Source: Nitrosopumilaceae archaeon
GTDB taxonomy: Archaea; Thermoproteota; Nitrososphaeria; Nitrososphaerales; Nitrosopumilaceae
Length of the DNA stretch: 64,000 nucleotides
Assembly (NCBI GenBank): GCA_965209085.1
Contig: OZ242376.1
Span: 960,001-1,024,000 of the forward strand
Reading direction: 5' to 3'
Shown here: one piece after another, positions 1-64,000 of the stretch
Position numbering within the stretch: position 1 is the first letter of the stretch
Layout of the letters: every line of letters begins with the position of its first letter
The notes under the pieces: generated by a model
Databases searched by the model: none
The model's input: only the letters and a program-made list of their open reading frames with translations
What the model was told of the DNA's origin: nothing
Translations under genes and position numbers: made by a program

Positions 1-122
1 GTATTCATGTTGTTGGCGGATATTAGTACATCATTACCAATTATGGTATCAGAACTGATAACAAAAACAACAGCTAGACCTGCAAACAATACGGTTAATG
101 ATAATACAAGTTTTATATTCAT
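1..122 (-). CDS. 5' end of a secreted or membrane protein, running off the window edge
   Basis: Manual translation from the ATG at 122 gives MNIKLVLSLTVLFAGLAVVFVISSDTIIGNDVLISANNMN, which is signal-peptide-like and open to position 1. Not in the ORF track. Confidence 0.55.
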   Translation of the reverse strand, partial: MNIKLVLSLTVLFAGLAVVFVISSDTIIGNDVLISANNMN

Positions 123-269
123 TAGTACAACCTCATTGCGATCTTACGATCATCTTCATCGATATACGTGTTATCATCATTCGGTCTAATTTTTCCAAAC
201 ATTACAGAGTCAGGGTTTAAGTTGTGATGCATGCCTGCAATATGACCAATTTCATGCGTCATGACAGTA

Positions 270-1667
270 GACCTCATGCATAATTAACTAAAAAATCAAT
301 TTTGGCAAATCGAAAGATCTATGATCTAGTATCATGTGAGCATAGCATGTGCAAATCAGACAAACGCATGATCTCTAAACTGGAAAAGACGATCTTAAAG
401 ATGGAAAAGACGATCCTAAAGATGGAAAAGAATAGCTCCAGGCAGGAATCAGAAATTCAACACTACAAAAAGATGGCACAGAGTAGCAATGATGACAAAA
501 GACAACATGTCGATAAATATTTGAACAAGGGAATTGGGAATGATGTTCATCTATATGAAATGACAGGAATGAACCGTGAAGAATTTGAATGGATTCTAGA
601 ACGGTTCAAAAAAACCGTAGAAAATTCATCAGAGATTCCCCGCTTTTCAGAATATGTGGACGATCCTGGAAACACCTGTATCCTTACCGTAAAGCAAGTT
701 TTGTTTATCGTATTGTGCCGCAAACGCAATAATCTCAAACAGGGAGCACTTGCGTTCATTGCAGACGTTGATCAGAGCACCATTAGCAGATATCTGACAT
801 TTTCTGATGAACTATTGATGGATATTCTTCCAACGGCTAAGAATATTGGTGCTGCAATACGGACAATACGTACAAGCGAGTTGTTTAAAAAATTCGTACC
901 CGGCAGAGGCGGCGGCGAGCTATATCTTGATGCCACGTTTGTACAGGTTCAAAGACCGCAGGAGAATCAAGAAACAGTATACTATTCTGGAAAGCGCAAA
1001 AGGCACGTCTACAGCATACAGATAACCTCCAACAAAGATGGAGTGGTAAATGACATTGGCGGTCCAGAAGAGGGCTCAGTACATGACATGGAGGTACTGC
1101 GGCGTAATCCGCCAAATTTTGGCAAATGGACCGATGGCATGAAAAACTCTGATACAAAAAAAGAGCGCCAAATTACACTCTACACCGACAAGGGATACTT
1201 GTCCGTGGAAAAAGACTATCCTGGAATTATCTCAAAGCAGCCATACAAAAAACCAAAGGGTAGGGGATTGACAGAGACAGAACGCGAATATAGCAAGAGG
1301 ATCAGTCGTAAGCGCATAAAAGTAGAGCATGCCATAAACCGGCTCAAATGGTTTCGCAGAATGAGTGCCGTATATGATGACACAATGGATGCATTTTATA
1401 CAGAAATCCAAGTGGTTACAGGACTGACCAATCTGCACATCATGTTAAAGGATCGCAAGTATATCGAACCGTTGGAAAAAATTTGCCCTCAAATCAAGTA
1501 GCACATCTTTGTGCACACGGTTACGCATAATATTCTGCTTTTTGTCATGCATATGATATTTTGATTTATTTTGTTGTCTGCTTGAAGGTTTTAGGCCATG
1601 TGTACTTTGATCATGACAGTGTCATAGTAGGAACCGTATGTCTTTGCAGTTGATTATGCATGAACTC
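270..1667 (+). mobile_element. IS5-family (ISL2/DDE_Tnp_4 type) insertion sequence, copy 1
   Basis: Imperfect TIRs gacctcatgcataattaac (270-288) and gttgattatgcatgaactc (1649-1667), with TA on both flanks (268-269, 1668-1669). Encloses a transposase. Confidence 0.9.
302..1501 (+). CDS. IS5/ISL2-type DDE transposase (399 aa, TTG start)
   Basis: HTH (VDQSTISRY), LDAT, YYSGKRKRH, DKGY and RIKVEHAINRLK motifs; N-terminal coiled coil. Confidence 0.9.
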   Translation: MANRKIYDLVSCEHSMCKSDKRMISKLEKTILKMEKTILKMEKNSSRQESEIQHYKKMAQSSNDDKRQHVDKYLNKGIGNDVHLYEMTGMNREEFEWILERFKKTVENSSEIPRFSEYVDDPGNTCILTVKQVLFIVLCRKRNNLKQGALAFIADVDQSTISRYLTFSDELLMDILPTAKNIGAAIRTIRTSELFKKFVPGRGGGELYLDATFVQVQRPQENQETVYYSGKRKRHVYSIQITSNKDGVVNDIGGPEEGSVHDMEVLRRNPPNFGKWTDGMKNSDTKKERQITLYTDKGYLSVEKDYPGIISKQPYKKPKGRGLTETEREYSKRISRKRIKVEHAINRLKWFRRMSAVYDDTMDAFYTEIQVVTGLTNLHIMLKDRKYIEPLEKICPQIK

Positions 1668-2015
1668 TAGTATCATAATGATGTACATTCAAATTACCTC
1701 TACTCACATCCCCAAAAACAAACATATTGTTTATTTCCATATACGTTCCGCCAACTGTAAACTGCCGCTGTACAGTATTAACAGAAGATACAACCCGTGC
1801 CAAGGTATTATCATTTAACATTGGAGACATTTTAACATTAATATTATTAGAGTTCATGCATAATCAACTGTAAAGACATACGGTTCCTACTATGACACTG
1901 TCATGATCAAAGTACACATGGCCTAAAACCTTCAAGCAGACAACAAAATAAATCAAAATGTCATATGCATGACAAAAAACAGAATATTATGCGTGACCGT
2001 ATGCGCAAAGATGTG

Positions 2016-3170
2016 CTACTTGATTTGAGGGCAGACTTTTTCCAACGGTTCGATATACTTGCGATCCTTTAACATGATGTGCAGATTGGTCAGTCCTGTA
2101 ACCACTTGGATTTCTGTATAAAATGCATCCATTGTGTCATCATATACGGCACTCATTCTGCGAAACCATTTGAGCCGGTTTATGGCATGCTCTACTTTTA
2201 TGCGCTTACGACTGATCCTCTTGCTATATTCGCGTTCTGTCTCTGTCAATCCCCTACCCTTTGGTTTTTTGTATGGCTGCTTTGAGATAATTCCAGGATA
2301 GTCTTTTTCCACGGACAAGTATCCCTTGTCGGTGTAGAGTGTAATTTGGCGCTCTTTTTTTGTATCAGAGTTTTTCATGCCATCGGTCCATTTGCCAAAA
2401 TTTGGCGGATTACGCCGCAGTACCTCCATGTCATGTACTGAGCCCTCTTCTGGACCGCCAATGTCATTTACCACTCCATCTTTGTTGGAGGTTATCTGTA
2501 TGCTGTAGACGTGCCTTTTGCGCTTTCCAGAATAGTATACTGTTTCTTGATTCTCCTGCGGTCTTTGAACCTGTACAAACGTGGCATCAAGATATAGCTC
2601 GCCGCCGCCTCTGCCGGGTACGAATTTTTTAAACAACTCGCTTGTACGTATTGTCCGTATTGCAACACCAATATTCTTAGCCGTTGGAAGAATATCCATC
2701 AATAGTTCATCAGAAAAGGTCAGATATCTGCTAATGGTGCTCTGATCAACGTCTGCAATGAACGCAAGTACTCCCTGTTTGAGATTATTGCGTTTGCGGC
2801 ACAATACGATAAACAAAACTTGCTTTACGGTAAGGATACAGGTGTTTCCAGGATCGTCGACATATTCTGAAAAGCGAGGGGTTTCTGGCGAGTCTTCAAC
2901 GGCATTTATGAACTGTTTCTGAATCCATTCAAATTCTTCACGATCCATTCCAGTCATCCCGTATAGATAATTGTCATCATCAACCATATGGTTCAAGTAT
3001 TCATAAGCAGATTGTTTTTCGGTCTTATCCCCATCTATCATTTTTTTGTAGCGTTGGTTTTCTGCTTCAAGTTTGGAGATTCTTTTTTCCAACTTGGAGA
3101 TTATACGTTTGTCTGTAGCACACATGCTGTGTGATTGTAATACTTGATCATAGATCTTTCGATTTGCCAA
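2016..3170 (-). CDS. IS5/ISL2-type DDE transposase (384 aa)
   Basis: C-terminal ~290 aa almost identical to 302..1501; N-terminal coiled-coil region diverged. Confidence 0.9.
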   Translation of the reverse strand: MANRKIYDQVLQSHSMCATDKRIISKLEKRISKLEAENQRYKKMIDGDKTEKQSAYEYLNHMVDDDNYLYGMTGMDREEFEWIQKQFINAVEDSPETPRFSEYVDDPGNTCILTVKQVLFIVLCRKRNNLKQGVLAFIADVDQSTISRYLTFSDELLMDILPTAKNIGVAIRTIRTSELFKKFVPGRGGGELYLDATFVQVQRPQENQETVYYSGKRKRHVYSIQITSNKDGVVNDIGGPEEGSVHDMEVLRRNPPNFGKWTDGMKNSDTKKERQITLYTDKGYLSVEKDYPGIISKQPYKKPKGRGLTETEREYSKRISRKRIKVEHAINRLKWFRRMSAVYDDTMDAFYTEIQVVTGLTNLHIMLKDRKYIEPLEKVCPQIK

Positions 3171-3203
3171 AATTGATTTTTTGGTTAATATGCATAACCA
3201 TAT

Positions 3204-4325
3204 GTGAAGGGAGATTCTAAGACCACAGATGGTTGTAAGAATGTCAAACGATCCGTATCACCGAAACGTAAATCATCTAAAAAAGATCCAAATGCAAACA
3301 AACAGATTACCACATATTCTGGGAAGAATATGTTTGTTGGAATGGACGTTCACAAGAAATTTCTTCAAGTTGCAATGATGGATAAAAAAGCCAAAGTGAT
3401 TTTTAATGAGAGGATTGAAAATGAAAACAAGTCCATCAGATGATTCTTCAGATCAAGCGTACCTGAAAATGCAAAAATCGTAATGGAATCTTCGTCCGTA
3501 TGGTACGGATTATATCGATACATGACAGATAAAATGGGTTATAATGTCGTATTGTCAAATCCATGGGCGACAAAAATCATCGCCGCATCCAAGAAAAAGA
3601 CCGACAAGAGGGATGCTGTAACACTTGCAGACCTATTACGGTGCGGATACATATCCCTCTGTCATGTCTCAAACAAGGACATAGTGGAACAACGGCAACT
3701 TGTACGATATCGCGACAGTCTTGTCAAGACAAGGACAACTCTAAAAAACAAAATACATGGAATTTTGTTACAGGGAGGGATAAAGATCTTTGGAGCAACA
3801 TTTACGCTTACATACAATAGAAAACTGCGTTCTCTAAAGGATTACCGTATAAACGGATATTTGGATTCTATTGGATTCGTTAATACAAAAATTGCGGATT
3901 CAAACATAAAGGTACACAACGCATCCTGTTCAAACAAGGATGCAATGTTACTCAAGACAATACCTGGCATAGGTGATTTTATTTCATTGATACTGGCAGC
4001 AGAGATTGATGGAGTTGAGAGGTTTTCTGAACCAAAACAACTCAAATCATATGCGAGTCTTGCCCCATCGGTTCGCAATTCAGCAGATGTGGTCCATCAT
4101 GGACATATAACAAAAAGAGGCAGCAGGATGATGCGGTGGGCACTGGTGGAAGCTGTTACCACCCATGTCCGATTTGCATCAGAGAGTAACATTTCTGAAT
4201 TTTACCGGCGTCTTGCAATAAAGAGAGGATCGTCCAAGGCCAAAGTTGCAGCAGCGGCCAAGATGCTGGATATCATATTTCGTATGCTAAAGGATAGGAG
4301 TGAATTTGAAATACATCATCGTTAA
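3204..4325 (+). pseudogene. IS110 DEDD recombinase with an in-frame TGA at 3441-3443
   Basis: ORFs 3204..3443 and 3483..4325 share a frame (…KSIR*FFRSSVPENAKIVME…). Catalytic D (GMDVHK), E (MESS) and D/D (KTDKRDA); C-terminal TIPGIG…LAPSVRNSA…ITKRG motif. Confidence 0.88.
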
Positions 4326-4500
4326 AGCAACAAACCGCGAGTTAGAGTTTGGGGATGTTACCCCGTTGCATAACTGCGGTAAGCTTTAACATGTGGACGA
4401 AGATGGTTGTGGGATTAAATCCCGAATGGATAGATGTCTTTTTACCTTTTGACTGGAAACAAACACATAGCGAAAGCCATACCGCATGACACAAAAAAGC
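4326..4500 (+). ncRNA. Predicted IS110 bridge/seek RNA
   Basis: Two stem / internal-loop / hairpin units (4334-4380 and ~4395-4439) whose loop sequences match the target site and the donor junction. Transcript boundaries are not known. Confidence 0.75.
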
Positions 4501-4538
4501 AAGAAACCTTTAAAAAGTATTCACATGGATAAACTCTA

Positions 4539-5285
4539 ATGCAACAACTGTCATACGATGAACTCGTAGATTATCTTGAAGATTCACCACGTTTACTACC
4601 AATACTGGGCTTGAAAAGAGTCCCGTCAAGGTCAACGTTGCAAGTAGCATCTACTAGAATTGATAAGCATTTCATCACATGGATGATAAATTCTGCAGGC
4701 AGACCTGGAATGAAAGGTACGTGGTACGGGGATTCTACAGGAATTGCAATAAACGGGCATAACACATGGCTTTATGCAATAAACGGGCATAACACATGGC
4801 TTTATGCAAAAAATGGATCAAGGTCAAGACTGGATTATCGCAAATTGCATATTGTAACTGCTGAAAACGGCATAATCATATCATAGGATATTACCCATGC
4901 ACGACGCCATGATGCGCCAATATTTGAGCAAATATGTGACACACTGCCGCACGGTTCCGGTCATGTGATGCTTGATGCAGCATATCTTTCATGCAACATG
5001 TGCACGCTCATAGAAAAGATTGGACGAATTCCTGTAATAATGTCAAGAAAAGGTGTTCGTGTACGTGGATTTGACGCAATGGGAAAGATGCTTCGATGGC
5101 ATCGTGATAATCCTGATGAATTTCTATCCATATACCACAAACGCAGCAACGTAGAGGCCACGTTTTCATCCATGAAGAAAAGGTTTTCATCCACTCCGAG
5201 TACCCGCAAATTTGCAACACAGAAAATTGAATTGGGCTTCTTTGTCTTGTGCCATAATATTCACATTCTAGCTGCCGCAGTCTAG
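4539..5285 (+). pseudogene. 5'-truncated IS4/IS5-superfamily (DDE_Tnp_1) transposase
   Basis: GLKRVPSRSTL, GDSTG, LDAAY and YHKRSNVEATFSSMK (Y-R-E-K) motifs. In-frame TAG at 4884-4886 and a 30-bp tandem duplication (~4745-4804). Probable right end …catggacagagcc at 5459. Confidence 0.8.
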
Positions 5286-5381
5286 ATTCTGACACTTTGT
5301 GTCAGATATGATCCTAGCGTATGCTATACTCTAAAACCCAATATTTGCAATACTGACAAGATGAGCAGGGCTTGATGATGA

Positions 5382-5454
5382 TGAATTGGTGAACATGTTA
5401 TATAATTTTGAATGAATTTGATCGGATTTTATAAAAAATGCTCATTCATGGACA
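5382..5454. repeat. ~73-bp IS-end sequence, repeated inverted at 35256-35329
   Basis: tgaattggtg…ataaaaaatgctcattcatggaca is the near-exact reverse complement of tgtccatgaatgagcatttttt…accaattca. Confidence 0.85.
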
Positions 5455-5515
5455 GAGCCTGTTCACCCCCAAGGGTTATAACGGGGTTAACAACGTTGGA
5501 AAAACTGTAAGAGAA

Positions 5516-6508
5516 ATGGGTCATAGAAGACATAGTCAACCACGTAGAGGCAGCCTTGCATATCTTCCTAGAGGACGTGCCAAGAGCATGGAGGCACGCA
5601 TTAGGGCATGGCCAAGTCCTGTATCAGAGGAGCCTCACATGTTGGCACATGTTGGATTCAAGGCAGGCTGCATACAGGTTGTTAGCATAGATGATAGGGA
5701 AAAAACACCAAACCATGGAAAACAGCTTGTAAGTTTGGGTACGGTTTTGGTAACGCCGCCTGTTACCATAGTCGGATTAAGGGGATACTCAAAGGATGCA
5801 AACGGTTTGCATGCCACTTTTGACGTTTACGCAAAAGATATGCCAAAAGACATTGCAAAACACATTTCTTTAAAAAATAACGGAGATGCTGCAGAATCTG
5901 CAAAAAAGAGACTCGGCAACATACACAGCATATTTGCCATTGTTGCAATATCTCCCAGCGATGCAGGATTGGAGCAGAAAAAACCGTACATATTTGAGAC
6001 TCCCATTAACGGAGGCGATATTGCAAAACAGTTTGACTATGTGCGTGAAATGCTCGGAAGACATATTCGGATAAGCGACGTATTTGAAACAGGTCAGGAA
6101 GTTGACACGGCTGCAATTACAAAAGGCAAAGGATGGCAAAGTGTCATAACCAGATACGGGGCAAAAAGAAAACAGCATAAATCAAGAAAAACTGTAAGAG
6201 AAATAGGAAGTTTGGGACCCATATCGCCCCAGTATGTAATGTATACTGTACCTAGGGCAGGCCAGATGGGATTTCATCAAAGAATAGAATACAACAAACG
6301 CATACTAGCAATGGACAGCTCAGAAGGCAGTAAATCGAAAATAAATCCGGCAGGAGGATACAAACACTTTGGATTTGTAAAGGGCGATTATGTAATACTA
6401 AAAGGATCCGTTCCTGGCACATACAGACGTATGATAAAAATGCGCACTCAGATACGCAGCGCTCCGCCCAAAGTATTAAAACCGAACATATTGGAGATTG
6501 TGGTATGA
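5516..6508 (+). CDS. rpl3: 50S ribosomal protein L3 (uL3)
   Basis: MGHRRHSQPRRGSLAYLPR N-terminus; start moved from 5438 to the ATG at 5516. Confidence 0.96.
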   Translation: MGHRRHSQPRRGSLAYLPRGRAKSMEARIRAWPSPVSEEPHMLAHVGFKAGCIQVVSIDDREKTPNHGKQLVSLGTVLVTPPVTIVGLRGYSKDANGLHATFDVYAKDMPKDIAKHISLKNNGDAAESAKKRLGNIHSIFAIVAISPSDAGLEQKKPYIFETPINGGDIAKQFDYVREMLGRHIRISDVFETGQEVDTAAITKGKGWQSVITRYGAKRKQHKSRKTVREIGSLGPISPQYVMYTVPRAGQMGFHQRIEYNKRILAMDSSEGSKSKINPAGGYKHFGFVKGDYVILKGSVPGTYRRMIKMRTQIRSAPPKVLKPNILEIVV

Positions 6509-7317
6509 CCGACGTATATTCCATCACAGGGGAAAAGATCAAAACCGTACAGCTGCCTTTTGTCTTTAACACGCCTTTCCGTCACGATCTCATACACCGA
6601 ATATACGTAATACAAAATACGCATTCATTTCAACCAAAAGGAACGCATCCGACAGCGGGTATGGACGTTTCTGCAGATTCGTTGGATCCTCCAACAGGTC
6701 ACGGTCAGTCAAGGGTTGCAAGAATAAGAGCCGGCGGTGCCGGAGGCCGAGGCGGACAGGGAGGCGAGGTTGCATCCACCAGGGGTGGAAGACAGGCACA
6801 CCCCCCAAATGTGGAAAGAGTAATCCATAAAAAATCAAACAAAAAAGAACGCATGGTGGCACTGTGCTCTGCAATTGCCGCAACCGGCTCAAAGGAGAGA
6901 ATAACGCGCCGCAATCATTTCATCGGAAAATTTTCACAATTTCCAATCATAGTTGAGGATAAAATGGAGTCAATCTCCAAAACAAGCGAGGTTGTCGCAT
7001 TAATGAAATCCCTTGGAATATCCGAAGATGCAGATCGTCTCCAATACCGCAAAGTCAGAACCGGCAAGGCAGCTCTTCGCGGCAGGACAAAGAGAACAGG
7101 AGCTAGCATTTTACTTGTTGCAAAAGATTCAACAAATCTTGTACTCGCATCAGGCAGTATGCGCGGCATAGAGGCAAGGGATGCCTCAAATCTTAGTGTG
7201 CTTGATTTGGCCCCTGGCGGTGAGCCGGCAAGATTAGCGGTATATTCTGAATCAGCAATTGTTGAGCTTGGCAAGATACGCTCAGTACACTTGGAGGTAA
7301 TGGCGAGGGTACAATGA
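6505..7317 (+). CDS. rpl4: 50S ribosomal protein L4 (uL4)
   Basis: GGRQAHPP and LDLAPGG motifs; operon order. Confidence 0.96.
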   Translation: MTDVYSITGEKIKTVQLPFVFNTPFRHDLIHRIYVIQNTHSFQPKGTHPTAGMDVSADSLDPPTGHGQSRVARIRAGGAGGRGGQGGEVASTRGGRQAHPPNVERVIHKKSNKKERMVALCSAIAATGSKERITRRNHFIGKFSQFPIIVEDKMESISKTSEVVALMKSLGISEDADRLQYRKVRTGKAALRGRTKRTGASILLVAKDSTNLVLASGSMRGIEARDASNLSVLDLAPGGEPARLAVYSESAIVELGKIRSVHLEVMARVQ

Positions 7318-7580
7318 ACATAGAGGAGGCAACAAAAATAGTGGAAATGCCATACAATACTGAAAAAACGTTTGCAATGGTTGAAAGCGAGGGTAAAATA
7401 TGCTTCATAGTGGAAAGATCGGCCCCAAAACCGTCCATTATTGACGCAGTAGAGGTCTTGTACGGGATTCGTCCAGTTAGTGTCAATACGGCACGTACGA
7501 TATACGGCAAAAAAGCGTTTGTAAAATTTGCCACCACCGAAAAGGCAAGGGATTTGGCAACAAAAATAGGAATGCTATAA
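7314..7580 (+). CDS. rpl23: 50S ribosomal protein L23 (uL23)
   Basis: TEK…VNT…GKKAFVKF motifs. Confidence 0.95.
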   Translation: MNIEEATKIVEMPYNTEKTFAMVESEGKICFIVERSAPKPSIIDAVEVLYGIRPVSVNTARTIYGKKAFVKFATTEKARDLATKIGML

Positions 7581-7622
7581 TATGTCTAAAAAACATTCCA
7601 AAACAACAGAGGATAATGAATA

Positions 7623-8018
7623 ATGGTTAAAAAATTCGACTTTAGAGGCATGCAGCTAGAAGAGCTCCAGTCGATGCCAAACGAGGACATGTTTAACATT
7701 TTAAACTCCCGCCAGCGCCGTTCACTAAAACGTGGCATTACCGATGGCAAACGCAAGCTCATAAAAGAGATCAAAGCTCTCAAAGCTGGCGATCTTAAAA
7801 ATCCAATAAAAACGCATTTACGGGATCTTATCATTTTACCCCACATGGTAGGAGTGGATGTCAGCGTGTTTTCTGGCAAAGAATTCAAACCGGTCAGCAT
7901 TACTACTCAGATGATAGGTCATTATGTCGGAGAGTATGTAATTACAAACAAAAAAGTGTCTCATGGGGCACCGGGAGTAGGCGCTTCAAGATCTAGCCTA
8001 TATGTGCCATTAAAGTGA
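7623..8018 (+). CDS. rps19: 30S ribosomal protein S19 (uS19)
   Basis: KTHLRDLIILP, MIGHYVGE and GASRSSLYVPLK motifs. Confidence 0.97.
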   Translation: MVKKFDFRGMQLEELQSMPNEDMFNILNSRQRRSLKRGITDGKRKLIKEIKALKAGDLKNPIKTHLRDLIILPHMVGVDVSVFSGKEFKPVSITTQMIGHYVGEYVITNKKVSHGAPGVGASRSSLYVPLK

Positions 8019-8023
8019 TTATT

Positions 8024-8482
8024 ATGCCAAACTATGATTACGCTTTTCAAAATTACGACCCGGTACGTCATGTACGCGCATCAATGCGTGAAAAACAAAT
8101 TTCCCACAAACATGCGCGTGAAATTGCAAAAAGCATAATGGGTCTGAGTATTGAAAAAGCAAAAGACTATCTAAACGACGTTATCGTCAAAAAACGCGCC
8201 ATACCTTTCCGCAGATATAAAACACAGGTCGGGCACAGATCGGATCCTGGAATGATGGCCGGAAGATATCCGGAAAAATCAGCGGGGGAATTTATAAAAC
8301 TGTTGGATAATTTAGAGGCAAATGCCGAATACAAAGGACTTGATCCGGACAGACTTCGTATAATAAATGCCACAGTACACAAAGGTATGATAATAAAGAG
8401 ATTTACTCCAAGGGCAATGGGAAGAACGTCTGCAAAAAACAACGTGTTGACACATGTAGAACTTGTGGCAGTGGAGCGATAA
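8024..8482 (+). CDS. rpl22: 50S ribosomal protein L22 (uL22)
   Basis: GRYPEK and PRAMGR motifs; likely ATG at 8024. Confidence 0.96.
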   Translation: MPNYDYAFQNYDPVRHVRASMREKQISHKHAREIAKSIMGLSIEKAKDYLNDVIVKKRAIPFRRYKTQVGHRSDPGMMAGRYPEKSAGEFIKLLDNLEANAEYKGLDPDRLRIINATVHKGMIIKRFTPRAMGRTSAKNNVLTHVELVAVER

Positions 8483-8485
8483 AAA

Positions 8486-9223
8486 ATGTCCGCAATGAAA
8501 AACATCATGAAAAACAGATATCAGACAATGCTGTTGCGCGATTACCTGCGTGGTGCCATAAAAAACGCAGGATTCTCCCATGCGGATATTTCAAAGACGC
8601 CTACGGGTACCAAAGTTGCACTGCATGTCACACGGCCGGGCATCGTCATAGGAAGAAAGGGCACTGGAATTCGCGAACTGACTGAAAAAGTGGCAAACGA
8701 CTTTAATTTTAAAAATCCCCAGATTACTGTAGTGGAGATTACAAAACCGGATCAATCTCCAAGCGTCATGTGCAACCGTATGGCATCACATTTGGAACGC
8801 GGTACGGCTTTTCGCAGGGCAACAATGTGGACCATGCAGCAGATAATGGACAGCGGGGCTATGGGTGTGCAAATAACCATATCCGGCAAGCTTAGGGGCG
8901 ATAGATCTGCATTTGAAAAACACACCGCAGGCATACTTCCAAGGGCGGGCCATCATGCAACAGTTATCGTAGATGAGGATATTGCACATGTAAAGACACC
9001 CATGGGTCTTATCGGCATACGCATTAGAATCGCCAAAAAAGAAAAACTTATTCCAGAATTTGAGATGAAAAAAACCAAAAAGAAAGATGTAGAGGTACAA
9101 AAACCAAAGACGGATGTAAAAGAGATTACAGACCCGTCCCAAAAACTGGATGTAAAATCCAGCATTACTAAAGAGCAACAGGTGGCAAAGGATGCGGCAC
9201 TAATCAATGGAGCAGATGCATAA
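8486..9223 (+). CDS. rps3: 30S ribosomal protein S3 (uS3) with a charged C-terminal tail
   Basis: KH motif [17 protein letters not shown]. Confidence 0.97.
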
Positions 9224-9225
9224 AT

Positions 9226-9429
9226 ATGGCAAAACTGCGTGCAAAGGCGATCAAAGCCATGAATTCTGAAGATATAAAATCAATGATACAAGATTTAAGG
9301 GCGGATTTAACAAAGATGAGAATGAGTTCTAAAAACGGCACACTGCGCAAAGATAGCGGCAAGATACGTCCTTTGCGCCGCAATATTGCCCGCCTGTTCA
9401 CAAAACTAACAGAGGTAGAAGCGCAATGA
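9226..9429 (+). CDS. rpl29: 50S ribosomal protein L29 (uL29)
   Basis: IRPLRRNIARLFT motif; operon position. Confidence 0.93.
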   Translation: MAKLRAKAIKAMNSEDIKSMIQDLRADLTKMRMSSKNGTLRKDSGKIRPLRRNIARLFTKLTEVEAQ

Positions 9430-9686
9430 TTACGCCAGAAAACCTGTATGCACACGAGCTGACAGGACTGCATGTCAGCGTATGCAAATCATGCAATCCG
9501 CAAATGCTCAATGTTTCAGGTACAATTGTACGCGAAAGCAAAAACATGTTTCACATTGCAACGCATTTGGGACAAAAAATGTATCCTAAAAGAGGTTCTG
9601 CATGGGAATTCGAATTGGGAGAATCAAAATGCATTCTAGACGGCGCACAAATTGCGTACAGGACGCATGAGAGGAGTGCAAAATGA
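9426..9686 (+). CDS. rnp1: Ribonuclease P protein subunit p29 (Rpp29/POP4)
   Basis: HELTGL…G.IV.ESKNM motif; conserved position between rpl29 and rps17. Confidence 0.88.
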   Translation: MITPENLYAHELTGLHVSVCKSCNPQMLNVSGTIVRESKNMFHIATHLGQKMYPKRGSAWEFELGESKCILDGAQIAYRTHERSAK

Positions 9687-10012
9687 CAAGAAACATAGGC
9701 ATTAAAGTTACAGCGCCAAACTTGGAGATAAAAAAAGGCGACATAAAAAATCCATTCAACGGAACACTCTCAATACGCGGCAAAATATTCGAGGGTGTTG
9801 TTGTCAGTGCGAATGCAAAAAACACGGTCGTAATTGAAAAAGATTCTCCGGTTAGATTTTCAAAATTCAAAAGATATGCCAGGGGTAAAAGCAGCATTCA
9901 TGCCCACGTTCCATCCAACATTGAGATTAATGAGGGCGATAAAGTAATGGCCGCAGAATGTAGACCGATTGCAAAATCAGTCTCATTTGTCATAATAGAG
10001 GTGCTCAAATAA
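9683..10012 (+). CDS. rps17: 30S ribosomal protein S17 (uS17)
   Basis: KFKRY and ECRPIAKSVSF motifs. Confidence 0.96.
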   Translation: MTRNIGIKVTAPNLEIKKGDIKNPFNGTLSIRGKIFEGVVVSANAKNTVVIEKDSPVRFSKFKRYARGKSSIHAHVPSNIEINEGDKVMAAECRPIAKSVSFVIIEVLK

Positions 10013-10446
10013 TGTCACAGGGTAGAAGCCGCGGCAAAGCCAAAGGTGTGGAGGAATTTAGGCCATATGTTACACGCGCCCTGCCAGTTGGTGCCCAGAT
10101 AACGTGCGCCGACAACAGCGGTGCAAAGATACTTGAAATTATTATGGTTCATAAAATAAAAACCCGTGTTTCACGTCTTCCTGCAGCAGCAGTCGGGGAT
10201 TTTGTAAACGTCGTGGTAAAAAAAGGGCCAGCAGAGCTGCGCAAACAGGTACATGGTGCCGTTATAGTCAGACAAAAATATGCCGTCAGGAGGCTAAACG
10301 GTGTAAGAGTAGCATTTGAGGATAATGCAGCAGTGCTTGTCACCCCGGAAGGCGAGTTAAAGGGTACTGACATTAAAGGACCAGTTGCAGCAGAGGCTTC
10401 AGAAAAATGGCCAAGAGTTGCAAATCTGGCATCAACGGTGGTATGA
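10012..10446 (+). CDS. rpl14: 50S ribosomal protein L14 (uL14)
   Basis: CADNSGAK and FEDNAAV motifs. Confidence 0.97.
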
Positions 10447-10447
10447 T

Positions 10448-11005
10448 ATGAAGCCTACAAAGATGAGAAATATGCAGATATACAGAGCCTCGTTGGAATT
10501 CCGTAGTCGCCAGCTTGCAAGTCCGCTCTCAAAAGATTTGCGCAAAAAATACGGCAAACGCAGTGCCCGTGTAATCGAAGGAGATACCATACTGATTGTC
10601 CGCGGAGAATACAAAGAGATATCCGGCAAGGTGATAAAATCAAATGCGGCAGACGGCACCATAGCCATAGAAGATGTTAAAAAAGAAAAAGGCAAAGGGG
10701 ACAAGATAGATGTCATGGTGCACGCATCAAACGTGGTAATTACAGCTCTTGATACAACCGACAAATGGAGACGGGCCCGTTTGGAAGGCAAAAAATCCAA
10801 AGTTAAAAATTCAACAACGGATACGGTTGCAAATGTCAAACCCACAGCTAGTACAAAACCGGCAGAGAGTACAAAACCGACGGAGGGTGCACAATCATCA
10901 GCTAGTACAAAACCGGCAGAGAGTACAAAACCGGCAGAGAGTACAAAACCGGCAGAGAGTACAAAACCGGCAGAGAGTACAAAACCGACGGAGGGTGCAC
11001 AATAA
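10448..11005 (+). CDS. rpl24: 50S ribosomal protein L24 (uL24) with an STKPAE-repeat tail
   Basis: [13 protein letters not shown] motif [15 protein letters not shown]; start at ATG 10448. Confidence 0.93.
10845..11002 (+). repeat. 18-bp in-frame tandem repeats (agtacaaaaccggcagag)
   Basis: Directly visible; encodes [12 protein letters not shown] units. Confidence 0.95.
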
Positions 11006-11724
11006 TGGTCAGCATTGCAGGCAGTAAAAAACTAAAACGTCAAATGGCTCCGCAGTTTTGGGGAATAACACGCAAGAGTAAACGGTTTGTGGTTACGGTA
11101 AAATCAGGCGCACATCCAAAAGAATTTTCAGTCCCACTGGCAGTTTTCCTGCGCGATACGCTACAAATTGTAAAAACTCTTCGTGAAGCCAAAGCCAGCA
11201 TTTACGGAAACAAGCTAAAAGTTGACGGAATTGTCCGCAAATCACTCCACCACGGACTTGGCCTCATGGACGTAATAGAACTAGACGGAATAAAAGAAAT
11301 TTACAGAATGGTTCCACGCGATGGGGCGATTTTGAAACCGGTCGTAATAGATGATTCTGAAAAAACAAAAAAAATATGCCGCATTACCAGCAAAACCACA
11401 CTAAACGGAGGCAAGATGCAGATTGGACTGCACGATGGAAGGAGTATCATATCTGATGTAAAAGCATCCGTGGGTGATTCATGTATTTTGGAGGTTCCAA
11501 GTCAGAACATTGTGGAAATCATAAAAATGGAGCCTGGAACTGTTGCAATAGTAACGCGCGGGGTAAACGCCGGACAGCTTGGCACCATAAAGGCCGTAAA
11601 AGAAGGCACATTTATGCTTCCAAAGATGATCTCTTTGGAGTTAAAAGGAAGACAGGTGAAGATACCCACGGGAATAATAATACCCGTTGGTAGCGGAAAG
11701 CCGGCACTGGGGATTGGTAAGTAG
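11005..11724 (+). CDS. rps4e: 30S ribosomal protein S4e (eS4)
   Basis: KKLKRQMAP.FW, VDG and LHDGR motifs. Confidence 0.96.
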   Translation: MVSIAGSKKLKRQMAPQFWGITRKSKRFVVTVKSGAHPKEFSVPLAVFLRDTLQIVKTLREAKASIYGNKLKVDGIVRKSLHHGLGLMDVIELDGIKEIYRMVPRDGAILKPVVIDDSEKTKKICRITSKTTLNGGKMQIGLHDGRSIISDVKASVGDSCILEVPSQNIVEIIKMEPGTVAIVTRGVNAGQLGTIKAVKEGTFMLPKMISLELKGRQVKIPTGIIIPVGSGKPALGIGK

Positions 11725-11726
11725 AC

Positions 11727-12251
11727 ATGTCAGAGCAAACCACAGAAAATATCATGAAAAAGATTACCCTCTCAAAGGTGGTTCTAAACATGGGAGTTGG
11801 TAAATCCGGCGATGCAATAGTAACTTGCAAAAAAGCGCTCGATTACATATCTGGTAAAAAATCATGTGCTAGAAACGCAAAAGAAAGCCAGAGGGACTTT
11901 GGTGTCCGCAAAGGCGAACCAATAGGCGTTGCAGTTACAATACGCGGCAAGGATGCAATGTTGCTCTTAAAACGGCTCTTGGATGCAAAAGGTAATACAC
12001 TGCGCGGCAAATCTTTTGATAATTTTGGCAACGTCTCTTTTGGGATTAAAGAGCACATAGACATACCGAATGTAAAATACGATCCACACATCGGCATACT
12101 TGGTCTTGACGTGGCAGTATCGCTCAATAGACCCGGATTCAGCATACGCACGCGTAGCCGTCACAAGGCAAAATTGGGGAAAAATCACAAAATTACAGCA
12201 TTGCAGGCACAAGGCTTCATATCAAAGGAATTTGGGACGGACATGGTATAA
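11727..12251 (+). CDS. rpl5: 50S ribosomal protein L5 (uL5)
   Basis: [10 protein letters not shown] and [12 protein letters not shown] motifs. Confidence 0.97.
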
Positions 12252-12252
12252 A

Positions 12253-12432
12253 ATGGCCAAAGACAGAAGCTACGAGAGTACGGGAAGAAAAAAGCACAAC
12301 TTTGGCCGCGGTTCCAAATGGTGTAAAAGATGCGGGGATTATACTGCGGTAATTCAAAAATATGACTTAATGCTGTGTAGGCGATGCTTTAGGGAAGTCG
12401 CAATCGATCTGGGGTTTAAGAAAAACAGGTGA
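12253..12432 (+). CDS. rps14: 30S ribosomal protein S14 (uS14, zinc-binding type)
   Basis: CKRC…LCRRCFRE…LGFKK; start at ATG 12253 inside track ORF 12100..12432. Confidence 0.95.
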
Positions 12433-12437
12433 TATGA

Positions 12438-12830
12438 ATGCCGGCAACTAATATTATAGCAAATTTGTTTGTCACCTTGTACAATACAGGTGCGCGCAGA
12501 AAACGCCAGTGTACGATATATCCAACCTCCAATCTTGGAGTCGAGGTTTTAAAGACGCTGCAAAAAGACGGATATATTCAAAGCTACGAGTACGTTGATG
12601 ACAAAAGAGGCGGCAAATTCAAAATCGAACTTGGTGCAAAAATTACAAAATGCGGATCCATATCGCCGCGCTTTAGGGTCTCAAAGGACGAGTATACTTT
12701 TTGGGAGAGGCAGTATCTTCCAGCATACAACAGGGGAATGCTGCTTGTCACTACAAACCAGGGCGTAATGTCCCATCATACAGCGGCAGAAAAAGGAATA
12801 GGGGGGTTTTTGATAGGGTATGTCTTCTAA
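12438..12830 (+). CDS. rps8: 30S ribosomal protein S8 (uS8)
   Basis: CGSISPRF and TTNQGVMSH motifs. Confidence 0.96.
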   Translation: MPATNIIANLFVTLYNTGARRKRQCTIYPTSNLGVEVLKTLQKDGYIQSYEYVDDKRGGKFKIELGAKITKCGSISPRFRVSKDEYTFWERQYLPAYNRGMLLVTTNQGVMSHHTAAEKGIGGFLIGYVF

Positions 12831-13380
12831 TCAACAATCCCAAAAAACTTCACAGGAAATTGCCATACCTGACGGAGTCAGTGTAAGCATCAAAGGCAGA
12901 ATGATGCACGTGCAAGGTCCGCTTGGAGAGACGTTTAAAAATTTCAGAAAAATACCAGTGGATATAGAAATTGGTGAAAAAACCGTCACCATAAAATCAC
13001 GCGGTACGCGCAAACATGATTACTCCATAATGAATACGGCCCGCTCGCTTGTCCGCGTCCTCTTTGAGGGAATTGTTACAGGGTATACGATAAAAATGAA
13101 AATTGTATACGCCCATTTTCCAGTTACAGTATCTGTGAAAAACAACATTGTGCAGATTGAAAATTTCCAAGGAGAACGCTCGGCCCGTTTGGCCGACATT
13201 GTGGGTAAAACCAAAGTCGTTCCAAAGGGTGAGGTTGTTACAATTACAGGGGCCGTCTTAACGGATGTAACGCAGACTGCTGCAAACATTGCACAAAATA
13301 CAAAGGTAAAAAACAAAGATCACCGCGTATTTTTGGACGGCATATACATTGAAGAGCAAAAATCAGGCATTGAGAAATAA
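12820..13380 (+). CDS. rpl6: 50S ribosomal protein L6 (uL6)
   Basis: YAHFP and KDHRVFLDGIY motifs. Confidence 0.96.
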   Translation: MSSNQQSQKTSQEIAIPDGVSVSIKGRMMHVQGPLGETFKNFRKIPVDIEIGEKTVTIKSRGTRKHDYSIMNTARSLVRVLFEGIVTGYTIKMKIVYAHFPVTVSVKNNIVQIENFQGERSARLADIVGKTKVVPKGEVVTITGAVLTDVTQTAANIAQNTKVKNKDHRVFLDGIYIEEQKSGIEK

Positions 13381-13391
13381 CCTGCCAGGAT

Positions 13392-13694
13392 ATGTTATCC
13401 GTGACTCTAGATTCTGAATATAAAAAACGGACAGATGAGCTAGTATCGCAGTCATTAGAGCTGTACAAAAAAGCCGGAGCATCCCCTCGCATATCTGATG
13501 TATGGCATGCCAAAAGGCAGGGTGATTTTTTATGCGGATTTTTTGTCGGAGAAATGGTGGGCTCGGCACTCAGTGCGTTCCAGTCTTTTCACAAACGCGA
13601 ACCGACAGGACCTGAGCATGCTGAAATTGTTGACATTGTAGAGGCGTATGCAGAGCAAATCAGGGATTTTTTTGCAAAGTTTAACCCGCAATGA
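13392..13694 (+). CDS. Hypothetical protein (100 aa)
   Basis: Fills the gap after rpl6, co-oriented with it, with plausible protein composition. Confidence 0.7.
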   Translation: MLSVTLDSEYKKRTDELVSQSLELYKKAGASPRISDVWHAKRQGDFLCGFFVGEMVGSALSAFQSFHKREPTGPEHAEIVDIVEAYAEQIRDFFAKFNPQ

Positions 13695-14719
13695 GCAAGG
13701 TTTTACAGCCTCGTAAAATCCCTAGTCTGCAAAAAGAATTAAACCGCATGAATACAGGGATAGTCATGGAATCAAAGCAGGCGTTTTTGGAGGCGTTGGC
13801 AGAAAGGATACTAGTGTTTGATGGCGCAATGGGGACTGAAATTCAAAAACTCTCTCCTGAACCGGAGGATTTTCCCGACAAAAAGGACGGCTTTAATGAC
13901 GGACTTGTTTTAACACATCCTGAATGGATTGTAAAAATTCATGAAAAATACATCAGGGCCGGAGCTGACTGCATAGAAACAAACACGTTTGGATCAAACA
14001 AGATAAAGCTAGACGAATACGGTTTTGGCCAGAGAACAGTTGAGATTAACGAAAAGGCAGTCTCGCTTGCATTACAAGCTGCAGAAAACACGAAAAAACT
14101 CTGCTACATCATAGGTACAATGGGTCCAAGCGGATATCTTCCAAGCTCACACGATCCGGATCTTGGGCAGATACCCCTCTTGGAGATACGCGAGGCGTAC
14201 GAGTTGCAGGCAGTTGGACTTGTATCCGGCGGGGCTGATGCCATATTGATAGAGACAAGTCAGGACATATTGGAGGTAAAGCTTGCAGTGCAGGGGGCAC
14301 ATGTTGCAATGCAAAAAACCAGCACAAAGATTCCCATAATTGCAAACGTCACGTTGGATCAGTACGGTAAGATGCTTCTTGGTACAAAGATAGATGCTGC
14401 ATACACCACAGTGTCCCCAATGGGCATAGACGTGTTTGGTCTAAACTGTTCCACAGGTCCTGAAGAGATGGAAGAGAGTATAAGATGGCTCAACGAGGAA
14501 GCATTGCATCCAATCATCATAGTTCCAAATGCAGGAATGCCGGTAAACGAGGGCGGCGTTGCAAAATACGGCATGGGTCCCAAAGATATGTCCGCATCCC
14601 TTGGCAGATTCCTTGTCAAATATCCTGCCATACGCATCATAGGCGGATGTTGCGGTACCACACCAGAGCATACAAAGGCGTTTCGGGAGACAGTCGATGC
14701 TGTCCCAAAGGCGCGCTAG
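13691..14719 (+). CDS. Homocysteine S-methyltransferase module of a split B12-dependent methionine synthase
   Basis: FDGAMGT, GLNCS and IGGCCGTTP zinc-binding motifs; the true start may be 13748 or 13766. Confidence 0.93.
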   Translation: MSKVLQPRKIPSLQKELNRMNTGIVMESKQAFLEALAERILVFDGAMGTEIQKLSPEPEDFPDKKDGFNDGLVLTHPEWIVKIHEKYIRAGADCIETNTFGSNKIKLDEYGFGQRTVEINEKAVSLALQAAENTKKLCYIIGTMGPSGYLPSSHDPDLGQIPLLEIREAYELQAVGLVSGGADAILIETSQDILEVKLAVQGAHVAMQKTSTKIPIIANVTLDQYGKMLLGTKIDAAYTTVSPMGIDVFGLNCSTGPEEMEESIRWLNEEALHPIIIVPNAGMPVNEGGVAKYGMGPKDMSASLGRFLVKYPAIRIIGGCCGTTPEHTKAFRETVDAVPKAR

Positions 14720-14762
14720 TTTGACCCGCGAAGTATTTACAAAGCGCAAAATATACACCAGT

Positions 14763-17228
14763 ATGAATGAGCAAAGAATCAGCTCCGCGCTTAGCTCAAT
14801 AAAGATACGGCAGGTTCCGGCTCCGCTGATAATAGGCGAAAGGCTCAACACGCAGGGTTCAAGAATCGCAAAAAGGCTCGTAATGGAAAACGACTACGAG
14901 GGTTTGCTGAGTCTTGCCAGAGAACAGGTGGATAATGGAGCCCACTGTCTTGACGTATGTGTTGCCACCACAGAGAGGGATGATGAAAAAGAATTCATGT
15001 GCAATCTTGTAAAACATCTCTGCCTTACAGTTGATGCCCCTCTGGTAATAGATTCCACGGATCCGGAAGTGATAGAGGCATCACTTGAGCAGATTCCAGC
15101 CTTGCCCATAATAAATTCAATAAATCTTGAAGGGGACGGTTCCCGCTTTAGGCAGATTGCCCCACTTATGGCAAAATACGGCGCCCCTGCCATCGCAATG
15201 TGCATAGGACCGGATGGCATGGCAAAAACCCCAAAAGAGAAACTGCAGGTTGCGCAAATGATGGTAAAGGAAGGTGAAAAATACGGACTTGGGAAACAAC
15301 AGTTTGTCTTTGATGTTTTAACATTTACCCTGGCAACTGGCGAGGAAGAATTTCGCAGTGCTGGGAAAAACACATTGGATGGAATACGCATGGTGCACGA
15401 GAATATGCCCGAATCATATACTGTCTTGGGGTTAAGTAACATCAGTTTTGGACTAGAAAAGCAGGCAAGAATTGTGATAAATTCAGTATTTTTGCACCAT
15501 GCTGTAAAAGCGGGACTTGATTGCGCAATAGTAAATGCAAAAGAGATTATTCCATACGGGGAGATTGAATCTGCCGAGATACGTCTAACAGAAGATCTGA
15601 TATTTGATAAATCCGAGGACGCACTTGCGAATCTCATATCTTATTTTGATGGGGTAAAACCTGCAACAATGGGGAAAAAACAGGACAGGATGGACGAGTC
15701 GTGGAGCTGGGGTAAAAAATGCAATTACCGCATCATGCACCGGTTAAAGGATGGGATAGAAAAGGATGTGGTTTTTTCAATATCTGAAAAACTGCCAAAA
15801 GGTGTGCTCATATCAGATGCCAACGAGGTTGAAAAACACAAAGCTGCCTTGGGCACGTTAAATGAGGATCTTCTTCCTGCCATGAAAGAGGTCGGCGATA
15901 AATTTGGAGCAGGCGAGCTTATACTGCCGTTTGTGCTAAAATCCGCCGAATGTATGAAAGCTGCAGTCAGGGAGCTTGAAAAATATCTCATGCAAAAAGA
16001 AGGCACCTCAAAGGGGATTTTTGTGTTAGGTACAGTGCAGGGCGATGTGCACGATATTGGGAAAAATCTGGTAAAGACAATATTTGAAAACAACGGATAT
16101 ACCGTACATGATCTTGGAAAACAGGTTCCGCTTCAGAAATTTCTTGAAAAAATAAAAGAGACGAATCCAGACGCTATAGGATTATCTGCACTATTGGTTG
16201 CAACATCCAAACAAATGGGTTTGTTTGTAGAGCATGCAAGAAAAGCCGGAATGAATCTGCCGGTTTTGTGCGGAGGGGCAGCTGTTAACAGCAGCTTTGT
16301 AAACAGAATTGCCAAAAAAGATTCAGTGTACAACCCCGGGGTCTTTTACTGCAATACCATGTTTGAGGGGCTAAAGATAATGGACAAACTTGTATCAGAT
16401 GAGCGCGAAGAGTTTGTGCTCAAATGGCGGGGAAAAATGGACAAATGGACCGAGAATGTACAGGTAAAGACCCCCTCGGTGCAGCGCAGCGATATCAAAC
16501 CAGTAAATCCGCCAAAAATTCCCAAAACTGGCAGGGCTACAAATCTTGACAAAAACGACATACCTTTGGATAAGGTCTGGGAGATGATGGATGAAAAATC
16601 CCTCTTCAAACTTTCATGGGGCATAAGGGGAAATGCTGCAAAAAAAACCGATATTGATACAGATGAGCTCTTGTTACAGTGGAAAGAAAGGGTGAAAAGG
16701 GACAATCTTTTCGAGCCACACATAGTGTACGGATATTACAAATGCAAAGGTATGGGGACAAAGCTGGAGGTTAAAAAATGGGACGGTGGAACGGTGACTT
16801 TTGATTTTCCGCGCTCCGGGCATGAGAGACGTTTGTGCATACCAGATTATTTTGGAAATGATGATACAGTTGCATTCCAGGCAGTTACTGTGGGAAAAAA
16901 AGTGGCAGATCTTGTTGAAAAATGGAACAAAGAAGACCAGTATACTGACGCATATTACCTGCACGGTCTTGCGGTGGAGACAGCTGAGGCTCTAGCAGAA
17001 TGGACGCACAATAAAATACGAGCCGAGCTTGGAATCGGAGATTCGGGTCTGCGATACAGCTGGGGATTTCCAAGCTGCCCAGATGTAGGTCAACACAGGC
17101 ATGTATGGGATCTGCTGCAACCTGCAAAAGAGATAATGGAGATAACAAAAGAGGGTCAGATTATACCAGAGCAGTCAACTGCGGCTATTGTGGTGCACCA
17201 TCCAAAAGCTGCATATTTTACAATCTAG
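14763..17228 (+). CDS. metH: Methionine synthase (pterin-binding, B12-binding and reactivation domains)
   Basis: IIGERLN, GLSNISFG, cobalamin motif GDVHDIGKN and RYSWGFPSCP; start set at ATG 14763. Confidence 0.93.
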   Translation: MNEQRISSALSSIKIRQVPAPLIIGERLNTQGSRIAKRLVMENDYEGLLSLAREQVDNGAHCLDVCVATTERDDEKEFMCNLVKHLCLTVDAPLVIDSTDPEVIEASLEQIPALPIINSINLEGDGSRFRQIAPLMAKYGAPAIAMCIGPDGMAKTPKEKLQVAQMMVKEGEKYGLGKQQFVFDVLTFTLATGEEEFRSAGKNTLDGIRMVHENMPESYTVLGLSNISFGLEKQARIVINSVFLHHAVKAGLDCAIVNAKEIIPYGEIESAEIRLTEDLIFDKSEDALANLISYFDGVKPATMGKKQDRMDESWSWGKKCNYRIMHRLKDGIEKDVVFSISEKLPKGVLISDANEVEKHKAALGTLNEDLLPAMKEVGDKFGAGELILPFVLKSAECMKAAVRELEKYLMQKEGTSKGIFVLGTVQGDVHDIGKNLVKTIFENNGYTVHDLGKQVPLQKFLEKIKETNPDAIGLSALLVATSKQMGLFVEHARKAGMNLPVLCGGAAVNSSFVNRIAKKDSVYNPGVFYCNTMFEGLKIMDKLVSDEREEFVLKWRGKMDKWTENVQVKTPSVQRSDIKPVNPPKIPKTGRATNLDKNDIPLDKVWEMMDEKSLFKLSWGIRGNAAKKTDIDTDELLLQWKERVKRDNLFEPHIVYGYYKCKGMGTKLEVKKWDGGTVTFDFPRSGHERRLCIPDYFGNDDTVAFQAVTVGKKVADLVEKWNKEDQYTDAYYLHGLAVETAEALAEWTHNKIRAELGIGDSGLRYSWGFPSCPDVGQHRHVWDLLQPAKEIMEITKEGQIIPEQSTAAIVVHHPKAAYFTI

Positions 17229-17950
17229 AGTGCATCCATCATATCCGATGCTGCCTGCATATCACTTGGGGACGTCAACAAGACATCGCCGGCAGTATCG
17301 TGTACTGATTTGATAAATTCAAAAGCATTTTGTGAATATGATGACCAGTCAAGATTGAGAAATTTTGCAGACGCGGCATTTTTTTCCGATGGAATCAGTA
17401 TGCACGGGATGGTGCGAAATCCCAATGGTGCAAATTTTTTACAAATGCCGGAGACATCATCCATGCTGCGTATTACCTGTGTGAAAAATCCAGCAGGGCA
17501 AGAGTCTATTTTTTTTTGAATTTTTGCATAATTTGGCCTGCTTGGAACAGACAGGTATGTCCTGATTGCAGCGCTTGTAGTTTTGGCAACCGCACTTGGA
17601 ATCAGTCCAGAATCCCCCCCCTTGCCCGGATCCCCTTTCACTACAAGAATTCCGTCAATTTTTCCATCACATGTTTTTAAGACAAATTGCGAGACTGCCG
17701 CCTCTGTTTTGTCTATAACGCGCATGCTCACTATGATCTCAAGATTTGGGTGCGATTTTTTGATTATGCCCGCCATGTCAATTGGATCAAGTCGCGGTTT
17801 TCCAAGTACTGAATCAGTTACTAGCACGCCTCCGCACATTTGCAGTATTGAGTCAAATTTCTTTGCCAAGTTGTGCATCCTCTCAAATGCGTCCGAATCT
17901 GACTCACTTTCGATCACTTTGGGGGGGTTTATTTCAAAAAAGATTCCCAT
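17225..17950 (-). CDS. Methylenetetrahydrofolate reductase-like protein
   Basis: FEINPPK, VTDS, GDP and FFTQ motifs; adjacent to metH. Confidence 0.75.
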   Translation of the reverse strand: MGIFFEINPPKVIESESDSDAFERMHNLAKKFDSILQMCGGVLVTDSVLGKPRLDPIDMAGIIKKSHPNLEIIVSMRVIDKTEAAVSQFVLKTCDGKIDGILVVKGDPGKGGDSGLIPSAVAKTTSAAIRTYLSVPSRPNYAKIQKKIDSCPAGFFTQVIRSMDDVSGICKKFAPLGFRTIPCILIPSEKNAASAKFLNLDWSSYSQNAFEFIKSVHDTAGDVLLTSPSDMQAASDMMDAL

Positions 17951-18017
17951 ACTTTCAATTGACGCACTCTGTGGTTAAAACCTTGACGAAACGCCAATAT
18001 CATCTGCATATGCAGGT

Positions 18018-18569
18018 ATGGTATTGGAGATATCAGATATGCGCAGAATCCTCTCAAATGTGCCATATGGGATAAAAATGAGCGGAGGTGTGCCCGCTTC
18101 AGTTTTGGTTGCAATATGCGGTCCAGATATGCGCGTTCTTTTGACAAAAAAATCCGCAAATCTTAGAATTCATGCAGGACAAATATCATTTCCCGGTGGT
18201 AAACCAGAAAAAGGCGATGCGGATTTGGCAGATACTGCCATCCGTGAAACGCACGAAGAGCTGGGATTAAATGTGAAACGCGAGCAGGTGCTAGCAAATC
18301 TTGATGATGTCAGAACCCTTGGGACAGGATATGTGATTACACCGTATGTGTGTATATTGGAAAAACAATACGATGATTTGGTTATAAATGACGAAGTGGA
18401 ACGGACGTACAGTCCGAAACTTTATGATTTACTTGAAACGCGGACGGCAGATACTATTCATGGCATACATGATGCAGTAGAGTTTGACATTAATGGCGAG
18501 GTTCTCTGGGGGGCATCAGCTAGAATACTGGAGCAGATACGCTTGGTGATAGAATCTGATTTTAAATAA
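18018..18569 (+). CDS. Nudix hydrolase, CoA pyrophosphatase type
   Basis: HAGQISFPGG…AIRETHEELG Nudix box; LWGASA. Confidence 0.9.
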   Translation: MVLEISDMRRILSNVPYGIKMSGGVPASVLVAICGPDMRVLLTKKSANLRIHAGQISFPGGKPEKGDADLADTAIRETHEELGLNVKREQVLANLDDVRTLGTGYVITPYVCILEKQYDDLVINDEVERTYSPKLYDLLETRTADTIHGIHDAVEFDINGEVLWGASARILEQIRLVIESDFK

Positions 18570-18710
18570 TATACTTTCTAGAATGCCAATCCGCCGTGCC
18601 GTGCTGACAGTTTTGGATCAATTGGATATAGTATTTTTGATGTACATTTGCAAGAATAAAGCCGCAGATTACAGTTGGTTTAAAAGTAGGTTGAAAATCT
18701 TCGTGTAAAT

Positions 18711-18869
18711 ATGGGAGCACGTAAAACATCCGCAAGAAAAATTCGTATAATAAAGAAAACCAAACAGACATCATCCGTGCCGGCATGGGTAATTGCACGC
18801 ACGCGCAGATCAGTCAGAACAAATCCAAAACGTAGAGACTGGCGGCATGCACATGCGAGGTTTGGTTAG
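18711..18869 (+). CDS. rpl39e: 50S ribosomal protein L39e (eL39)
   Basis: Manual translation MGARKTSARKIRIIKKTKQTSSVPAWVIARTRRSVRTNPKRRDWRHAHARFG*; below the ORF-track size cutoff. Confidence 0.92.
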   Translation: MGARKTSARKIRIIKKTKQTSSVPAWVIARTRRSVRTNPKRRDWRHAHARFG

Positions 18870-18870
18870 A

Positions 18871-19560
18871 TTGTCTGCAGAAACTGACCGTGTATACACC
18901 ATAAATTTGGGCAAAGTTCTACTCTCTCCGGACAACCGCAGGGCAAAACGTGCCATAAACATGATGCGCGAGTTTGCGCGCCACCACATGGGAGTATCCG
19001 AAGTAAAAATAGACATGGATGTTTCACAGTCCATATGGAGCAAAGGAATACGCCACCCTCCAAGAAAAATCAGGGTTCGCTTGCATAAAACCGACGAAGG
19101 CCATATCTTAATTTCAAAATATGAAGGAGAACAAACCGCATCCACGGAAATAAAAGATATACCTGTAAAGGATAAACCAAAAGATGTAAAGTCAAAACTT
19201 GTGGATGTAAAATCAAAACTTGTGAATGTAAAGTCAAAACCTGCGGATGTAAAAGATACACCTGCAAAGGATAAACCAACGGATGTAAAAGATACACCTG
19301 CAAAGGATAAACCAACGGATGTAAAAGATACACCTGCAAAGGATAAACCAACGGATGTAAAAGATACACCTGCAAAGGATAAACCAACGGATGTAAAAGA
19401 TACACCTGCAAAGGATAAACCAACGGATGTAAAAGATACACCTGCAAAGGATAAACCAACGGATGTAAAAGATACACCTGCAAAGGATAAACCAACGGAT
19501 GTAAAAGATGCACCTGTAAAGGATAAACCAAAAGATGCAGATAAAAAATCTACAAACTAG
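18871..19560 (+). CDS. rpl31e: 50S ribosomal protein L31e (eL31) with a long repeat tail
   Basis: RVYTINL, RAKRAI and IWSKGIRHPPRKIRVR motifs; probable TTG start immediately after rpl39e. Confidence 0.9.
   Translation: MSAETDRVYTINLGKVLLSPDNRRAKRAINMMREFARHHMGVSEVKIDMDVSQSIWSKGIRHPPRKIRVRLHKTDEGHILISKYEGEQTASTEIKDIPVKDKPKDVKSKLVDVKSKLVNVKSKPADVKDTPAKDKPTDVKDTPAKDKPTDVKDTPAKDKPTDVKDTPAKDKPTDVKDTPAKDKPTDVKDTPAKDKPTDVKDTPAKDKPTDVKDAPVKDKPKDADKKSTN
19245..19530 (+). repeat. 36-bp in-frame tandem repeats (DVKDTPAKDKPT x7 plus variants)
   Basis: ggatgtaaaagatacacctgcaaaggataaaccaac repeated head to tail. Confidence 0.95.
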
Positions 19561-19593
19561 TAAAAAATCAAAATTTTTCTTATAATGAAACTA

Positions 19594-20526
19594 TTATTCC
19601 AATTGTCTTAAATCAAGATCAATGTTCAAACCAAGTTCTGGTTCATTCCAGTCCATGGTCAAATCCGCAGGTATCTGACTTAGCGGATCGTATGAATCAA
19701 AACGTGTCGCTCCAATTACCGCAGATGCCATGACAAGCTGTGTTTTCCCTTCGGTATGTTTTGCCATAATTTGCGAGCTGCCGCATACATCGTGCAAAAG
19801 CTTTGATGCTGCATCAATCATTCCTACAGGAATGCTGTTTCCGGAAAGATGTAATACAGAATGACCGGTATTTTCAGATGCTGTATTGTAAAGCATTTTT
19901 AAAGAATCGCGCAGTGCCATTTCCACGCTTTGACCATCCCTCGCAGATGATACGATGTTTGTTCCAGCAGGCATGCTGCAATCCTTGAGTGAGTTTAAAA
20001 CGTACACTGCAGCATTGTATGCAATCTCGTTGCATTCTTGTATGCTAAGATCAGGATTGCTCTCGTGCATTGCTTCATTGTCTATAATTGATGTAAATCC
20101 AGACCCTTCGCGCACCCGTTTTAGCGCCACACCGGATTCAAATATCCGCTCTTTTTCATATGCAAAAGGCATTGTTACCACCGAGGCAGTAGACATGTTT
20201 TTGCACGCATTTAACACCATTGGTGCCAGGGCTGCGCCTTCTTTTTCACCCAAAGCTGCTAAAACTATTGCAGAATCGTATTCTCGTGCCTGCAAAGAGA
20301 CATTCTTTACAGCATTAAGAGCATTTGCCCTCACAAGGCGCATTGACGGATTTAAGACCTCACCGTCAGATACGTGTACATAATCAAAAGATGACTGTCT
20401 AGAGCCCATTTTTACACAGTTCCAGCCAGTTGTTGCAGAGGCTTTTGTGGCCATTTTTGAGCCAGTCTCACCTATGCCGATTAAGAGTATTCTACCCTTT
20501 AGATCGCTTCTCAACATGTGATACAC
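19594..20526 (-). CDS. ftsZ: Divergent FtsZ/tubulin-family protein
   Basis: LLIGIGETG, VTMPFAYE and IIDNE segments; the tubulin signature is degenerate (ALGEKEGAALAP). Confidence 0.75.
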   Translation of the reverse strand: MYHMLRSDLKGRILLIGIGETGSKMATKASATTGWNCVKMGSRQSSFDYVHVSDGEVLNPSMRLVRANALNAVKNVSLQAREYDSAIVLAALGEKEGAALAPMVLNACKNMSTASVVTMPFAYEKERIFESGVALKRVREGSGFTSIIDNEAMHESNPDLSIQECNEIAYNAAVYVLNSLKDCSMPAGTNIVSSARDGQSVEMALRDSLKMLYNTASENTGHSVLHLSGNSIPVGMIDAASKLLHDVCGSSQIMAKHTEGKTQLVMASAVIGATRFDSYDPLSQIPADLTMDWNEPELGLNIDLDLRQLE

Positions 20527-20586
20527 TACAGTATCAGATAAAAAACCTTCTTACATAATTTTTCTCCAATATGCGATCTAAAATAT

Positions 20587-21852
20587 TTAACCCTCAATTT
20601 GGCCCAAAAGATTGTTTGTCGTAGACCCAGTTATCCGGACATTGCATGAGAGACCCACATGTGCCCCTTTTGGAACGTATATGGGTTTGTAGGCGTAATT
20701 TCTGCCGCGTATACCGTTTTCAGTATTCTCAGAAAAGAGCACCTTTCCTGACCATCCGATCCATTTTTTGTTGGATTCGGACGCAATATCAGATACCACC
20801 TGGGTAATCTTTCGGCTTCTGCGTTTTACAGTCTCGGGGTTAATTTTGTCCATCTTGGCAGCATCGGTTCCAGGACGCGCACTGTATTTGGATATATTTA
20901 CAATGTCAGGACGGGTTTTTTCTAAAAGTGACACTGTCTCCTCAAAGTCATCATCACTCTCAGTTGGAAATCCCACAATGATGTCAGTGGATATGGTAAA
21001 CTTTGAAAAACGTTTTCGTATTTTTTCTGCCACATCCTCAAAGGTTCCAACCGTGTGTCCGCGCTTCATTGCGGCAAGAACAGGGTTGCTACCGCTTTGA
21101 ACCGGCACATGGATAAACTTGTACACGTTTGAATTCTCATACGAGTTTAGCAGATCATTGCGGATTCTTGGCATGTACATCGGATTCATCATCCCTATTC
21201 GTATCATAAAGTCCCCGCGTATTGCAGATACAGCATCCACCAGTTCCGGAAGATTGGATCCTATATCAAAACCGTAACATCCGTTGTCAGTTGAGCTAAG
21301 CCATATTTCAGAGCAGCCAGAGTGCACCTCTTCTTTTACCTGTCTTACAACATCCCCGACCCTATAGCTTGTTATATCACCTTTTGCAAGCTTTGTCTGA
21401 CAGAATGTGCATTCGCTCATGCATCCGCTTGCAATTTCCACTATCCCCACTGCAGGATTTAATCGAACTTTTGGAAGTCCGATTTTTCTTGTATCATCGC
21501 CCAAACTGACACGTTTTTTTCCATGCAGGGCGCCCTCGAGCAGTTGCAGCGTTCCGCCAATTGATGAGGGTCCCATCATTGAGGCTTTTGGTGCAAGTTT
21601 TGAGACAGTTTCAGGTTCTGCCTTTGCAAGGCATCCGGCAATCACAAGCGGTTTTGTTCCAAGTTTTTTTATCCTGTATGCCATCCTTCCCGCAGTCGAA
21701 TCTTTTACAGAACACGTTACCAGTATACTAGCGTCAGCATCGTGTTCGGATTCGGCCAAAACATGTCCGCCGTTTGCCACAATACCGGCTATCATCTCAG
21801 AGTCTGCAAAACTAGCAGAACATCCGTATGCCTCTATCCAGATTTTGGCCAT
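20587..21852 (-). CDS. tRNA methylthiotransferase (MiaB/MtaB family radical SAM)
   Basis: UPF0004 YGC…DSE, CMSECTFC, TDIIVGFPTE and a C-terminal TRAM-like domain. Confidence 0.92.
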   Translation of the reverse strand: MAKIWIEAYGCSASFADSEMIAGIVANGGHVLAESEHDADASILVTCSVKDSTAGRMAYRIKKLGTKPLVIAGCLAKAEPETVSKLAPKASMMGPSSIGGTLQLLEGALHGKKRVSLGDDTRKIGLPKVRLNPAVGIVEIASGCMSECTFCQTKLAKGDITSYRVGDVVRQVKEEVHSGCSEIWLSSTDNGCYGFDIGSNLPELVDAVSAIRGDFMIRIGMMNPMYMPRIRNDLLNSYENSNVYKFIHVPVQSGSNPVLAAMKRGHTVGTFEDVAEKIRKRFSKFTISTDIIVGFPTESDDDFEETVSLLEKTRPDIVNISKYSARPGTDAAKMDKINPETVKRRSRKITQVVSDIASESNKKWIGWSGKVLFSENTENGIRGRNYAYKPIYVPKGAHVGLSCNVRITGSTTNNLLGQIEG

Positions 21853-21855
21853 AGC

Positions 21856-23217
21856 TTATCCCAAAAAGGCGTCTATTTGCGCCTTTGTCAAAAGTTTCCT
21901 AGCCAAAGCAATATCCCGGATGGATTTTCCAGTTTTTACTGATTCTTTGAATATCTCAGATGAGATCTTGTATCCGATGCTTGGAGTCAAAAGGGTCACT
22001 ATAACAGGACTGTTTTCAACATTCTCGCGCAGTTTTTTCGGGTTGGCATCAAGACCATCCACAAGATTTGTAGCAAAAATCGGAATAAAATTCCCCATCA
22101 TATCAGATGACTCTAGGATGCATTTTAGCATGCCAGGCAACATGACGTTTAGCTCAAACTGTCCGCCCTGAGCGCCAAGTGAGACTGACGTGTCGTTTCC
22201 TATGACATTGTTGCACACCATGTTCATGCATTCTGCAAGCGAGGGGTTTACCTTGCCGGGCATTATCGAGGAGCCAGCGTGCACTACTGGGATTCTTATT
22301 TCAGAGAGACCGGCTACCGGTCCTGATGCCATAAGGCGTATGTCATTTGCCACCTTTGCAATCTCTATTGCCATGTTTTTTAGTGCAGATGATACTGATA
22401 CCACTGCAAATCTGCTTTGCAGTCCATGATGCATGTTAGGTTCGGGTTTGATTGGGAGTTTTGAAATTTTTGCCAGCTCGTTTATCACAATTTTTCTGTA
22501 TCCTTTTGGCGTGTTGGCTCCGGATCCCACCGCCGTTCCTCCAAGTGCCACAGTATAAAGTCCAACAGATGCCATCTTTAGCGCCTCGTTTGATTTTGAA
22601 ACTGCCACAGCATATGCTGCAAATTCATCCCCAAGTGTTACAGGAAGCGCATCCATCAGATGTGTTCGGCCTATTTTTTTGTATGATGCGAATTTTTTGG
22701 CTTTTTTGGAAAGTGATTTTTTCAGCGTTTCTGCTGCAAAAATTACCGCATTTATGTTCGGCAAAAGACTCAGGTGCATCGCAGTTGGATACGTGTCGTT
22801 GCTTGACTGTGACATGTTGACATGATCATTTGGATGAATGTATGAATACTGGCCTTTTTTTCTACCCGATATGACAAGTGCGATGTTTGCGATTACCTCG
22901 TTTGTATTCATGTTAAACGCAGTTCCGGCTCCGGAGTTTATCATGTCCACTGCAAACCATTCCCTAAACTCGCCGCCAAGTATTCTATCGCATGCGCGGA
23001 TGATGACACGGCTTCGTTTACCATCCAATGCGCCAGTTTTTGCATTGGCAAGAGAGGCTGATCGTTTTATCATGACAAATGCATCTATTAGGTTTTGATG
23101 CGGCAGATGGCCTGTAACATGGTACTGCATTATAGCTCTGGCAGTGAACGGGCCATAGTATGCATTGTATGGTACCTTTATTTTTCCAAGCGAATCCTCG
23201 TCTGTGCGGTATTTCAC
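21856..23217 (-). CDS. Class II fumarase / aspartate ammonia-lyase family lyase
   Basis: GSSIMPGKVNP, GRTHLMDA and SQSSND motifs. Confidence 0.92.
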   Translation of the reverse strand: MKYRTDEDSLGKIKVPYNAYYGPFTARAIMQYHVTGHLPHQNLIDAFVMIKRSASLANAKTGALDGKRSRVIIRACDRILGGEFREWFAVDMINSGAGTAFNMNTNEVIANIALVISGRKKGQYSYIHPNDHVNMSQSSNDTYPTAMHLSLLPNINAVIFAAETLKKSLSKKAKKFASYKKIGRTHLMDALPVTLGDEFAAYAVAVSKSNEALKMASVGLYTVALGGTAVGSGANTPKGYRKIVINELAKISKLPIKPEPNMHHGLQSRFAVVSVSSALKNMAIEIAKVANDIRLMASGPVAGLSEIRIPVVHAGSSIMPGKVNPSLAECMNMVCNNVIGNDTSVSLGAQGGQFELNVMLPGMLKCILESSDMMGNFIPIFATNLVDGLDANPKKLRENVENSPVIVTLLTPSIGYKISSEIFKESVKTGKSIRDIALARKLLTKAQIDAFLG

Positions 23218-23450
23218 GTATAATGAACAGTGCTAGGTGTTAATTTCCTTTTCTTTTAAAAAATAACTGGTCATACAGGAGAGTATAATCAGGGTTTGAT
23301 TTGAATGAAATATCGTCCAAATCGGCAAAAAATAGCATGAATTTGGCACCTAGTCTTATTTTGTGCCCAAATCTTAATTTTTCGTGTAAATTACAGATAC
23401 AATACAAAATCGCACAAAAAATATCTTAATTTATATAAGTATATCTAGTC

Positions 23451-24827
23451 ATGGACTCAATGAATAAGAAACACAGTATGATTCTAACCATTACCGCAGT
23501 TGCGGTTCTTGGTGCGACATTACTTGGAGGCACATATACGCAGTCACAACTAGGCACACAATCACTTGACATATCAAAAATGGATGCTGACGTTTTAAGA
23601 CAGATTCAAGAAATGGGCGGACTAGAACTTGTAATGCCAAAAGCATTTTCTGAAACAGATTGTGGCGCTTTGGAGAGTACAGGACGCAAAGTCGTAAGGT
23701 TTGACCTTACCGGTGAGAGTGTTAAACTGCCCATCATGGGACATACCGCTGACAAACCAAAAGAATACCATGGAATGGCATTCAACCAACAAGTACCAGG
23801 TCCAACACTACGTGTCCAACAGGGCGATATAGTAATGATGACCCTCACCATACCCGCAGATGAAGTTACAGGACACGGAAACGACATGCATGCATCACAA
23901 ACCAGTGCACAGTACTTTGATTCCATAAACCCCGGCGAGACTGCAGAGTATTGCTATATTGCACAGTCTGCAGGTGTTTTCAAATACCACTGCTCTGGCG
24001 TACGCTTGATTGGCATGGATCAGCACGTTCTCTCGGGAATGTATGGAATTGCCATAGTAGACCCAGTAGACGGTTACAAAAAACTCATGGTTGAAAAAAC
24101 CACGCCCACAGGCGAGATTGACAGAATATTTTACGAAAGTGATGCATTGGAGTTTCAGCTGCAATACAACCAGCTCTATCTGACAGAAGATGGCACATAT
24201 GATCAGGTAGCCATGTTTAAACACGAGAACACTGGCACAGTGGTAAACGGATTCCAGTTTGGATATGTTCCAAACTCTGGTCACAACGAGTTAATCAAAG
24301 GCAATGCAAATTCAAACATCTTTGTAGTCCAGCCATGGAATGCAGAAGAGCTTAAACAATACCAGTCACAGCTGCTCTTCGTTGAGACAGGCAAACACAT
24401 AAGATTTTTCATTGAAAACCAAGGCAACGAGCCAGTATACTGGCACGTGGTAGGTGAGATCATAGACAGAGTAACACAGGGTAACAGAGTCCAATCAGCT
24501 GCTACGGAAACGTGGTTGTTGGGAGGTTCACAAAACATGATAGCTGACATCGTCTTTGACGAACCAGGCGTTTATGTGGCCGTAAACCATGACTATGCTG
24601 CAATATATAGTGGAGCTGCAACGGTAATTATCGCAGGCGATCCGTTCGGATTGAACGAAAAGCTAGAGCAAAATCCACCGGTTGCATCCTATGCATATTT
24701 GCTCGGTAACCCCAGTGATGCTATCCCACCAATGGGAGAAGAAAGCGTCGAACATCCAATGATAAACTTGCACGGTTTGTACACGGATGAACGCGCAGCA
24801 CAAATCAAAGCAGAATTAGGAATTTAG
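23451..24827 (+). CDS. nirK: Copper-containing nitrite reductase (archaeal NirK)
   Basis: Signal peptide; PGPTLRV, HGNDMH, YHC…H…GM, WHVVG and NHD copper/catalytic motifs. Confidence 0.9.
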   Translation: MDSMNKKHSMILTITAVAVLGATLLGGTYTQSQLGTQSLDISKMDADVLRQIQEMGGLELVMPKAFSETDCGALESTGRKVVRFDLTGESVKLPIMGHTADKPKEYHGMAFNQQVPGPTLRVQQGDIVMMTLTIPADEVTGHGNDMHASQTSAQYFDSINPGETAEYCYIAQSAGVFKYHCSGVRLIGMDQHVLSGMYGIAIVDPVDGYKKLMVEKTTPTGEIDRIFYESDALEFQLQYNQLYLTEDGTYDQVAMFKHENTGTVVNGFQFGYVPNSGHNELIKGNANSNIFVVQPWNAEELKQYQSQLLFVETGKHIRFFIENQGNEPVYWHVVGEIIDRVTQGNRVQSAATETWLLGGSQNMIADIVFDEPGVYVAVNHDYAAIYSGAATVIIAGDPFGLNEKLEQNPPVASYAYLLGNPSDAIPPMGEESVEHPMINLHGLYTDERAAQIKAELGI

Positions 24828-24865
24828 ATTTTCATTTGTTTTTTTTACACGCCTGATAAGGTTAT

Positions 24866-25825
24866 ATGCCGCACGATTTTTTGTGCAGTGTGACTGATCT
24901 GCAGGGACGAGTACTAGTATGCGATACAACAGATCAGATACTGCAAAAAATACTCAAAGATAACGGTCTGTCAGTATCATATATGCCAGAAATTACTCCC
25001 GATGATTTAGCTGAGAAGATTAAAGATTATGAGATCATCATAGTCCGAAGTCGTACAAAACTTACGGCAGATTTGATCAAAAATGCAGCATCATGCAAAA
25101 TCATAGCCCGCGTAGGGGTTGGCCTTGACAATATTGATTTGAATGCTGCAAAAGAGGCCAATATTCGCGTGATAAATGCAATCGAGGGTGCCACCACAGC
25201 TGTTGCAGAACTGGTTCTTGCAATGATGTTCTCACTTGCCAGGAAAATTCCCAGAGCCGACAGTGGGATGCGCAAGGGCGAGTGGTTAAAGGGTGAGATA
25301 AAGGGAACAGAGCTTAAAGGCAAATACCTCGGCATTGTAGGTCTTGGAAACATTGGAAAACGGCTTGCACGGCTTGCGCGCGCACTAAATATGAACATTA
25401 TAGGATATGATCCGGCTGCAATAGACGGGGAATTTGCAAAAGAGGTGGGACTGTTCAAAGCGGATCTTGAGACGCTGCTAAAAAGCTCAGACTATGTCTC
25501 ACTGCACGTGCCCCTGTTGGAATCGACAAAACACATGATAAATGCAGAAAAACTTTCCCTGATGAAACCGACTGCGGCCATAATCAACACTTCACGCGGC
25601 GGTGTAATCGACGAGGATGCGCTGTATGAGGCGTTGGTTGCAGGACGGCTTGGCGGTGCGGCACTAGACGTATTTGAAACAGAGCCAGCTACTGGAAACA
25701 AACTCACAAAAATCGAGAATGTCGTACTAACGCCCCACATCGGGGCAATGACTGCAGAGGCACAGTCATTGGCAGCTAACATTATCGGTGAAAAAATAGT
25801 GCAGATACTTCGCGGCATTGTATAA
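24866..25825 (+). CDS. serA: D-3-phosphoglycerate / D-2-hydroxyacid dehydrogenase
   Basis: RVGVGLDNID, GLGNIG, NTSRGG and TPHIGA motifs. Confidence 0.85.
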   Translation: MPHDFLCSVTDLQGRVLVCDTTDQILQKILKDNGLSVSYMPEITPDDLAEKIKDYEIIIVRSRTKLTADLIKNAASCKIIARVGVGLDNIDLNAAKEANIRVINAIEGATTAVAELVLAMMFSLARKIPRADSGMRKGEWLKGEIKGTELKGKYLGIVGLGNIGKRLARLARALNMNIIGYDPAAIDGEFAKEVGLFKADLETLLKSSDYVSLHVPLLESTKHMINAEKLSLMKPTAAIINTSRGGVIDEDALYEALVAGRLGGAALDVFETEPATGNKLTKIENVVLTPHIGAMTAEAQSLAANIIGEKIVQILRGIV

Positions 25826-25888
25826 ATTCAAGATACCGCATTATTCGTAACAGATCGGCTTTTATGTGGGTTTTAGTTTCTCATACAT

Positions 25889-26632
25889 ATGCGGATTTTA
25901 TTCGGATATGTTGCAATACTGTTTGTACTAGCTCCAATGATTGTTTATGCCACTGAGCCCTCAATGACCATGCCTGTAGATTCGGCTATGGGTTCATTTG
26001 CAGAATATGATATTAGTGATATAATCTTAGAGTCATATTTTGATGAAGATTTTCAATCAGTGGTTTTTAAGTTAAGTTCTAGTTCTGAATCTGAAATACT
26101 CTCAGTACATCTTGACACAAATTTATTCGGATATCCTGCAGACTTGGATGGATATTATGTGCTAGCTGATGCTGAACCGATAAACGTCCCACATGAGATT
26201 TTAGATTCAAATTATGAAAATCGCATACATTTAATGATCAATGTTGAATCCGGAGTTACTAGTGTTGAAATATTTGGCAAAATATCCAATGATGCCAAAC
26301 CTGCAGAAGAAGAAATGGAGGATACAGAAAAGATGGAAGAGTTAGAAAAGATGGAGGATACAGAAAAGATGGAAGAGTTAGAAATTAAATGCGATGCCGG
26401 GATGATAATGGTAAACGGCCAGTGCATGCTAGATGAGAAACCAGTATGCGGTGCAAACACTGTGTTTGATGGCGAGAAATGTATTCTAGAAAGCCAAAAG
26501 GACATCAATGGTGACAAGTCCAATGTATTAAATTTCAAAGATCTGATATACGGAACTGTCGGCGGTGTGATAATTGCCCTAGCAGTCGCATTTGTATTTC
26601 TGGCAATGTCAAAAGCTTTTAGAAAAAATTAA
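25889..26632 (+). CDS. Secreted, C-terminally membrane-anchored protein with paired Cys motifs
   Basis: Signal peptide, MEDTEKMEELE duplication, CDAGMIMVNGQC and CGANTVFDGEKC, C-terminal TM helix with basic tail. Confidence 0.8.
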   Translation: MRILFGYVAILFVLAPMIVYATEPSMTMPVDSAMGSFAEYDISDIILESYFDEDFQSVVFKLSSSSESEILSVHLDTNLFGYPADLDGYYVLADAEPINVPHEILDSNYENRIHLMINVESGVTSVEIFGKISNDAKPAEEEMEDTEKMEELEKMEDTEKMEELEIKCDAGMIMVNGQCMLDEKPVCGANTVFDGEKCILESQKDINGDKSNVLNFKDLIYGTVGGVIIALAVAFVFLAMSKAFRKN

Positions 26633-26638
26633 GCGCAG

Positions 26639-27364
26639 TTATTTCAATACGATAATTTCAGGCAAAAGGTAATCTATAATGTTGACATATGTTGAATCAT
26701 CAATATGTCCGTCAGTCCAAAATTTTGTGGCCAAATTTTTAAACCAGTCAGGAATCACCGCGCTTTGAATATCTGTTGGAATCGGAGAATCCAAAATTTT
26801 TGCATCGTATAAAAGATACAGATATTTCCCATAGTCTGTATCCTGTATTATCGTGCTAGCCCACAATATAGATATATTCCTAAACCACGACGGGAGTAAA
26901 ACATCATCTGAATCCAGTATTGTAAAGACATCATCAGCTGATAACTCACCGTACTGGATTTGCAGCGTCCAAAGACCCGGCTGGTAAAATGAATTAATCG
27001 GATCCGGCGACGTATACGTAGAGGTCGTATTGTATACTGGAATTTCTAGTGAAGTCACGTTTTGTAAATCATGCGAGAATGTAAGTATTGCGGATTCGTA
27101 TGAAAGGTCTGGAACTTTGAGCACGAATACAATATTATCTCCAAGAGAATATTCATCCATCTCCACATCTACGGCAATTTCAGACTGGGCGTAAACGGCA
27201 GCCGTGTGGAAAAAAGCTGCAAAGATCGCCACCATGGCATACTGGAATACGCGCATAACATGATCCGCTATCAACTCTAATATGGATATGTCGGATTTTG
27301 GTTCTGTGCAACTATCAAGACTTGGATATAATATGACCGCAGCATCTTTTAATATCTCACACAT
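26639..27364 (-). CDS. Secreted protein with two thaumarchaeal-type P.WF(R/K)N C-terminal motifs
   Basis: LPSWFRN and IPDWFKN…FW…G.IDD motifs; the start may be the internal MRVFQY signal peptide. Confidence 0.75.
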   Translation of the reverse strand: MCEILKDAAVILYPSLDSCTEPKSDISILELIADHVMRVFQYAMVAIFAAFFHTAAVYAQSEIAVDVEMDEYSLGDNIVFVLKVPDLSYESAILTFSHDLQNVTSLEIPVYNTTSTYTSPDPINSFYQPGLWTLQIQYGELSADDVFTILDSDDVLLPSWFRNISILWASTIIQDTDYGKYLYLLYDAKILDSPIPTDIQSAVIPDWFKNLATKFWTDGHIDDSTYVNIIDYLLPEIIVLK

Positions 27365-27473
27365 GCATTCTTGAATAATATGGCAGCATATCCTGCAGGT
27401 TGAATTTGATCTGACCTGTGCGTTATTTTATCCCTAAACGAATACATAACAAGTCACACATACAACATATACG

Positions 27474-28298
27474 ATGCTCAGCAGTGTATATCTTGACGCG
27501 GTTCGCAGAAAGGATGAGACCATGTCAGTATTGAAAAATTCATCATACGGGGATATTGTAAAAAGAGCCAAAGATGGTTGGAGTGAATATCTGCCAAGCA
27601 TGGCAGATTCGAACATTATAGGCATAGATGCAAGTTATAACAGTATAAAATATCAGGGGCTTGATCTGTGGGTCGTAACTGCAGTGGCCGTTGGGGCAGA
27701 TAATTCGGTAATATGCGAGCTGCATGATAACGGACTGGGTCTTGTAAAAAACAACCTGTCTCCAATGGCAAACCGTATGGAAATAAAGGCGTGTGAGGGT
27801 TCTCTTGGCAGCGCTGATTTGATTCTCATGGACGGGACAATACACTCAAAGGTATCAGACGAGTCTGCAATTCCAAAGATTTTTTTGGAGAATGCCAATA
27901 TTGTATTTGTATCAAAAAGCTCCGATACGCGCAATGAATTTGAAAAATTCAACTCTGTGGCGGGGGATATTTTTTACTATGGGCATGCTAGCAGAAAGGC
28001 AGGGTATAGCCGCATCCAAACAGATCAAAGATACGGTTTAGATTGCGAGGTTGTGTCTTTTTTTCTAAGGCTCTCAGAATCGCAACCGCTTTTAAAAATA
28101 GAATTATGCCGCAAAGGATTTACCGAGGATGACGTGAAAAAACTGGCAGACTGTATGTATAAAAACAGCGTCATGGGATATCCGTATTCCCTGCGGCTTG
28201 CACATGAGAGCTGCAAAATAAGTGCAGCAGACATGCAAAGATTTGCCAGACTGCACGGACTTGGAAATGAGACAGGCTCTCGGGAGGTTTTGAATTGA
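27474..28298 (+). CDS. nurA: DNA double-strand-break repair nuclease NurA
   Basis: GIDAS, LMDGT, VSKSS and GYPYSLRLAH motifs; operon context. Confidence 0.9.
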   Translation: MLSSVYLDAVRRKDETMSVLKNSSYGDIVKRAKDGWSEYLPSMADSNIIGIDASYNSIKYQGLDLWVVTAVAVGADNSVICELHDNGLGLVKNNLSPMANRMEIKACEGSLGSADLILMDGTIHSKVSDESAIPKIFLENANIVFVSKSSDTRNEFEKFNSVAGDIFYYGHASRKAGYSRIQTDQRYGLDCEVVSFFLRLSESQPLLKIELCRKGFTEDDVKKLADCMYKNSVMGYPYSLRLAHESCKISAADMQRFARLHGLGNETGSREVLN

Positions 28299-29824
28299 AC
28301 ATTGGATATGTTGCAGGAGAGTCCACCCCGTCTTCTGTTGAGGCAATCACCTCATCTGCCCTCTCGGTTGGAAAATACGTAGTGGTGGGATTTGGAGCAA
28401 ATGGCATACTCGGACTAGTCGAGCATTCCAAAGTGTCAAGCTCGGCAATGGATATTGCAAAAGATTATCGTTCAGCACACGAGGCAACACAGGTATCCAG
28501 CATAGACTTGCGCGATAAAAAATACGTATCCAAAATAATGCTGCTTGGTGCACTAGAGACTCTGCAAAAAGAAAATCCGCGTCTGCCTGATGTCCCGCCA
28601 GAACCTGGCACGCCCATATACGAGGCGCACAGTAAGGATCTCAAGGACATATTTAGCCCAGAGGGAGAAAAATGGGCAAAAGTTGGAACGCTGCTCCGCG
28701 ATCCTATGACTGTCTCAAAAATTAATGTAAACAAAATAGTTTCAAGACACCTTGGAATACTGGCCATGACTGGAATGGGCAAAAGCAACCTTGTATCGCT
28801 TCTTGCCAAAAGAATCGGCCAGATGAACGGAACAGTCGTGATATTTGATTATCATGACGATTACGTCTCCTTGAAGCTCAAAAACGTGAGCGCCATGGAG
28901 GCTAAAATAAATCCAAGGCTGCTTGATCCGGACTCTCTTGCCGAAGTGCTTGAAATCCGCGAGAATGCAAGCGTACAGCAGCGCATACTGCGCATGGCGT
29001 TTACCTCCCAGGTCAGAAAAAGCGGGGACTTTTGGGGTGCGTTGGATGGACAGGTGGATCTTGTATCAAACACGGATGAAAAAAACCGCAGAGAATACAT
29101 GCATTCGGGCAGGCGCGTTAGAGATAAAATAGAAGATGCCCGTCGCAATTATTCAGACGTATTGGATCCGGGTGTGATTGATCCTGTAAGTTTAATCCGC
29201 GAGGGGCGCATAAACGTGATCAGCATATCAAGTCTTACTGAAAAACAGGCAAACGTCGCAGTATCGCACTATCTGCAGGAGATTCTAGCTGACAGGAAAA
29301 AATCAACGCGCATGTCTCAGCCAACCTCAAAGGGTTCACGTTCCTTGAGGTTTTCAATGCCGGTCATGGCAGTATTAGAAGAGGCGCACGTCTTTATTCC
29401 AAAGGGCGAGGATACGCGGGCAAAATACTGGGCATCGCGCATAGCAAGGGAGGGCAGAAAATTCGGCATAGGACTTGCCATAGTATCGCAAAGACCCAGA
29501 AGCATAGATCCTGCAATTCTTGGACAAATGGGTTCGCTTGCAGTTATGCGTCTAGTACAGCAAGATGATCAAAGCCAGGTGGCATCAGCTGCTGAATCAA
29601 TAAGCGAGGGACTGGTAAAACAGCTTGGATCCCTAAACGTTGGGGACGCACTCCTCGTAGGCCAGTGGGTCCGGCTCCCATCAGCTGTCCACATTGATGC
29701 AGTACCTGAAAAAATTGCAGGAGATGATCATGACGCAGTCTCACAATGGAATGCTGAAAAAGAATATGCAAAAACTGCCAGCGTATCCACACAAAAGCTC
29801 ATACGGCGGGATCTGATGGATTGA
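28295..29824 (+). CDS. herA: HerA helicase/ATPase
   Basis: RHLGILAMTGMGKS, EEAH, REGRKFG and SQRP motifs. Confidence 0.94.
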   Translation: MNIGYVAGESTPSSVEAITSSALSVGKYVVVGFGANGILGLVEHSKVSSSAMDIAKDYRSAHEATQVSSIDLRDKKYVSKIMLLGALETLQKENPRLPDVPPEPGTPIYEAHSKDLKDIFSPEGEKWAKVGTLLRDPMTVSKINVNKIVSRHLGILAMTGMGKSNLVSLLAKRIGQMNGTVVIFDYHDDYVSLKLKNVSAMEAKINPRLLDPDSLAEVLEIRENASVQQRILRMAFTSQVRKSGDFWGALDGQVDLVSNTDEKNRREYMHSGRRVRDKIEDARRNYSDVLDPGVIDPVSLIREGRINVISISSLTEKQANVAVSHYLQEILADRKKSTRMSQPTSKGSRSLRFSMPVMAVLEEAHVFIPKGEDTRAKYWASRIAREGRKFGIGLAIVSQRPRSIDPAILGQMGSLAVMRLVQQDDQSQVASAAESISEGLVKQLGSLNVGDALLVGQWVRLPSAVHIDAVPEKIAGDDHDAVSQWNAEKEYAKTASVSTQKLIRRDLMD

Positions 29825-30954
29825 AATTTGCCCACATATCGGATTTACATCTAGGATTCTCCCAGTTTGGAACAGGAGAGCGGGCAGAGGATATTTACAA
29901 GGCGTTCTCTGAGGCAATTAAAATTTCCATGAATGAAAAAGTTGATTTTGTCGTATTTGCCGGCGACATATTTCACACTCCCACGCCTGATGGCACTGCA
30001 ATAATGAACATGGCGCACGCGCTAAAAAAACTTCAAAATATGCAGATTCCGGCATACTTTATCCTAGGCGATCATGACATAAGCCACGCAATGCTGCATC
30101 CTGTGCCGTTTGTATACGACAAACTAGGATATGCTGTACATGTCGGATTAAAGCCAGCATACTACAAAGGAGTAATGATAGCCGGCGTTGATAAAATGCG
30201 CAAAGGAGAGGTTGAGGAGCGTAAAGATTATCTTGCAGAGCTTGACAAGATTGCCGCGCTTCACAAGGGTCCGCGCATACTGTTGGCCCATCAGGGAATC
30301 ATCGAGGTGGACAAATTTGCATCAGAAATTTCAGCATCAGATCTTCCAAGAAATTTTGACTATTATGCAATGGGTCACATACATGAGAATTCTGAATGGA
30401 ATTTTGATTTTCTTGGCGGACCGCTTGCGTATCCGGGGTCCATAGAGGTTGTCGGCAGCGAGGGGGTAAAAGATGCAAAAAAAGGGTTTTACATTGTAGA
30501 GATGGTTTCAGGCAAGGCATCTTTAAAATGGACGCAGCTTGAAACACGGCAGCAGATTGTAATACATACTGATGCTGAATCCCTGGAGGATGAAATGGAC
30601 AAACTAGTAGATGAGATAGATCAGAGCGGTAAAAAACCCATAGTTGATTTGCGCCTGAGCGGGGTTGCAAATCCTGAAATTGTAAGAGCACAGCTTGCCC
30701 GGCTAGAGGGGAGGGTGTTTCACACATCATGGAGGGAGCAGCAGGATGATTCAAGTCCTGATATGCTGCTCTTGCGGCCCTCTGATACAGAATCAGAAAT
30801 GCTGCGTTTGGCATCAGAGTCTTTAGGTTCTGTAAATCTTGCCAGATTTGCAGTCATTGAACTCTTGAAGCCTTTGGCGTGCGCAAATATGGAAGAGGTT
30901 GGACGCATAATTTTAAACGAGTATGAAAATTACAAAAAGAGGCACCCATTATGA
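29821..30954 (+). CDS. mre11: Mre11 nuclease
   Basis: SDLHLG, AGDIF, GDHD, GHIH and YPGS phosphoesterase motifs. Confidence 0.94.
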   Translation: MKFAHISDLHLGFSQFGTGERAEDIYKAFSEAIKISMNEKVDFVVFAGDIFHTPTPDGTAIMNMAHALKKLQNMQIPAYFILGDHDISHAMLHPVPFVYDKLGYAVHVGLKPAYYKGVMIAGVDKMRKGEVEERKDYLAELDKIAALHKGPRILLAHQGIIEVDKFASEISASDLPRNFDYYAMGHIHENSEWNFDFLGGPLAYPGSIEVVGSEGVKDAKKGFYIVEMVSGKASLKWTQLETRQQIVIHTDAESLEDEMDKLVDEIDQSGKKPIVDLRLSGVANPEIVRAQLARLEGRVFHTSWREQQDDSSPDMLLLRPSDTESEMLRLASESLGSVNLARFAVIELLKPLACANMEEVGRIILNEYENYKKRHPL

Positions 30955-33041
30955 TAGAGTCAATTAAGATTATGGATTTTCTATCACACAAGAATACTGA
31001 AATATGTCTTGGAAATAGTACGTCAGTATTTGTAGGAAATAACGGATCTGGCAAATCAAGCGTGGTGGATGCAATTACGTTTGCGCTTTTTGGAAAACAT
31101 ACAAGAAAAAACAACAGGGGGCTGGTGCGCCGCGGTGCAAGTTCAGCATTTGTGCAGGTGATCTTTACAGTAGAGGGTACAAGGTATATGGCCAGCAGAA
31201 AGATAGGCGCAAAAGGCGAGGCGAATGCTACACTGCAGATGCACGATGGTGTACAATGGCAGGTGCTCATAACAGGAGAGCGCAGGCAGTTTGGCGAATC
31301 CATGACAAGCAGAGTTGAGGAGATACTTGGGATGGATTATGAAAAACTCCTCATTGCCGGAATCGTACAGCAGGGTGATTTGGCATTAATAATAGATGAG
31401 AGTCCAAAGAAATTCAAAGAGACGCTCAACGGGATAATAGGCATTGACAAATTGGATACAGCAGCTGCATCCATGGGGGATGCTGTAAAAAAATTCCGCA
31501 CCAATGTGCGCGAAAAACTTGGATTTGATGATTTCTCAATACCAAAGATTGAATCAGAGTTGACAGAGCATGGCAGGGAAACTGTACGTCTTGAGCCCCG
31601 TGTTATGGCGCACAACGAAAGCATGCTGCAGGCAAAAGATGAGGCATCAGAGTTGAAATTAAAACTTGAAAAAGGCAGGGAAAAATTAGATGCGGCAGTG
31701 CAGCTTCGTGCGCACCAGGGGGAGCTTGTAAGGTATGCAAAAGATTTGGCAGAAAAGATGCGCAAAGAGGTAAAATCTGACAGAGAAAAGATAGCCCAGT
31801 GTAAAAAATATCTTCTCATACGGGATTCTGTTCATAGTACAAAATCAGATCTTGAGCGTATAATGCAGCAGGAGATAATGGGCAGAAAATCTGTACAGGA
31901 CCAAAGATCCTCGCTTGCAGGGTTGGAGGAGAAAATGAATCTTGCCAGCTCTATGCATTTAATTGACGGCAAATGCCCCGTGTGCGATTCTGCAGTTTTA
32001 TCGCTTAAACCAATCTATGATGAAAAACATCTGCATTCTGCCATAAAGGGGGCAAAATCGCTCATTATTGCAGCAGATGAGAGTGTATCAAAACTTGGAT
32101 TTGATGCAAACCATACAAGAGATGAGATTGAAAAACGGCATGATGCAGATATAGAGCTTGGAAAATACAGCATAGAGTATGCAAAACAAGTTGATGCGCT
32201 GCAAGCGGATACGGATTTGCGCGAGAGAAAAGCTGATGCGCTCTTTGAGCAGATTAACTCTGATACCATATTGGTAAATCTTGCAATAGATGAGCGCTCC
32301 TCTCAAATTTACGCCAAAATTATAAAGCTGCGCTCCAAAGTTGCCGGATTCAACGAGGATGAATTCCAGGGCATATTGCGTAAGATAGAGGATGCAAACC
32401 AGAAAATGCTGTCCATACAAAAAGACCTTGGAGCTGACAGCGAGGCGCTAAAACAGGCCAAAGGGAATGCAGAGGTAAAATCAAAACTGTTAGCTGAGCT
32501 GCACGCTGCATCCGGATTCATCCAAGAGCTTGAAAAAATACGCAGCATAGTGTATGGGAGGGACGGGCACGTGGCAACCAGTCTGCGCTCCTGGGCGCTT
32601 GGAAGCATATCAAAAAAAACAGCATCGTATTTGGACATGTTTGATACAAAGGTACAGCGCATAGAGATGGAGGATAAAAAAAAGGATTTTACCATAAAAT
32701 GTTATTCAGGAACCACAGAGCTTGACATAAAATCCCTCAGCGGTGGGGAGCGCGTCTGCGTAGCCCTAGCATTGAGGCTTTCAATGGCTGCAGTTTTTGG
32801 CGCATCTAGAATGAATTTTGTCATACTTGATGAGCCAACAGCATACCTGGATGCTGAAAAAAAATCAGCTCTGGTAAATGCAATAACGCAAAGGCCAAAA
32901 TCGCAAAACAATTCCCAGATACAGCTTGTAATTATAAGCCACGACAGGGAGATATTTGAGAATACTGCAGTAGAAAACGTCTATTCATTTGAGCCTGACG
33001 GCTCGCTTCCGGATTCGCCGACGATTGTAAAATCAAAATAA
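30951..33041 (+). CDS. rad50: Rad50 ATPase
   Basis: Walker A GNNGSGKS, zinc hook CPVC, LSGGE signature and LDEPT. Confidence 0.94.
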   Translation: MIESIKIMDFLSHKNTEICLGNSTSVFVGNNGSGKSSVVDAITFALFGKHTRKNNRGLVRRGASSAFVQVIFTVEGTRYMASRKIGAKGEANATLQMHDGVQWQVLITGERRQFGESMTSRVEEILGMDYEKLLIAGIVQQGDLALIIDESPKKFKETLNGIIGIDKLDTAAASMGDAVKKFRTNVREKLGFDDFSIPKIESELTEHGRETVRLEPRVMAHNESMLQAKDEASELKLKLEKGREKLDAAVQLRAHQGELVRYAKDLAEKMRKEVKSDREKIAQCKKYLLIRDSVHSTKSDLERIMQQEIMGRKSVQDQRSSLAGLEEKMNLASSMHLIDGKCPVCDSAVLSLKPIYDEKHLHSAIKGAKSLIIAADESVSKLGFDANHTRDEIEKRHDADIELGKYSIEYAKQVDALQADTDLRERKADALFEQINSDTILVNLAIDERSSQIYAKIIKLRSKVAGFNEDEFQGILRKIEDANQKMLSIQKDLGADSEALKQAKGNAEVKSKLLAELHAASGFIQELEKIRSIVYGRDGHVATSLRSWALGSISKKTASYLDMFDTKVQRIEMEDKKKDFTIKCYSGTTELDIKSLSGGERVCVALALRLSMAAVFGASRMNFVILDEPTAYLDAEKKSALVNAITQRPKSQNNSQIQLVIISHDREIFENTAVENVYSFEPDGSLPDSPTIVKSK

Positions 33042-33554
33042 CTAGCCGCCGGTAAGCTTTGCAAATTTCTCATTTGTCCCCATTGTCTCCATAAACTCAA
33101 TGTTTGATAGTGCAACAACTGCAGAGTCGGCCACCGGTTTGTCTTTATCCTGCAGTGCGTTTTTTAGCGCATCTTTGGCCTCATTTGATCCGATTACTCC
33201 AAGAGCGATTGCTGCCTCATGACGGACAAACATACTCTCATCAGAGAGCGTGGATTTTACCAGTGTCGCTATTCCTGAGGCATGACCCATCTGTCCAAGT
33301 GAGAATGCAGCTTCGTGGCGGACAAGCTCGTTTGGGTCATCCTCTAGTACCTTTGCTATATACTGTATCTTATCATCCCCCCCAAAGTCCACTAGTATGC
33401 ACGTGGCGCGCGTCCGAATTACGTAATCTTTGTGCGTGAGTAGATGGACAAAGTATTCAGCGTTGCGTTTTTCATACATTGCCTCCATCTCTGAGAATAG
33501 TTCCATTCGCTCTTTTGGTATGATCATGTAAAATATCCATTTATTCTGATACAT
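33042..33554 (-). CDS. HEAT-repeat protein with two His-Glu motifs (DOHH-like)
   Basis: VRHEAAFSLGQM and VRHEAAIALG repeats. Confidence 0.85.
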   Translation of the reverse strand: MYQNKWIFYMIIPKERMELFSEMEAMYEKRNAEYFVHLLTHKDYVIRTRATCILVDFGGDDKIQYIAKVLEDDPNELVRHEAAFSLGQMGHASGIATLVKSTLSDESMFVRHEAAIALGVIGSNEAKDALKNALQDKDKPVADSAVVALSNIEFMETMGTNEKFAKLTGG

Positions 33555-33620
33555 ATTGTTTTACGCCCCATATTCAAAATCATATACCAAGAGTTTTTTA
33601 ATGCAGAAAATCCCGCATGC

Positions 33621-34280
33621 ATGATGCAGGCTGTTATAGGGGAAAAAGCTCCAAATCTTCACCTTTCTGAATGGGTTCAGGGTATGCCGACAAACTTTGA
33701 TCAGGAAAAAGATCATATTGTGGTAGTAGAGGTATTCCAGGTAAACTGTCCGGGCTGTTTCATGTATGGTATACCTGAGGCAATATCAGTATATGAGAAA
33801 TATTCATCAAAAGGCGTGCGTGTAATAGGGGTTGCCACAGCATTTGAAGATTTTGATAAAAATACACTTGAGAATCTCAAAATGCTGGCAAAGACTGGCG
33901 AGGTAATCGGCGATACAAAACAGGGTCTTGGAGATTATGGAAAATTAAACGGGGACAAACTTGGCTATAAAATACCATTCCCTTTGGCGATGGACGAGGT
34001 TGTAAAGAGAAATGCTCCAGTAAATGAGGGGGATGTTTTGGGATTTATACGCACGCAGATACCTGACTTTGATGTACAGTCAGAGGATTATAAAACCCAG
34101 GTTATGCAGCGTGCAAAAGAGCACCTTGAATCAAATGAATATTCTGCGCATACGTTTGAGAACTATAGTCTGCGCGGAACACCCTCAGCTATACTAGTGG
34201 ATGGACAGGGAATACTGCGAGATGTTACCTTTGGACAAGGAGGTTTGGAATCAGCAGTCAGCGCAATCCTTGCAGAGTAA
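33621..34280 (+). CDS. Thioredoxin-fold redoxin (TlpA/AhpC-like)
   Basis: FQVNCPGC and GTP motifs. Confidence 0.85.
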   Translation: MMQAVIGEKAPNLHLSEWVQGMPTNFDQEKDHIVVVEVFQVNCPGCFMYGIPEAISVYEKYSSKGVRVIGVATAFEDFDKNTLENLKMLAKTGEVIGDTKQGLGDYGKLNGDKLGYKIPFPLAMDEVVKRNAPVNEGDVLGFIRTQIPDFDVQSEDYKTQVMQRAKEHLESNEYSAHTFENYSLRGTPSAILVDGQGILRDVTFGQGGLESAVSAILAE

Positions 34281-34752
34281 TTTTTCCTGCCCCGTATCTA
34301 GTGTATATTGCCACAGCAGCAAACGCTGCTGCAAAAACATACAGCGTAGAGGAAAATTCTGGCAAATATGTGGTTCCCACAATGTCCAATTTGTAACCTC
34401 CCTTGCCTGAAAACTCTAATACTGCAAACGCTTTTTCTGCCCCCTGGTGCAGTATCTTTGGCATAATTTGTACATTATTTAGATAAAACGAGAGGTTGCC
34501 TCCGATGAGGTTTTCAGGTATGGTAATCTCCATTACGTTTTCAGTGACGCTTGTGTTAAAAGATGTGCTAAGACGCTTTGAATCACGCTCAAATTCGTAA
34601 GATTTTACATCAAATGTGGATACAGTCGTTACTGTAAAATCATATCCGCCAGTCTCAACCACGAATTGATTGTACAATCCTGGACTCTCCAACATGCCAT
34701 AGGATGCAGTAGGAAGAAACAAGAGTGAGATTACAAGCAGTCGTGCATTCAA
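34258..34752 (-). CDS. Secreted protein with a PEF(G)-CTERM-like sorting signal
   Basis: Signal peptide; C-terminal LPEF, TM helix and basic residue. Confidence 0.8.
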   Translation of the reverse strand: MNARLLVISLLFLPTASYGMLESPGLYNQFVVETGGYDFTVTTVSTFDVKSYEFERDSKRLSTSFNTSVTENVMEITIPENLIGGNLSFYLNNVQIMPKILHQGAEKAFAVLEFSGKGGYKLDIVGTTYLPEFSSTLYVFAAAFAAVAIYTRYGAGKITLQGLR

Positions 34753-34753
34753 T

Positions 34754-35206
34754 TTATGCTACCGAAAGGACGCGCGCTCGGAGTTCTTTATCTTTTGAGA
34801 CTCGCGGATGTGCCGGATCTGCTAGAATAATTTCAAACCAATAGTGCATTCCGTCCTTGTAGATAAAATACGAACCAAACAGTTTCATGTTTGGATATCT
34901 TTCCAAAACCCGGTTTTCTGCCACCTCTTTCATGCTAACGTCTGCCTTTATTCGTGTCACGCCAAGATGCTTTGGTCTGCGGCCTCCCCTAGGACGCTGC
35001 TTGCGCATGCCTCCTGTACCAACTCTGGCACGCACCACGATGATTCCCTGTTTTGCCTTGTATCCAAGTCGGTGTGCACGGGCGATACGGCTAGGATGAT
35101 CTAGTTTTACAATTGCTTCCTGACGTCTCCAGGCTATAACGCGGTCGCGTATATCGTGAGTGTTTTCCCGCCAAAGCTTTACCCATTGCGTGTCCTCACC
35201 ATGCAT
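34754..35206 (-). CDS. rpl15e: 50S ribosomal protein L15e (eL15)
   Basis: RLGYKAKQG, RRPK and FEIILADP.HP motifs. Confidence 0.95.
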   Translation of the reverse strand: MHGEDTQWVKLWRENTHDIRDRVIAWRRQEAIVKLDHPSRIARAHRLGYKAKQGIIVVRARVGTGGMRKQRPRGGRRPKHLGVTRIKADVSMKEVAENRVLERYPNMKLFGSYFIYKDGMHYWFEIILADPAHPRVSKDKELRARVLSVA

Positions 35207-35255
35207 GTATTTTGCTGATCATAGCTCCTTAATATCTCAAACGGGTCATATGAGA

Positions 35256-35329
35256 TGTCCATGAATGAGCATTTTTTATAAAAATCCGATCAAATTCATT
35301 CAAAATCATGCAACATGTCCACCAATTCA
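35256..35329. repeat. Orphan IS-end remnant, inverted copy of 5382-5454
   Basis: Direct sequence comparison. Confidence 0.85.
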
Positions 35330-35622
35330 CCGGGGTCAAAGCTGGTTTGTCATAACGGACTTGGTTTCCATGGCCTTACCACTTGATTTTTTGCTTTCAT
35401 TATAATCGAGGTTAACATTTGGTGTGATTGGCAAGATTTTTTCATCGTTTGTGCTTTGTTGATTTCATTAAATTGGCGCTGATCTGATCCAAAGCTTTTT
35501 CGGTCATTTACGTTCATGATCTAAAAGCTTTATGGTATGTTTTTGATTTTATTCATGGTCAAAACCCTCATAGGTAAAGGTTCATTATATTCAGCATTTC
35601 CAATTCTGTGCTTAATTATATT

Positions 35623-35654
<32 letters not shown>

Positions 35655-35659
35655 TTTTT

Positions 35660-38600
35660 ATGGTAACAAAGGTCAATATTCTAAAATTACAGCATGGAAA
35701 CATTGTTTTAATATTTGCACTTGTATTGCTTTCGCCGTTGCCGTTTGTGTCTCCGTTTTCATACAATCATCAACCAGCACAAGCTATGATTTTTGACAAC
35801 CCGCAGATTCCAAAAAATTTCATGGTGATTCCCACTGCATCATCCATAAAATTAATCGATGTGGAGCTTATCCATGATGTATCATCCGGGGGTGAAGTGA
35901 GTGGAAATATCTTTAATTTACGAATAGCAACGCGTGTTGATGCAATTGATATAAAAGAATCCGTCTTTGTTATGGCCGCATCCAATTCAGAGGGTTTTCA
36001 GTTTCTAAATGTAACAGACCCAAATAACGAGAGCATTGCCAGTAATTCAATTTCTACTTTTTATCGTGTTAGCCGCAATAATATTATTGCTAATGATTTC
36101 TCCGCTGGTGCTGTAGACATATCGCCAGTTAAAATTGGTGATTTTACCTATGCCTTGTTGGTTGTTAATTCTGGTACACAAGGTGGTTCGACGGGTTATG
36201 CCATACCTAGTGGCGATATTATTCAGATAAGAAATATAACTGATTTATCCCCCATTATTGGTCCAGCATATGTATCTGAGTTTAGACCAGCTAAAAATGT
36301 ATCATTTGTTACCACAGTCAAAATTGACGGTTCAGTTTATGCGCTGTCAACATCCGTTATTAATCATAGCGTACACATGACAAACATTACAAACGTTTCA
36401 GACCCAAGCGTGTTGTTTAATGTAGATAATAATACTGCAGGGTATGAGACACTTTACGGTGCGTTAGGCATTGCCACTGTACAAATAAACGGCGCGTATT
36501 ATGCACTTGTTACATCTTTTTATGACAGCGGCGTAACAATCATCAATATTACAGATCCTACAAACGCCTCCAGAGTGTCATCCATAGTGGATGAGACAAA
36601 ACTGGACAAGTCGTATGATATAACGACAGTTAAAATAAACAATTCATACTATGCGTTGGTGACATCTAGTAATACCAATAGTTTAACAATCATCAATATT
36701 ACAAATCCAGCATCCCCAAATTTTATCAACACCATAACCCTCAGCACCGAATATCAAATATTAGAGGGTGCAAGGGGCGTTTCCGCCGTCCAGATAAATG
36801 ACACGTATTATGCAATGGTTACAGCAAATATGGGTGTTCAAATTATAAACATCACCACTCCATCATCCCCAACTCCTGTCAGCGGCATAAAAAACGATGT
36901 TGTCGAGTATACGGCACTAAGTCATTCAACTGACATTGTCACAATACAGATAGGAGAATTAAATTATACGTTTGTAACCAGCTTTCTAGATAATGCCATC
37001 CAGGTAATAAAACACGGGTTCATCCTCGATCCTGATACTTATCCCATTGTGGTTACAAGTAATAACACCGACCCATGGTATGCCAAAGCAGGGGATAACA
37101 TTACCGTTCAAGTAAAAGTAAACAACACATTTACCACGCATAATGCGAGTATTCTAAATGCAACGCTGCAGACACACGTTGAAAATTCCAGCTATATGCT
37201 TAACGCCAGCGTGTTGGTTCCAAATTATGCAATCGGGGAATATGCCGCGTTTAACATTACAGTTGCAAACGGCATACACACGTTAACTATTACCGAAGAT
37301 GATCTAAGATATGTGAGAAATGTATTCGTAGATACTGTACGCCCAGGCATAACCTTAATAGATGATGCAAATTATATAGTGTACACTAATACAAATCCTA
37401 CAATTCCAGGAGCTAGTGCAACTGACAATGATCCAGGTTATTCTAATGGATACAGTGTATCTAGTAGCGGCCAACTAAATACAAGTATGGTGGGATCTGT
37501 TGTCACATATACGTACACGGCAAATTCAGATACGGCCGGCAATCGGGGTGAAAGTGTTACAAGAAATGTCACCGTAGCGTCCGGACCGCCAATTGATTTA
37601 GTTAATTTGTCGATATATTCAGAAGTGAACTACGACGGATCCAACGTTGTTTATGTTAATGAAAGTAAGAGGGTCTCTATTTTTGAAAACACGGATTCAG
37701 TCATTATAGATGGTGCAATGATTTGGGGTGTTGGAGGAAATAATACGAATAATGATAATAATCTTAATTTTACTTTAAGGCCAAATCAACAAACTATCAT
37801 TTTTTATTTTTATATGCCTCCCAATACTAATGGAAACATTACATTTTCCACGAGTGTTACAAGCAATTTTGGAAGCACGCTTGTTGTAACACAGGATAAT
37901 ATTACAGATGGGAGGTTCGTTATAGCAGATACTATATCTCCCGTCATAACACTCATCGGCAATTCAACTGTTACGATAAATGCCGGAGAAAATTATACTG
38001 ATATGGGTGCCAGCATTAACGATACGAATCTAATCCCGAACCCGATCATATCATCTAATGCTAGCGATGTGAATACAACCATTCCTGGAACGTACATTAT
38101 AGAATACTCTGCATCAGCAGATCTGGCAGGAAATAAACCCAGCAATGTCACAAGAGAGCTCACAGTCAATGCAAATCCAATAGAGATAACTTTGTTGAAA
38201 ATTGCAAGCTCATCCAACAACAATTTTGCGCGTGCCGGTCAGAATGTAACCGTTGTACTGGAAACTGACGGCTCTGATCTTGTAAATGCTGTTGGAACCG
38301 TATTGGGAAGTGCTTTTACAAACGTTACTGCAGGAGGATCGGGCAACTTTACAGTTACTGTCCTGTCCGGTGATACGAATGGAAACGCCACATTTTCAAT
38401 AACTGTTGAAAACTCTAGTCTAAATATAATTCTCATAACAGAAGAAAACATTACCGACGGTTCGTTTGTCACAATAGATACGATAAAACCCATAATTGTT
38501 TTGACTGGCGGTGCAGGTTCTGTACTCCAGGATGAGACATATCAGGATCCTGGCACCACAATATCAGATAGTAACAATGCATCATATGCAGGTTCCGTAT

Positions 38601-41600
38601 CTAACACATCATTAAACACCGCGATACTTGGCCCACAAAACATTACCTATACTGGCACTGCGGATGCGGCAGGTAACGTACCGGATTCAATAAACAGAAC
38701 TATCACAGTGCTGGCAAAACCGCTTGGTCTGAATTCGCTGACAATTGAATCAAACAACAATGTAAACACCTCTTTTGCCAAAGACGGGGATGTGATTACA
38801 GTAACGCTTGCTACAAACGGCACGATTGGTAATGTTACAGGAGTAATTGCAGGCAATTCTGCCACATATACTGCCACCGGTGATAGTGCATCAGTTATGG
38901 TAACAGTTGATGGAACCTTTACTGATACTGCCAGCGTCACATTTTCGATTAACGCATCCAACGCGGATAATCTTGCATATAAAATATTTACAGATACAAA
39001 TCTGACTGGATCAAATATTGCCATAGATACAATTCCACCTAGTATAACATTAAACGGTGCAAACAACACCATTGTTATCATGAATCAACCATATGAGGAT
39101 CCAAACGCCACAGCATCTGATGCATCATATGCAACAGGTAGCGTACAGGTATCCGGAGCCGGCAATGTAGATATTACAACAAATGCCATCTATACACTCA
39201 CTTATACTGCACCTAATGATCCTGCAGGTAATATTGGATCGGTCATAACACGGACTGTTACAGTGCAGGATGCACCGCCAATAAATGTTAACTCGCTGAG
39301 TATTGCAAGCAATTCTGGAAATAATTATGCAAATGCGGGCAAAACCGTAACCGTCACTCTTGTAACTGATGGTTCCGATTTGGGCAATATTACTGGAACC
39401 TTGCTTGGAAGGGCGTTGATAAATGATACAAACGGCGGCTCTTCTGTATTTACTGCCACAGTCGTATCCGGCGATAATGGAAATGCTACATTTTCAATTA
39501 CCATGACAAACTCTAGTGGTAACCGAATCTCAGTAACAAATGCTAACATCACAGACAGCTCATCTGTCACAATAGATACAGCAGATCCGCAGCTGCAAAA
39601 CCTGACCATATCCAGTGACAATTCAAACTCTACTATTGCAACCATAAACGATGCTTTAACCATAACAATTACCGCCGATGAGGCACTCAAAGGGGCAAAC
39701 GTTACGGTTCTAGGTACAACCTATACAATGAACATAAACAATGACACTGCAAGTGCAAACGTAACGGTAAACTCGACAAATCCTGAAGGAAACGTCACAT
39801 TTAACATCACAGCCTTTGATCTTGCAGGAAACACTCTGAGTGCAAATCACACAAATCTAAACTCTTCAAACGTCACAATAGACCGCACAAACCCACAGCT
39901 GATGAATCTGACCATATACAGCGACAACCATGTCCCATCCTTTGCAACCTTGAACGATAATCTGACCATAACAATTACCGCCAATGAGGCACTCAAAGCG
40001 GCAGACATTGCGGTTCTAGGTACAACCTATACAATGAACATATCTGGCACAACTGCAACTGCGACTGTAACAGTAACTGCACTATCTTCAGAGGGGAATG
40101 TCACCTTTGATATCACAGCAGCTGATCTTGCAGGAAACACTCTGAGTGCAAATCAGATAAATCTAACATCTTCAAACGTCACAATAGACCGCACCGCACC
40201 AAGTGGTGTAAATCTCATAGTTCACAGCGACAATGCGGACCCGACGCTTGCAAAGGCAGGCGATGTGATAAACATCACCCTAATGGCAGCAGAACCAATC
40301 ATGAATGCAACTTTACAAATATTTGATAATGACAATATAACCATGACTGTAACAAATGATACTGCGTCTGCAAACATTCCCGTCCCGCAAAATGCTTCAA
40401 ACGGACAGATAATGTTCAACATTACAGCAGAAGATATCTCTGGCAATACATTTTCTGTAACACAGGCAAACATCACATCCGGCGAAGTCCGAGTTGATAC
40501 AATAGATCCGAAACTGACAAACCTGAGCATATCCAGTGACAATTCAAACTCTACTATTGCAACCATAAACGATACTTTAACCATAACAATTACCGCCGAT
40601 GAGGCACTCAAAGGGGCAAACGTTACGGTTCTAGGTGAATTATATACAATGGCCATATCTGGCACAACTGCAACTGCTACTGTAACAGTAACTGCACTAT
40701 CTTCAGAGGGGAATGTCACCTTTGATATCACAGCCTTTGATCTTGCAGGAAACACTCTGAGTGCAAATCAGATAAATCTAACATCTTCAAACGTCACAAT
40801 AGACCGCACAAACCCACAGCTGATGAATCTGACCATATACAGCGACAACCATGTCCCATCCTTTGCAACCTTGAACGATAATCTGACCATAACAATTACC
40901 GCCAATGAGGCACTCAAAGCGGCAGACATTGCGGTTCTAGGTACAACCTATACAATGAACATATCTGGCACAACTGCAACTGCGACTGTAACAGTAACTG
41001 CACTATCTTCAGAGGGGAATGTCACCTTTGATATCACAGCAGCTGATCTTGCAGGAAACACTCTGAGTGCAAATCAGATAAATCTAACATCTTCAAACGT
41101 CACAATAGACCGCACCGCACCAAGTGGTGTAAATCTCATAGTTCACAGCGACAATGCGGACCCGACGCTTGCAAAGGCAGGCGATGTGATAAACATCACC
41201 CTAATGGCAGCAGAACCGATCATGATGGCAACTTTGCAAATATTTGATAATGACAATATAACCATGACTGTAACAAATGATACTGCGTCTGCAAACATTC
41301 CCGTCCCGCAAAATGCTTCAAACGGACAGATAATGTTCAACATTACAGCAGAAGATATCTCTGGCAATACATTTTCTGTAACACAGGCAAACATCACATC
41401 CGGCGAAGTCCGAGTTGATACAATAGATCCGAAACTGACAAACCTGAGCATATCCAGTGACAATTCAAACTCTACTATTGCAACCATAAACGATACTTTA
41501 ACCATAACAATTACCGCCGATGAGGCACTCAAAGGGGCAAACGTTACGGTTCTAGGTGAATTATATACAATGGCCATATCTGGCACAACTGCAACTGCAA

Positions 41601-44600
41601 CTGCGACTGTAACAGTAACTGCACTATCTTCAGAGGGGAATGTCACCTTTGATATCACAGCCTTTGATCTTGCAGGAAACACTCTGAGTGCAAATCAGAT
41701 AAATCTAACATCTTCAAACGTCACAATAGACCGCACAAACCCACAGCTGATGAATCTGACCATATACAGCGACAACCATGTCCCATCCTTTGCAACCTTG
41801 AACGATAATCTGACCATAACAATTACCGCCAATGAGGCACTCAAAGCGGCAGACATTGCGGTTCTAGGTACAACCTATACAATGAACATAAACAATGACA
41901 CTGCAAGTGCAAACGTAACGGTAAACTCGACAAATCCTGAAGGAAACGTCACATTTAACATCACAGCCTTTGATCTTGCAGGAAACATTCTGAGTGCAAA
42001 TCACACAAATCTAAACTCTTCAAACGTCACAATAGACCGCACAAACCCACAGCTGATGAATCTGACCATATACAGCGACAACCCTGTCCCATCCTTTGCA
42101 ACCTTGAACGATAATCTGACCATAACAATTACCGCCGATGAGGCACTCAAAGGGGCAAACGTTACGGTTCTAGGTACAACCTATACAATGAACATAAACA
42201 ATGACACTGCAAGTGCAAACGTAACGGTAAACTCGACAAATCCTGAAGGAAACGTCACATTTAACATCACAGCCTTTGATCTTGCAGGAAACACTCTGAG
42301 TGCAAATCAGATAAATCTAACATCTTCAAACGTCACAATAGACCGCACCGCACCAAGTGGTGTAAATCTCATAGTTCACAGCGACAATGCGGACCCGACG
42401 CTTGCAAAGGCAGGCGATGTGATAAACATCACCCTAATGGCAGCAGAACCAATCATGAATGCAGCTTTACAAATATTTGATAATGACAATATAACCATGA
42501 CTGTAACAATTGATACTGCGTCTGCAAACATTCCCGTCCCGCAAAATGCTTCAAACGGACAGATAGTGTTCAACATTACAGCAGAAGATATCTCTGGCAA
42601 TACATTTTCTGTAACACAGGCAAACATCACATCCGGCGAAGTCCGAGTTGATACAATAGATTCGAAACTGACAAACCTGAGCATATCCAGTGACAATTCA
42701 AACTCTACTATTGCAACCATAAACGATACTTTAACCATAACAATTACCGCCGATGAGGCACTCAAAGGGGCAAACGTTACGGTTCTAGGTACAACCTATA
42801 CAATGAACATAAACAATGACACTGCAAGTGCAAACGTAACGGTAAACTCGACAAATCCTGAAGGAAACGTCACATTTAACATCACAGCCTTTGATCTTGC
42901 AGGAAACACTCTGAGTGCAAATCAGATAAATCTAACATCTTCAAACGTCACAATAGACCGCACAAACCCACAGCTGATGAATCTGACCATATACAGCGAC
43001 AACCATGTCCCATCCTTTGCAACCTTGAACGATAATCTGACCATAACAATTACCGCCAATGAGGCACTCAAAGCGGCAGACATTGCGGTTCTAGGTACAA
43101 CCTATACAATGAACATATCTGGCACAACTGCAACTGCGACTGTAACAGTAACTGCACTATCTTCAGAGGGGAATGTCACCTTTGATATCACAGCAGCTGA
43201 TCTTGCAGGAAACACTCTGAGTGCAAATCAGATAAATCTAACATCTTCAAACGTCACAATAGACCGCACAAACCCACAGCTGATGAATCTGACCATATAC
43301 AGCGACAACCATGTCCCATCCTTTGCAACCTTGAACGATAATCTGACCATAACAATTACCGCCAATGAGGCACTCAAAGCGGCAGACATTGCGGTTCTAG
43401 GTACAACCTATACAATGAACATATCTGGCACAACTGCAACTGCGACTGTAACAGTAACTGCACTATCTTCAGAGGGGAATGTCACCTTTGATATCACAGC
43501 AGCTGATCTTGCAGGAAACACTCTGAGTGCAAATCAGATAAATCTAACATCTTCAAACATCACAATAGACCGCACAAACCCACAGCTGATGAATCTGACC
43601 ATATACAGCGACAACCATGTCCCATCCTTTGCAACCTTGAACGATAATCTGACCATAACAATTACCGCCAATGAGGCACTCAAAGCGGCAGACATTGCGG
43701 TTCTAGGTACAACCTATACAATGAACATATCTGGCACAACTGCAACTGCGACTGTAACAGTAACTGCACTATCTTCAGAGGGGAATGTCACCTTTGATAT
43801 CACAGCAGCTGATCTTGCAGGAAACACTCTGAGTGCAAATCAGATAAATCTAACATCTTCAAACGTCACAATAGACCGCACCGCACCAAGTGGTGTAAAT
43901 CTCATAGTTCACAGCGACAATGCGGACCCGACGCTTGCAAAGGCAGGCGATGTGATAAACATCACCCTAATGGCAGCAGAACCAATCATGAATGCAACTT
44001 TACAAATATTTGATAATGACAATATAACCATGACTGTAACAAATGATACTGCGTCTGCAAACATTCCCGTCCCGCAAAATGCTTCAAACGGACAGATAAT
44101 GTTCAACATTACAGCAGAAGATATCTCTGGCAATACATTTTCTGTAACACAGGCAAACATCACATCCGGCGAAGTCCGAGTTGATACAATAGATCCGAAA
44201 CTGACAAACCTGAGCATATCCAGTGACAATTCAAACTCTACTATTGCAACCATAAACGATACTTTAACCATAACAATTACCGCCGATGAGGCACTCAAAG
44301 GGGCAAACGTTACGGTTCTAGGTACAACCTATACAATGAACATAAACAATGACACTGCAAGTGCAAACGTAACGGTAAACTCGACAAATCCTGAAGGAAA
44401 CGTCACATTTAACATCACAGCCTTTGATCTTGCAGGAAACACTCTGAGTGCAAATCAGATAAATCTAACATCTTCAAACGTCACAATAGACCGCACCGCA
44501 CCAAGTGGTGTAAATCTCATAGTTCACAGCGACAATGCGGACCCGACGCTTGCAAAGGCAGGCGATGTGATAAACATCACCCTAATGGCAGCAGAACCAA

Positions 44601-47600
44601 TCATGAATGCAGCTTTACAAATATTTGATAATGACAATATAACCATGACTGTAACAAATGATACTGCGTCTGCAAACATTCCCGTCCCGCAAAATGCTTC
44701 AAACGGACAGATAGTGTTCAACATTACAGCAGAAGATATCTCTGGCAATACATTTTCTGTAACACAGGCAAACATCACATCCGGCGAAGTCCGAGTTGAT
44801 ACAATAGATCCGAAACTGACAAACCTGAGCATATCCAGTGACAATTCAAACTCTACTATTGCAACCATAAACGATACTTTAACCATAACAATTACCGCCG
44901 ATGAGGCACTCAAAGGGGCAAACGTTACGGTTCTAGGTACAACCTATACAATGAACATAAACAATGACACTGCAAGTGCAAACGTAACGGTAAACTCGAC
45001 AAATCCTGAAGGAAACGTCACATTTAACATCACAGCCTTTGATCTTGCAGGAAACACTCTGAGTGCAAATCAGATAAATCTAACATCTTCAAACGTCACA
45101 ATAGACCGCACAAACCCACAGCTGATGAATCTGACCATATACAGCGACAACCATGTCCCATCCTTTGCAACCTTGAACGATAATCTGACCATAACAATTA
45201 CCGCCAATGAGGCACTCAAAGCGGCAGACATTGCGGTTCTAGGTACAACCTATACAATGAACATATCTGGCACAACTGCAACTGCGACTGTAACAGTAAC
45301 TGCACTATCTTCAGAGGGGAATGTCACCTTTGATATCACAGCAGCTGATCTTGCAGGAAACACTCTGAGTGCAAATCAGATAAATCTAACATCTTCAAAC
45401 GTCACAATAGACCGCACCGCACCAAGTGGTGTAAATCTCATAGTTCACAGCGACAATGCGGACCCGACGCTTGCAAAGGCAGGCGATGTGATAAACATCA
45501 CCCTAATGGCAGCAGAACCGATCATGATGGCAACTTTGCAAATATTCGGCAACAACAATACGATCATGAGTGTAACACCTGATACTGCATCATCAAACAT
45601 CCAAGTTCCGCAAAATGCTTCAAACGGACAGATAATGTTCAACATTACAGCAGAAGATAGCTCTGGCAATACATTTTCTGTAACACAGGTAAACATCACA
45701 TCCGGCGAAGTCCGAGTTGATACAATAGATCCGAAACTGACAAACCTGAGCATATCCAGTGACAATTCAAACTCTACTATTGCAACCATAAACGATACTT
45801 TAACCATAACAATTACCGCCGATGAGGCACTCAAAGGGGCAAACGTTACGGTTCTAGGTACAACCTATACAATGAACATAAACAATGACACTGCAAGTGC
45901 AAACGTAACGGTAAACTCGACAAATCCTGAAGGAAACGTCACATTTAACATCACAGCCTTTGATCTTGCAGGAAACACTCTGAGTGCAAATCAGATAAAT
46001 CTAACATCTTCAAACGTCACAATAGACCGCACAAACCCACAGCTGATGAATCTGACCATATACAGCGACAACCATGTCCCATCCTTTGCAACCTTGAACG
46101 ATAATCTGACCATAACAATTACCGCCAATGAGGCACTCAAAGCGGCAGACATTGCGGTTCTAGGTACAACCTATACAATGAACATATCTGGCACAACTGC
46201 AACTGCGACTGTAACAGTAACTGCACTATCTTCAGAGGGGAATGTCACCTTTGATATCACAGCAGCTGATCTTGCAGGAAACACTCTGAGTGCAAATCAG
46301 ATAAATCTAACATCTTCAAACGTCACAATAGACCGCACCGCACCAAGTGGTGTAAATCTCATAGTTCACAGCGACAATGCGGACCCGACGCTTGCAAAGG
46401 CAGGCGATGTGATAAACATCACCCTAATGGCAGCAGAACCGATCATGATGGCAACTTTGCAAATATTCGGCAACAACAATACGATCATGAGTGTAACACC
46501 TGATACTGCATCATCAAACATCCAAGTTCCGCAAAATGCTTCAAACGGACAGATAATGTTCAACATTACAGCAGAAGATAGCTCTGGCAATACATTTTCT
46601 GTAACACAGGTAAACATCACATCCGGCGAAGTCCGAGTTGATACAATAGATCCGAAACTGACAAACCTGAGCATATCCAGTGACAATTCAAACTCTACTA
46701 TTGCAACCATAAACGATACTTTAACCATAACAATTACCGCCGATGAGGCACTCAAAGGGGCAAACGTTACGGTTCTAGGTGAATTATATACAATGGCCAT
46801 ATCTGGCACAACTGCAACTGCGACTGTAACAGTAACTGCACAATCTTTGCAAGTGAATGTCACCTTTGATATCACAGCAGCTGATCTTGCAGGAAACACT
46901 CTGAGTGCAAATCAGATAAATCTAACATCTTCAAACGTCACAATAGACCGCACAAACCCACAGCTGATGAATCTGACCATATACAGCGACAACCCTGTCC
47001 CATCCTTTGCAACCTTGAACGATAATCTGACCATAACAATTACCGCCAATGAGGCACTCAAAGGGGCAAACGTTACGGTTCTAGGTACAACCTATACAAT
47101 GAACATAAACAATGACACTGCAAGTGCAAACGTAACGGTAAACTCGACAAATCCTGAAGGAAACGTCACATTTAACATCACAGCCTTTGATCTTGCAGGA
47201 AACACTCTGAGTGCAAATCAGATAAATCTAACATCTTCAAACGTCACAATAGACCGCACCGCACCAAGTGGTGTAAATCTCATAGTTCACAGCGACAATG
47301 CGGACCCGACGCTTGCAAAGGCAGGCGATGTGATAAACATCACCCTAATGGCAGCAGAACCGATCATGATGGCAACTTTGCAAATATTCGGCAACAACAA
47401 TACGATCATGAGTGTAACACCTGATACTGCATCATCAAACATCCAAGTTCCGCAAAATGCTTCAAACGGACAGATAATGTTCAACATTACAGCAGAAGAT
47501 AGCTCTGGCAATACATTTTCTGTAACACAGGTAAACATCACATCCGGCGAAGTCCGAGTTGATACAATAGATCCGAAACTGACAAACCTGAGCATATCCA

Positions 47601-50600
47601 GTGACAATTCAAACTCTACTATTGCAACCATAAACGATACTTTAACCATAACAATTACCGCCGATGAGGCACTCAAAGGGGCAAACGTTACGGTTCTAGG
47701 TGAATTATATACAATGGCCATATCTGGCACAACTGCAACTGCGACTGTAACAGTAACTGCACAATCTTTGCAAGTGAATGTCACCTTTGATATCACAGCA
47801 GCTGATCTTGCAGGAAACACTCTGAGTGCAAATCAGATAAATCTAACATCTTCAAACGTCACAATAGACCGCACAAACCCACAGCTGATGAATCTGACCA
47901 TATACAGCGACAACCCTGTCCCATCCTTTGCAACCTTGAACGATAATCTGACCATAACAATTACCGCCAATGAGGCACTCAAAGCGGCAGACATTGCGGT
48001 TCTAGGTACAACCTATACAATGAACATATCTGGCACAACTGCAACTGCGACTGTAACAGTAACTGCACTATCTTCAGAGGGGAATGTCACCTTTGATATC
48101 ACAGCAGCTGATCTTGCAGGAAACACTCTGAGTGCAAATCAGATAAATCTAACATCTTCAAACGTCACAATAGACCGCACCGCACCAAGTGGTGTAAATC
48201 TCATAGTTCACAGCGACAATGCGGACCCGACGCTTGCAAAGGCAGGCGATGTGATAAACATCACCCTAATGGCAGCAGAACCGATCATGATGGCAACTTT
48301 GCAAATATTCGGCAACAACAATACGATCATGAGTGTAACACCTGATACTGCATCATCAAACATCCAAGTTCCGCAAAATGCTTCAAACGGACAGATAATG
48401 TTCAACATTACAGCAGAAGATAGCTCTGGCAATACATTTTCTGTAACACAGGTAAACATCACATCCGGCGAAGTCCGAGTTGATACAATAGATCCGAAAC
48501 TGACAAACCTGAGCATATCCAGTGACAATTCAAACTCTACTATTGCAACCATAAACGATACTTTAACCATAACAATTACCGCCGATGAGGCACTCAAAGG
48601 GGCAAACGTTACGGTTCTAGGTGAATTATATACAATGGCCATATCTGGCACAACTGCAACTGCGACTGTAACAGTAACTGCACAATCTTTGCAAGGGAAT
48701 GTCACCTTTGATATCACAGCAGCTGATCTTGCAGGAAACACTCTGAGTGCAAATCAGATAAATCTAACATCTTCAAACGTCACAATAGACCGCACAAACC
48801 CACAGCTGATGAATCTGACCATATACAGCGACAACCCTGTCCCATCCTTTGCAACCTTGAACGATAATCTGACCATAACAATTACCGCCAATGAGGCACT
48901 CAAAGCGGCAGACATTGCGGTTCTAGGTGAATTATATACAATGGCCATATCTGGCACAACTGCAACTGCGACTGTAACAGTAACTGCACTATCTTCAGAG
49001 GGGAATGTCACCTTTGATATCACAGCAGCTGATCTTGCAGGAAACACTCTGAGTGCAAATCAGATAAATCTAACATCTTCAAACGTCACAATAGACCGCA
49101 CAAACCCACAGCTGATGAATCTGACCATATCCAGCGACAATTCAAACTCTACTCTTGCAACCATAAACGATATTCTAACCATAACAATTACCGCCGATGA
49201 GACACTCAAAGGGGCAAACGTTACGGTTCTAGGTGAAACTTATACAATGAACGTATCGGGTACAACTGCAAGTGCAAACGTAACGGTAAACGGTCAAGAC
49301 CTAGAAGGACAGGTCAACTTTACCATCACCGCCTTTGATCTTGCAGGAAACAGCCTGATGACAAACCAGACACAGCTAAACTCTTCAAACGTCACAGTGC
49401 TGTCAAAATCGCTGGGTCAGAATTCGCTGACAATCGCATCCAACAATTCAAACTCCTCTTTTGCCAAAGACGGGGATGTGATTACCGTATCGCTTGTTGC
49501 AAACAACACGATTGGTTATATTGTAGGAACAATTGCAGGCAATTCTGCTGCATATACTGTCACCGGCAATAATGCATCAGCTACAGTAACAGTTGATGGA
49601 ACCTTTGCCGATACTGCCAGCGTCATATTTTCGATTAACGCGTCCAACGTGGATAATTCCACATTTAGAATATTTACAAATGCAAATCTGACTGGATCAA
49701 ATATTGCCATAGATACAACTGCACCTAGTATAACATTAAACGGTATAAACAACACTCGCGTTGCAACAAATTCCTCCTATACGGATCCAGGTGCCACAGC
49801 ATCTGATACATCATATGCAACAGGTAGCGTACAAGTATCCGGAGCCGGCACTGTAACTATTACAACAGCTGGCAACTATACCCTCACTTATACTGCTCCA
49901 AATGATCCTGCAAGTAATATTGGACCTTCCATAACACGGACTGTTACAGTACAGGATGCACCGCCAATTAATATTAACACATTAACCCTTACATCTTCCA
50001 ACCAAAACACCCAATACGCAAAAGCTGGCGATACGCTGACTCTAATGTTGGTGATAAACGATACCATTACAAGCAATACTGTACAAATTCAAAACGGTCC
50101 ACCCACTACTAATTCTTCGTCAGGTAGTACCCTCACAGCAACTCGTATAATTCCAAATAGTACAATCGAATCAAACGCTACATTTACCATTACTGTTACA
50201 AACATCAACGGAACAACCCTGACTGTTACAGAAGATGATCTAACCGGTTCCAACGTATTTGTCGATACCATACCTCCAAACATAATCCTGATAGGATCTG
50301 CAAACAGTGGCATAGTTTTAGACAGCACATATACAGATCAAGGTGCCAATGCAAGAGACGGTGATCCAAACTATTCGGGCAATTACACCGCCCAAGTAAA
50401 CCCCCCACTTAATACCAGCATACTTGGCGCTGTTTTTGTTTACACGTATACAGCAAATGCAGATAATGCAGGAAATCCCGGTTTTAGTGTAAATAGAACT
50501 GTCACAGTGTCAAATACTAGATCTAGTTCTAGTGAGTCAAATGCGGCACCGACATTGGGTAAGACAAGCTCTGGGGCACAGCTTGTCACAAACGGTTTTG

Positions 50601-51517
50601 AATACAACGGTTTAGCAATAAACGTGAGCAGATATCATACAGAATTCCCGCTGATTGGAACAAACGTGGGCGATATGAACACGATAAAAATGAAAATATA
50701 CGACAGTGCCGGACCTGCAGGCATTAAACGCGTAGAGCTTGCACTGGGAGTACCTGATGTTGGATTATATCATGAGGCTGAAGCATTTGTAGAAGTATGG
50801 ATGCAAAAGGACAGTATTGCAGTAAAAGAGATCGTTATAGTGGATAAACTAAATCTGCTTGAAGACTCTGCTGTATCATCTACTGTATCACAAATCTCAT
50901 GCACAGGTGATGTACAACAGTGCCTGCTAGTAGAGATGAAATATTCATACAGAGAGCCTCCCATATACAATACAGTATCGGTAAAACCAGTAGACTGGGA
51001 TAATAATGCACACCAGTTTTACTTTAACGATGGAATACACGTTGATGGTGATTCCATAAACTTGCCAAAGGAGATTGATATTAGCACATCCCATGCTACA
51101 GGCATATCTAATACGGATGAAACACTGCATTTGGTGCAAATCAACAGGGCAGAGCACCTCTGGGTAGACCAATACGGCTACCAATGGATAATCATCGGAA
51201 ATACTGTTCGTCAAATTACGATACCGGAATATTTGGTACCTGATGATAACACATACGGAACACTGCACGGTCCTGACCGCAACCATCCAGACTTTGCATC
51301 AATCATATATGCTGAGCAGAAAAGAGCCCAGGAAACACTTGCGGGAATATTGGGGCATGCCACAATTATAAAACCACTGCCCGAGAATGGCGGAACGATA
51401 TACTTTGATGCAACAGAGCCAAGTTCCAGGGACAGTGATTCATTCAAACTCTTGTTAGAGCTGGAAGCTGAACGCATGTATCAAATTTCAAATCTCCTAT
51501 ACCCAGATGATACGTAA
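35660..51517 (+). CDS. Giant secreted surface glycoprotein/adhesin (5285 aa)
   Basis: Signal peptide, LVIVD-like propeller repeats, DUF5011-like Ig domains (P.ITL.G…Y.DPGATA.D…Y), 32 tandem ~102-aa modules, very dense N-x-S/T sequons, and a C-terminal domain shared with the paralog. Confidence 0.9.
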   Translation: MVTKVNILKLQHGNIVLIFALVLLSPLPFVSPFSYNHQPAQAMIFDNPQIPKNFMVIPTASSIKLIDVELIHDVSSGGEVSGNIFNLRIATRVDAIDIKESVFVMAASNSEGFQFLNVTDPNNESIASNSISTFYRVSRNNIIANDFSAGAVDISPVKIGDFTYALLVVNSGTQGGSTGYAIPSGDIIQIRNITDLSPIIGPAYVSEFRPAKNVSFVTTVKIDGSVYALSTSVINHSVHMTNITNVSDPSVLFNVDNNTAGYETLYGALGIATVQINGAYYALVTSFYDSGVTIINITDPTNASRVSSIVDETKLDKSYDITTVKINNSYYALVTSSNTNSLTIINITNPASPNFINTITLSTEYQILEGARGVSAVQINDTYYAMVTANMGVQIINITTPSSPTPVSGIKNDVVEYTALSHSTDIVTIQIGELNYTFVTSFLDNAIQVIKHGFILDPDTYPIVVTSNNTDPWYAKAGDNITVQVKVNNTFTTHNASILNATLQTHVENSSYMLNASVLVPNYAIGEYAAFNITVANGIHTLTITEDDLRYVRNVFVDTVRPGITLIDDANYIVYTNTNPTIPGASATDNDPGYSNGYSVSSSGQLNTSMVGSVVTYTYTANSDTAGNRGESVTRNVTVASGPPIDLVNLSIYSEVNYDGSNVVYVNESKRVSIFENTDSVIIDGAMIWGVGGNNTNNDNNLNFTLRPNQQTIIFYFYMPPNTNGNITFSTSVTSNFGSTLVVTQDNITDGRFVIADTISPVITLIGNSTVTINAGENYTDMGASINDTNLIPNPIISSNASDVNTTIPGTYIIEYSASADLAGNKPSNVTRELTVNANPIEITLLKIASSSNNNFARAGQNVTVVLETDGSDLVNAVGTVLGSAFTNVTAGGSGNFTVTVLSGDTNGNATFSITVENSSLNIILITEENITDGSFVTIDTIKPIIVLTGGAGSVLQDETYQDPGTTISDSNNASYAGSVSNTSLNTAILGPQNITYTGTADAAGNVPDSINRTITVLAKPLGLNSLTIESNNNVNTSFAKDGDVITVTLATNGTIGNVTGVIAGNSATYTATGDSASVMVTVDGTFTDTASVTFSINASNADNLAYKIFTDTNLTGSNIAIDTIPPSITLNGANNTIVIMNQPYEDPNATASDASYATGSVQVSGAGNVDITTNAIYTLTYTAPNDPAGNIGSVITRTVTVQDAPPINVNSLSIASNSGNNYANAGKTVTVTLVTDGSDLGNITGTLLGRALINDTNGGSSVFTATVVSGDNGNATFSITMTNSSGNRISVTNANITDSSSVTIDTADPQLQNLTISSDNSNSTIATINDALTITITADEALKGANVTVLGTTYTMNINNDTASANVTVNSTNPEGNVTFNITAFDLAGNTLSANHTNLNSSNVTIDRTNPQLMNLTIYSDNHVPSFATLNDNLTITITANEALKAADIAVLGTTYTMNISGTTATATVTVTALSSEGNVTFDITAADLAGNTLSANQINLTSSNVTIDRTAPSGVNLIVHSDNADPTLAKAGDVINITLMAAEPIMNATLQIFDNDNITMTVTNDTASANIPVPQNASNGQIMFNITAEDISGNTFSVTQANITSGEVRVDTIDPKLTNLSISSDNSNSTIATINDTLTITITADEALKGANVTVLGELYTMAISGTTATATVTVTALSSEGNVTFDITAFDLAGNTLSANQINLTSSNVTIDRTNPQLMNLTIYSDNHVPSFATLNDNLTITITANEALKAADIAVLGTTYTMNISGTTATATVTVTALSSEGNVTFDITAADLAGNTLSANQINLTSSNVTIDRTAPSGVNLIVHSDNADPTLAKAGDVINITLMAAEPIMMATLQIFDNDNITMTVTNDTASANIPVPQNASNGQIMFNITAEDISGNTFSVTQANITSGEVRVDTIDPKLTNLSISSDNSNSTIATINDTLTITITADEALKGANVTVLGELYTMAISGTTATATATVTVTALSSEGNVTFDITAFDLAGNTLSANQINLTSSNVTIDRTNPQLMNLTIYSDNHVPSFATLNDNLTITITANEALKAADIAVLGTTYTMNINNDTASANVTVNSTNPEGNVTFNITAFDLAGNILSANHTNLNSSNVTIDRTNPQLMNLTIYSDNPVPSFATLNDNLTITITADEALKGANVTVLGTTYTMNINNDTASANVTVNSTNPEGNVTFNITAFDLAGNTLSANQINLTSSNVTIDRTAPSGVNLIVHSDNADPTLAKAGDVINITLMAAEPIMNAALQIFDNDNITMTVTIDTASANIPVPQNASNGQIVFNITAEDISGNTFSVTQANITSGEVRVDTIDSKLTNLSISSDNSNSTIATINDTLTITITADEALKGANVTVLGTTYTMNINNDTASANVTVNSTNPEGNVTFNITAFDLAGNTLSANQINLTSSNVTIDRTNPQLMNLTIYSDNHVPSFATLNDNLTITITANEALKAADIAVLGTTYTMNISGTTATATVTVTALSSEGNVTFDITAADLAGNTLSANQINLTSSNVTIDRTNPQLMNLTIYSDNHVPSFATLNDNLTITITANEALKAADIAVLGTTYTMNISGTTATATVTVTALSSEGNVTFDITAADLAGNTLSANQINLTSSNITIDRTNPQLMNLTIYSDNHVPSFATLNDNLTITITANEALKAADIAVLGTTYTMNISGTTATATVTVTALSSEGNVTFDITAADLAGNTLSANQINLTSSNVTIDRTAPSGVNLIVHSDNADPTLAKAGDVINITLMAAEPIMNATLQIFDNDNITMTVTNDTASANIPVPQNASNGQIMFNITAEDISGNTFSVTQANITSGEVRVDTIDPKLTNLSISSDNSNSTIATINDTLTITITADEALKGANVTVLGTTYTMNINNDTASANVTVNSTNPEGNVTFNITAFDLAGNTLSANQINLTSSNVTIDRTAPSGVNLIVHSDNADPTLAKAGDVINITLMAAEPIMNAALQIFDNDNITMTVTNDTASANIPVPQNASNGQIVFNITAEDISGNTFSVTQANITSGEVRVDTIDPKLTNLSISSDNSNSTIATINDTLTITITADEALKGANVTVLGTTYTMNINNDTASANVTVNSTNPEGNVTFNITAFDLAGNTLSANQINLTSSNVTIDRTNPQLMNLTIYSDNHVPSFATLNDNLTITITANEALKAADIAVLGTTYTMNISGTTATATVTVTALSSEGNVTFDITAADLAGNTLSANQINLTSSNVTIDRTAPSGVNLIVHSDNADPTLAKAGDVINITLMAAEPIMMATLQIFGNNNTIMSVTPDTASSNIQVPQNASNGQIMFNITAEDSSGNTFSVTQVNITSGEVRVDTIDPKLTNLSISSDNSNSTIATINDTLTITITADEALKGANVTVLGTTYTMNINNDTASANVTVNSTNPEGNVTFNITAFDLAGNTLSANQINLTSSNVTIDRTNPQLMNLTIYSDNHVPSFATLNDNLTITITANEALKAADIAVLGTTYTMNISGTTATATVTVTALSSEGNVTFDITAADLAGNTLSANQINLTSSNVTIDRTAPSGVNLIVHSDNADPTLAKAGDVINITLMAAEPIMMATLQIFGNNNTIMSVTPDTASSNIQVPQNASNGQIMFNITAEDSSGNTFSVTQVNITSGEVRVDTIDPKLTNLSISSDNSNSTIATINDTLTITITADEALKGANVTVLGELYTMAISGTTATATVTVTAQSLQVNVTFDITAADLAGNTLSANQINLTSSNVTIDRTNPQLMNLTIYSDNPVPSFATLNDNLTITITANEALKGANVTVLGTTYTMNINNDTASANVTVNSTNPEGNVTFNITAFDLAGNTLSANQINLTSSNVTIDRTAPSGVNLIVHSDNADPTLAKAGDVINITLMAAEPIMMATLQIFGNNNTIMSVTPDTASSNIQVPQNASNGQIMFNITAEDSSGNTFSVTQVNITSGEVRVDTIDPKLTNLSISSDNSNSTIATINDTLTITITADEALKGANVTVLGELYTMAISGTTATATVTVTAQSLQVNVTFDITAADLAGNTLSANQINLTSSNVTIDRTNPQLMNLTIYSDNPVPSFATLNDNLTITITANEALKAADIAVLGTTYTMNISGTTATATVTVTALSSEGNVTFDITAADLAGNTLSANQINLTSSNVTIDRTAPSGVNLIVHSDNADPTLAKAGDVINITLMAAEPIMMATLQIFGNNNTIMSVTPDTASSNIQVPQNASNGQIMFNITAEDSSGNTFSVTQVNITSGEVRVDTIDPKLTNLSISSDNSNSTIATINDTLTITITADEALKGANVTVLGELYTMAISGTTATATVTVTAQSLQGNVTFDITAADLAGNTLSANQINLTSSNVTIDRTNPQLMNLTIYSDNPVPSFATLNDNLTITITANEALKAADIAVLGELYTMAISGTTATATVTVTALSSEGNVTFDITAADLAGNTLSANQINLTSSNVTIDRTNPQLMNLTISSDNSNSTLATINDILTITITADETLKGANVTVLGETYTMNVSGTTASANVTVNGQDLEGQVNFTITAFDLAGNSLMTNQTQLNSSNVTVLSKSLGQNSLTIASNNSNSSFAKDGDVITVSLVANNTIGYIVGTIAGNSAAYTVTGNNASATVTVDGTFADTASVIFSINASNVDNSTFRIFTNANLTGSNIAIDTTAPSITLNGINNTRVATNSSYTDPGATASDTSYATGSVQVSGAGTVTITTAGNYTLTYTAPNDPASNIGPSITRTVTVQDAPPININTLTLTSSNQNTQYAKAGDTLTLMLVINDTITSNTVQIQNGPPTTNSSSGSTLTATRIIPNSTIESNATFTITVTNINGTTLTVTEDDLTGSNVFVDTIPPNIILIGSANSGIVLDSTYTDQGANARDGDPNYSGNYTAQVNPPLNTSILGAVFVYTYTANADNAGNPGFSVNRTVTVSNTRSSSSESNAAPTLGKTSSGAQLVTNGFEYNGLAINVSRYHTEFPLIGTNVGDMNTIKMKIYDSAGPAGIKRVELALGVPDVGLYHEAEAFVEVWMQKDSIAVKEIVIVDKLNLLEDSAVSSTVSQISCTGDVQQCLLVEMKYSYREPPIYNTVSVKPVDWDNNAHQFYFNDGIHVDGDSINLPKEIDISTSHATGISNTDETLHLVQINRAEHLWVDQYGYQWIIIGNTVRQITIPEYLVPDDNTYGTLHGPDRNHPDFASIIYAEQKRAQETLAGILGHATIIKPLPENGGTIYFDATEPSSRDSDSFKLLLELEAERMYQISNLLYPDDT
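39570..49400 (+). repeat. Array of 32 near-identical 306/309-bp modules of three types
   Basis: Type-C module spacings of 921, 1233, 1533, 615, 921, 921, 921 and 921 bp, read from the antisense ORF ends. Confidence 0.92.
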
Positions 51518-51620
51518 GAGAATATCGTGCCTCTAAAATGTATCCCAGTAATTACAGAATGTAAAATTTACCAATTTACATATATGATGTGTAAAATATG
51601 CGTTAAAACCAGTCTAATTT

Positions 51621-51703
51621 CGTATGAAGTCAGCACTTCGTGCTATTTTATGCATACATCTTCATTTATTGCATAAATTCTAGGCATGACATAACATCAT
51701 ACC
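51621..51703. mobile_element. ~85-bp MITE-like element, copy A
   Basis: Near-identical to the reverse complement of 53982-54066. Confidence 0.65.
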
Positions 51704-51869
51704 TAATTTCTATCATACATGCCAATTTAGAAATTAATTCTCAAGTTTGTATTATATTTGTAATTTACACTAGAAACTAAGATCTAGATACAAAATAAGA
51801 CCATGTAGAGGGGTTTATGCGGCAAATTTCCAGTAAGGATTAAATCAATACTATTTGTGGCATAATTGC

Positions 51870-51943
51870 GCCGTCCTAGCTCAGCGTGGTAGAGCGTCGG
51901 ACTGTTAATCCGTTGGTCGCCAGTTCAAGTCTGGTGGACGGCG
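51870..51943 (+). tRNA. tRNA-Asn(GTT)
   Basis: Acceptor stem gccgtcc/ggacggc, anticodon arm cgga-ctGTTaa-tccg, T-loop gttcaag; CCA not encoded. Confidence 0.96.
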
Positions 51944-51973
51944 CCTTTTATAATTCGCGACATTTTAATCAGC

Positions 51974-53887
51974 GTGTATGTTATTTTGCATATGAGAAAA
52001 CCCAATAAAATACCCTCTCAAATGAGAGCGGGATTTTCCCTGAAAAAAGAGGTTTTTTTTGTAATGTTTGCATCTGTAATTGGAGCTGTATTCATGCATG
52101 TGCCAAGAGTAATTGCGGGGTCGGATTTTATACAATACAAGATCACCCTTCTCATAATAGCTAAAATCATAGGTTCTGAATCATTTGCGTTGGGATTTAT
52201 AATTCACATGGGTGTTGCAATAATGATCGGCATCATAGTGGGCATTTTATTGTATAAAGTTTTAAAGTTCAACATTGTATCCTTTGTGCATGCCATAATT
52301 TACGGATTGCTTTCAGGTATTGCAGTATTTACTATATTTGCAATTCCAGTTGCAACATTGATTCTGATGCCAAACGGCATGTCAGTTTTACAGATGATAA
52401 ATGAAACCGGCATGTTTGGCTCAAATAGTACTGAATTAGTTTCTTTAATTTCCGGAATTGCAGACATGTTTGTAATGCATGTAATCTGGGGCCTTGTACT
52501 TGGAATTGTCACGATGTATCTTACCCGTATATGGGGAACAAACTATCGCTGCCACATATGTGATATTGAATTTTCCAGAGAATCCATATGCAGAAAGCAC
52601 ATACTGCACATACATGAGAGTCCACGGCCCCATTTGAAAAAAATACTCATACTTGGATGCGGATACGGGGGCATAGGCGTGCTGCAAAGAGTTCAGAAAG
52701 CGTTTGATGTTGACGTTGATGTGAGCATAACTTTGGTGGGAAATGAAAATTTCTTTTTACATACGCCCCTGCTTCCGGAGATGGCCACAGGAATGATTGC
52801 CACAAGGCACATTGCCACCCCGGTGCGCGCGTTTTGTAAAAGAGCAAGATACTATCATGCAAATGTGGACTGGGTCGATTTGGAAACTTTACGCGTGGGC
52901 ATAACGCGAAATCTTGACGGCAAGGGCGCTGAGCTTGAATACGATTATCTGGTTGTTGCAATGGGTGGTAAGACAAATTTCTTTGGCAATAAGAATATTG
53001 AAAAATACGCACATACTATAAAAACAATGAGTGATGCTGTCCGTCTGCGAAACCGCATGATAATGACGATGGAGCGCGCAGACCAGGAAAACGATCAAAC
53101 AGTTGTGGCCAAAATGATGTGTTTTGTTGTAGCAGGCGGCGGATTTTCAGGGGTTGAAACGGTAGGTGAGATTAACGATTTTGTCCGCGAATCAGTCAAC
53201 GAGTATTATAGAAATATAGATCCTGAAACTATCCGCATAATACTGATATCGCCCGGTCCCCTGCTGCCAGAGATTGGCGGACTTGGAGAGTATGTTGCAA
53301 AATCGCTTAAAAAAAGCGGTGTAGAGATAATACAAAGTCGCATTTTGGATGCAAGCGATGATACTATCACGCTGGAGAACGGACAGGTAATGCCGTGTGC
53401 AATTTTAGTTTGGGCAGGCGGTCTTGCCGTAAGTTCTGTTATATCAGATATGAAGACAGAGCATGCGCCAAACGGCAGAATTCTAGTTGATGAGTATTTG
53501 CATATTAAAGGTACGAAAAACGCCTATGCCCTAGGCGATTGTGCCGTAATACTTGATCAAAAAACAGGCAGGCCATACCCCCCTACGGCCCAGCATGCAG
53601 TCAGGGAGGCAAAAGTGGTTGCCGAAAACATTGTCGGAGATTTAAAAAACCGTCCAAAAAAGAAATTTTGTTATAAAAGCATGGGGTCTATGGCAAAAAT
53701 TGGCAAGCGCAACGGCGTGGCCCTCTTAATGGGGATACGGCTGCACGGATTTCTAGCATGGGTCATATGGAGACAGTATTACCTGTCCACTTTGCCAAGT
53801 TTTGAGAAAAAGTTCCGGGTTGCCGTTGATTGGACAGCAGACTTGCTATTCCCAAGGGATATTACCATACTTGGCGGCGCAAAATAA
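51974..53887 (+). CDS. Type II NADH dehydrogenase-like flavoprotein with an N-terminal multi-TM domain and C2H2 finger
   Basis: ILGCGYGG, VAGGGFSGVE, WAGG, ALGDC and PPTAQ motifs; about four TM helices; CHICDIEF…H…H. Confidence 0.88.
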   Translation: MYVILHMRKPNKIPSQMRAGFSLKKEVFFVMFASVIGAVFMHVPRVIAGSDFIQYKITLLIIAKIIGSESFALGFIIHMGVAIMIGIIVGILLYKVLKFNIVSFVHAIIYGLLSGIAVFTIFAIPVATLILMPNGMSVLQMINETGMFGSNSTELVSLISGIADMFVMHVIWGLVLGIVTMYLTRIWGTNYRCHICDIEFSRESICRKHILHIHESPRPHLKKILILGCGYGGIGVLQRVQKAFDVDVDVSITLVGNENFFLHTPLLPEMATGMIATRHIATPVRAFCKRARYYHANVDWVDLETLRVGITRNLDGKGAELEYDYLVVAMGGKTNFFGNKNIEKYAHTIKTMSDAVRLRNRMIMTMERADQENDQTVVAKMMCFVVAGGGFSGVETVGEINDFVRESVNEYYRNIDPETIRIILISPGPLLPEIGGLGEYVAKSLKKSGVEIIQSRILDASDDTITLENGQVMPCAILVWAGGLAVSSVISDMKTEHAPNGRILVDEYLHIKGTKNAYALGDCAVILDQKTGRPYPPTAQHAVREAKVVAENIVGDLKNRPKKKFCYKSMGSMAKIGKRNGVALLMGIRLHGFLAWVIWRQYYLSTLPSFEKKFRVAVDWTADLLFPRDITILGGAK

Positions 53888-53981
53888 TACAATACTATAC
53901 GATACTGCATCATATAATGCGCCAACTCTAATCTGTAGCATGAGATATACGGTACAATATTTGAGCATTTAATATCCCAAA

Positions 53982-54066
53982 GGGTGCGAGGTCACATCAT
54001 GCCTAGAATTTATGCAATAAATGAAGATGTATGCACAAAATAGCACGAGGTGCTGACCCCATACCC
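53982..54066. mobile_element. ~85-bp MITE-like element, copy B
   Basis: Imperfect TIRs gggtgcgaggtca and tgaccccataccc; inverted match to 51621-51703. Confidence 0.65.
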
Positions 54067-54257
54067 CAACGGTACTATAACTATAATTGTTGTAATATAT
54101 TCAAGATATTAGATTTATAATAAAATTAATGATAATATTACGATAAAAATGATAATAGCTCAAATAGATCGATAATAGATCACAATTTGGTATATTTTCT
54201 TAAACGATATAGATCTAATAATAGATCATATATACACAGTAATGCAGGAGATTTACA

Positions 54258-54521
54258 TTGGTCAGAACACGTAGGGCTAACAGATATTGTGTGGATTGTG
54301 GCGGCAGACTCGTATACTATCCTAGGCTCTCAAACCCAAAGGCACCAAATGAATACAGGGTTCTAGTATACGCGTGTCCGGACTGTACAGATGATTTTGA
54401 GCGGCCAAAAATGTTCTCAATACGCCGCAATAAATCAGAGGACCCACTTGATACTATCGAGATTGAAATAACACAGATTCATAAAAAAGTGGCAAACATT
54501 AGAAACGGTGCTCATACATGA
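54258..54521 (+). CDS. Small zinc-ribbon protein
   Basis: CVDC…CPDC; TTG start. Confidence 0.75.
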   Translation: MVRTRRANRYCVDCGGRLVYYPRLSNPKAPNEYRVLVYACPDCTDDFERPKMFSIRRNKSEDPLDTIEIEITQIHKKVANIRNGAHT

Positions 54522-54742
54522 GTGTTGAAAAACGCCGGAGCGCGCTGTGGTTTTTAATGCCAATAATGTTTGGACTGATTGGTTCAGTCATTGCATATTT
54601 TGTACTCCGCGAAGATGATCCAAAGCTGGCCAAAAACTGCCTATACCTTGGGATAGCATTATTTGTACTAGGTTTTATCATGATGCTAGCCTTAAATTCA
54701 GCATTCACAGGTGCGATAAACGAGTATGGGATAAATGCATAA
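54518..54742 (+). CDS. Small two-TM membrane protein
   Basis: Two hydrophobic helices; overlaps the upstream stop. Confidence 0.75.
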   Translation: MSVEKRRSALWFLMPIMFGLIGSVIAYFVLREDDPKLAKNCLYLGIALFVLGFIMMLALNSAFTGAINEYGINA

Positions 54743-54842
54743 TGTTTCAAAATTCGAGTTTAGAAACTAACCACATCAGGTATGGCAAACATTCGTATGC
54801 GCCCAACCTAAATACAATGCATGAGATTAGTGATTAGATATC

Positions 54843-55289
54843 ATGAATGAGAGCATGCAAAATGCTGTCGAGAGATGGCTTACCCACGGATCATACAAAT
54901 TCAGGCAGATAAGCATGGATGGGGCTTTATTTTGCAGTGTTATACGGCATTTGGGAGGATTTGGCAATCCGGTGCACATTTTTGAGCCAAAAGATCAGCC
55001 AGGAGTGCTCATAATTGGCTCAAAAGTGCCGTTAAAAAACATGCAAAATTTCAGATATTTGAAATATACAGAACACGAGCAGGAAAAATTTCGTGACAAA
55101 ATAAAGTATTTTTCCCAAAGCATGCGTGCAGTGCATAAAATTCATACAGAAGATGGCAAGATGATCATAGGCGCATACGTTGTTTTGGATAAAAAAGATC
55201 AGACAAACGGGGACAGTTTTTTGGCCGCAGTAAATGATGCAGCAGAGATGGGCGATAAAGTGTCACAATTTTTGATAAAGAGCATCTAG
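54843..55289 (+). CDS. Hypothetical protein (possibly DUF2299-like)
   Basis: 148-aa ORF; VERWL…Y N-terminus. Family assignment is tentative. Confidence 0.65.
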   Translation: MNESMQNAVERWLTHGSYKFRQISMDGALFCSVIRHLGGFGNPVHIFEPKDQPGVLIIGSKVPLKNMQNFRYLKYTEHEQEKFRDKIKYFSQSMRAVHKIHTEDGKMIIGAYVVLDKKDQTNGDSFLAAVNDAAEMGDKVSQFLIKSI

Positions 55290-55501
55290 GCACAGGTGTT
55301 AAACCCCCTGTATGGTTTTGTACAATCAGGCACAAGGTGGTTTTATCAAGATACCCGGTTTTGAGGGGGGGTTTAGCTTTTGTTCGCATATATGGCAATC
55401 AAAGGTAAAAACAGCCCCATCTCTCAGTATGGGATGCGGATGTATTTGCAGTTGTGCGTAAAAGCTAAACCCCATATATAGGGGATATTTTTTACACACA
55501 T

Positions 55502-55993
55502 ATGGCAGTCCGTATGGGTATTTTTCTGGTAATAGGGGGCATTTTAGTCTCAATTATGATCGGAATATACGCCTTTGATCAGACAAAAATCATTCCAACG
55601 TATGCACTAGCTGGTGAATCCATACAGGTGGGTCCGGTATTGTACGTTATAGAATATGATGCAATGCACAAAGGTAACGAGATTACAAGTCCAGATAATA
55701 TCTATTATCAGATAAAAATTTACGCCAAAAATACTGGTATAGAGCCAACTCGCATCTCAAACAGTCAATTTTCCATTACAGGTATAGATTTGCCAAAAAC
55801 TGTTCCCATTTATTCAAATTTTACTAGTATTGATTTATCAGGCGTTGAATTGGAACCAGGTCAGGAGATTGTACGTACAACCCAGTTTGACATACCATAT
55901 GATTCATCTGAGAAATACACCATACAGATAAGACCCACAAAGGAGCAATCATCTGCCCAGTTGGGTCTTGTGTGCATCTCAAACTGTATCTAG
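55502..55993 (+). CDS. Membrane-anchored DUF4352-like Ig-fold protein
   Basis: N-terminal TM helix; KNTG…F and LEPG…FDIP motifs. Confidence 0.75.
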   Translation: MAVRMGIFLVIGGILVSIMIGIYAFDQTKIIPTYALAGESIQVGPVLYVIEYDAMHKGNEITSPDNIYYQIKIYAKNTGIEPTRISNSQFSITGIDLPKTVPIYSNFTSIDLSGVELEPGQEIVRTTQFDIPYDSSEKYTIQIRPTKEQSSAQLGLVCISNCI

Positions 55994-56034
55994 CTAGATG
56001 TATAATATTTCAAAATACGAGTTTTGAAATATTT

Positions 56035-56439
56035 TCATTCATCAGAGTGTGGCCTTTGCATTACAAATACGTGATCTGCACGTATACGTAACACGGTACG
56101 ACGCTCATTACGGCGTCTGTACGGATATTTATCAGCATTTGTGTATTTTTTAGTCATTTTATCAGCATGTATGTACGAATAATCCGCATCCATTTTCAGC
56201 ACAATGCCACGCACCGATGCCATATCAAGTGGATTATCGCATGAGACTATTGATATGGCAACACGTGCGTCTTTTATGAGGTTTTTGTGCTTTATTCTGC
56301 CCTCGGCTGTATTTACTGTTATAAGACCGTCTTCAAAATCGGCCCAAACTGCAGTTACCTGCGGTGAGCCATCAGGCATAATCGTGGCCATGTGGGCAAT
56401 GTTGGGTTCTAAGAAAAGCTTTACCGCTTTTGGGTGCAT
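56035..56439 (-). CDS. PPOX-class (putatively F420-dependent) oxidoreductase
   Basis: ATIMPDGSPQVTAVW and K.KNL..DARVAIS motifs. Confidence 0.88.
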   Translation of the reverse strand: MHPKAVKLFLEPNIAHMATIMPDGSPQVTAVWADFEDGLITVNTAEGRIKHKNLIKDARVAISIVSCDNPLDMASVRGIVLKMDADYSYIHADKMTKKYTNADKYPYRRRNERRTVLRIRADHVFVMQRPHSDE

Positions 56440-56440
56440 T

Positions 56441-56995
56441 TTATGCCTTTTTTTTCCTATGCAGTCGTGAGAGGTCAGCTCTCTCCAACGTTTGTGCTAG
56501 AGCCTGGTTGAGTATCTCAACTTGGATGAATTGCTCGTATGCAAGATCGTTTTTGTGGGTTGTAGCCTTTGGGGCAACGGATGCGAGTATCTCCTCTAGC
56601 CTTTTGGAGGCTGTTTTGATTACAGAGGAATATTTTTTTTCAAAATCCTCCGGGGTATTGTACCCAAGCAGTTTTGTCGAGGTCCCATAATATTTGGTAA
56701 CCGCACCTCTAGATTCTTCCATTCGTACCACTTCAATAAGACCTGCCGTTTTGAGAATGTCTATGTGGTGGCGTATTGTTGTCAAAGCTTTTTTAAATCC
56801 TGCACGTTTTAACGCCGTTCCAATCTGCTCTGCACGCATCGATTTCATGTAGAGTATTTGGACGATTTTTGAGCGTGACGGATCTTCTATAGCTTTGGCC
56901 TGTTTTAGGTTTGTTGTGATTACGTGTTTTACACGAATCTGTCTGTCTAGTATCGCTTGCATGAATATTATTGTGTATAGAATGTAAAATACCAT
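56441..56995 (-). CDS. ArsR-like winged-HTH transcriptional regulator
   Basis: AIEDPSRSKIV…TIRHHIDILKTAGLIE…KYY; the start may be the internal MQAIL. Confidence 0.85.
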   Translation of the reverse strand: MVFYILYTIIFMQAILDRQIRVKHVITTNLKQAKAIEDPSRSKIVQILYMKSMRAEQIGTALKRAGFKKALTTIRHHIDILKTAGLIEVVRMEESRGAVTKYYGTSTKLLGYNTPEDFEKKYSSVIKTASKRLEEILASVAPKATTHKNDLAYEQFIQVEILNQALAQTLERADLSRLHRKKKA

Positions 56996-57097
56996 TACGT
57001 CATATTTTCTTGTCCCATGTGTTGATTTTAACTATTAATATTGGATTAACCTCAATTATATTAAAATGGTGTTATTATTATGATTATAATATGATAG

Positions 57098-57213
57098 ATA
57101 TTGTTATGGTATGAAATATATGATAATATACCATAAATATAGTATCATTATGATGTATATTGTTATGGTATGAAATATATGATAATATACCATAAATATA
57201 GTACCATTATGAT
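57098..57213. repeat. 59-bp tandem duplication, each unit carrying the palindrome TATGGTAT-N15-ATACCATA
   Basis: Units start at 57098 and 57157. Confidence 0.85.
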
Positions 57214-57335
57214 AATTATGCCAACATGTGTCAAATTTATGCCAAATTAGAGTTGACATGCACAGGTGGCATCCAAGATGAAGCAAAGTACACATTCGGC
57301 ACTATGATCAGGCATATGCAGTGAATGCAAGATAC

Positions 57336-58528
57336 TGGTGCGGACCCCGGTACAATGAGAACGATTTTTGCATTAAAAATGATAGGATCCGAGGGCTCAT
57401 TTTATCATTGCCTTCCGTGCGGTGCCAAATTCTGATGGCATCGCGTATCCTATTGCAGAGTGTACCCGGTTCGGATTATAGTCCTCAAAGGCGTATGATA
57501 TTGCATTCTCTGCGTCCTGGAACATCTCAAAGTTGCGCGGCCAGAGATATTCTTTTTTGAGGCTCTTACGATAGGATTCCACATGACCGTTTTGCTCTGG
57601 CGTATGGTAGTGGATGAATTCCGGCCTCACATCGTATGCTTTTACAGCTTGTCAAACTGTAATGAAACATACTGGGAACCGTTATCTGTTCTTAGAGTAA
57701 GATTTGAGCAATCCGGTTTCTTGGAGGCTAAGGCTTCAGTTAATGTTGCAATTGCACCGTCGGTAATAGCTCTTGGCTCAAACGCATATCCTACCCATTC
57801 ACGGGTAAATGCAAAGGATGTTGAATAGGTAACACCATCTGTCTGGTCTTGTGGGCTTTGGGCGCTTCCTTGAGCGAATGATCTCTTTTTTGGGTTTTGC
57901 AGGCGTATTCCAGCTTAAATAATTGCATATTTTCTTCACTTTTTTGCAGTTTACAGGTTTACATGTAATGCGAGACATGGTGGCTGCCATTCTTCGTGTT
58001 CCATACGTGGGTCTGCTCGAAGCAACCTGTTGTATCATTTTTGAGATTTCTTTGTCGATTTGGATGTGCGTGGTTTTTTTGATGCGTACAGCATATTGTT
58101 GGATACTCCTACATAACGTATGGATTTACGGACACTGAAATCTTGTTTTTGCATGAGGGTCAATGCTTTCATTTTGTGCTCTCCTCTAACGTTTTTTTTA
58201 AAACATCATTGACTATGATCAGCTCTCCAATGAGTTTTTTGAGGAATTCATTTTCATTTGTAAGCGTCTTGACTGCATTGTCCCTAGGCTTTCCAGAAAG
58301 AGCAGCTTTGCCAGATTCAATGAATGACTCCCTCCAACGATTGAACGTCATCGGACTGATATTGTGTCTGCGGCACAGCTCAGCTGAGGTAATGCGTGTA
58401 TTTAATGACTCCAAGATGATACGCACCTTTTCATCTGGAGCACGATGTGGTTTTTTCATTGGCAAATCCACTCGAGGGGGTAAAATTTGTAACACTTGGA
58501 GTGTTCTCATTTTATTGGGTCCATTCCA
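57336..58528 (-). mobile_element. Degenerate IS3-family element (orfA intact, orfB fragmented)
   Basis: TG…CA ends with ~26-bp imperfect TIRs. orfA HTH at 58169..58459 with an A8 slippery run; orfB pieces YGTRRM, TDNGSQ and TPEQNGHVES…YN..R.HSAIGY. Confidence 0.88.
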
Positions 58529-58748
58529 ATGCCCTGTATGAGGATTATCCAACTTATCATAGTGCATTATCCCCGCTTCAGGCTTTAAATTTCTCTTTTC
58601 AGGTTTTTAATTCTTCTTTTTCAGAGTGGGGATTATTTCTGCCTATTTGAATGCCATACTCTTTCATAGAGCGTACATATTGTATTATGTGATCTTTTCA
58701 TAAATCTGACTCGTCAAGAGTGTTTTTTTGGCCAATTATGCATAAACG

Positions 58749-59858
58749 CTATTGTCTGTAGTTTATTTTTACTAGCAAATCATCGTTAGTTCCTGCAAAC
58801 CCCATATTGTCTGTATTTGAAGTTAGAACATATAATGAACCATTTGAATCGTATGTTACATCGCGTATACGTCCAAGACCACCCAATAATGCACGAGGGT
58901 TTTTTCCTGGATCGGATAAATCAACTAAATATAGGTTTGATGTCTGCAACGATGCCACCAATATCCCAGATGATATTTCATTTTGTGCAATTGTAATGCC
59001 AGCAATTCCCAATGATGGATCATAACATGCCAAAGAATCCACATATTTTGCATCACCGGTACATTGTTGATACGGCCAACCATAGTTCCCTTTTGCATGT
59101 ATGATGTTTATTTCATCATTTTTTCCAGGTCCCCTATCTGTTGCATACATTGTTCCATTAGAATCCCATCCCAAACCTTGTGGATTTCGCATACCTGACG
59201 CATATACGTAAGAATTAGGATCAGGGTTATCATTAGGGATACTGCCATTTGGATTGATTCGCAGTATTTTGCCCGCAAGAGAATTATTATCCTGTGCAAG
59301 TATTTCACCATCAGAAATTGATCCGGTTCCAACATACAACATTTTATCAGGTCCGAATTTTATTACCCCGCCGTTTGAAAAATGTGATCCCGGAATACCA
59401 TCTAGTATTGTTTCAACCTCAACTAGATGATTGTTTTCAATAGTTATCATGGATATACGATTCTGGATATGTTCATCATGCTTGTATGTATGAAATGCGT
59501 ATAAAATTTCACCCCGTGTAGGATCCGGATGTAATGCAATTCCAAGTAGGCCCGCATCATATACATCAACTACGGAAAATGTAATTAGGGGTTTTTCCAA
59601 CAAATTATTATCAATGATGCGAATTTTGCCAGATTTTTCTGATACAAATATTATTCCATTTTTTGCAATAACCACAGAACGGGGTTCGTCAAGATGTGAT
59701 GCAATTATCTCAACTCCAAGATCGGTTAATGATAACGGATCCGGTAATGGTGGACGGGTATCATCTGAAAATAAAAAAATAAATGCAGATATGGCAAGAG
59801 CTGCAGATATTCCCAATATTCTTAATTTAATATCCATGCATTGAAAAATTATTAACAT
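58749..59858 (-). CDS. PQQ-dependent sugar dehydrogenase family protein (GSDH propeller)
   Basis: GLLGIALHP, FGPD, GKILRI, GMRNPQG, DEIN and NYGWP motifs; N-terminal anchor. Confidence 0.9.
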   Translation of the reverse strand: MLIIFQCMDIKLRILGISAALAISAFIFLFSDDTRPPLPDPLSLTDLGVEIIASHLDEPRSVVIAKNGIIFVSEKSGKIRIIDNNLLEKPLITFSVVDVYDAGLLGIALHPDPTRGEILYAFHTYKHDEHIQNRISMITIENNHLVEVETILDGIPGSHFSNGGVIKFGPDKMLYVGTGSISDGEILAQDNNSLAGKILRINPNGSIPNDNPDPNSYVYASGMRNPQGLGWDSNGTMYATDRGPGKNDEINIIHAKGNYGWPYQQCTGDAKYVDSLACYDPSLGIAGITIAQNEISSGILVASLQTSNLYLVDLSDPGKNPRALLGGLGRIRDVTYDSNGSLYVLTSNTDNMGFAGTNDDLLVKINYRQ

Positions 59859-60053
59859 GTATTAATAATTCAAGCGGATAGCTTGGATGATCTCATTTAC
59901 GGTTGGATTGGCAACGTATGAATGTCGATCATGGCAAAACTTCATCTCAGAGGTTGGGTATATCATCATCAAGGAATTTAAACTAGAGGGAAACTAGAAT
60001 AATTTTACAGACGTGTATTTAGGTTCAAATTGTACAATGGTATACGTACACGT

Positions 60054-63000
60054 TTAACTTGAATCATCATACAAGAGATTTGAGAGCTGTTGCATGCGTG
60101 CAGTTTCCAGCTCTAAGACAAGTTTGAATGAATCTCCTTTTCTAGAGTCCGTGCCGGTTGCATCAAAGTATATAGTTCCGCCATTCTCTGGCAGTGGTTT
60201 TATAATTGTAGCATGCCCCAATATTTCCGCAAGTGTTTCCTGGGCTCTTTTCTGCTCAGCGTATACAGTTGATGCAAAGTCCGGATGGTTGCGGTCAGGA
60301 CCGTGCAGTGTTCCGTATGTGTTATCATCAGGTACTACATATTCGGGGGTGGTAATTTGACGAACCGTATTTCCGATTATCATCCATTGGTAGCCGTATT
60401 GGTCCACCCAGAGGTGCTCTGCTCTGTCGATTTGCACCAAATGCAGTGTTTCAACCGTATTAGATATGCCTGTAGCATGGGATGTGCTAATATCAATCTC
60501 CTTTGGCAAGTTTATGGAATCACCATCAACGTGTATTCCATCGTTAAAGTAAAACTGGTGTGCATTATTATCCCAGTCTACTGGTTTTATCGATACTGTA
60601 TTGTATATGGGAGGCTCTCTGTATGAATATTTCAGCTCTACTAGCAGGCACTGTTGTACATCACCTGTGCATGATATTTGTGATACAGTAGATGATACAT
60701 CAGAGTCTTCAAGCAAGTTTAGTTTATCCACTATAACGATCTCTTTTACTGCAATACTGTCCTTTTGCATCCATACCTCTACAAATGCTTCAGCCTCATG
60801 ATATAATCCAACATCAGGTACTCCCAGTGCAACCTCTACGCGTTTAATGCCTTCAGGTCCAGCACTGTCGTATATTTTCATTTTTATCGTGTTTATATCG
60901 CCCACGTTTGTTCCAATCAGTGGGAATTCTGTATGATATCTGCCCACGTTTACTGTCAAACCGTTGTATTCAAAACCGTTTGTGACTAGCTGTGCCCCAG
61001 AGCTTGTCTTGCCCAATGTTGGTGCGTTACTATCACTATCACTATCACTGCCACCAGAGCTTGTGGTGTTTACTTTAAAGTCAGAGAGGTGTGATGTCCA
61101 TATCGTAACGGTGCGTTCTGTGGAATCGTACGTGTACAAGACGCCACTAAAACTAGCATTTCCATTTATAACAGTCAGGGCAGAAGAAGCGTCATCAATA
61201 GTACCATTGTGACGATTTATTAGAACATATGAATCAAAAGTACCGTTTCTAACAAATGCGTCAAATGATGATCTTGTTACTGAAAAAGTTAATTCCAGTG
61301 CATTGCCTGTGAGCGCATATGAGGTGTTTTCAAATCCAAGTCTTACTGCATCATCATTATGGTTGTCTATAATTTCACGAATGATAAAGTTGCCAGGGTT
61401 TGAATTATTAGTATTAAATGTCATTGTGGTGTTACGTTCTATTTTTACCGTTATTTTTGAATTTACCATTAGATCAAGTGGGTGAGGATATGTTGTAGTG
61501 TGCGTAACTGTAGAACCAGATGTAGTGTTAGATGTAACAGCGAATGTGTTCAATTCCAGTGTTGATGCGTGTAATTTAAGCTGGTTATCAGGATTGATGA
61601 GGCTATCATTATGTATTAGAGCCATTATCACACCATTAGGGTTTTGAACTATTGGAGCGTTGCTATCAATGTGACTTGAGTTTAGAATTGTGGTGCCGTT
61701 TACATTCCTTACGTCGATGTATGTTGTAGCACTAGAGCCCGGATTGCCGGCAGGGTCATTATTTGCAGTACATGTAACAGGGTATACGTTGGCGATCTCA
61801 TGGTTAACATGTGTTGTGTCACATGTTAGAGTTATAGAATTATAATTTAGATCACCATCATCTGTATCACCTCTAATTACCGGAAGTGTATCGTTTACCG
61901 TGATGATTTGAGGCAGGTCTGGTGTAATAGTTGGAGGTATGGTATCGACAAATACGTTGGAACCGATTAGATCATCTTGTGTAACAGTCAGGGTTGCTCC
62001 GTTGGCATTTGTAACCGTAATGGTAAAAGTGGCGTCTGATTCGATTGCACTAGTTGGAATTATACGAGTTGCTGTGAGGGTACTACCTGACGAAGAATTA
62101 GTAGTGGGTGGACCGTTTTGAATTATTACCGTATCGCTTGTAATGGTATCGTTTATCACCAACATTAGAGTCAGCGTATCGTCAGCTTTTGCGTATTGGG
62201 CGTTTTGGTTGTTAGATGTAAGGGTTAATGTGTTAATATTAATTGGCGGTGTATCCTGTACGATAACATTCCGTGTTATGGTAGATCCTGTATTGCCTGC
62301 AGGATCAACAGGTGCTGTATAAGTGAGGGTATAATTACCAACTATTGTAGTATTTACATTGCCGGCTCCGGATACTTGTACGCTACTTGTTGCATATGAT
62401 GCATCAGTTGCTGTGGCACCTGGATCCGTATAGGGGGAATTTGTTGCAATGCGAGTGTTGTTTGCACCCTTTAATGTTATACTAGGTGCAGTCGTATCTA
62501 TAGTGACATATGAGCCGTCTGTGATGTCAGCATTTGTTACTGATATTTGGCCACCAGTAGAGTTTGTCACGGTAATTGAAAACGTGGCATCTCCATCATC
62601 GCCGGACTGGACTGTACCGGTAAACGTAGCAGAGCCGCCGGTTGTAGTATTTGTAAATGATCTGCCAAGCAAGGTTCCATTGATATTGTCCAAATCAGAA
62701 CTATCTGTGGCAAGTGTGACGGTTATGTTTTTGCCTGCATTTGCATAATTGTTGCCTGATGAGCTTGCAATAGTCAGCGAGTTGATTGTAATTGGTTCAA
62801 AGTCAACCACTGTAACTGTTCGTGTTACACTAGAACCGGCATTTCCTGCCCCATCAGCTGCAGCAGTATACGTGTATAATACAACAGAGCCTAGCACGCT
62901 CGTATCCAAAGTGGCGTTTGTGGCAATGCTAAAAGTGCCAGCATAATTTGGATCCCCATCAGTTACAGTAACGTTTGGAATAGACGATACATTGTTGTTT

Positions 63001-64000
63001 TGCAATATGTTGTGGTTTTCAGAGCCAATCAGGGATATTCTAGGTGCGATTGTATCGATGAATATGCGACTGTTCTGCGGTATGGCACTCTCTGTTACAA
63101 ACAGGGTTGTACCCTCAGCGTTTGCAACCTGTATTGCAAAGGTTGCATATGATTCTGTTTGTATGGATGGTACGGTTAATGTGGCATTATAATTGGCACC
63201 ATTTAGGGTTACACTAGGGGTTAATCCCAGTATTTGGCTTGTATGAGATGAGATTATATTATTTACGGTAAATTGTACGGTGAGTGTATCGCCTGTTTTG
63301 GCATATGTTAGATTTGCATTGTTGCTAGTTATGTTAACCGTTGATTGTAATGATTCCAGTTTTATGATTTGGAGACCATCATTATTTGAGGCTATAAATG
63401 CATATATTTTGCCATTTATGGTTGCAGTAATAATATCTCTTGGGTTATCCAGATTTACATAACCGCCAGTATTATCCGTGAGAGAATATGTAGGTTGGGG
63501 GTTGTATGGGTCTGTAATGTCTATGATTTGGACGCCATCATCAATAATGGATACTGTCAAAGCATAAACTGATGATCCTACAGTTACGGTGGTGATCCTA
63601 TATGGACCATCTAGTTCATCATAGCCATCTATTCCATCTGTTACGCTTGATGCATTTGATGGGTTGTATGGGTCTGTAATGTTTATGATTTGGATGCTAT
63701 CATCATTAAAGGATGCCACCAAGGCATAAACTGATGATCCTACAGTTACGGTGGTGATGCCATATGCACCATCTAGTTCATCATAGCCATCTATTCCATC
63801 TGTTACACTTGATGCATTTGATGGGTTGTATGGGTCTGTAATGTTTATGATTTGGACGCCATCATCATTATTGGATGCCACCAAGGCATAAACTGATGCA
63901 CCGATTGTTACAGTGGTAATGTCAAATGCGCCTCCTAGTTCCAAATAACCATCCGTATCATCGGTAAGGTAGGATACATTTGAGGGGCTGAGGGGGTTTG
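60054..64000 (-). CDS. Second giant surface protein, paralog of 35660..51517 (5' part outside the window)
   Basis: Frame stays open from 63944 to the window edge. 54-aa LVIVD-like repeats, DUF5011-like domains and the shared C-terminal domain. Confidence 0.88.
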   Translation of the reverse strand, partial: NPLSPSNVSYLTDDTDGYLELGGAFDITTVTIGASVYALVASNNDDGVQIINITDPYNPSNASSVTDGIDGYDELDGAYGITTVTVGSSVYALVASFNDDSIQIINITDPYNPSNASSVTDGIDGYDELDGPYRITTVTVGSSVYALTVSIIDDGVQIIDITDPYNPQPTYSLTDNTGGYVNLDNPRDIITATINGKIYAFIASNNDGLQIIKLESLQSTVNITSNNANLTYAKTGDTLTVQFTVNNIISSHTSQILGLTPSVTLNGANYNATLTVPSIQTESYATFAIQVANAEGTTLFVTESAIPQNSRIFIDTIAPRISLIGSENHNILQNNNVSSIPNVTVTDGDPNYAGTFSIATNATLDTSVLGSVVLYTYTAAADGAGNAGSSVTRTVTVVDFEPITINSLTIASSSGNNYANAGKNITVTLATDSSDLDNINGTLLGRSFTNTTTGGSATFTGTVQSGDDGDATFSITVTNSTGGQISVTNADITDGSYVTIDTTAPSITLKGANNTRIATNSPYTDPGATATDASYATSSVQVSGAGNVNTTIVGNYTLTYTAPVDPAGNTGSTITRNVIVQDTPPININTLTLTSNNQNAQYAKADDTLTLMLVINDTITSDTVIIQNGPPTTNSSSGSTLTATRIIPTSAIESDATFTITVTNANGATLTVTQDDLIGSNVFVDTIPPTITPDLPQIITVNDTLPVIRGDTDDGDLNYNSITLTCDTTHVNHEIANVYPVTCTANNDPAGNPGSSATTYIDVRNVNGTTILNSSHIDSNAPIVQNPNGVIMALIHNDSLINPDNQLKLHASTLELNTFAVTSNTTSGSTVTHTTTYPHPLDLMVNSKITVKIERNTTMTFNTNNSNPGNFIIREIIDNHNDDAVRLGFENTSYALTGNALELTFSVTRSSFDAFVRNGTFDSYVLINRHNGTIDDASSALTVINGNASFSGVLYTYDSTERTVTIWTSHLSDFKVNTTSSGGSDSDSDSNAPTLGKTSSGAQLVTNGFEYNGLTVNVGRYHTEFPLIGTNVGDINTIKMKIYDSAGPEGIKRVEVALGVPDVGLYHEAEAFVEVWMQKDSIAVKEIVIVDKLNLLEDSDVSSTVSQISCTGDVQQCLLVELKYSYREPPIYNTVSIKPVDWDNNAHQFYFNDGIHVDGDSINLPKEIDISTSHATGISNTVETLHLVQIDRAEHLWVDQYGYQWMIIGNTVRQITTPEYVVPDDNTYGTLHGPDRNHPDFASTVYAEQKRAQETLAEILGHATIIKPLPENGGTIYFDATGTDSRKGDSFKLVLELETARMQQLSNLLYDDSS

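What the first reader, a model, noticed from the sequence alone, without database searches (positions are those of the whole stretch)
4326..4445. Readable bridge RNA: target- and donor-binding loops of an archaeal IS110/IS1111 element
Seen, loop 1: stem accgc(g)agtt/aactgcggt encloses TAGAGTTT (4343-4350), the hairpin gggg-atgtta-cccc, and TGCATAA (4367-4373). The reconstituted empty target is tgcat-AA-actcta (minus strand TAGAGT-TT-ATGCA). TAGAGTTT equals its left half and TGCATAA is the reverse complement of its right half, overlapping in a 2-nt TT core. Seen, loop 2: ATGGTT (4403-4408), hairpin gggatt-a-aatccc, and ATGGATA (4426-4432). These match both halves of the predicted circle junction atggat-AA-ccat around the same core. 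Established: this is the bispecific guide layout of IS621 bridge RNA and IS1111 seekRNA. Inference: this is a compact, programmable RNA-guided recombinase system in an ammonia-oxidising archaeon.
Basis: partly seen in the sequence, partly recalled or inferred. Interest (0 to 1): 0.92.

Follow-up and report, generated by a model that had tools for sequence, protein, structure and literature searches.

The report
Archaeal IS1111-type bridge RNA confirmed
A jumping gene in an ammonia-oxidising archaeon carries, behind its recombinase gene, a small folded RNA whose loops spell out both its own ends and its landing site, which is the known bridge or seek RNA mechanism seen here in a little-studied archaeal branch.

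Summary

The element at window 3197-4529 is an IS1111-type member of the IS110 family. It has a DEDD recombinase, a 7-nt left end before the start codon, a 204-nt 3' non-coding region and 7-bp subterminal inverted repeats.

Across 22 relatives from Nitrososphaeria genomes the 3' region folds into two stem / internal-loop / hairpin modules. 97.1% of pair cells are paired and 12 of 22 pairs show compensatory changes.

- **Loop 1:** it tracks each element's own flanking DNA on the right side and strand (permutation p about 5e-5; four controls null).
- **Loop 2:** it tracks each element's own ends (20 of 22 exact).

- The crossover core is most likely TA, not AA.
- The window copy is a nonsense mutant, but two intact paralogues exist in the same genome.
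- The target is the tip of the terminal inverted repeat of other insertion sequences.

No RNA data were available. This is a new member of a known kind. One further feature was found: a conserved TATA box in the right end lies at promoter distance from a GTG start in the left end, but only once the element is circularised.

The parts
1848..3196 (-). Host insertion sequence (DDE_Tnp_4 transposase ORF 2016-3170). Its terminal inverted repeat tip is the target. The last 7 nt of that tip now lie at 4532-4538.
   Evidence: Pfam DDE_Tnp_4 at 1.1e-19. The inverted ends TAGAGTTCATGCATAATCAAC (from 1848) and ...GTTAATATGCATA + AACTCTA are shown.
3188..3194 (+). Left target arm (ATATGCA). The last 4 nt, TGCA, are copied in the loop-1 3' strand.
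3195..3196 (.). Left copy of the TA core (crossover dinucleotide). AT or AA cannot be excluded for this copy alone.
   Evidence: TA flanks 26 of 26 left junctions.
3197..3208 (+). Left end ACCATATGTGAA, with the left subterminal inverted repeat ATGTGAA (3202-3208) and the GTG start (3204-3206).
3204..4325 (+). DEDD recombinase gene (IS110 family), broken by an in-frame TGA at 3441-3443. Paralogues read CGA there.
   Evidence: Pfam PF01548 + PF02371. TGA versus CGA. NCBIfam NF033542 scores 223.9 bits on the intact paralogue.
4321..4327 (+). Helix P1, 5' strand. It overlaps the TAA stop codon and pairs with 4384-4390.
4335..4339 (+). Helix P2, 5' strand (CCGCG). It pairs with 4375-4379 (TGCGG).
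   Evidence: The G-U pair is invariant in 22 of 22.
4340..4349 (+). Target-binding loop, 5' strand. This is the right-target guide: TAGAGTT(T) at 4343-4350 is complementary to (A)AACTCTA at 4531-4538.
4350..4365 (+). Hairpin P3 (UGGGG / CCCCG).
   Evidence: 5 of 5 pairs form in 20 of 22 relatives, in 5 stem versions.
4365..4374 (+). Target-binding loop, 3' strand. This is the left-target guide: TGCA-TA at 4367-4372 is identical to the top strand at 3191-3196.
4375..4390 (+). 3' strands of P2 (4375-4379) and P1 (4384-4390).
4395..4399 (+). Helix P4, 5' strand (GGACG). It pairs with 4435-4439 (TGTCT).
4400..4409 (+). Donor-binding loop, 5' strand. ATGGT(T) at 4403-4408 is complementary to the left end (A)ACCAT at 3196-3201.
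4410..4424 (+). Hairpin P5 (UGGGA / UCCCG).
   Evidence: U-G 22 of 22, G-C 22 of 22, and G-C/A-U exchanges at 141-154 (12 to 10).
4425..4434 (+). Donor-binding loop, 3' strand. ATGGA-TA at 4426-4432 is identical to the right end plus core at 4525-4531.
   Evidence: exact in 20 of 22 relatives.
4435..4450 (+). P4 3' strand, followed by two T runs (4439-4443 and 4447-4450). These are a possible archaeal oligo-T terminator and 3' end of the RNA (inference).
   Evidence: CTTTT is conserved in the consensus.
4468..4479 (+). Conserved small hairpin TAGC-GAAA-GCCA. Its role is unknown.
   Evidence: Seen in the sequences printed (for example TAGT-GTAA-ACTA and CAGT-GTGA-ACTG in relatives). Judged by eye, not counted.
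4509..4516 (+). TATA-like octamer TTTAAAAA facing outward, 21 nt before the right core.
4520..4529 (+). Right end TTCACATGGA, with the right subterminal inverted repeat TTCACAT (4520-4526).
4530..4531 (.). Right copy of the TA core.
   Evidence: 23 of 26 right junctions
4532..4538 (+). Right target arm AACTCTA, which is the outermost 7 nt of the host IS inverted repeat.

Best explanation
Window 3197-4529 is a 1.33-kb IS1111-type insertion sequence of the IS110 family. It sits 7 nt inside the tip of the terminal inverted repeat of a neighbouring DDE-type insertion sequence.

Behind its DEDD recombinase gene it encodes, on the same strand, a structured RNA of about 125 nt (about 4321-4445). The RNA is built of two stem / internal-loop / hairpin modules.

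- Module 1 is the target-binding loop. [quoted passage not shown] Its 3' strand (4367-4372) is identical to the left target arm plus the TA core, so it pairs with the bottom strand.
- Module 2 is the donor-binding loop, built the same way. Its 5' strand (4403-4408) is complementary to the left end. Its 3' strand (4426-4432) is identical to the right end plus TA. Together these are the two halves of the junction formed when the element is excised as a circle.

The recombinase bound to this RNA would bring the circle junction and the target together and exchange strands at TA. This inserts the element without any duplication beyond the core.

Shown here: the anatomy, the ends, the empty sites, the conservation of the RNA helices, and the co-variation of the loops with flanks and ends.

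Inferred from the family's published mechanism: that the RNA is made, that it binds the recombinase, and that it directs strand exchange.

The window copy carries a nonsense codon and could move only with recombinase supplied by the intact paralogues.
For: Family and layout
1. Pfam finds DEDD_Tnp_IS110 and Transposase_20 on the two ORF pieces. NCBIfam NF033542 'IS110 family RNA-guided transposase' scores 223.9 bits against a cut-off of 140 on the intact paralogue. The C-terminal domain matches the solved ISCro4 and IS621 transposases at E = 7.8e-9 and 2.6e-6, with the serine of the GLxPxxxxS motif aligned.
2. The ends are fixed by copies and empty sites. There are 7 near-full copies plus fragments in the genome, all with the same junctions. 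Uninterrupted TGCAT[A/G]AACTCTA and TGCATA[A/C]GGTCTA sites lie at the tips of other insertion sequences.

RNA structure in 22 relatives
3. RNAalifold predicts 27 pairs, 14 with compensatory changes.
4. For my four helices, 97.1% of 482 cells are paired, against 88.1% in shuffles (0 of 500 reach it). 12 of 22 pairs change on both sides. Slid controls give 33-44% paired. P3 forms 5 of 5 pairs in 20 of 22 relatives.
5. Invariant G-U pairs (22 of 22, 22 of 22 and 21 of 22) would be A-C mismatches on the other strand. The RNA is therefore on the recombinase strand.

Loops and DNA
6. Loop 1 versus flanks, scored as longest common run, cognate against non-cognate:
   - 5' strand versus the reverse complement of the right flank: 4.82 against 2.81, permutation p about 5e-5.
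   - 3' strand versus the left flank: 3.50 against 2.30, p about 5e-5.
   - Four wrong-side or wrong-strand controls: p 0.33-0.89.
7. Loop 2 versus ends: the 3' strand equals the right end (5 nt) plus TA in 20 of 22 relatives. The G/A difference in the right end is matched in 21 of 21 (8 are A). GGGTA and GGATTA variants are matched too. The 5' strand ATGGT/ATAGT follows ACCAT/ACTAT.
8. Within this genome, copies with loop TAGAG lie at ..CTCTA sites (4 of 4). Copies with loop TAGAC lie mostly at ..GTCTA or ..GTCCA sites (6 of 9 independent insertions).
9. Guide order (the top-strand-complementary guide is 5') and RNA position (3' of the gene) are as published for IS1111-type elements (PMC11187229, abstract and section 9; PMC11208160, passages).
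Against: - No transcript evidence: no RNA run holds the stretch.
- The single-sequence fold is only weakly better than shuffles (z = -2.08; z = -1.65).
- No Rfam family matches.
- The left-target guide is short, 4-5 nt plus TA. It matches poorly (2 nt or fewer) in 7 of 22 relatives.
- The right-target guide matches 3 nt or fewer in 7 of 22 relatives.
- Three of 9 independent TAGAC-loop copies lie at CTCTA sites. By my own arithmetic the within-genome association is only about p = 0.05.
- The donor 5' strand carries an A-C mismatch to the left end in 3 relatives (L032, L036, L043).
- The register of the right-target guide relative to hairpin P3 differs by 0, +1 or +2 nt between lineages. The window family is +2. 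A rigid ribonucleoprotein does not obviously allow this (my reading).
- Related elements are not independent, so the permutation p-values are optimistic.
- The window copy is broken.
Confidence: 0.9

Rival explanations
1. The internal copies of the ends (ATGGATA, ATGGTT) are DNA-level binding sites for the recombinase, like the internal transposase sites of other elements. The region is simply a structured 3' untranslated region, and no RNA guides anything.
For: The loop-2 segments are literal repeats of the element's own termini. Co-evolution of a protein with several copies of its site would also keep them alike. No transcript was seen.
Against: Loop 1 follows DNA that is not part of the element and differs between relatives, on the correct side and strand only. 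The helices are kept by compensatory changes and by strand-specific G-U pairs, which is selection on RNA. The family is experimentally RNA-guided (PMC11208160 and PMC11187229; passages and sections read).
Confidence: 0.04
2. The RNA guides target choice only, as a seekRNA in the narrow sense. The ends are recognised by protein through the subterminal inverted repeats. The loop-2 matches are not used for pairing.
For: The ends and subterminal repeats are highly conserved across the clade. This leaves little variation to test, and the 5' strand of loop 2 has mismatches in several relatives. The sections of the seekRNA paper that I read describe target matches.
Against: Where the right end does vary, the loop-2 3' strand varies with it in 20 of 22 relatives. 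The variants are ATGGA/ATAGA/ATGGG/GGATT. Loop 2 has the same architecture and the same TA position as loop 1. Donor pairing is shown for IS621 (PMC11208160 passages).
Confidence: 0.05
3. The matches in the window are chance similarities in an AT-rich spacer.
For: Each motif is short (6-8 nt). The 6-mer occurs in 5.3% of shuffles.
Against: All four together occurred in 0 of 200,000 shuffles. The same layout recurs with different sequences in 22 relatives.
Confidence: 0.01

Closest known systems
IS1111-group elements with a 3' seekRNA / bridge RNA (ISEc11, ISKpn4, ISPa11, ISPst6; Siddiquee et al. 2024, PMC11187229; Durrant et al. 2024, PMC11208160)
   Same: - A long non-coding region lies downstream of a DEDD transposase, and the left end is very short.
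- Subterminal inverted repeats are present.
- One RNA segment is complementary to the top strand, and it lies 5' of a segment complementary to the bottom strand. The two overlap at the crossover.
- Insertion is site-specific.
   Different: - The host is an archaeon (Nitrososphaeria).
- I could not align it with those elements, because no sequence of them was at hand. The nearest plasmid-borne homologues are haloarchaeal, at about 36% identity.
- The donor guides sit in a simple internal loop. Durrant et al. note a multi-loop in many IS1111 orthologues.
- The C-terminal motif reads GLAPSVRNSA (S-A) rather than the usual S-G or T-G.
- The recombinase has a 43-residue N-terminal extension that starts in the left end.
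IS621 bridge RNA (IS110 group, E. coli)
   Same: - It has two internal loops. [quoted passage not shown]
- The recombinase has the same two Pfam domains.
- There is a sequence match to PDB 8wt6.
   Different: - Here the RNA lies in the right end, not the left end.
- The guide order within each loop is reversed.
- The core is TA, not CT.
- The left-target guide is 4-5 nt plus core.
- No sigma-70 junction promoter is present.
IS4321 / IS5075 (IS1111 family; Partridge and Hall 2003; title seen only in reference lists)
   Same: They insert at a fixed position inside the terminal inverted repeats of other transposable elements.
   Different: Those are bacterial and target Tn21-family transposons. 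Here the targets are the tips of several archaeal DDE-type insertion sequences.
Junction promoters of IS circles (IS621 RE-LE promoter, passages; Pjunc of ISEc11, title only)
   Same: The logic is the same: a promoter that exists only when the right end meets the left end.
   Different: Here the whole TATA-type promoter lies in the right end, and only the start site and start codon lie in the left end. This is an archaeal design and is inferred, not shown.

Membership tests
IS110 family (DEDD recombinase elements) | [quoted passage not shown] | tested here: met
   (2.5e-17 and 1.4e-21 on the 280-aa piece, plus the N-terminal piece at 2.3e-4). (NF033542, 223.9 bits against a cut-off of 140, on the intact paralogue).
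IS110 family (DEDD recombinase elements) | Site-specific insertion with no duplication other than a 2-nt core present at both junctions | tested here: met
   Filled and empty sites compared.
IS1111 group | Long non-coding region downstream of the transposase gene, and a short left end | tested here: met
   The left end has 7 nt before the GTG at 3204. There are 204 nt from the stop (4325) to the right end (4529).
IS1111 group | Subterminal inverted repeats of 7-17 bp | tested here: met
   ATGTGAA at 3202-3208 and TTCACAT at 4520-4526, 7 bp, set 5 and 3 nt in from the core. They are conserved in relatives. This is the lower limit of the published range.
IS1111 group | C-terminal GL-P----S(t)G motif | tested here: inconclusive
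   The intact paralogue reads GLAPSVRNSA. G-L-x-P and the serine are present, but the next residue is A, not G. The window copy reads SLAPSVRNSA.
IS1111-type seekRNA / bridge RNA | RNA segment complementary to the target top strand lies 5' of the segment complementary to the bottom strand, and the two overlap at the crossover | tested here: met
   The order is as in PMC11187229 section 9.
IS1111-type seekRNA / bridge RNA | Guide loops co-vary with target and donor across orthologues | tested here: met
   (target, p about 5e-5, controls null). (donor, 20 of 22).
IS1111-type seekRNA / bridge RNA | The RNA is transcribed, binds the recombinase and is needed for transposition | not testable with these tools
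   No RNA run was listed. This needs bench work.
IS1111-type seekRNA / bridge RNA | Match to a curated RNA family model | tested here: not met
   No Rfam 15 family matched 4300-4540 even at E up to 10. I do not know whether Rfam holds a bridge RNA model.

The most novel reading that the evidence does not exclude
The element carries an archaeal version of a junction promoter, split differently from the bacterial ones.

A conserved purine-rich tract plus a TATA octamer sits in the right end (window 4509-4516). It lies 19-21 nt before the core in the relatives examined. The recombinase ORF starts at a GTG exactly 9 nt after the core in the left end (3204).

Only in the excised circle, or in a tandem copy, do the two come together. 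The TATA centre then lies about 26.5 nt from the G of the GTG. That is the usual archaeal TATA-to-start-site distance. The circle would therefore make a leaderless mRNA for the recombinase, with the bridge RNA as its 3' tail. Integrated copies would stay silent and fire outward into the neighbouring DNA.

If this is right, it is a self-limiting expression switch built from archaeal parts. It would also explain why the left end has no room for a promoter.
Probability: 0.5. Interest if true: 0.6.

Novelty: new member of a known kind. Interest (0 to 1): 0.45.

Why it matters
RNA-guided recombination by IS110-family elements was worked out in bacteria in 2024. Archaeal recombinase homologues are catalogued: 662 in the Vaysset et al. 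preprint (passages). My full-text searches found no description of their guide RNAs in ammonia-oxidising archaea.

This clade shows the mechanism is conserved there. Relatives occur in 75 of the 401 Nitrososphaeria-class genomes searched.

It also offers three practical things:
- **A compact native pair.** The system is a 373-aa recombinase plus an RNA of about 125 nt, in organisms that have no genetic tools.
- **A natural guide-swap experiment in one genome.** Two loop variants, G or C at 4347, sit at two target variants.
- **A readable rule set.** The rules are a TA core, a 4-5-nt left arm and a 6-8-nt right arm, and they can be tested directly.

The element's habit of landing in the inverted-repeat tips of other insertion sequences also helps explain the nested insertion-sequence clusters of this genome.

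Tried and rejected
- **Rfam.** Nothing relevant in 2500-6000 at E up to 10.
- **The search for related loci on genome contigs.** It gave one locus only (L030). I found no left end in that locus, so I dropped it.
- **First co-variation test.** I looked for an exact prefix or suffix match anywhere in a 190-nt stretch. It gave a clear left-flank signal: 14 of 26 cognate pairs had 4 nt or more, against 2.8% of non-cognate pairs. The right-flank signal was weak: 13 of 26 against 19.7%. I replaced it with a test restricted to the loop strands defined by the alignment.
- **Rows dropped.**
  - Of the 30 relatives' loci (L030, L032-L060), 23 gave both ends. L030, L035, L053, L054, L055, L056 and L057 did not. 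With 3 representatives of the window's own genome, this made 26 elements.
  - For alignment A1 I used 22 of the 26. L044 was left out because it has a deletion of the loop-1 5' strand. L049 and L051 were left out because of divergent or inserted hairpins. L060 was left out because a long downstream insertion shifts the excerpt.
- **RNA evidence.** No RNA holder was listed.
- **Read laying on four DNA or unknown-type runs.**
  - They held short contigs only. No piece spans the stretch, and no joint removes the element.
  - The contigs show C instead of T at 3441 in three runs. They also show the loop variant G>C at 4347.
- **Circle or tandem junction.** A search of the assembled genome found none.
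  - I rejected it as the less likely reading, for two reasons. TA flanks both ends across relatives. Sites such as TGCA-TA-CGGTCTA and ..GAA-TA-TGGTCTA do not fit AA.
  - It is not excluded for the window copy.
- **TGA as recoding or selenocysteine.** Rejected. Paralogues read CGA at the same codon, and two of them (L003, L004) have uninterrupted ORFs.
- **Separate promoter for the RNA upstream of P1.** No conserved TATA-like box lies at the right distance, and the ATTATAG-like consensus there is coding sequence. The RNA is more likely the 3' part of the recombinase transcript. This is an inference.
- **The search of earlier findings.** It was closed, so no earlier findings were seen.
- **Supplementary files.** These are closed. 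Durrant et al.'s table of predicted bridge RNAs for ISfinder entries, and Siddiquee et al.'s supplementary figures, may already include archaeal entries. I could not check.
- **Recalled knowledge.** Archaeal promoter geometry and the frequency of leaderless mRNAs are recalled and come from no call. These are a TATA centre near -26/-27, a purine-rich BRE upstream, and common leaderless mRNAs.
- **Unpublished genome.** The tally of 75 of 401 genomes includes G282, which is marked unpublished. No locus or other claim rests on it.
Full report
**What is there.** The window holds an insertion sequence bounded by ...TATGCA-TA-ACCATATGTG on the left (core at 3195-3196) and TTCACATGGA-TA-AACTCTAAT on the right (core at 4530-4531).

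- Between the ends lies one long reading frame (3204-4325), interrupted by a single in-frame TGA at 3441-3443.
- The pieces carry the two Pfam domains of IS110-family recombinases.
- An intact 373-aa paralogue scores 223.9 bits on NCBIfam NF033542, 'IS110 family RNA-guided transposase'. Its C-terminal domain aligns with the solved ISCro4 and IS621 transposases, including the motif serine.
- The left end leaves 7 nt before the GTG. The right non-coding part is 204 nt.
- ATGTGAA (3202-3208) and TTCACAT (4520-4526) form a 7-bp subterminal inverted repeat.
- This is the IS1111-type layout described in PMC11187229 (abstract and section 6) and PMC11208160 (passages).

In 200,000 shuffles of 4326-4445 the four motifs never occurred together. 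The single-sequence fold is weak evidence on its own (z = -2.08 and -1.65).

**Copies, ends and targets in the same genome.**
- *Copies.* The 1.69-Mb genome holds 7 near-full copies at 96-100% identity, many fragments, and a second family at about 65% identity.
  - Two copies (L003, L004) have an uninterrupted ORF.
  - The window copy and L002 share the TGA, where other copies read CGA.
  - Three other copies are frameshifted.
- *Target.* All copies have ...TGCA-TA- on the left. On the right they have -TA-AACTCTA or -TA-[A/C/T]GGTCTA. Uninterrupted versions of these sites are common. They are the outermost bases of the terminal inverted repeats of other insertion sequences.
- *Host element.* In the window the host is the DDE_Tnp_4 element at about 1848-3196. 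Its last 7 nt now lie at 4532-4538.
- *Loop variants.* The copies come in two loop-1 versions.
  - TAGAG (G at 4347) is found in 4 copies, all at CTCTA sites.
  - TAGAC is found in 10 copies, which make 9 independent insertions because L017 and L018 are one duplicated locus. Six of the 9 lie at GTCTA or GTCCA sites and three at CTCTA sites.
  - The guide base therefore changes with the target base, but not perfectly. By my arithmetic this is about p = 0.05.

**Relatives.** A search of 401 genomes of the class found recombinase relatives in 75, spread over 23 of 81 genera (the count includes G000 and one unpublished genome, G282).
- In 23 of the 30 fetched loci I could place both ends. With three representatives of this genome that makes 26 elements.
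- All 26 have TA before A[C/T][C/T]ATATGTG on the left. 23 of 26 have TA after CACAT[G/A]G[A/G] on the right.
- This is why I read the core as TA. In the window ATAA is shared by both junctions, so AT, TA or AA all fit that copy.

**RNA structure.** I aligned 22 of the 26 3' regions.
- RNAalifold finds an outer helix P1 that overlaps the stop codon, then P2, hairpin P3, P4 and hairpin P5. 14 of 27 pairs are supported by double changes.
- For the four well-aligned helices, 97.1% of 482 cells pair, against 88.1% in shuffles (0 of 500) and 33-44% when partners are slid. 12 of 22 pairs change on both sides.
- P3, which MAFFT misaligned by one column, forms 5 of 5 pairs in 20 of 22 sequences, in 5 versions.
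- Three G-U pairs are invariant or nearly so. This fixes the transcript to the recombinase strand.
- In window coordinates:

| Part | Window coordinates |
|---|---|
| P1 | 4321-4327 / 4384-4390 |
| P2 | 4335-4339 / 4375-4379 |
| Loop-1 strands | 4340-4349 and 4365-4374 |
| P3 | 4350-4365 |
| P4 | 4395-4399 / 4435-4439 |
| Loop-2 strands | 4400-4409 and 4425-4434 |
| P5 | 4410-4424 |

**Loops against DNA.** I used only the loop strands defined by the alignment and compared each element's strands with its own and with every other element's flanks.
- The loop-1 5' strand matches the reverse complement of its own right flank (mean run 4.82 against 2.81; 13 of 22 cognate against 25 of 462 non-cognate with 5 nt or more).
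- The loop-1 3' strand matches its own left flank (3.50 against 2.30).
- Each test reached p about 5e-5 in 20,000 permutations.
- Wrong side and wrong strand gave nothing (p 0.33-0.89).
- The loop-2 3' strand equals the last 5 nt of the right end plus TA in 20 of 22 relatives. It follows every variant of that end (ATGGA, ATAGA, ATGGG, GGATT). The loop-2 5' strand follows ACCAT/ACTAT, with three A-C exceptions.
- In both loops, the 3' strand carries the 'left' guide ending in TA, and the 5' strand carries the 'right' guide. This is the IS621 logic (definitions read) in the reversed order reported for IS1111-type seekRNAs.

**What does not fit neatly.**
- The left-target guide is short.
- Several relatives match their flanks poorly. 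These may be decayed copies or copies mobilised in trans.
- Relatedness inflates the statistics.
- The position of the right-target guide relative to P3 is not constant (my reading).
  - In about 12 relatives the two bases next to the invariant U-G pair face the core, as they do in loop 2.
  - In four relatives the guide is shifted by one base.
  - In the window's family and in L043 it is shifted by two.
  - I have no explanation for this.
- There is no RNA evidence. The contigs laid add only that C at 3441 and the C variant at 4347 are common in related populations.

**A further feature.**
- In all 26 elements a GTG lies exactly 9 nt after the left core. The frame from it runs through the whole recombinase in 17 of 26 (353-419 aa).
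- The stretch between that GTG and the conserved ..VG.D.HK motif (15-64 codons) is open in 22 of the 23 elements where it could be measured, while the other frames carry stops. So the gene starts inside the left end.
- A TATA-like octamer begins 19-21 nt before the right core in 20 of 26 by my pattern. By eye it is at the same place in the other six.
- Joined in a circle, the TATA centre and the G of the GTG are about 26.5 nt apart. That is the archaeal promoter-to-start distance as I recall it.
- I therefore propose a junction-dependent, leaderless recombinase transcript. This would be an archaeal counterpart of the RE-LE junction promoter of IS621 (passages).
- This is an inference only.

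**Comparison and novelty.**
- By layout, guide order, subterminal repeats and target habit this is an IS1111-type bridge or seek RNA element.
- By host and sequence it is a separate archaeal clade. The nearest plasmid-borne homologues are haloarchaeal at about 36% identity.
- The mechanism is known. NCBI's own model already names the protein 'RNA-guided'. Large surveys have predicted bridge RNAs across IS110/IS1111 elements and across bacterial and archaeal intergenic DNA.
- My searches found no paper that describes the RNA in ammonia-oxidising archaea. Supplementary tables that I could not open may list such entries.
It has a testable archaeal twist in how it may be expressed.

Noticed in passing
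window 4509-4516 with 3204-3206; the same positions in L032-L060: A conserved TATA-like octamer lies 19-21 nt before the right core, and a GTG start lies exactly 9 nt after the left core. They would be at promoter-to-start distance only across a circle junction. The recombinase ORF begins at that GTG.
   Followed up: partly
window 1848-3196 and 4532-4538: The host element is a DDE_Tnp_4 insertion sequence whose inverted repeat reads TAGAGTT[C/T]ATGCATA... Several insertion-sequence families of this genome share this tip, and all are potential targets.
   Followed up: partly
L035 (genome G100), about 330 nt upstream of the left end of the L035 element: A different IS1111-like element abuts and splits the left end of the L035 element at AACTA-TA-TGTGAA. 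Its own loop-1 strands read TTTTCACAT and AAACTATAAC, so its guides are set against the left end of the sibling family.
   Followed up: partly
L042 (genome G304), right junction: One copy is inserted into another copy's own DNA that encodes the loop-1 3' strand (TTTTG-TA-ACTGCAG). This is a form of self-targeting, to be expected because that strand is identical to the left target arm.
   Followed up: no
L037, L045, L043 (three other genomes): Relatives in other genera also sit in TGCATAA[A/G][G/C]TCTA-type inverted-repeat tips, but at different positions within them.
   Followed up: no
window 4468-4479: A conserved small hairpin with a GNRA-like loop (TAGC-GAAA-GCCA) lies between the donor loop and the TATA box. 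Relatives show compensatory versions by eye. Its role is unknown.
   Followed up: no
window 4750-4809: A perfect 30-nt tandem duplication lies inside the broken DDE transposase ORF to the right of the element (4539-4886).
   Followed up: no
own genome, second family (L020, L021, L023): All three copies of the 65%-identical second family share an in-frame TAA (..IASL*AIN..) and the same right flank for more than 250 nt. They are either mobilised in trans or copied together with the flanking repeat.
   Followed up: no
window 4049-4051, compared with paralogues: The window copy reads SLAP where paralogues read GLAP in the conserved GLxPxxxxS motif. This is a second likely defect of this copy.
   Followed up: no
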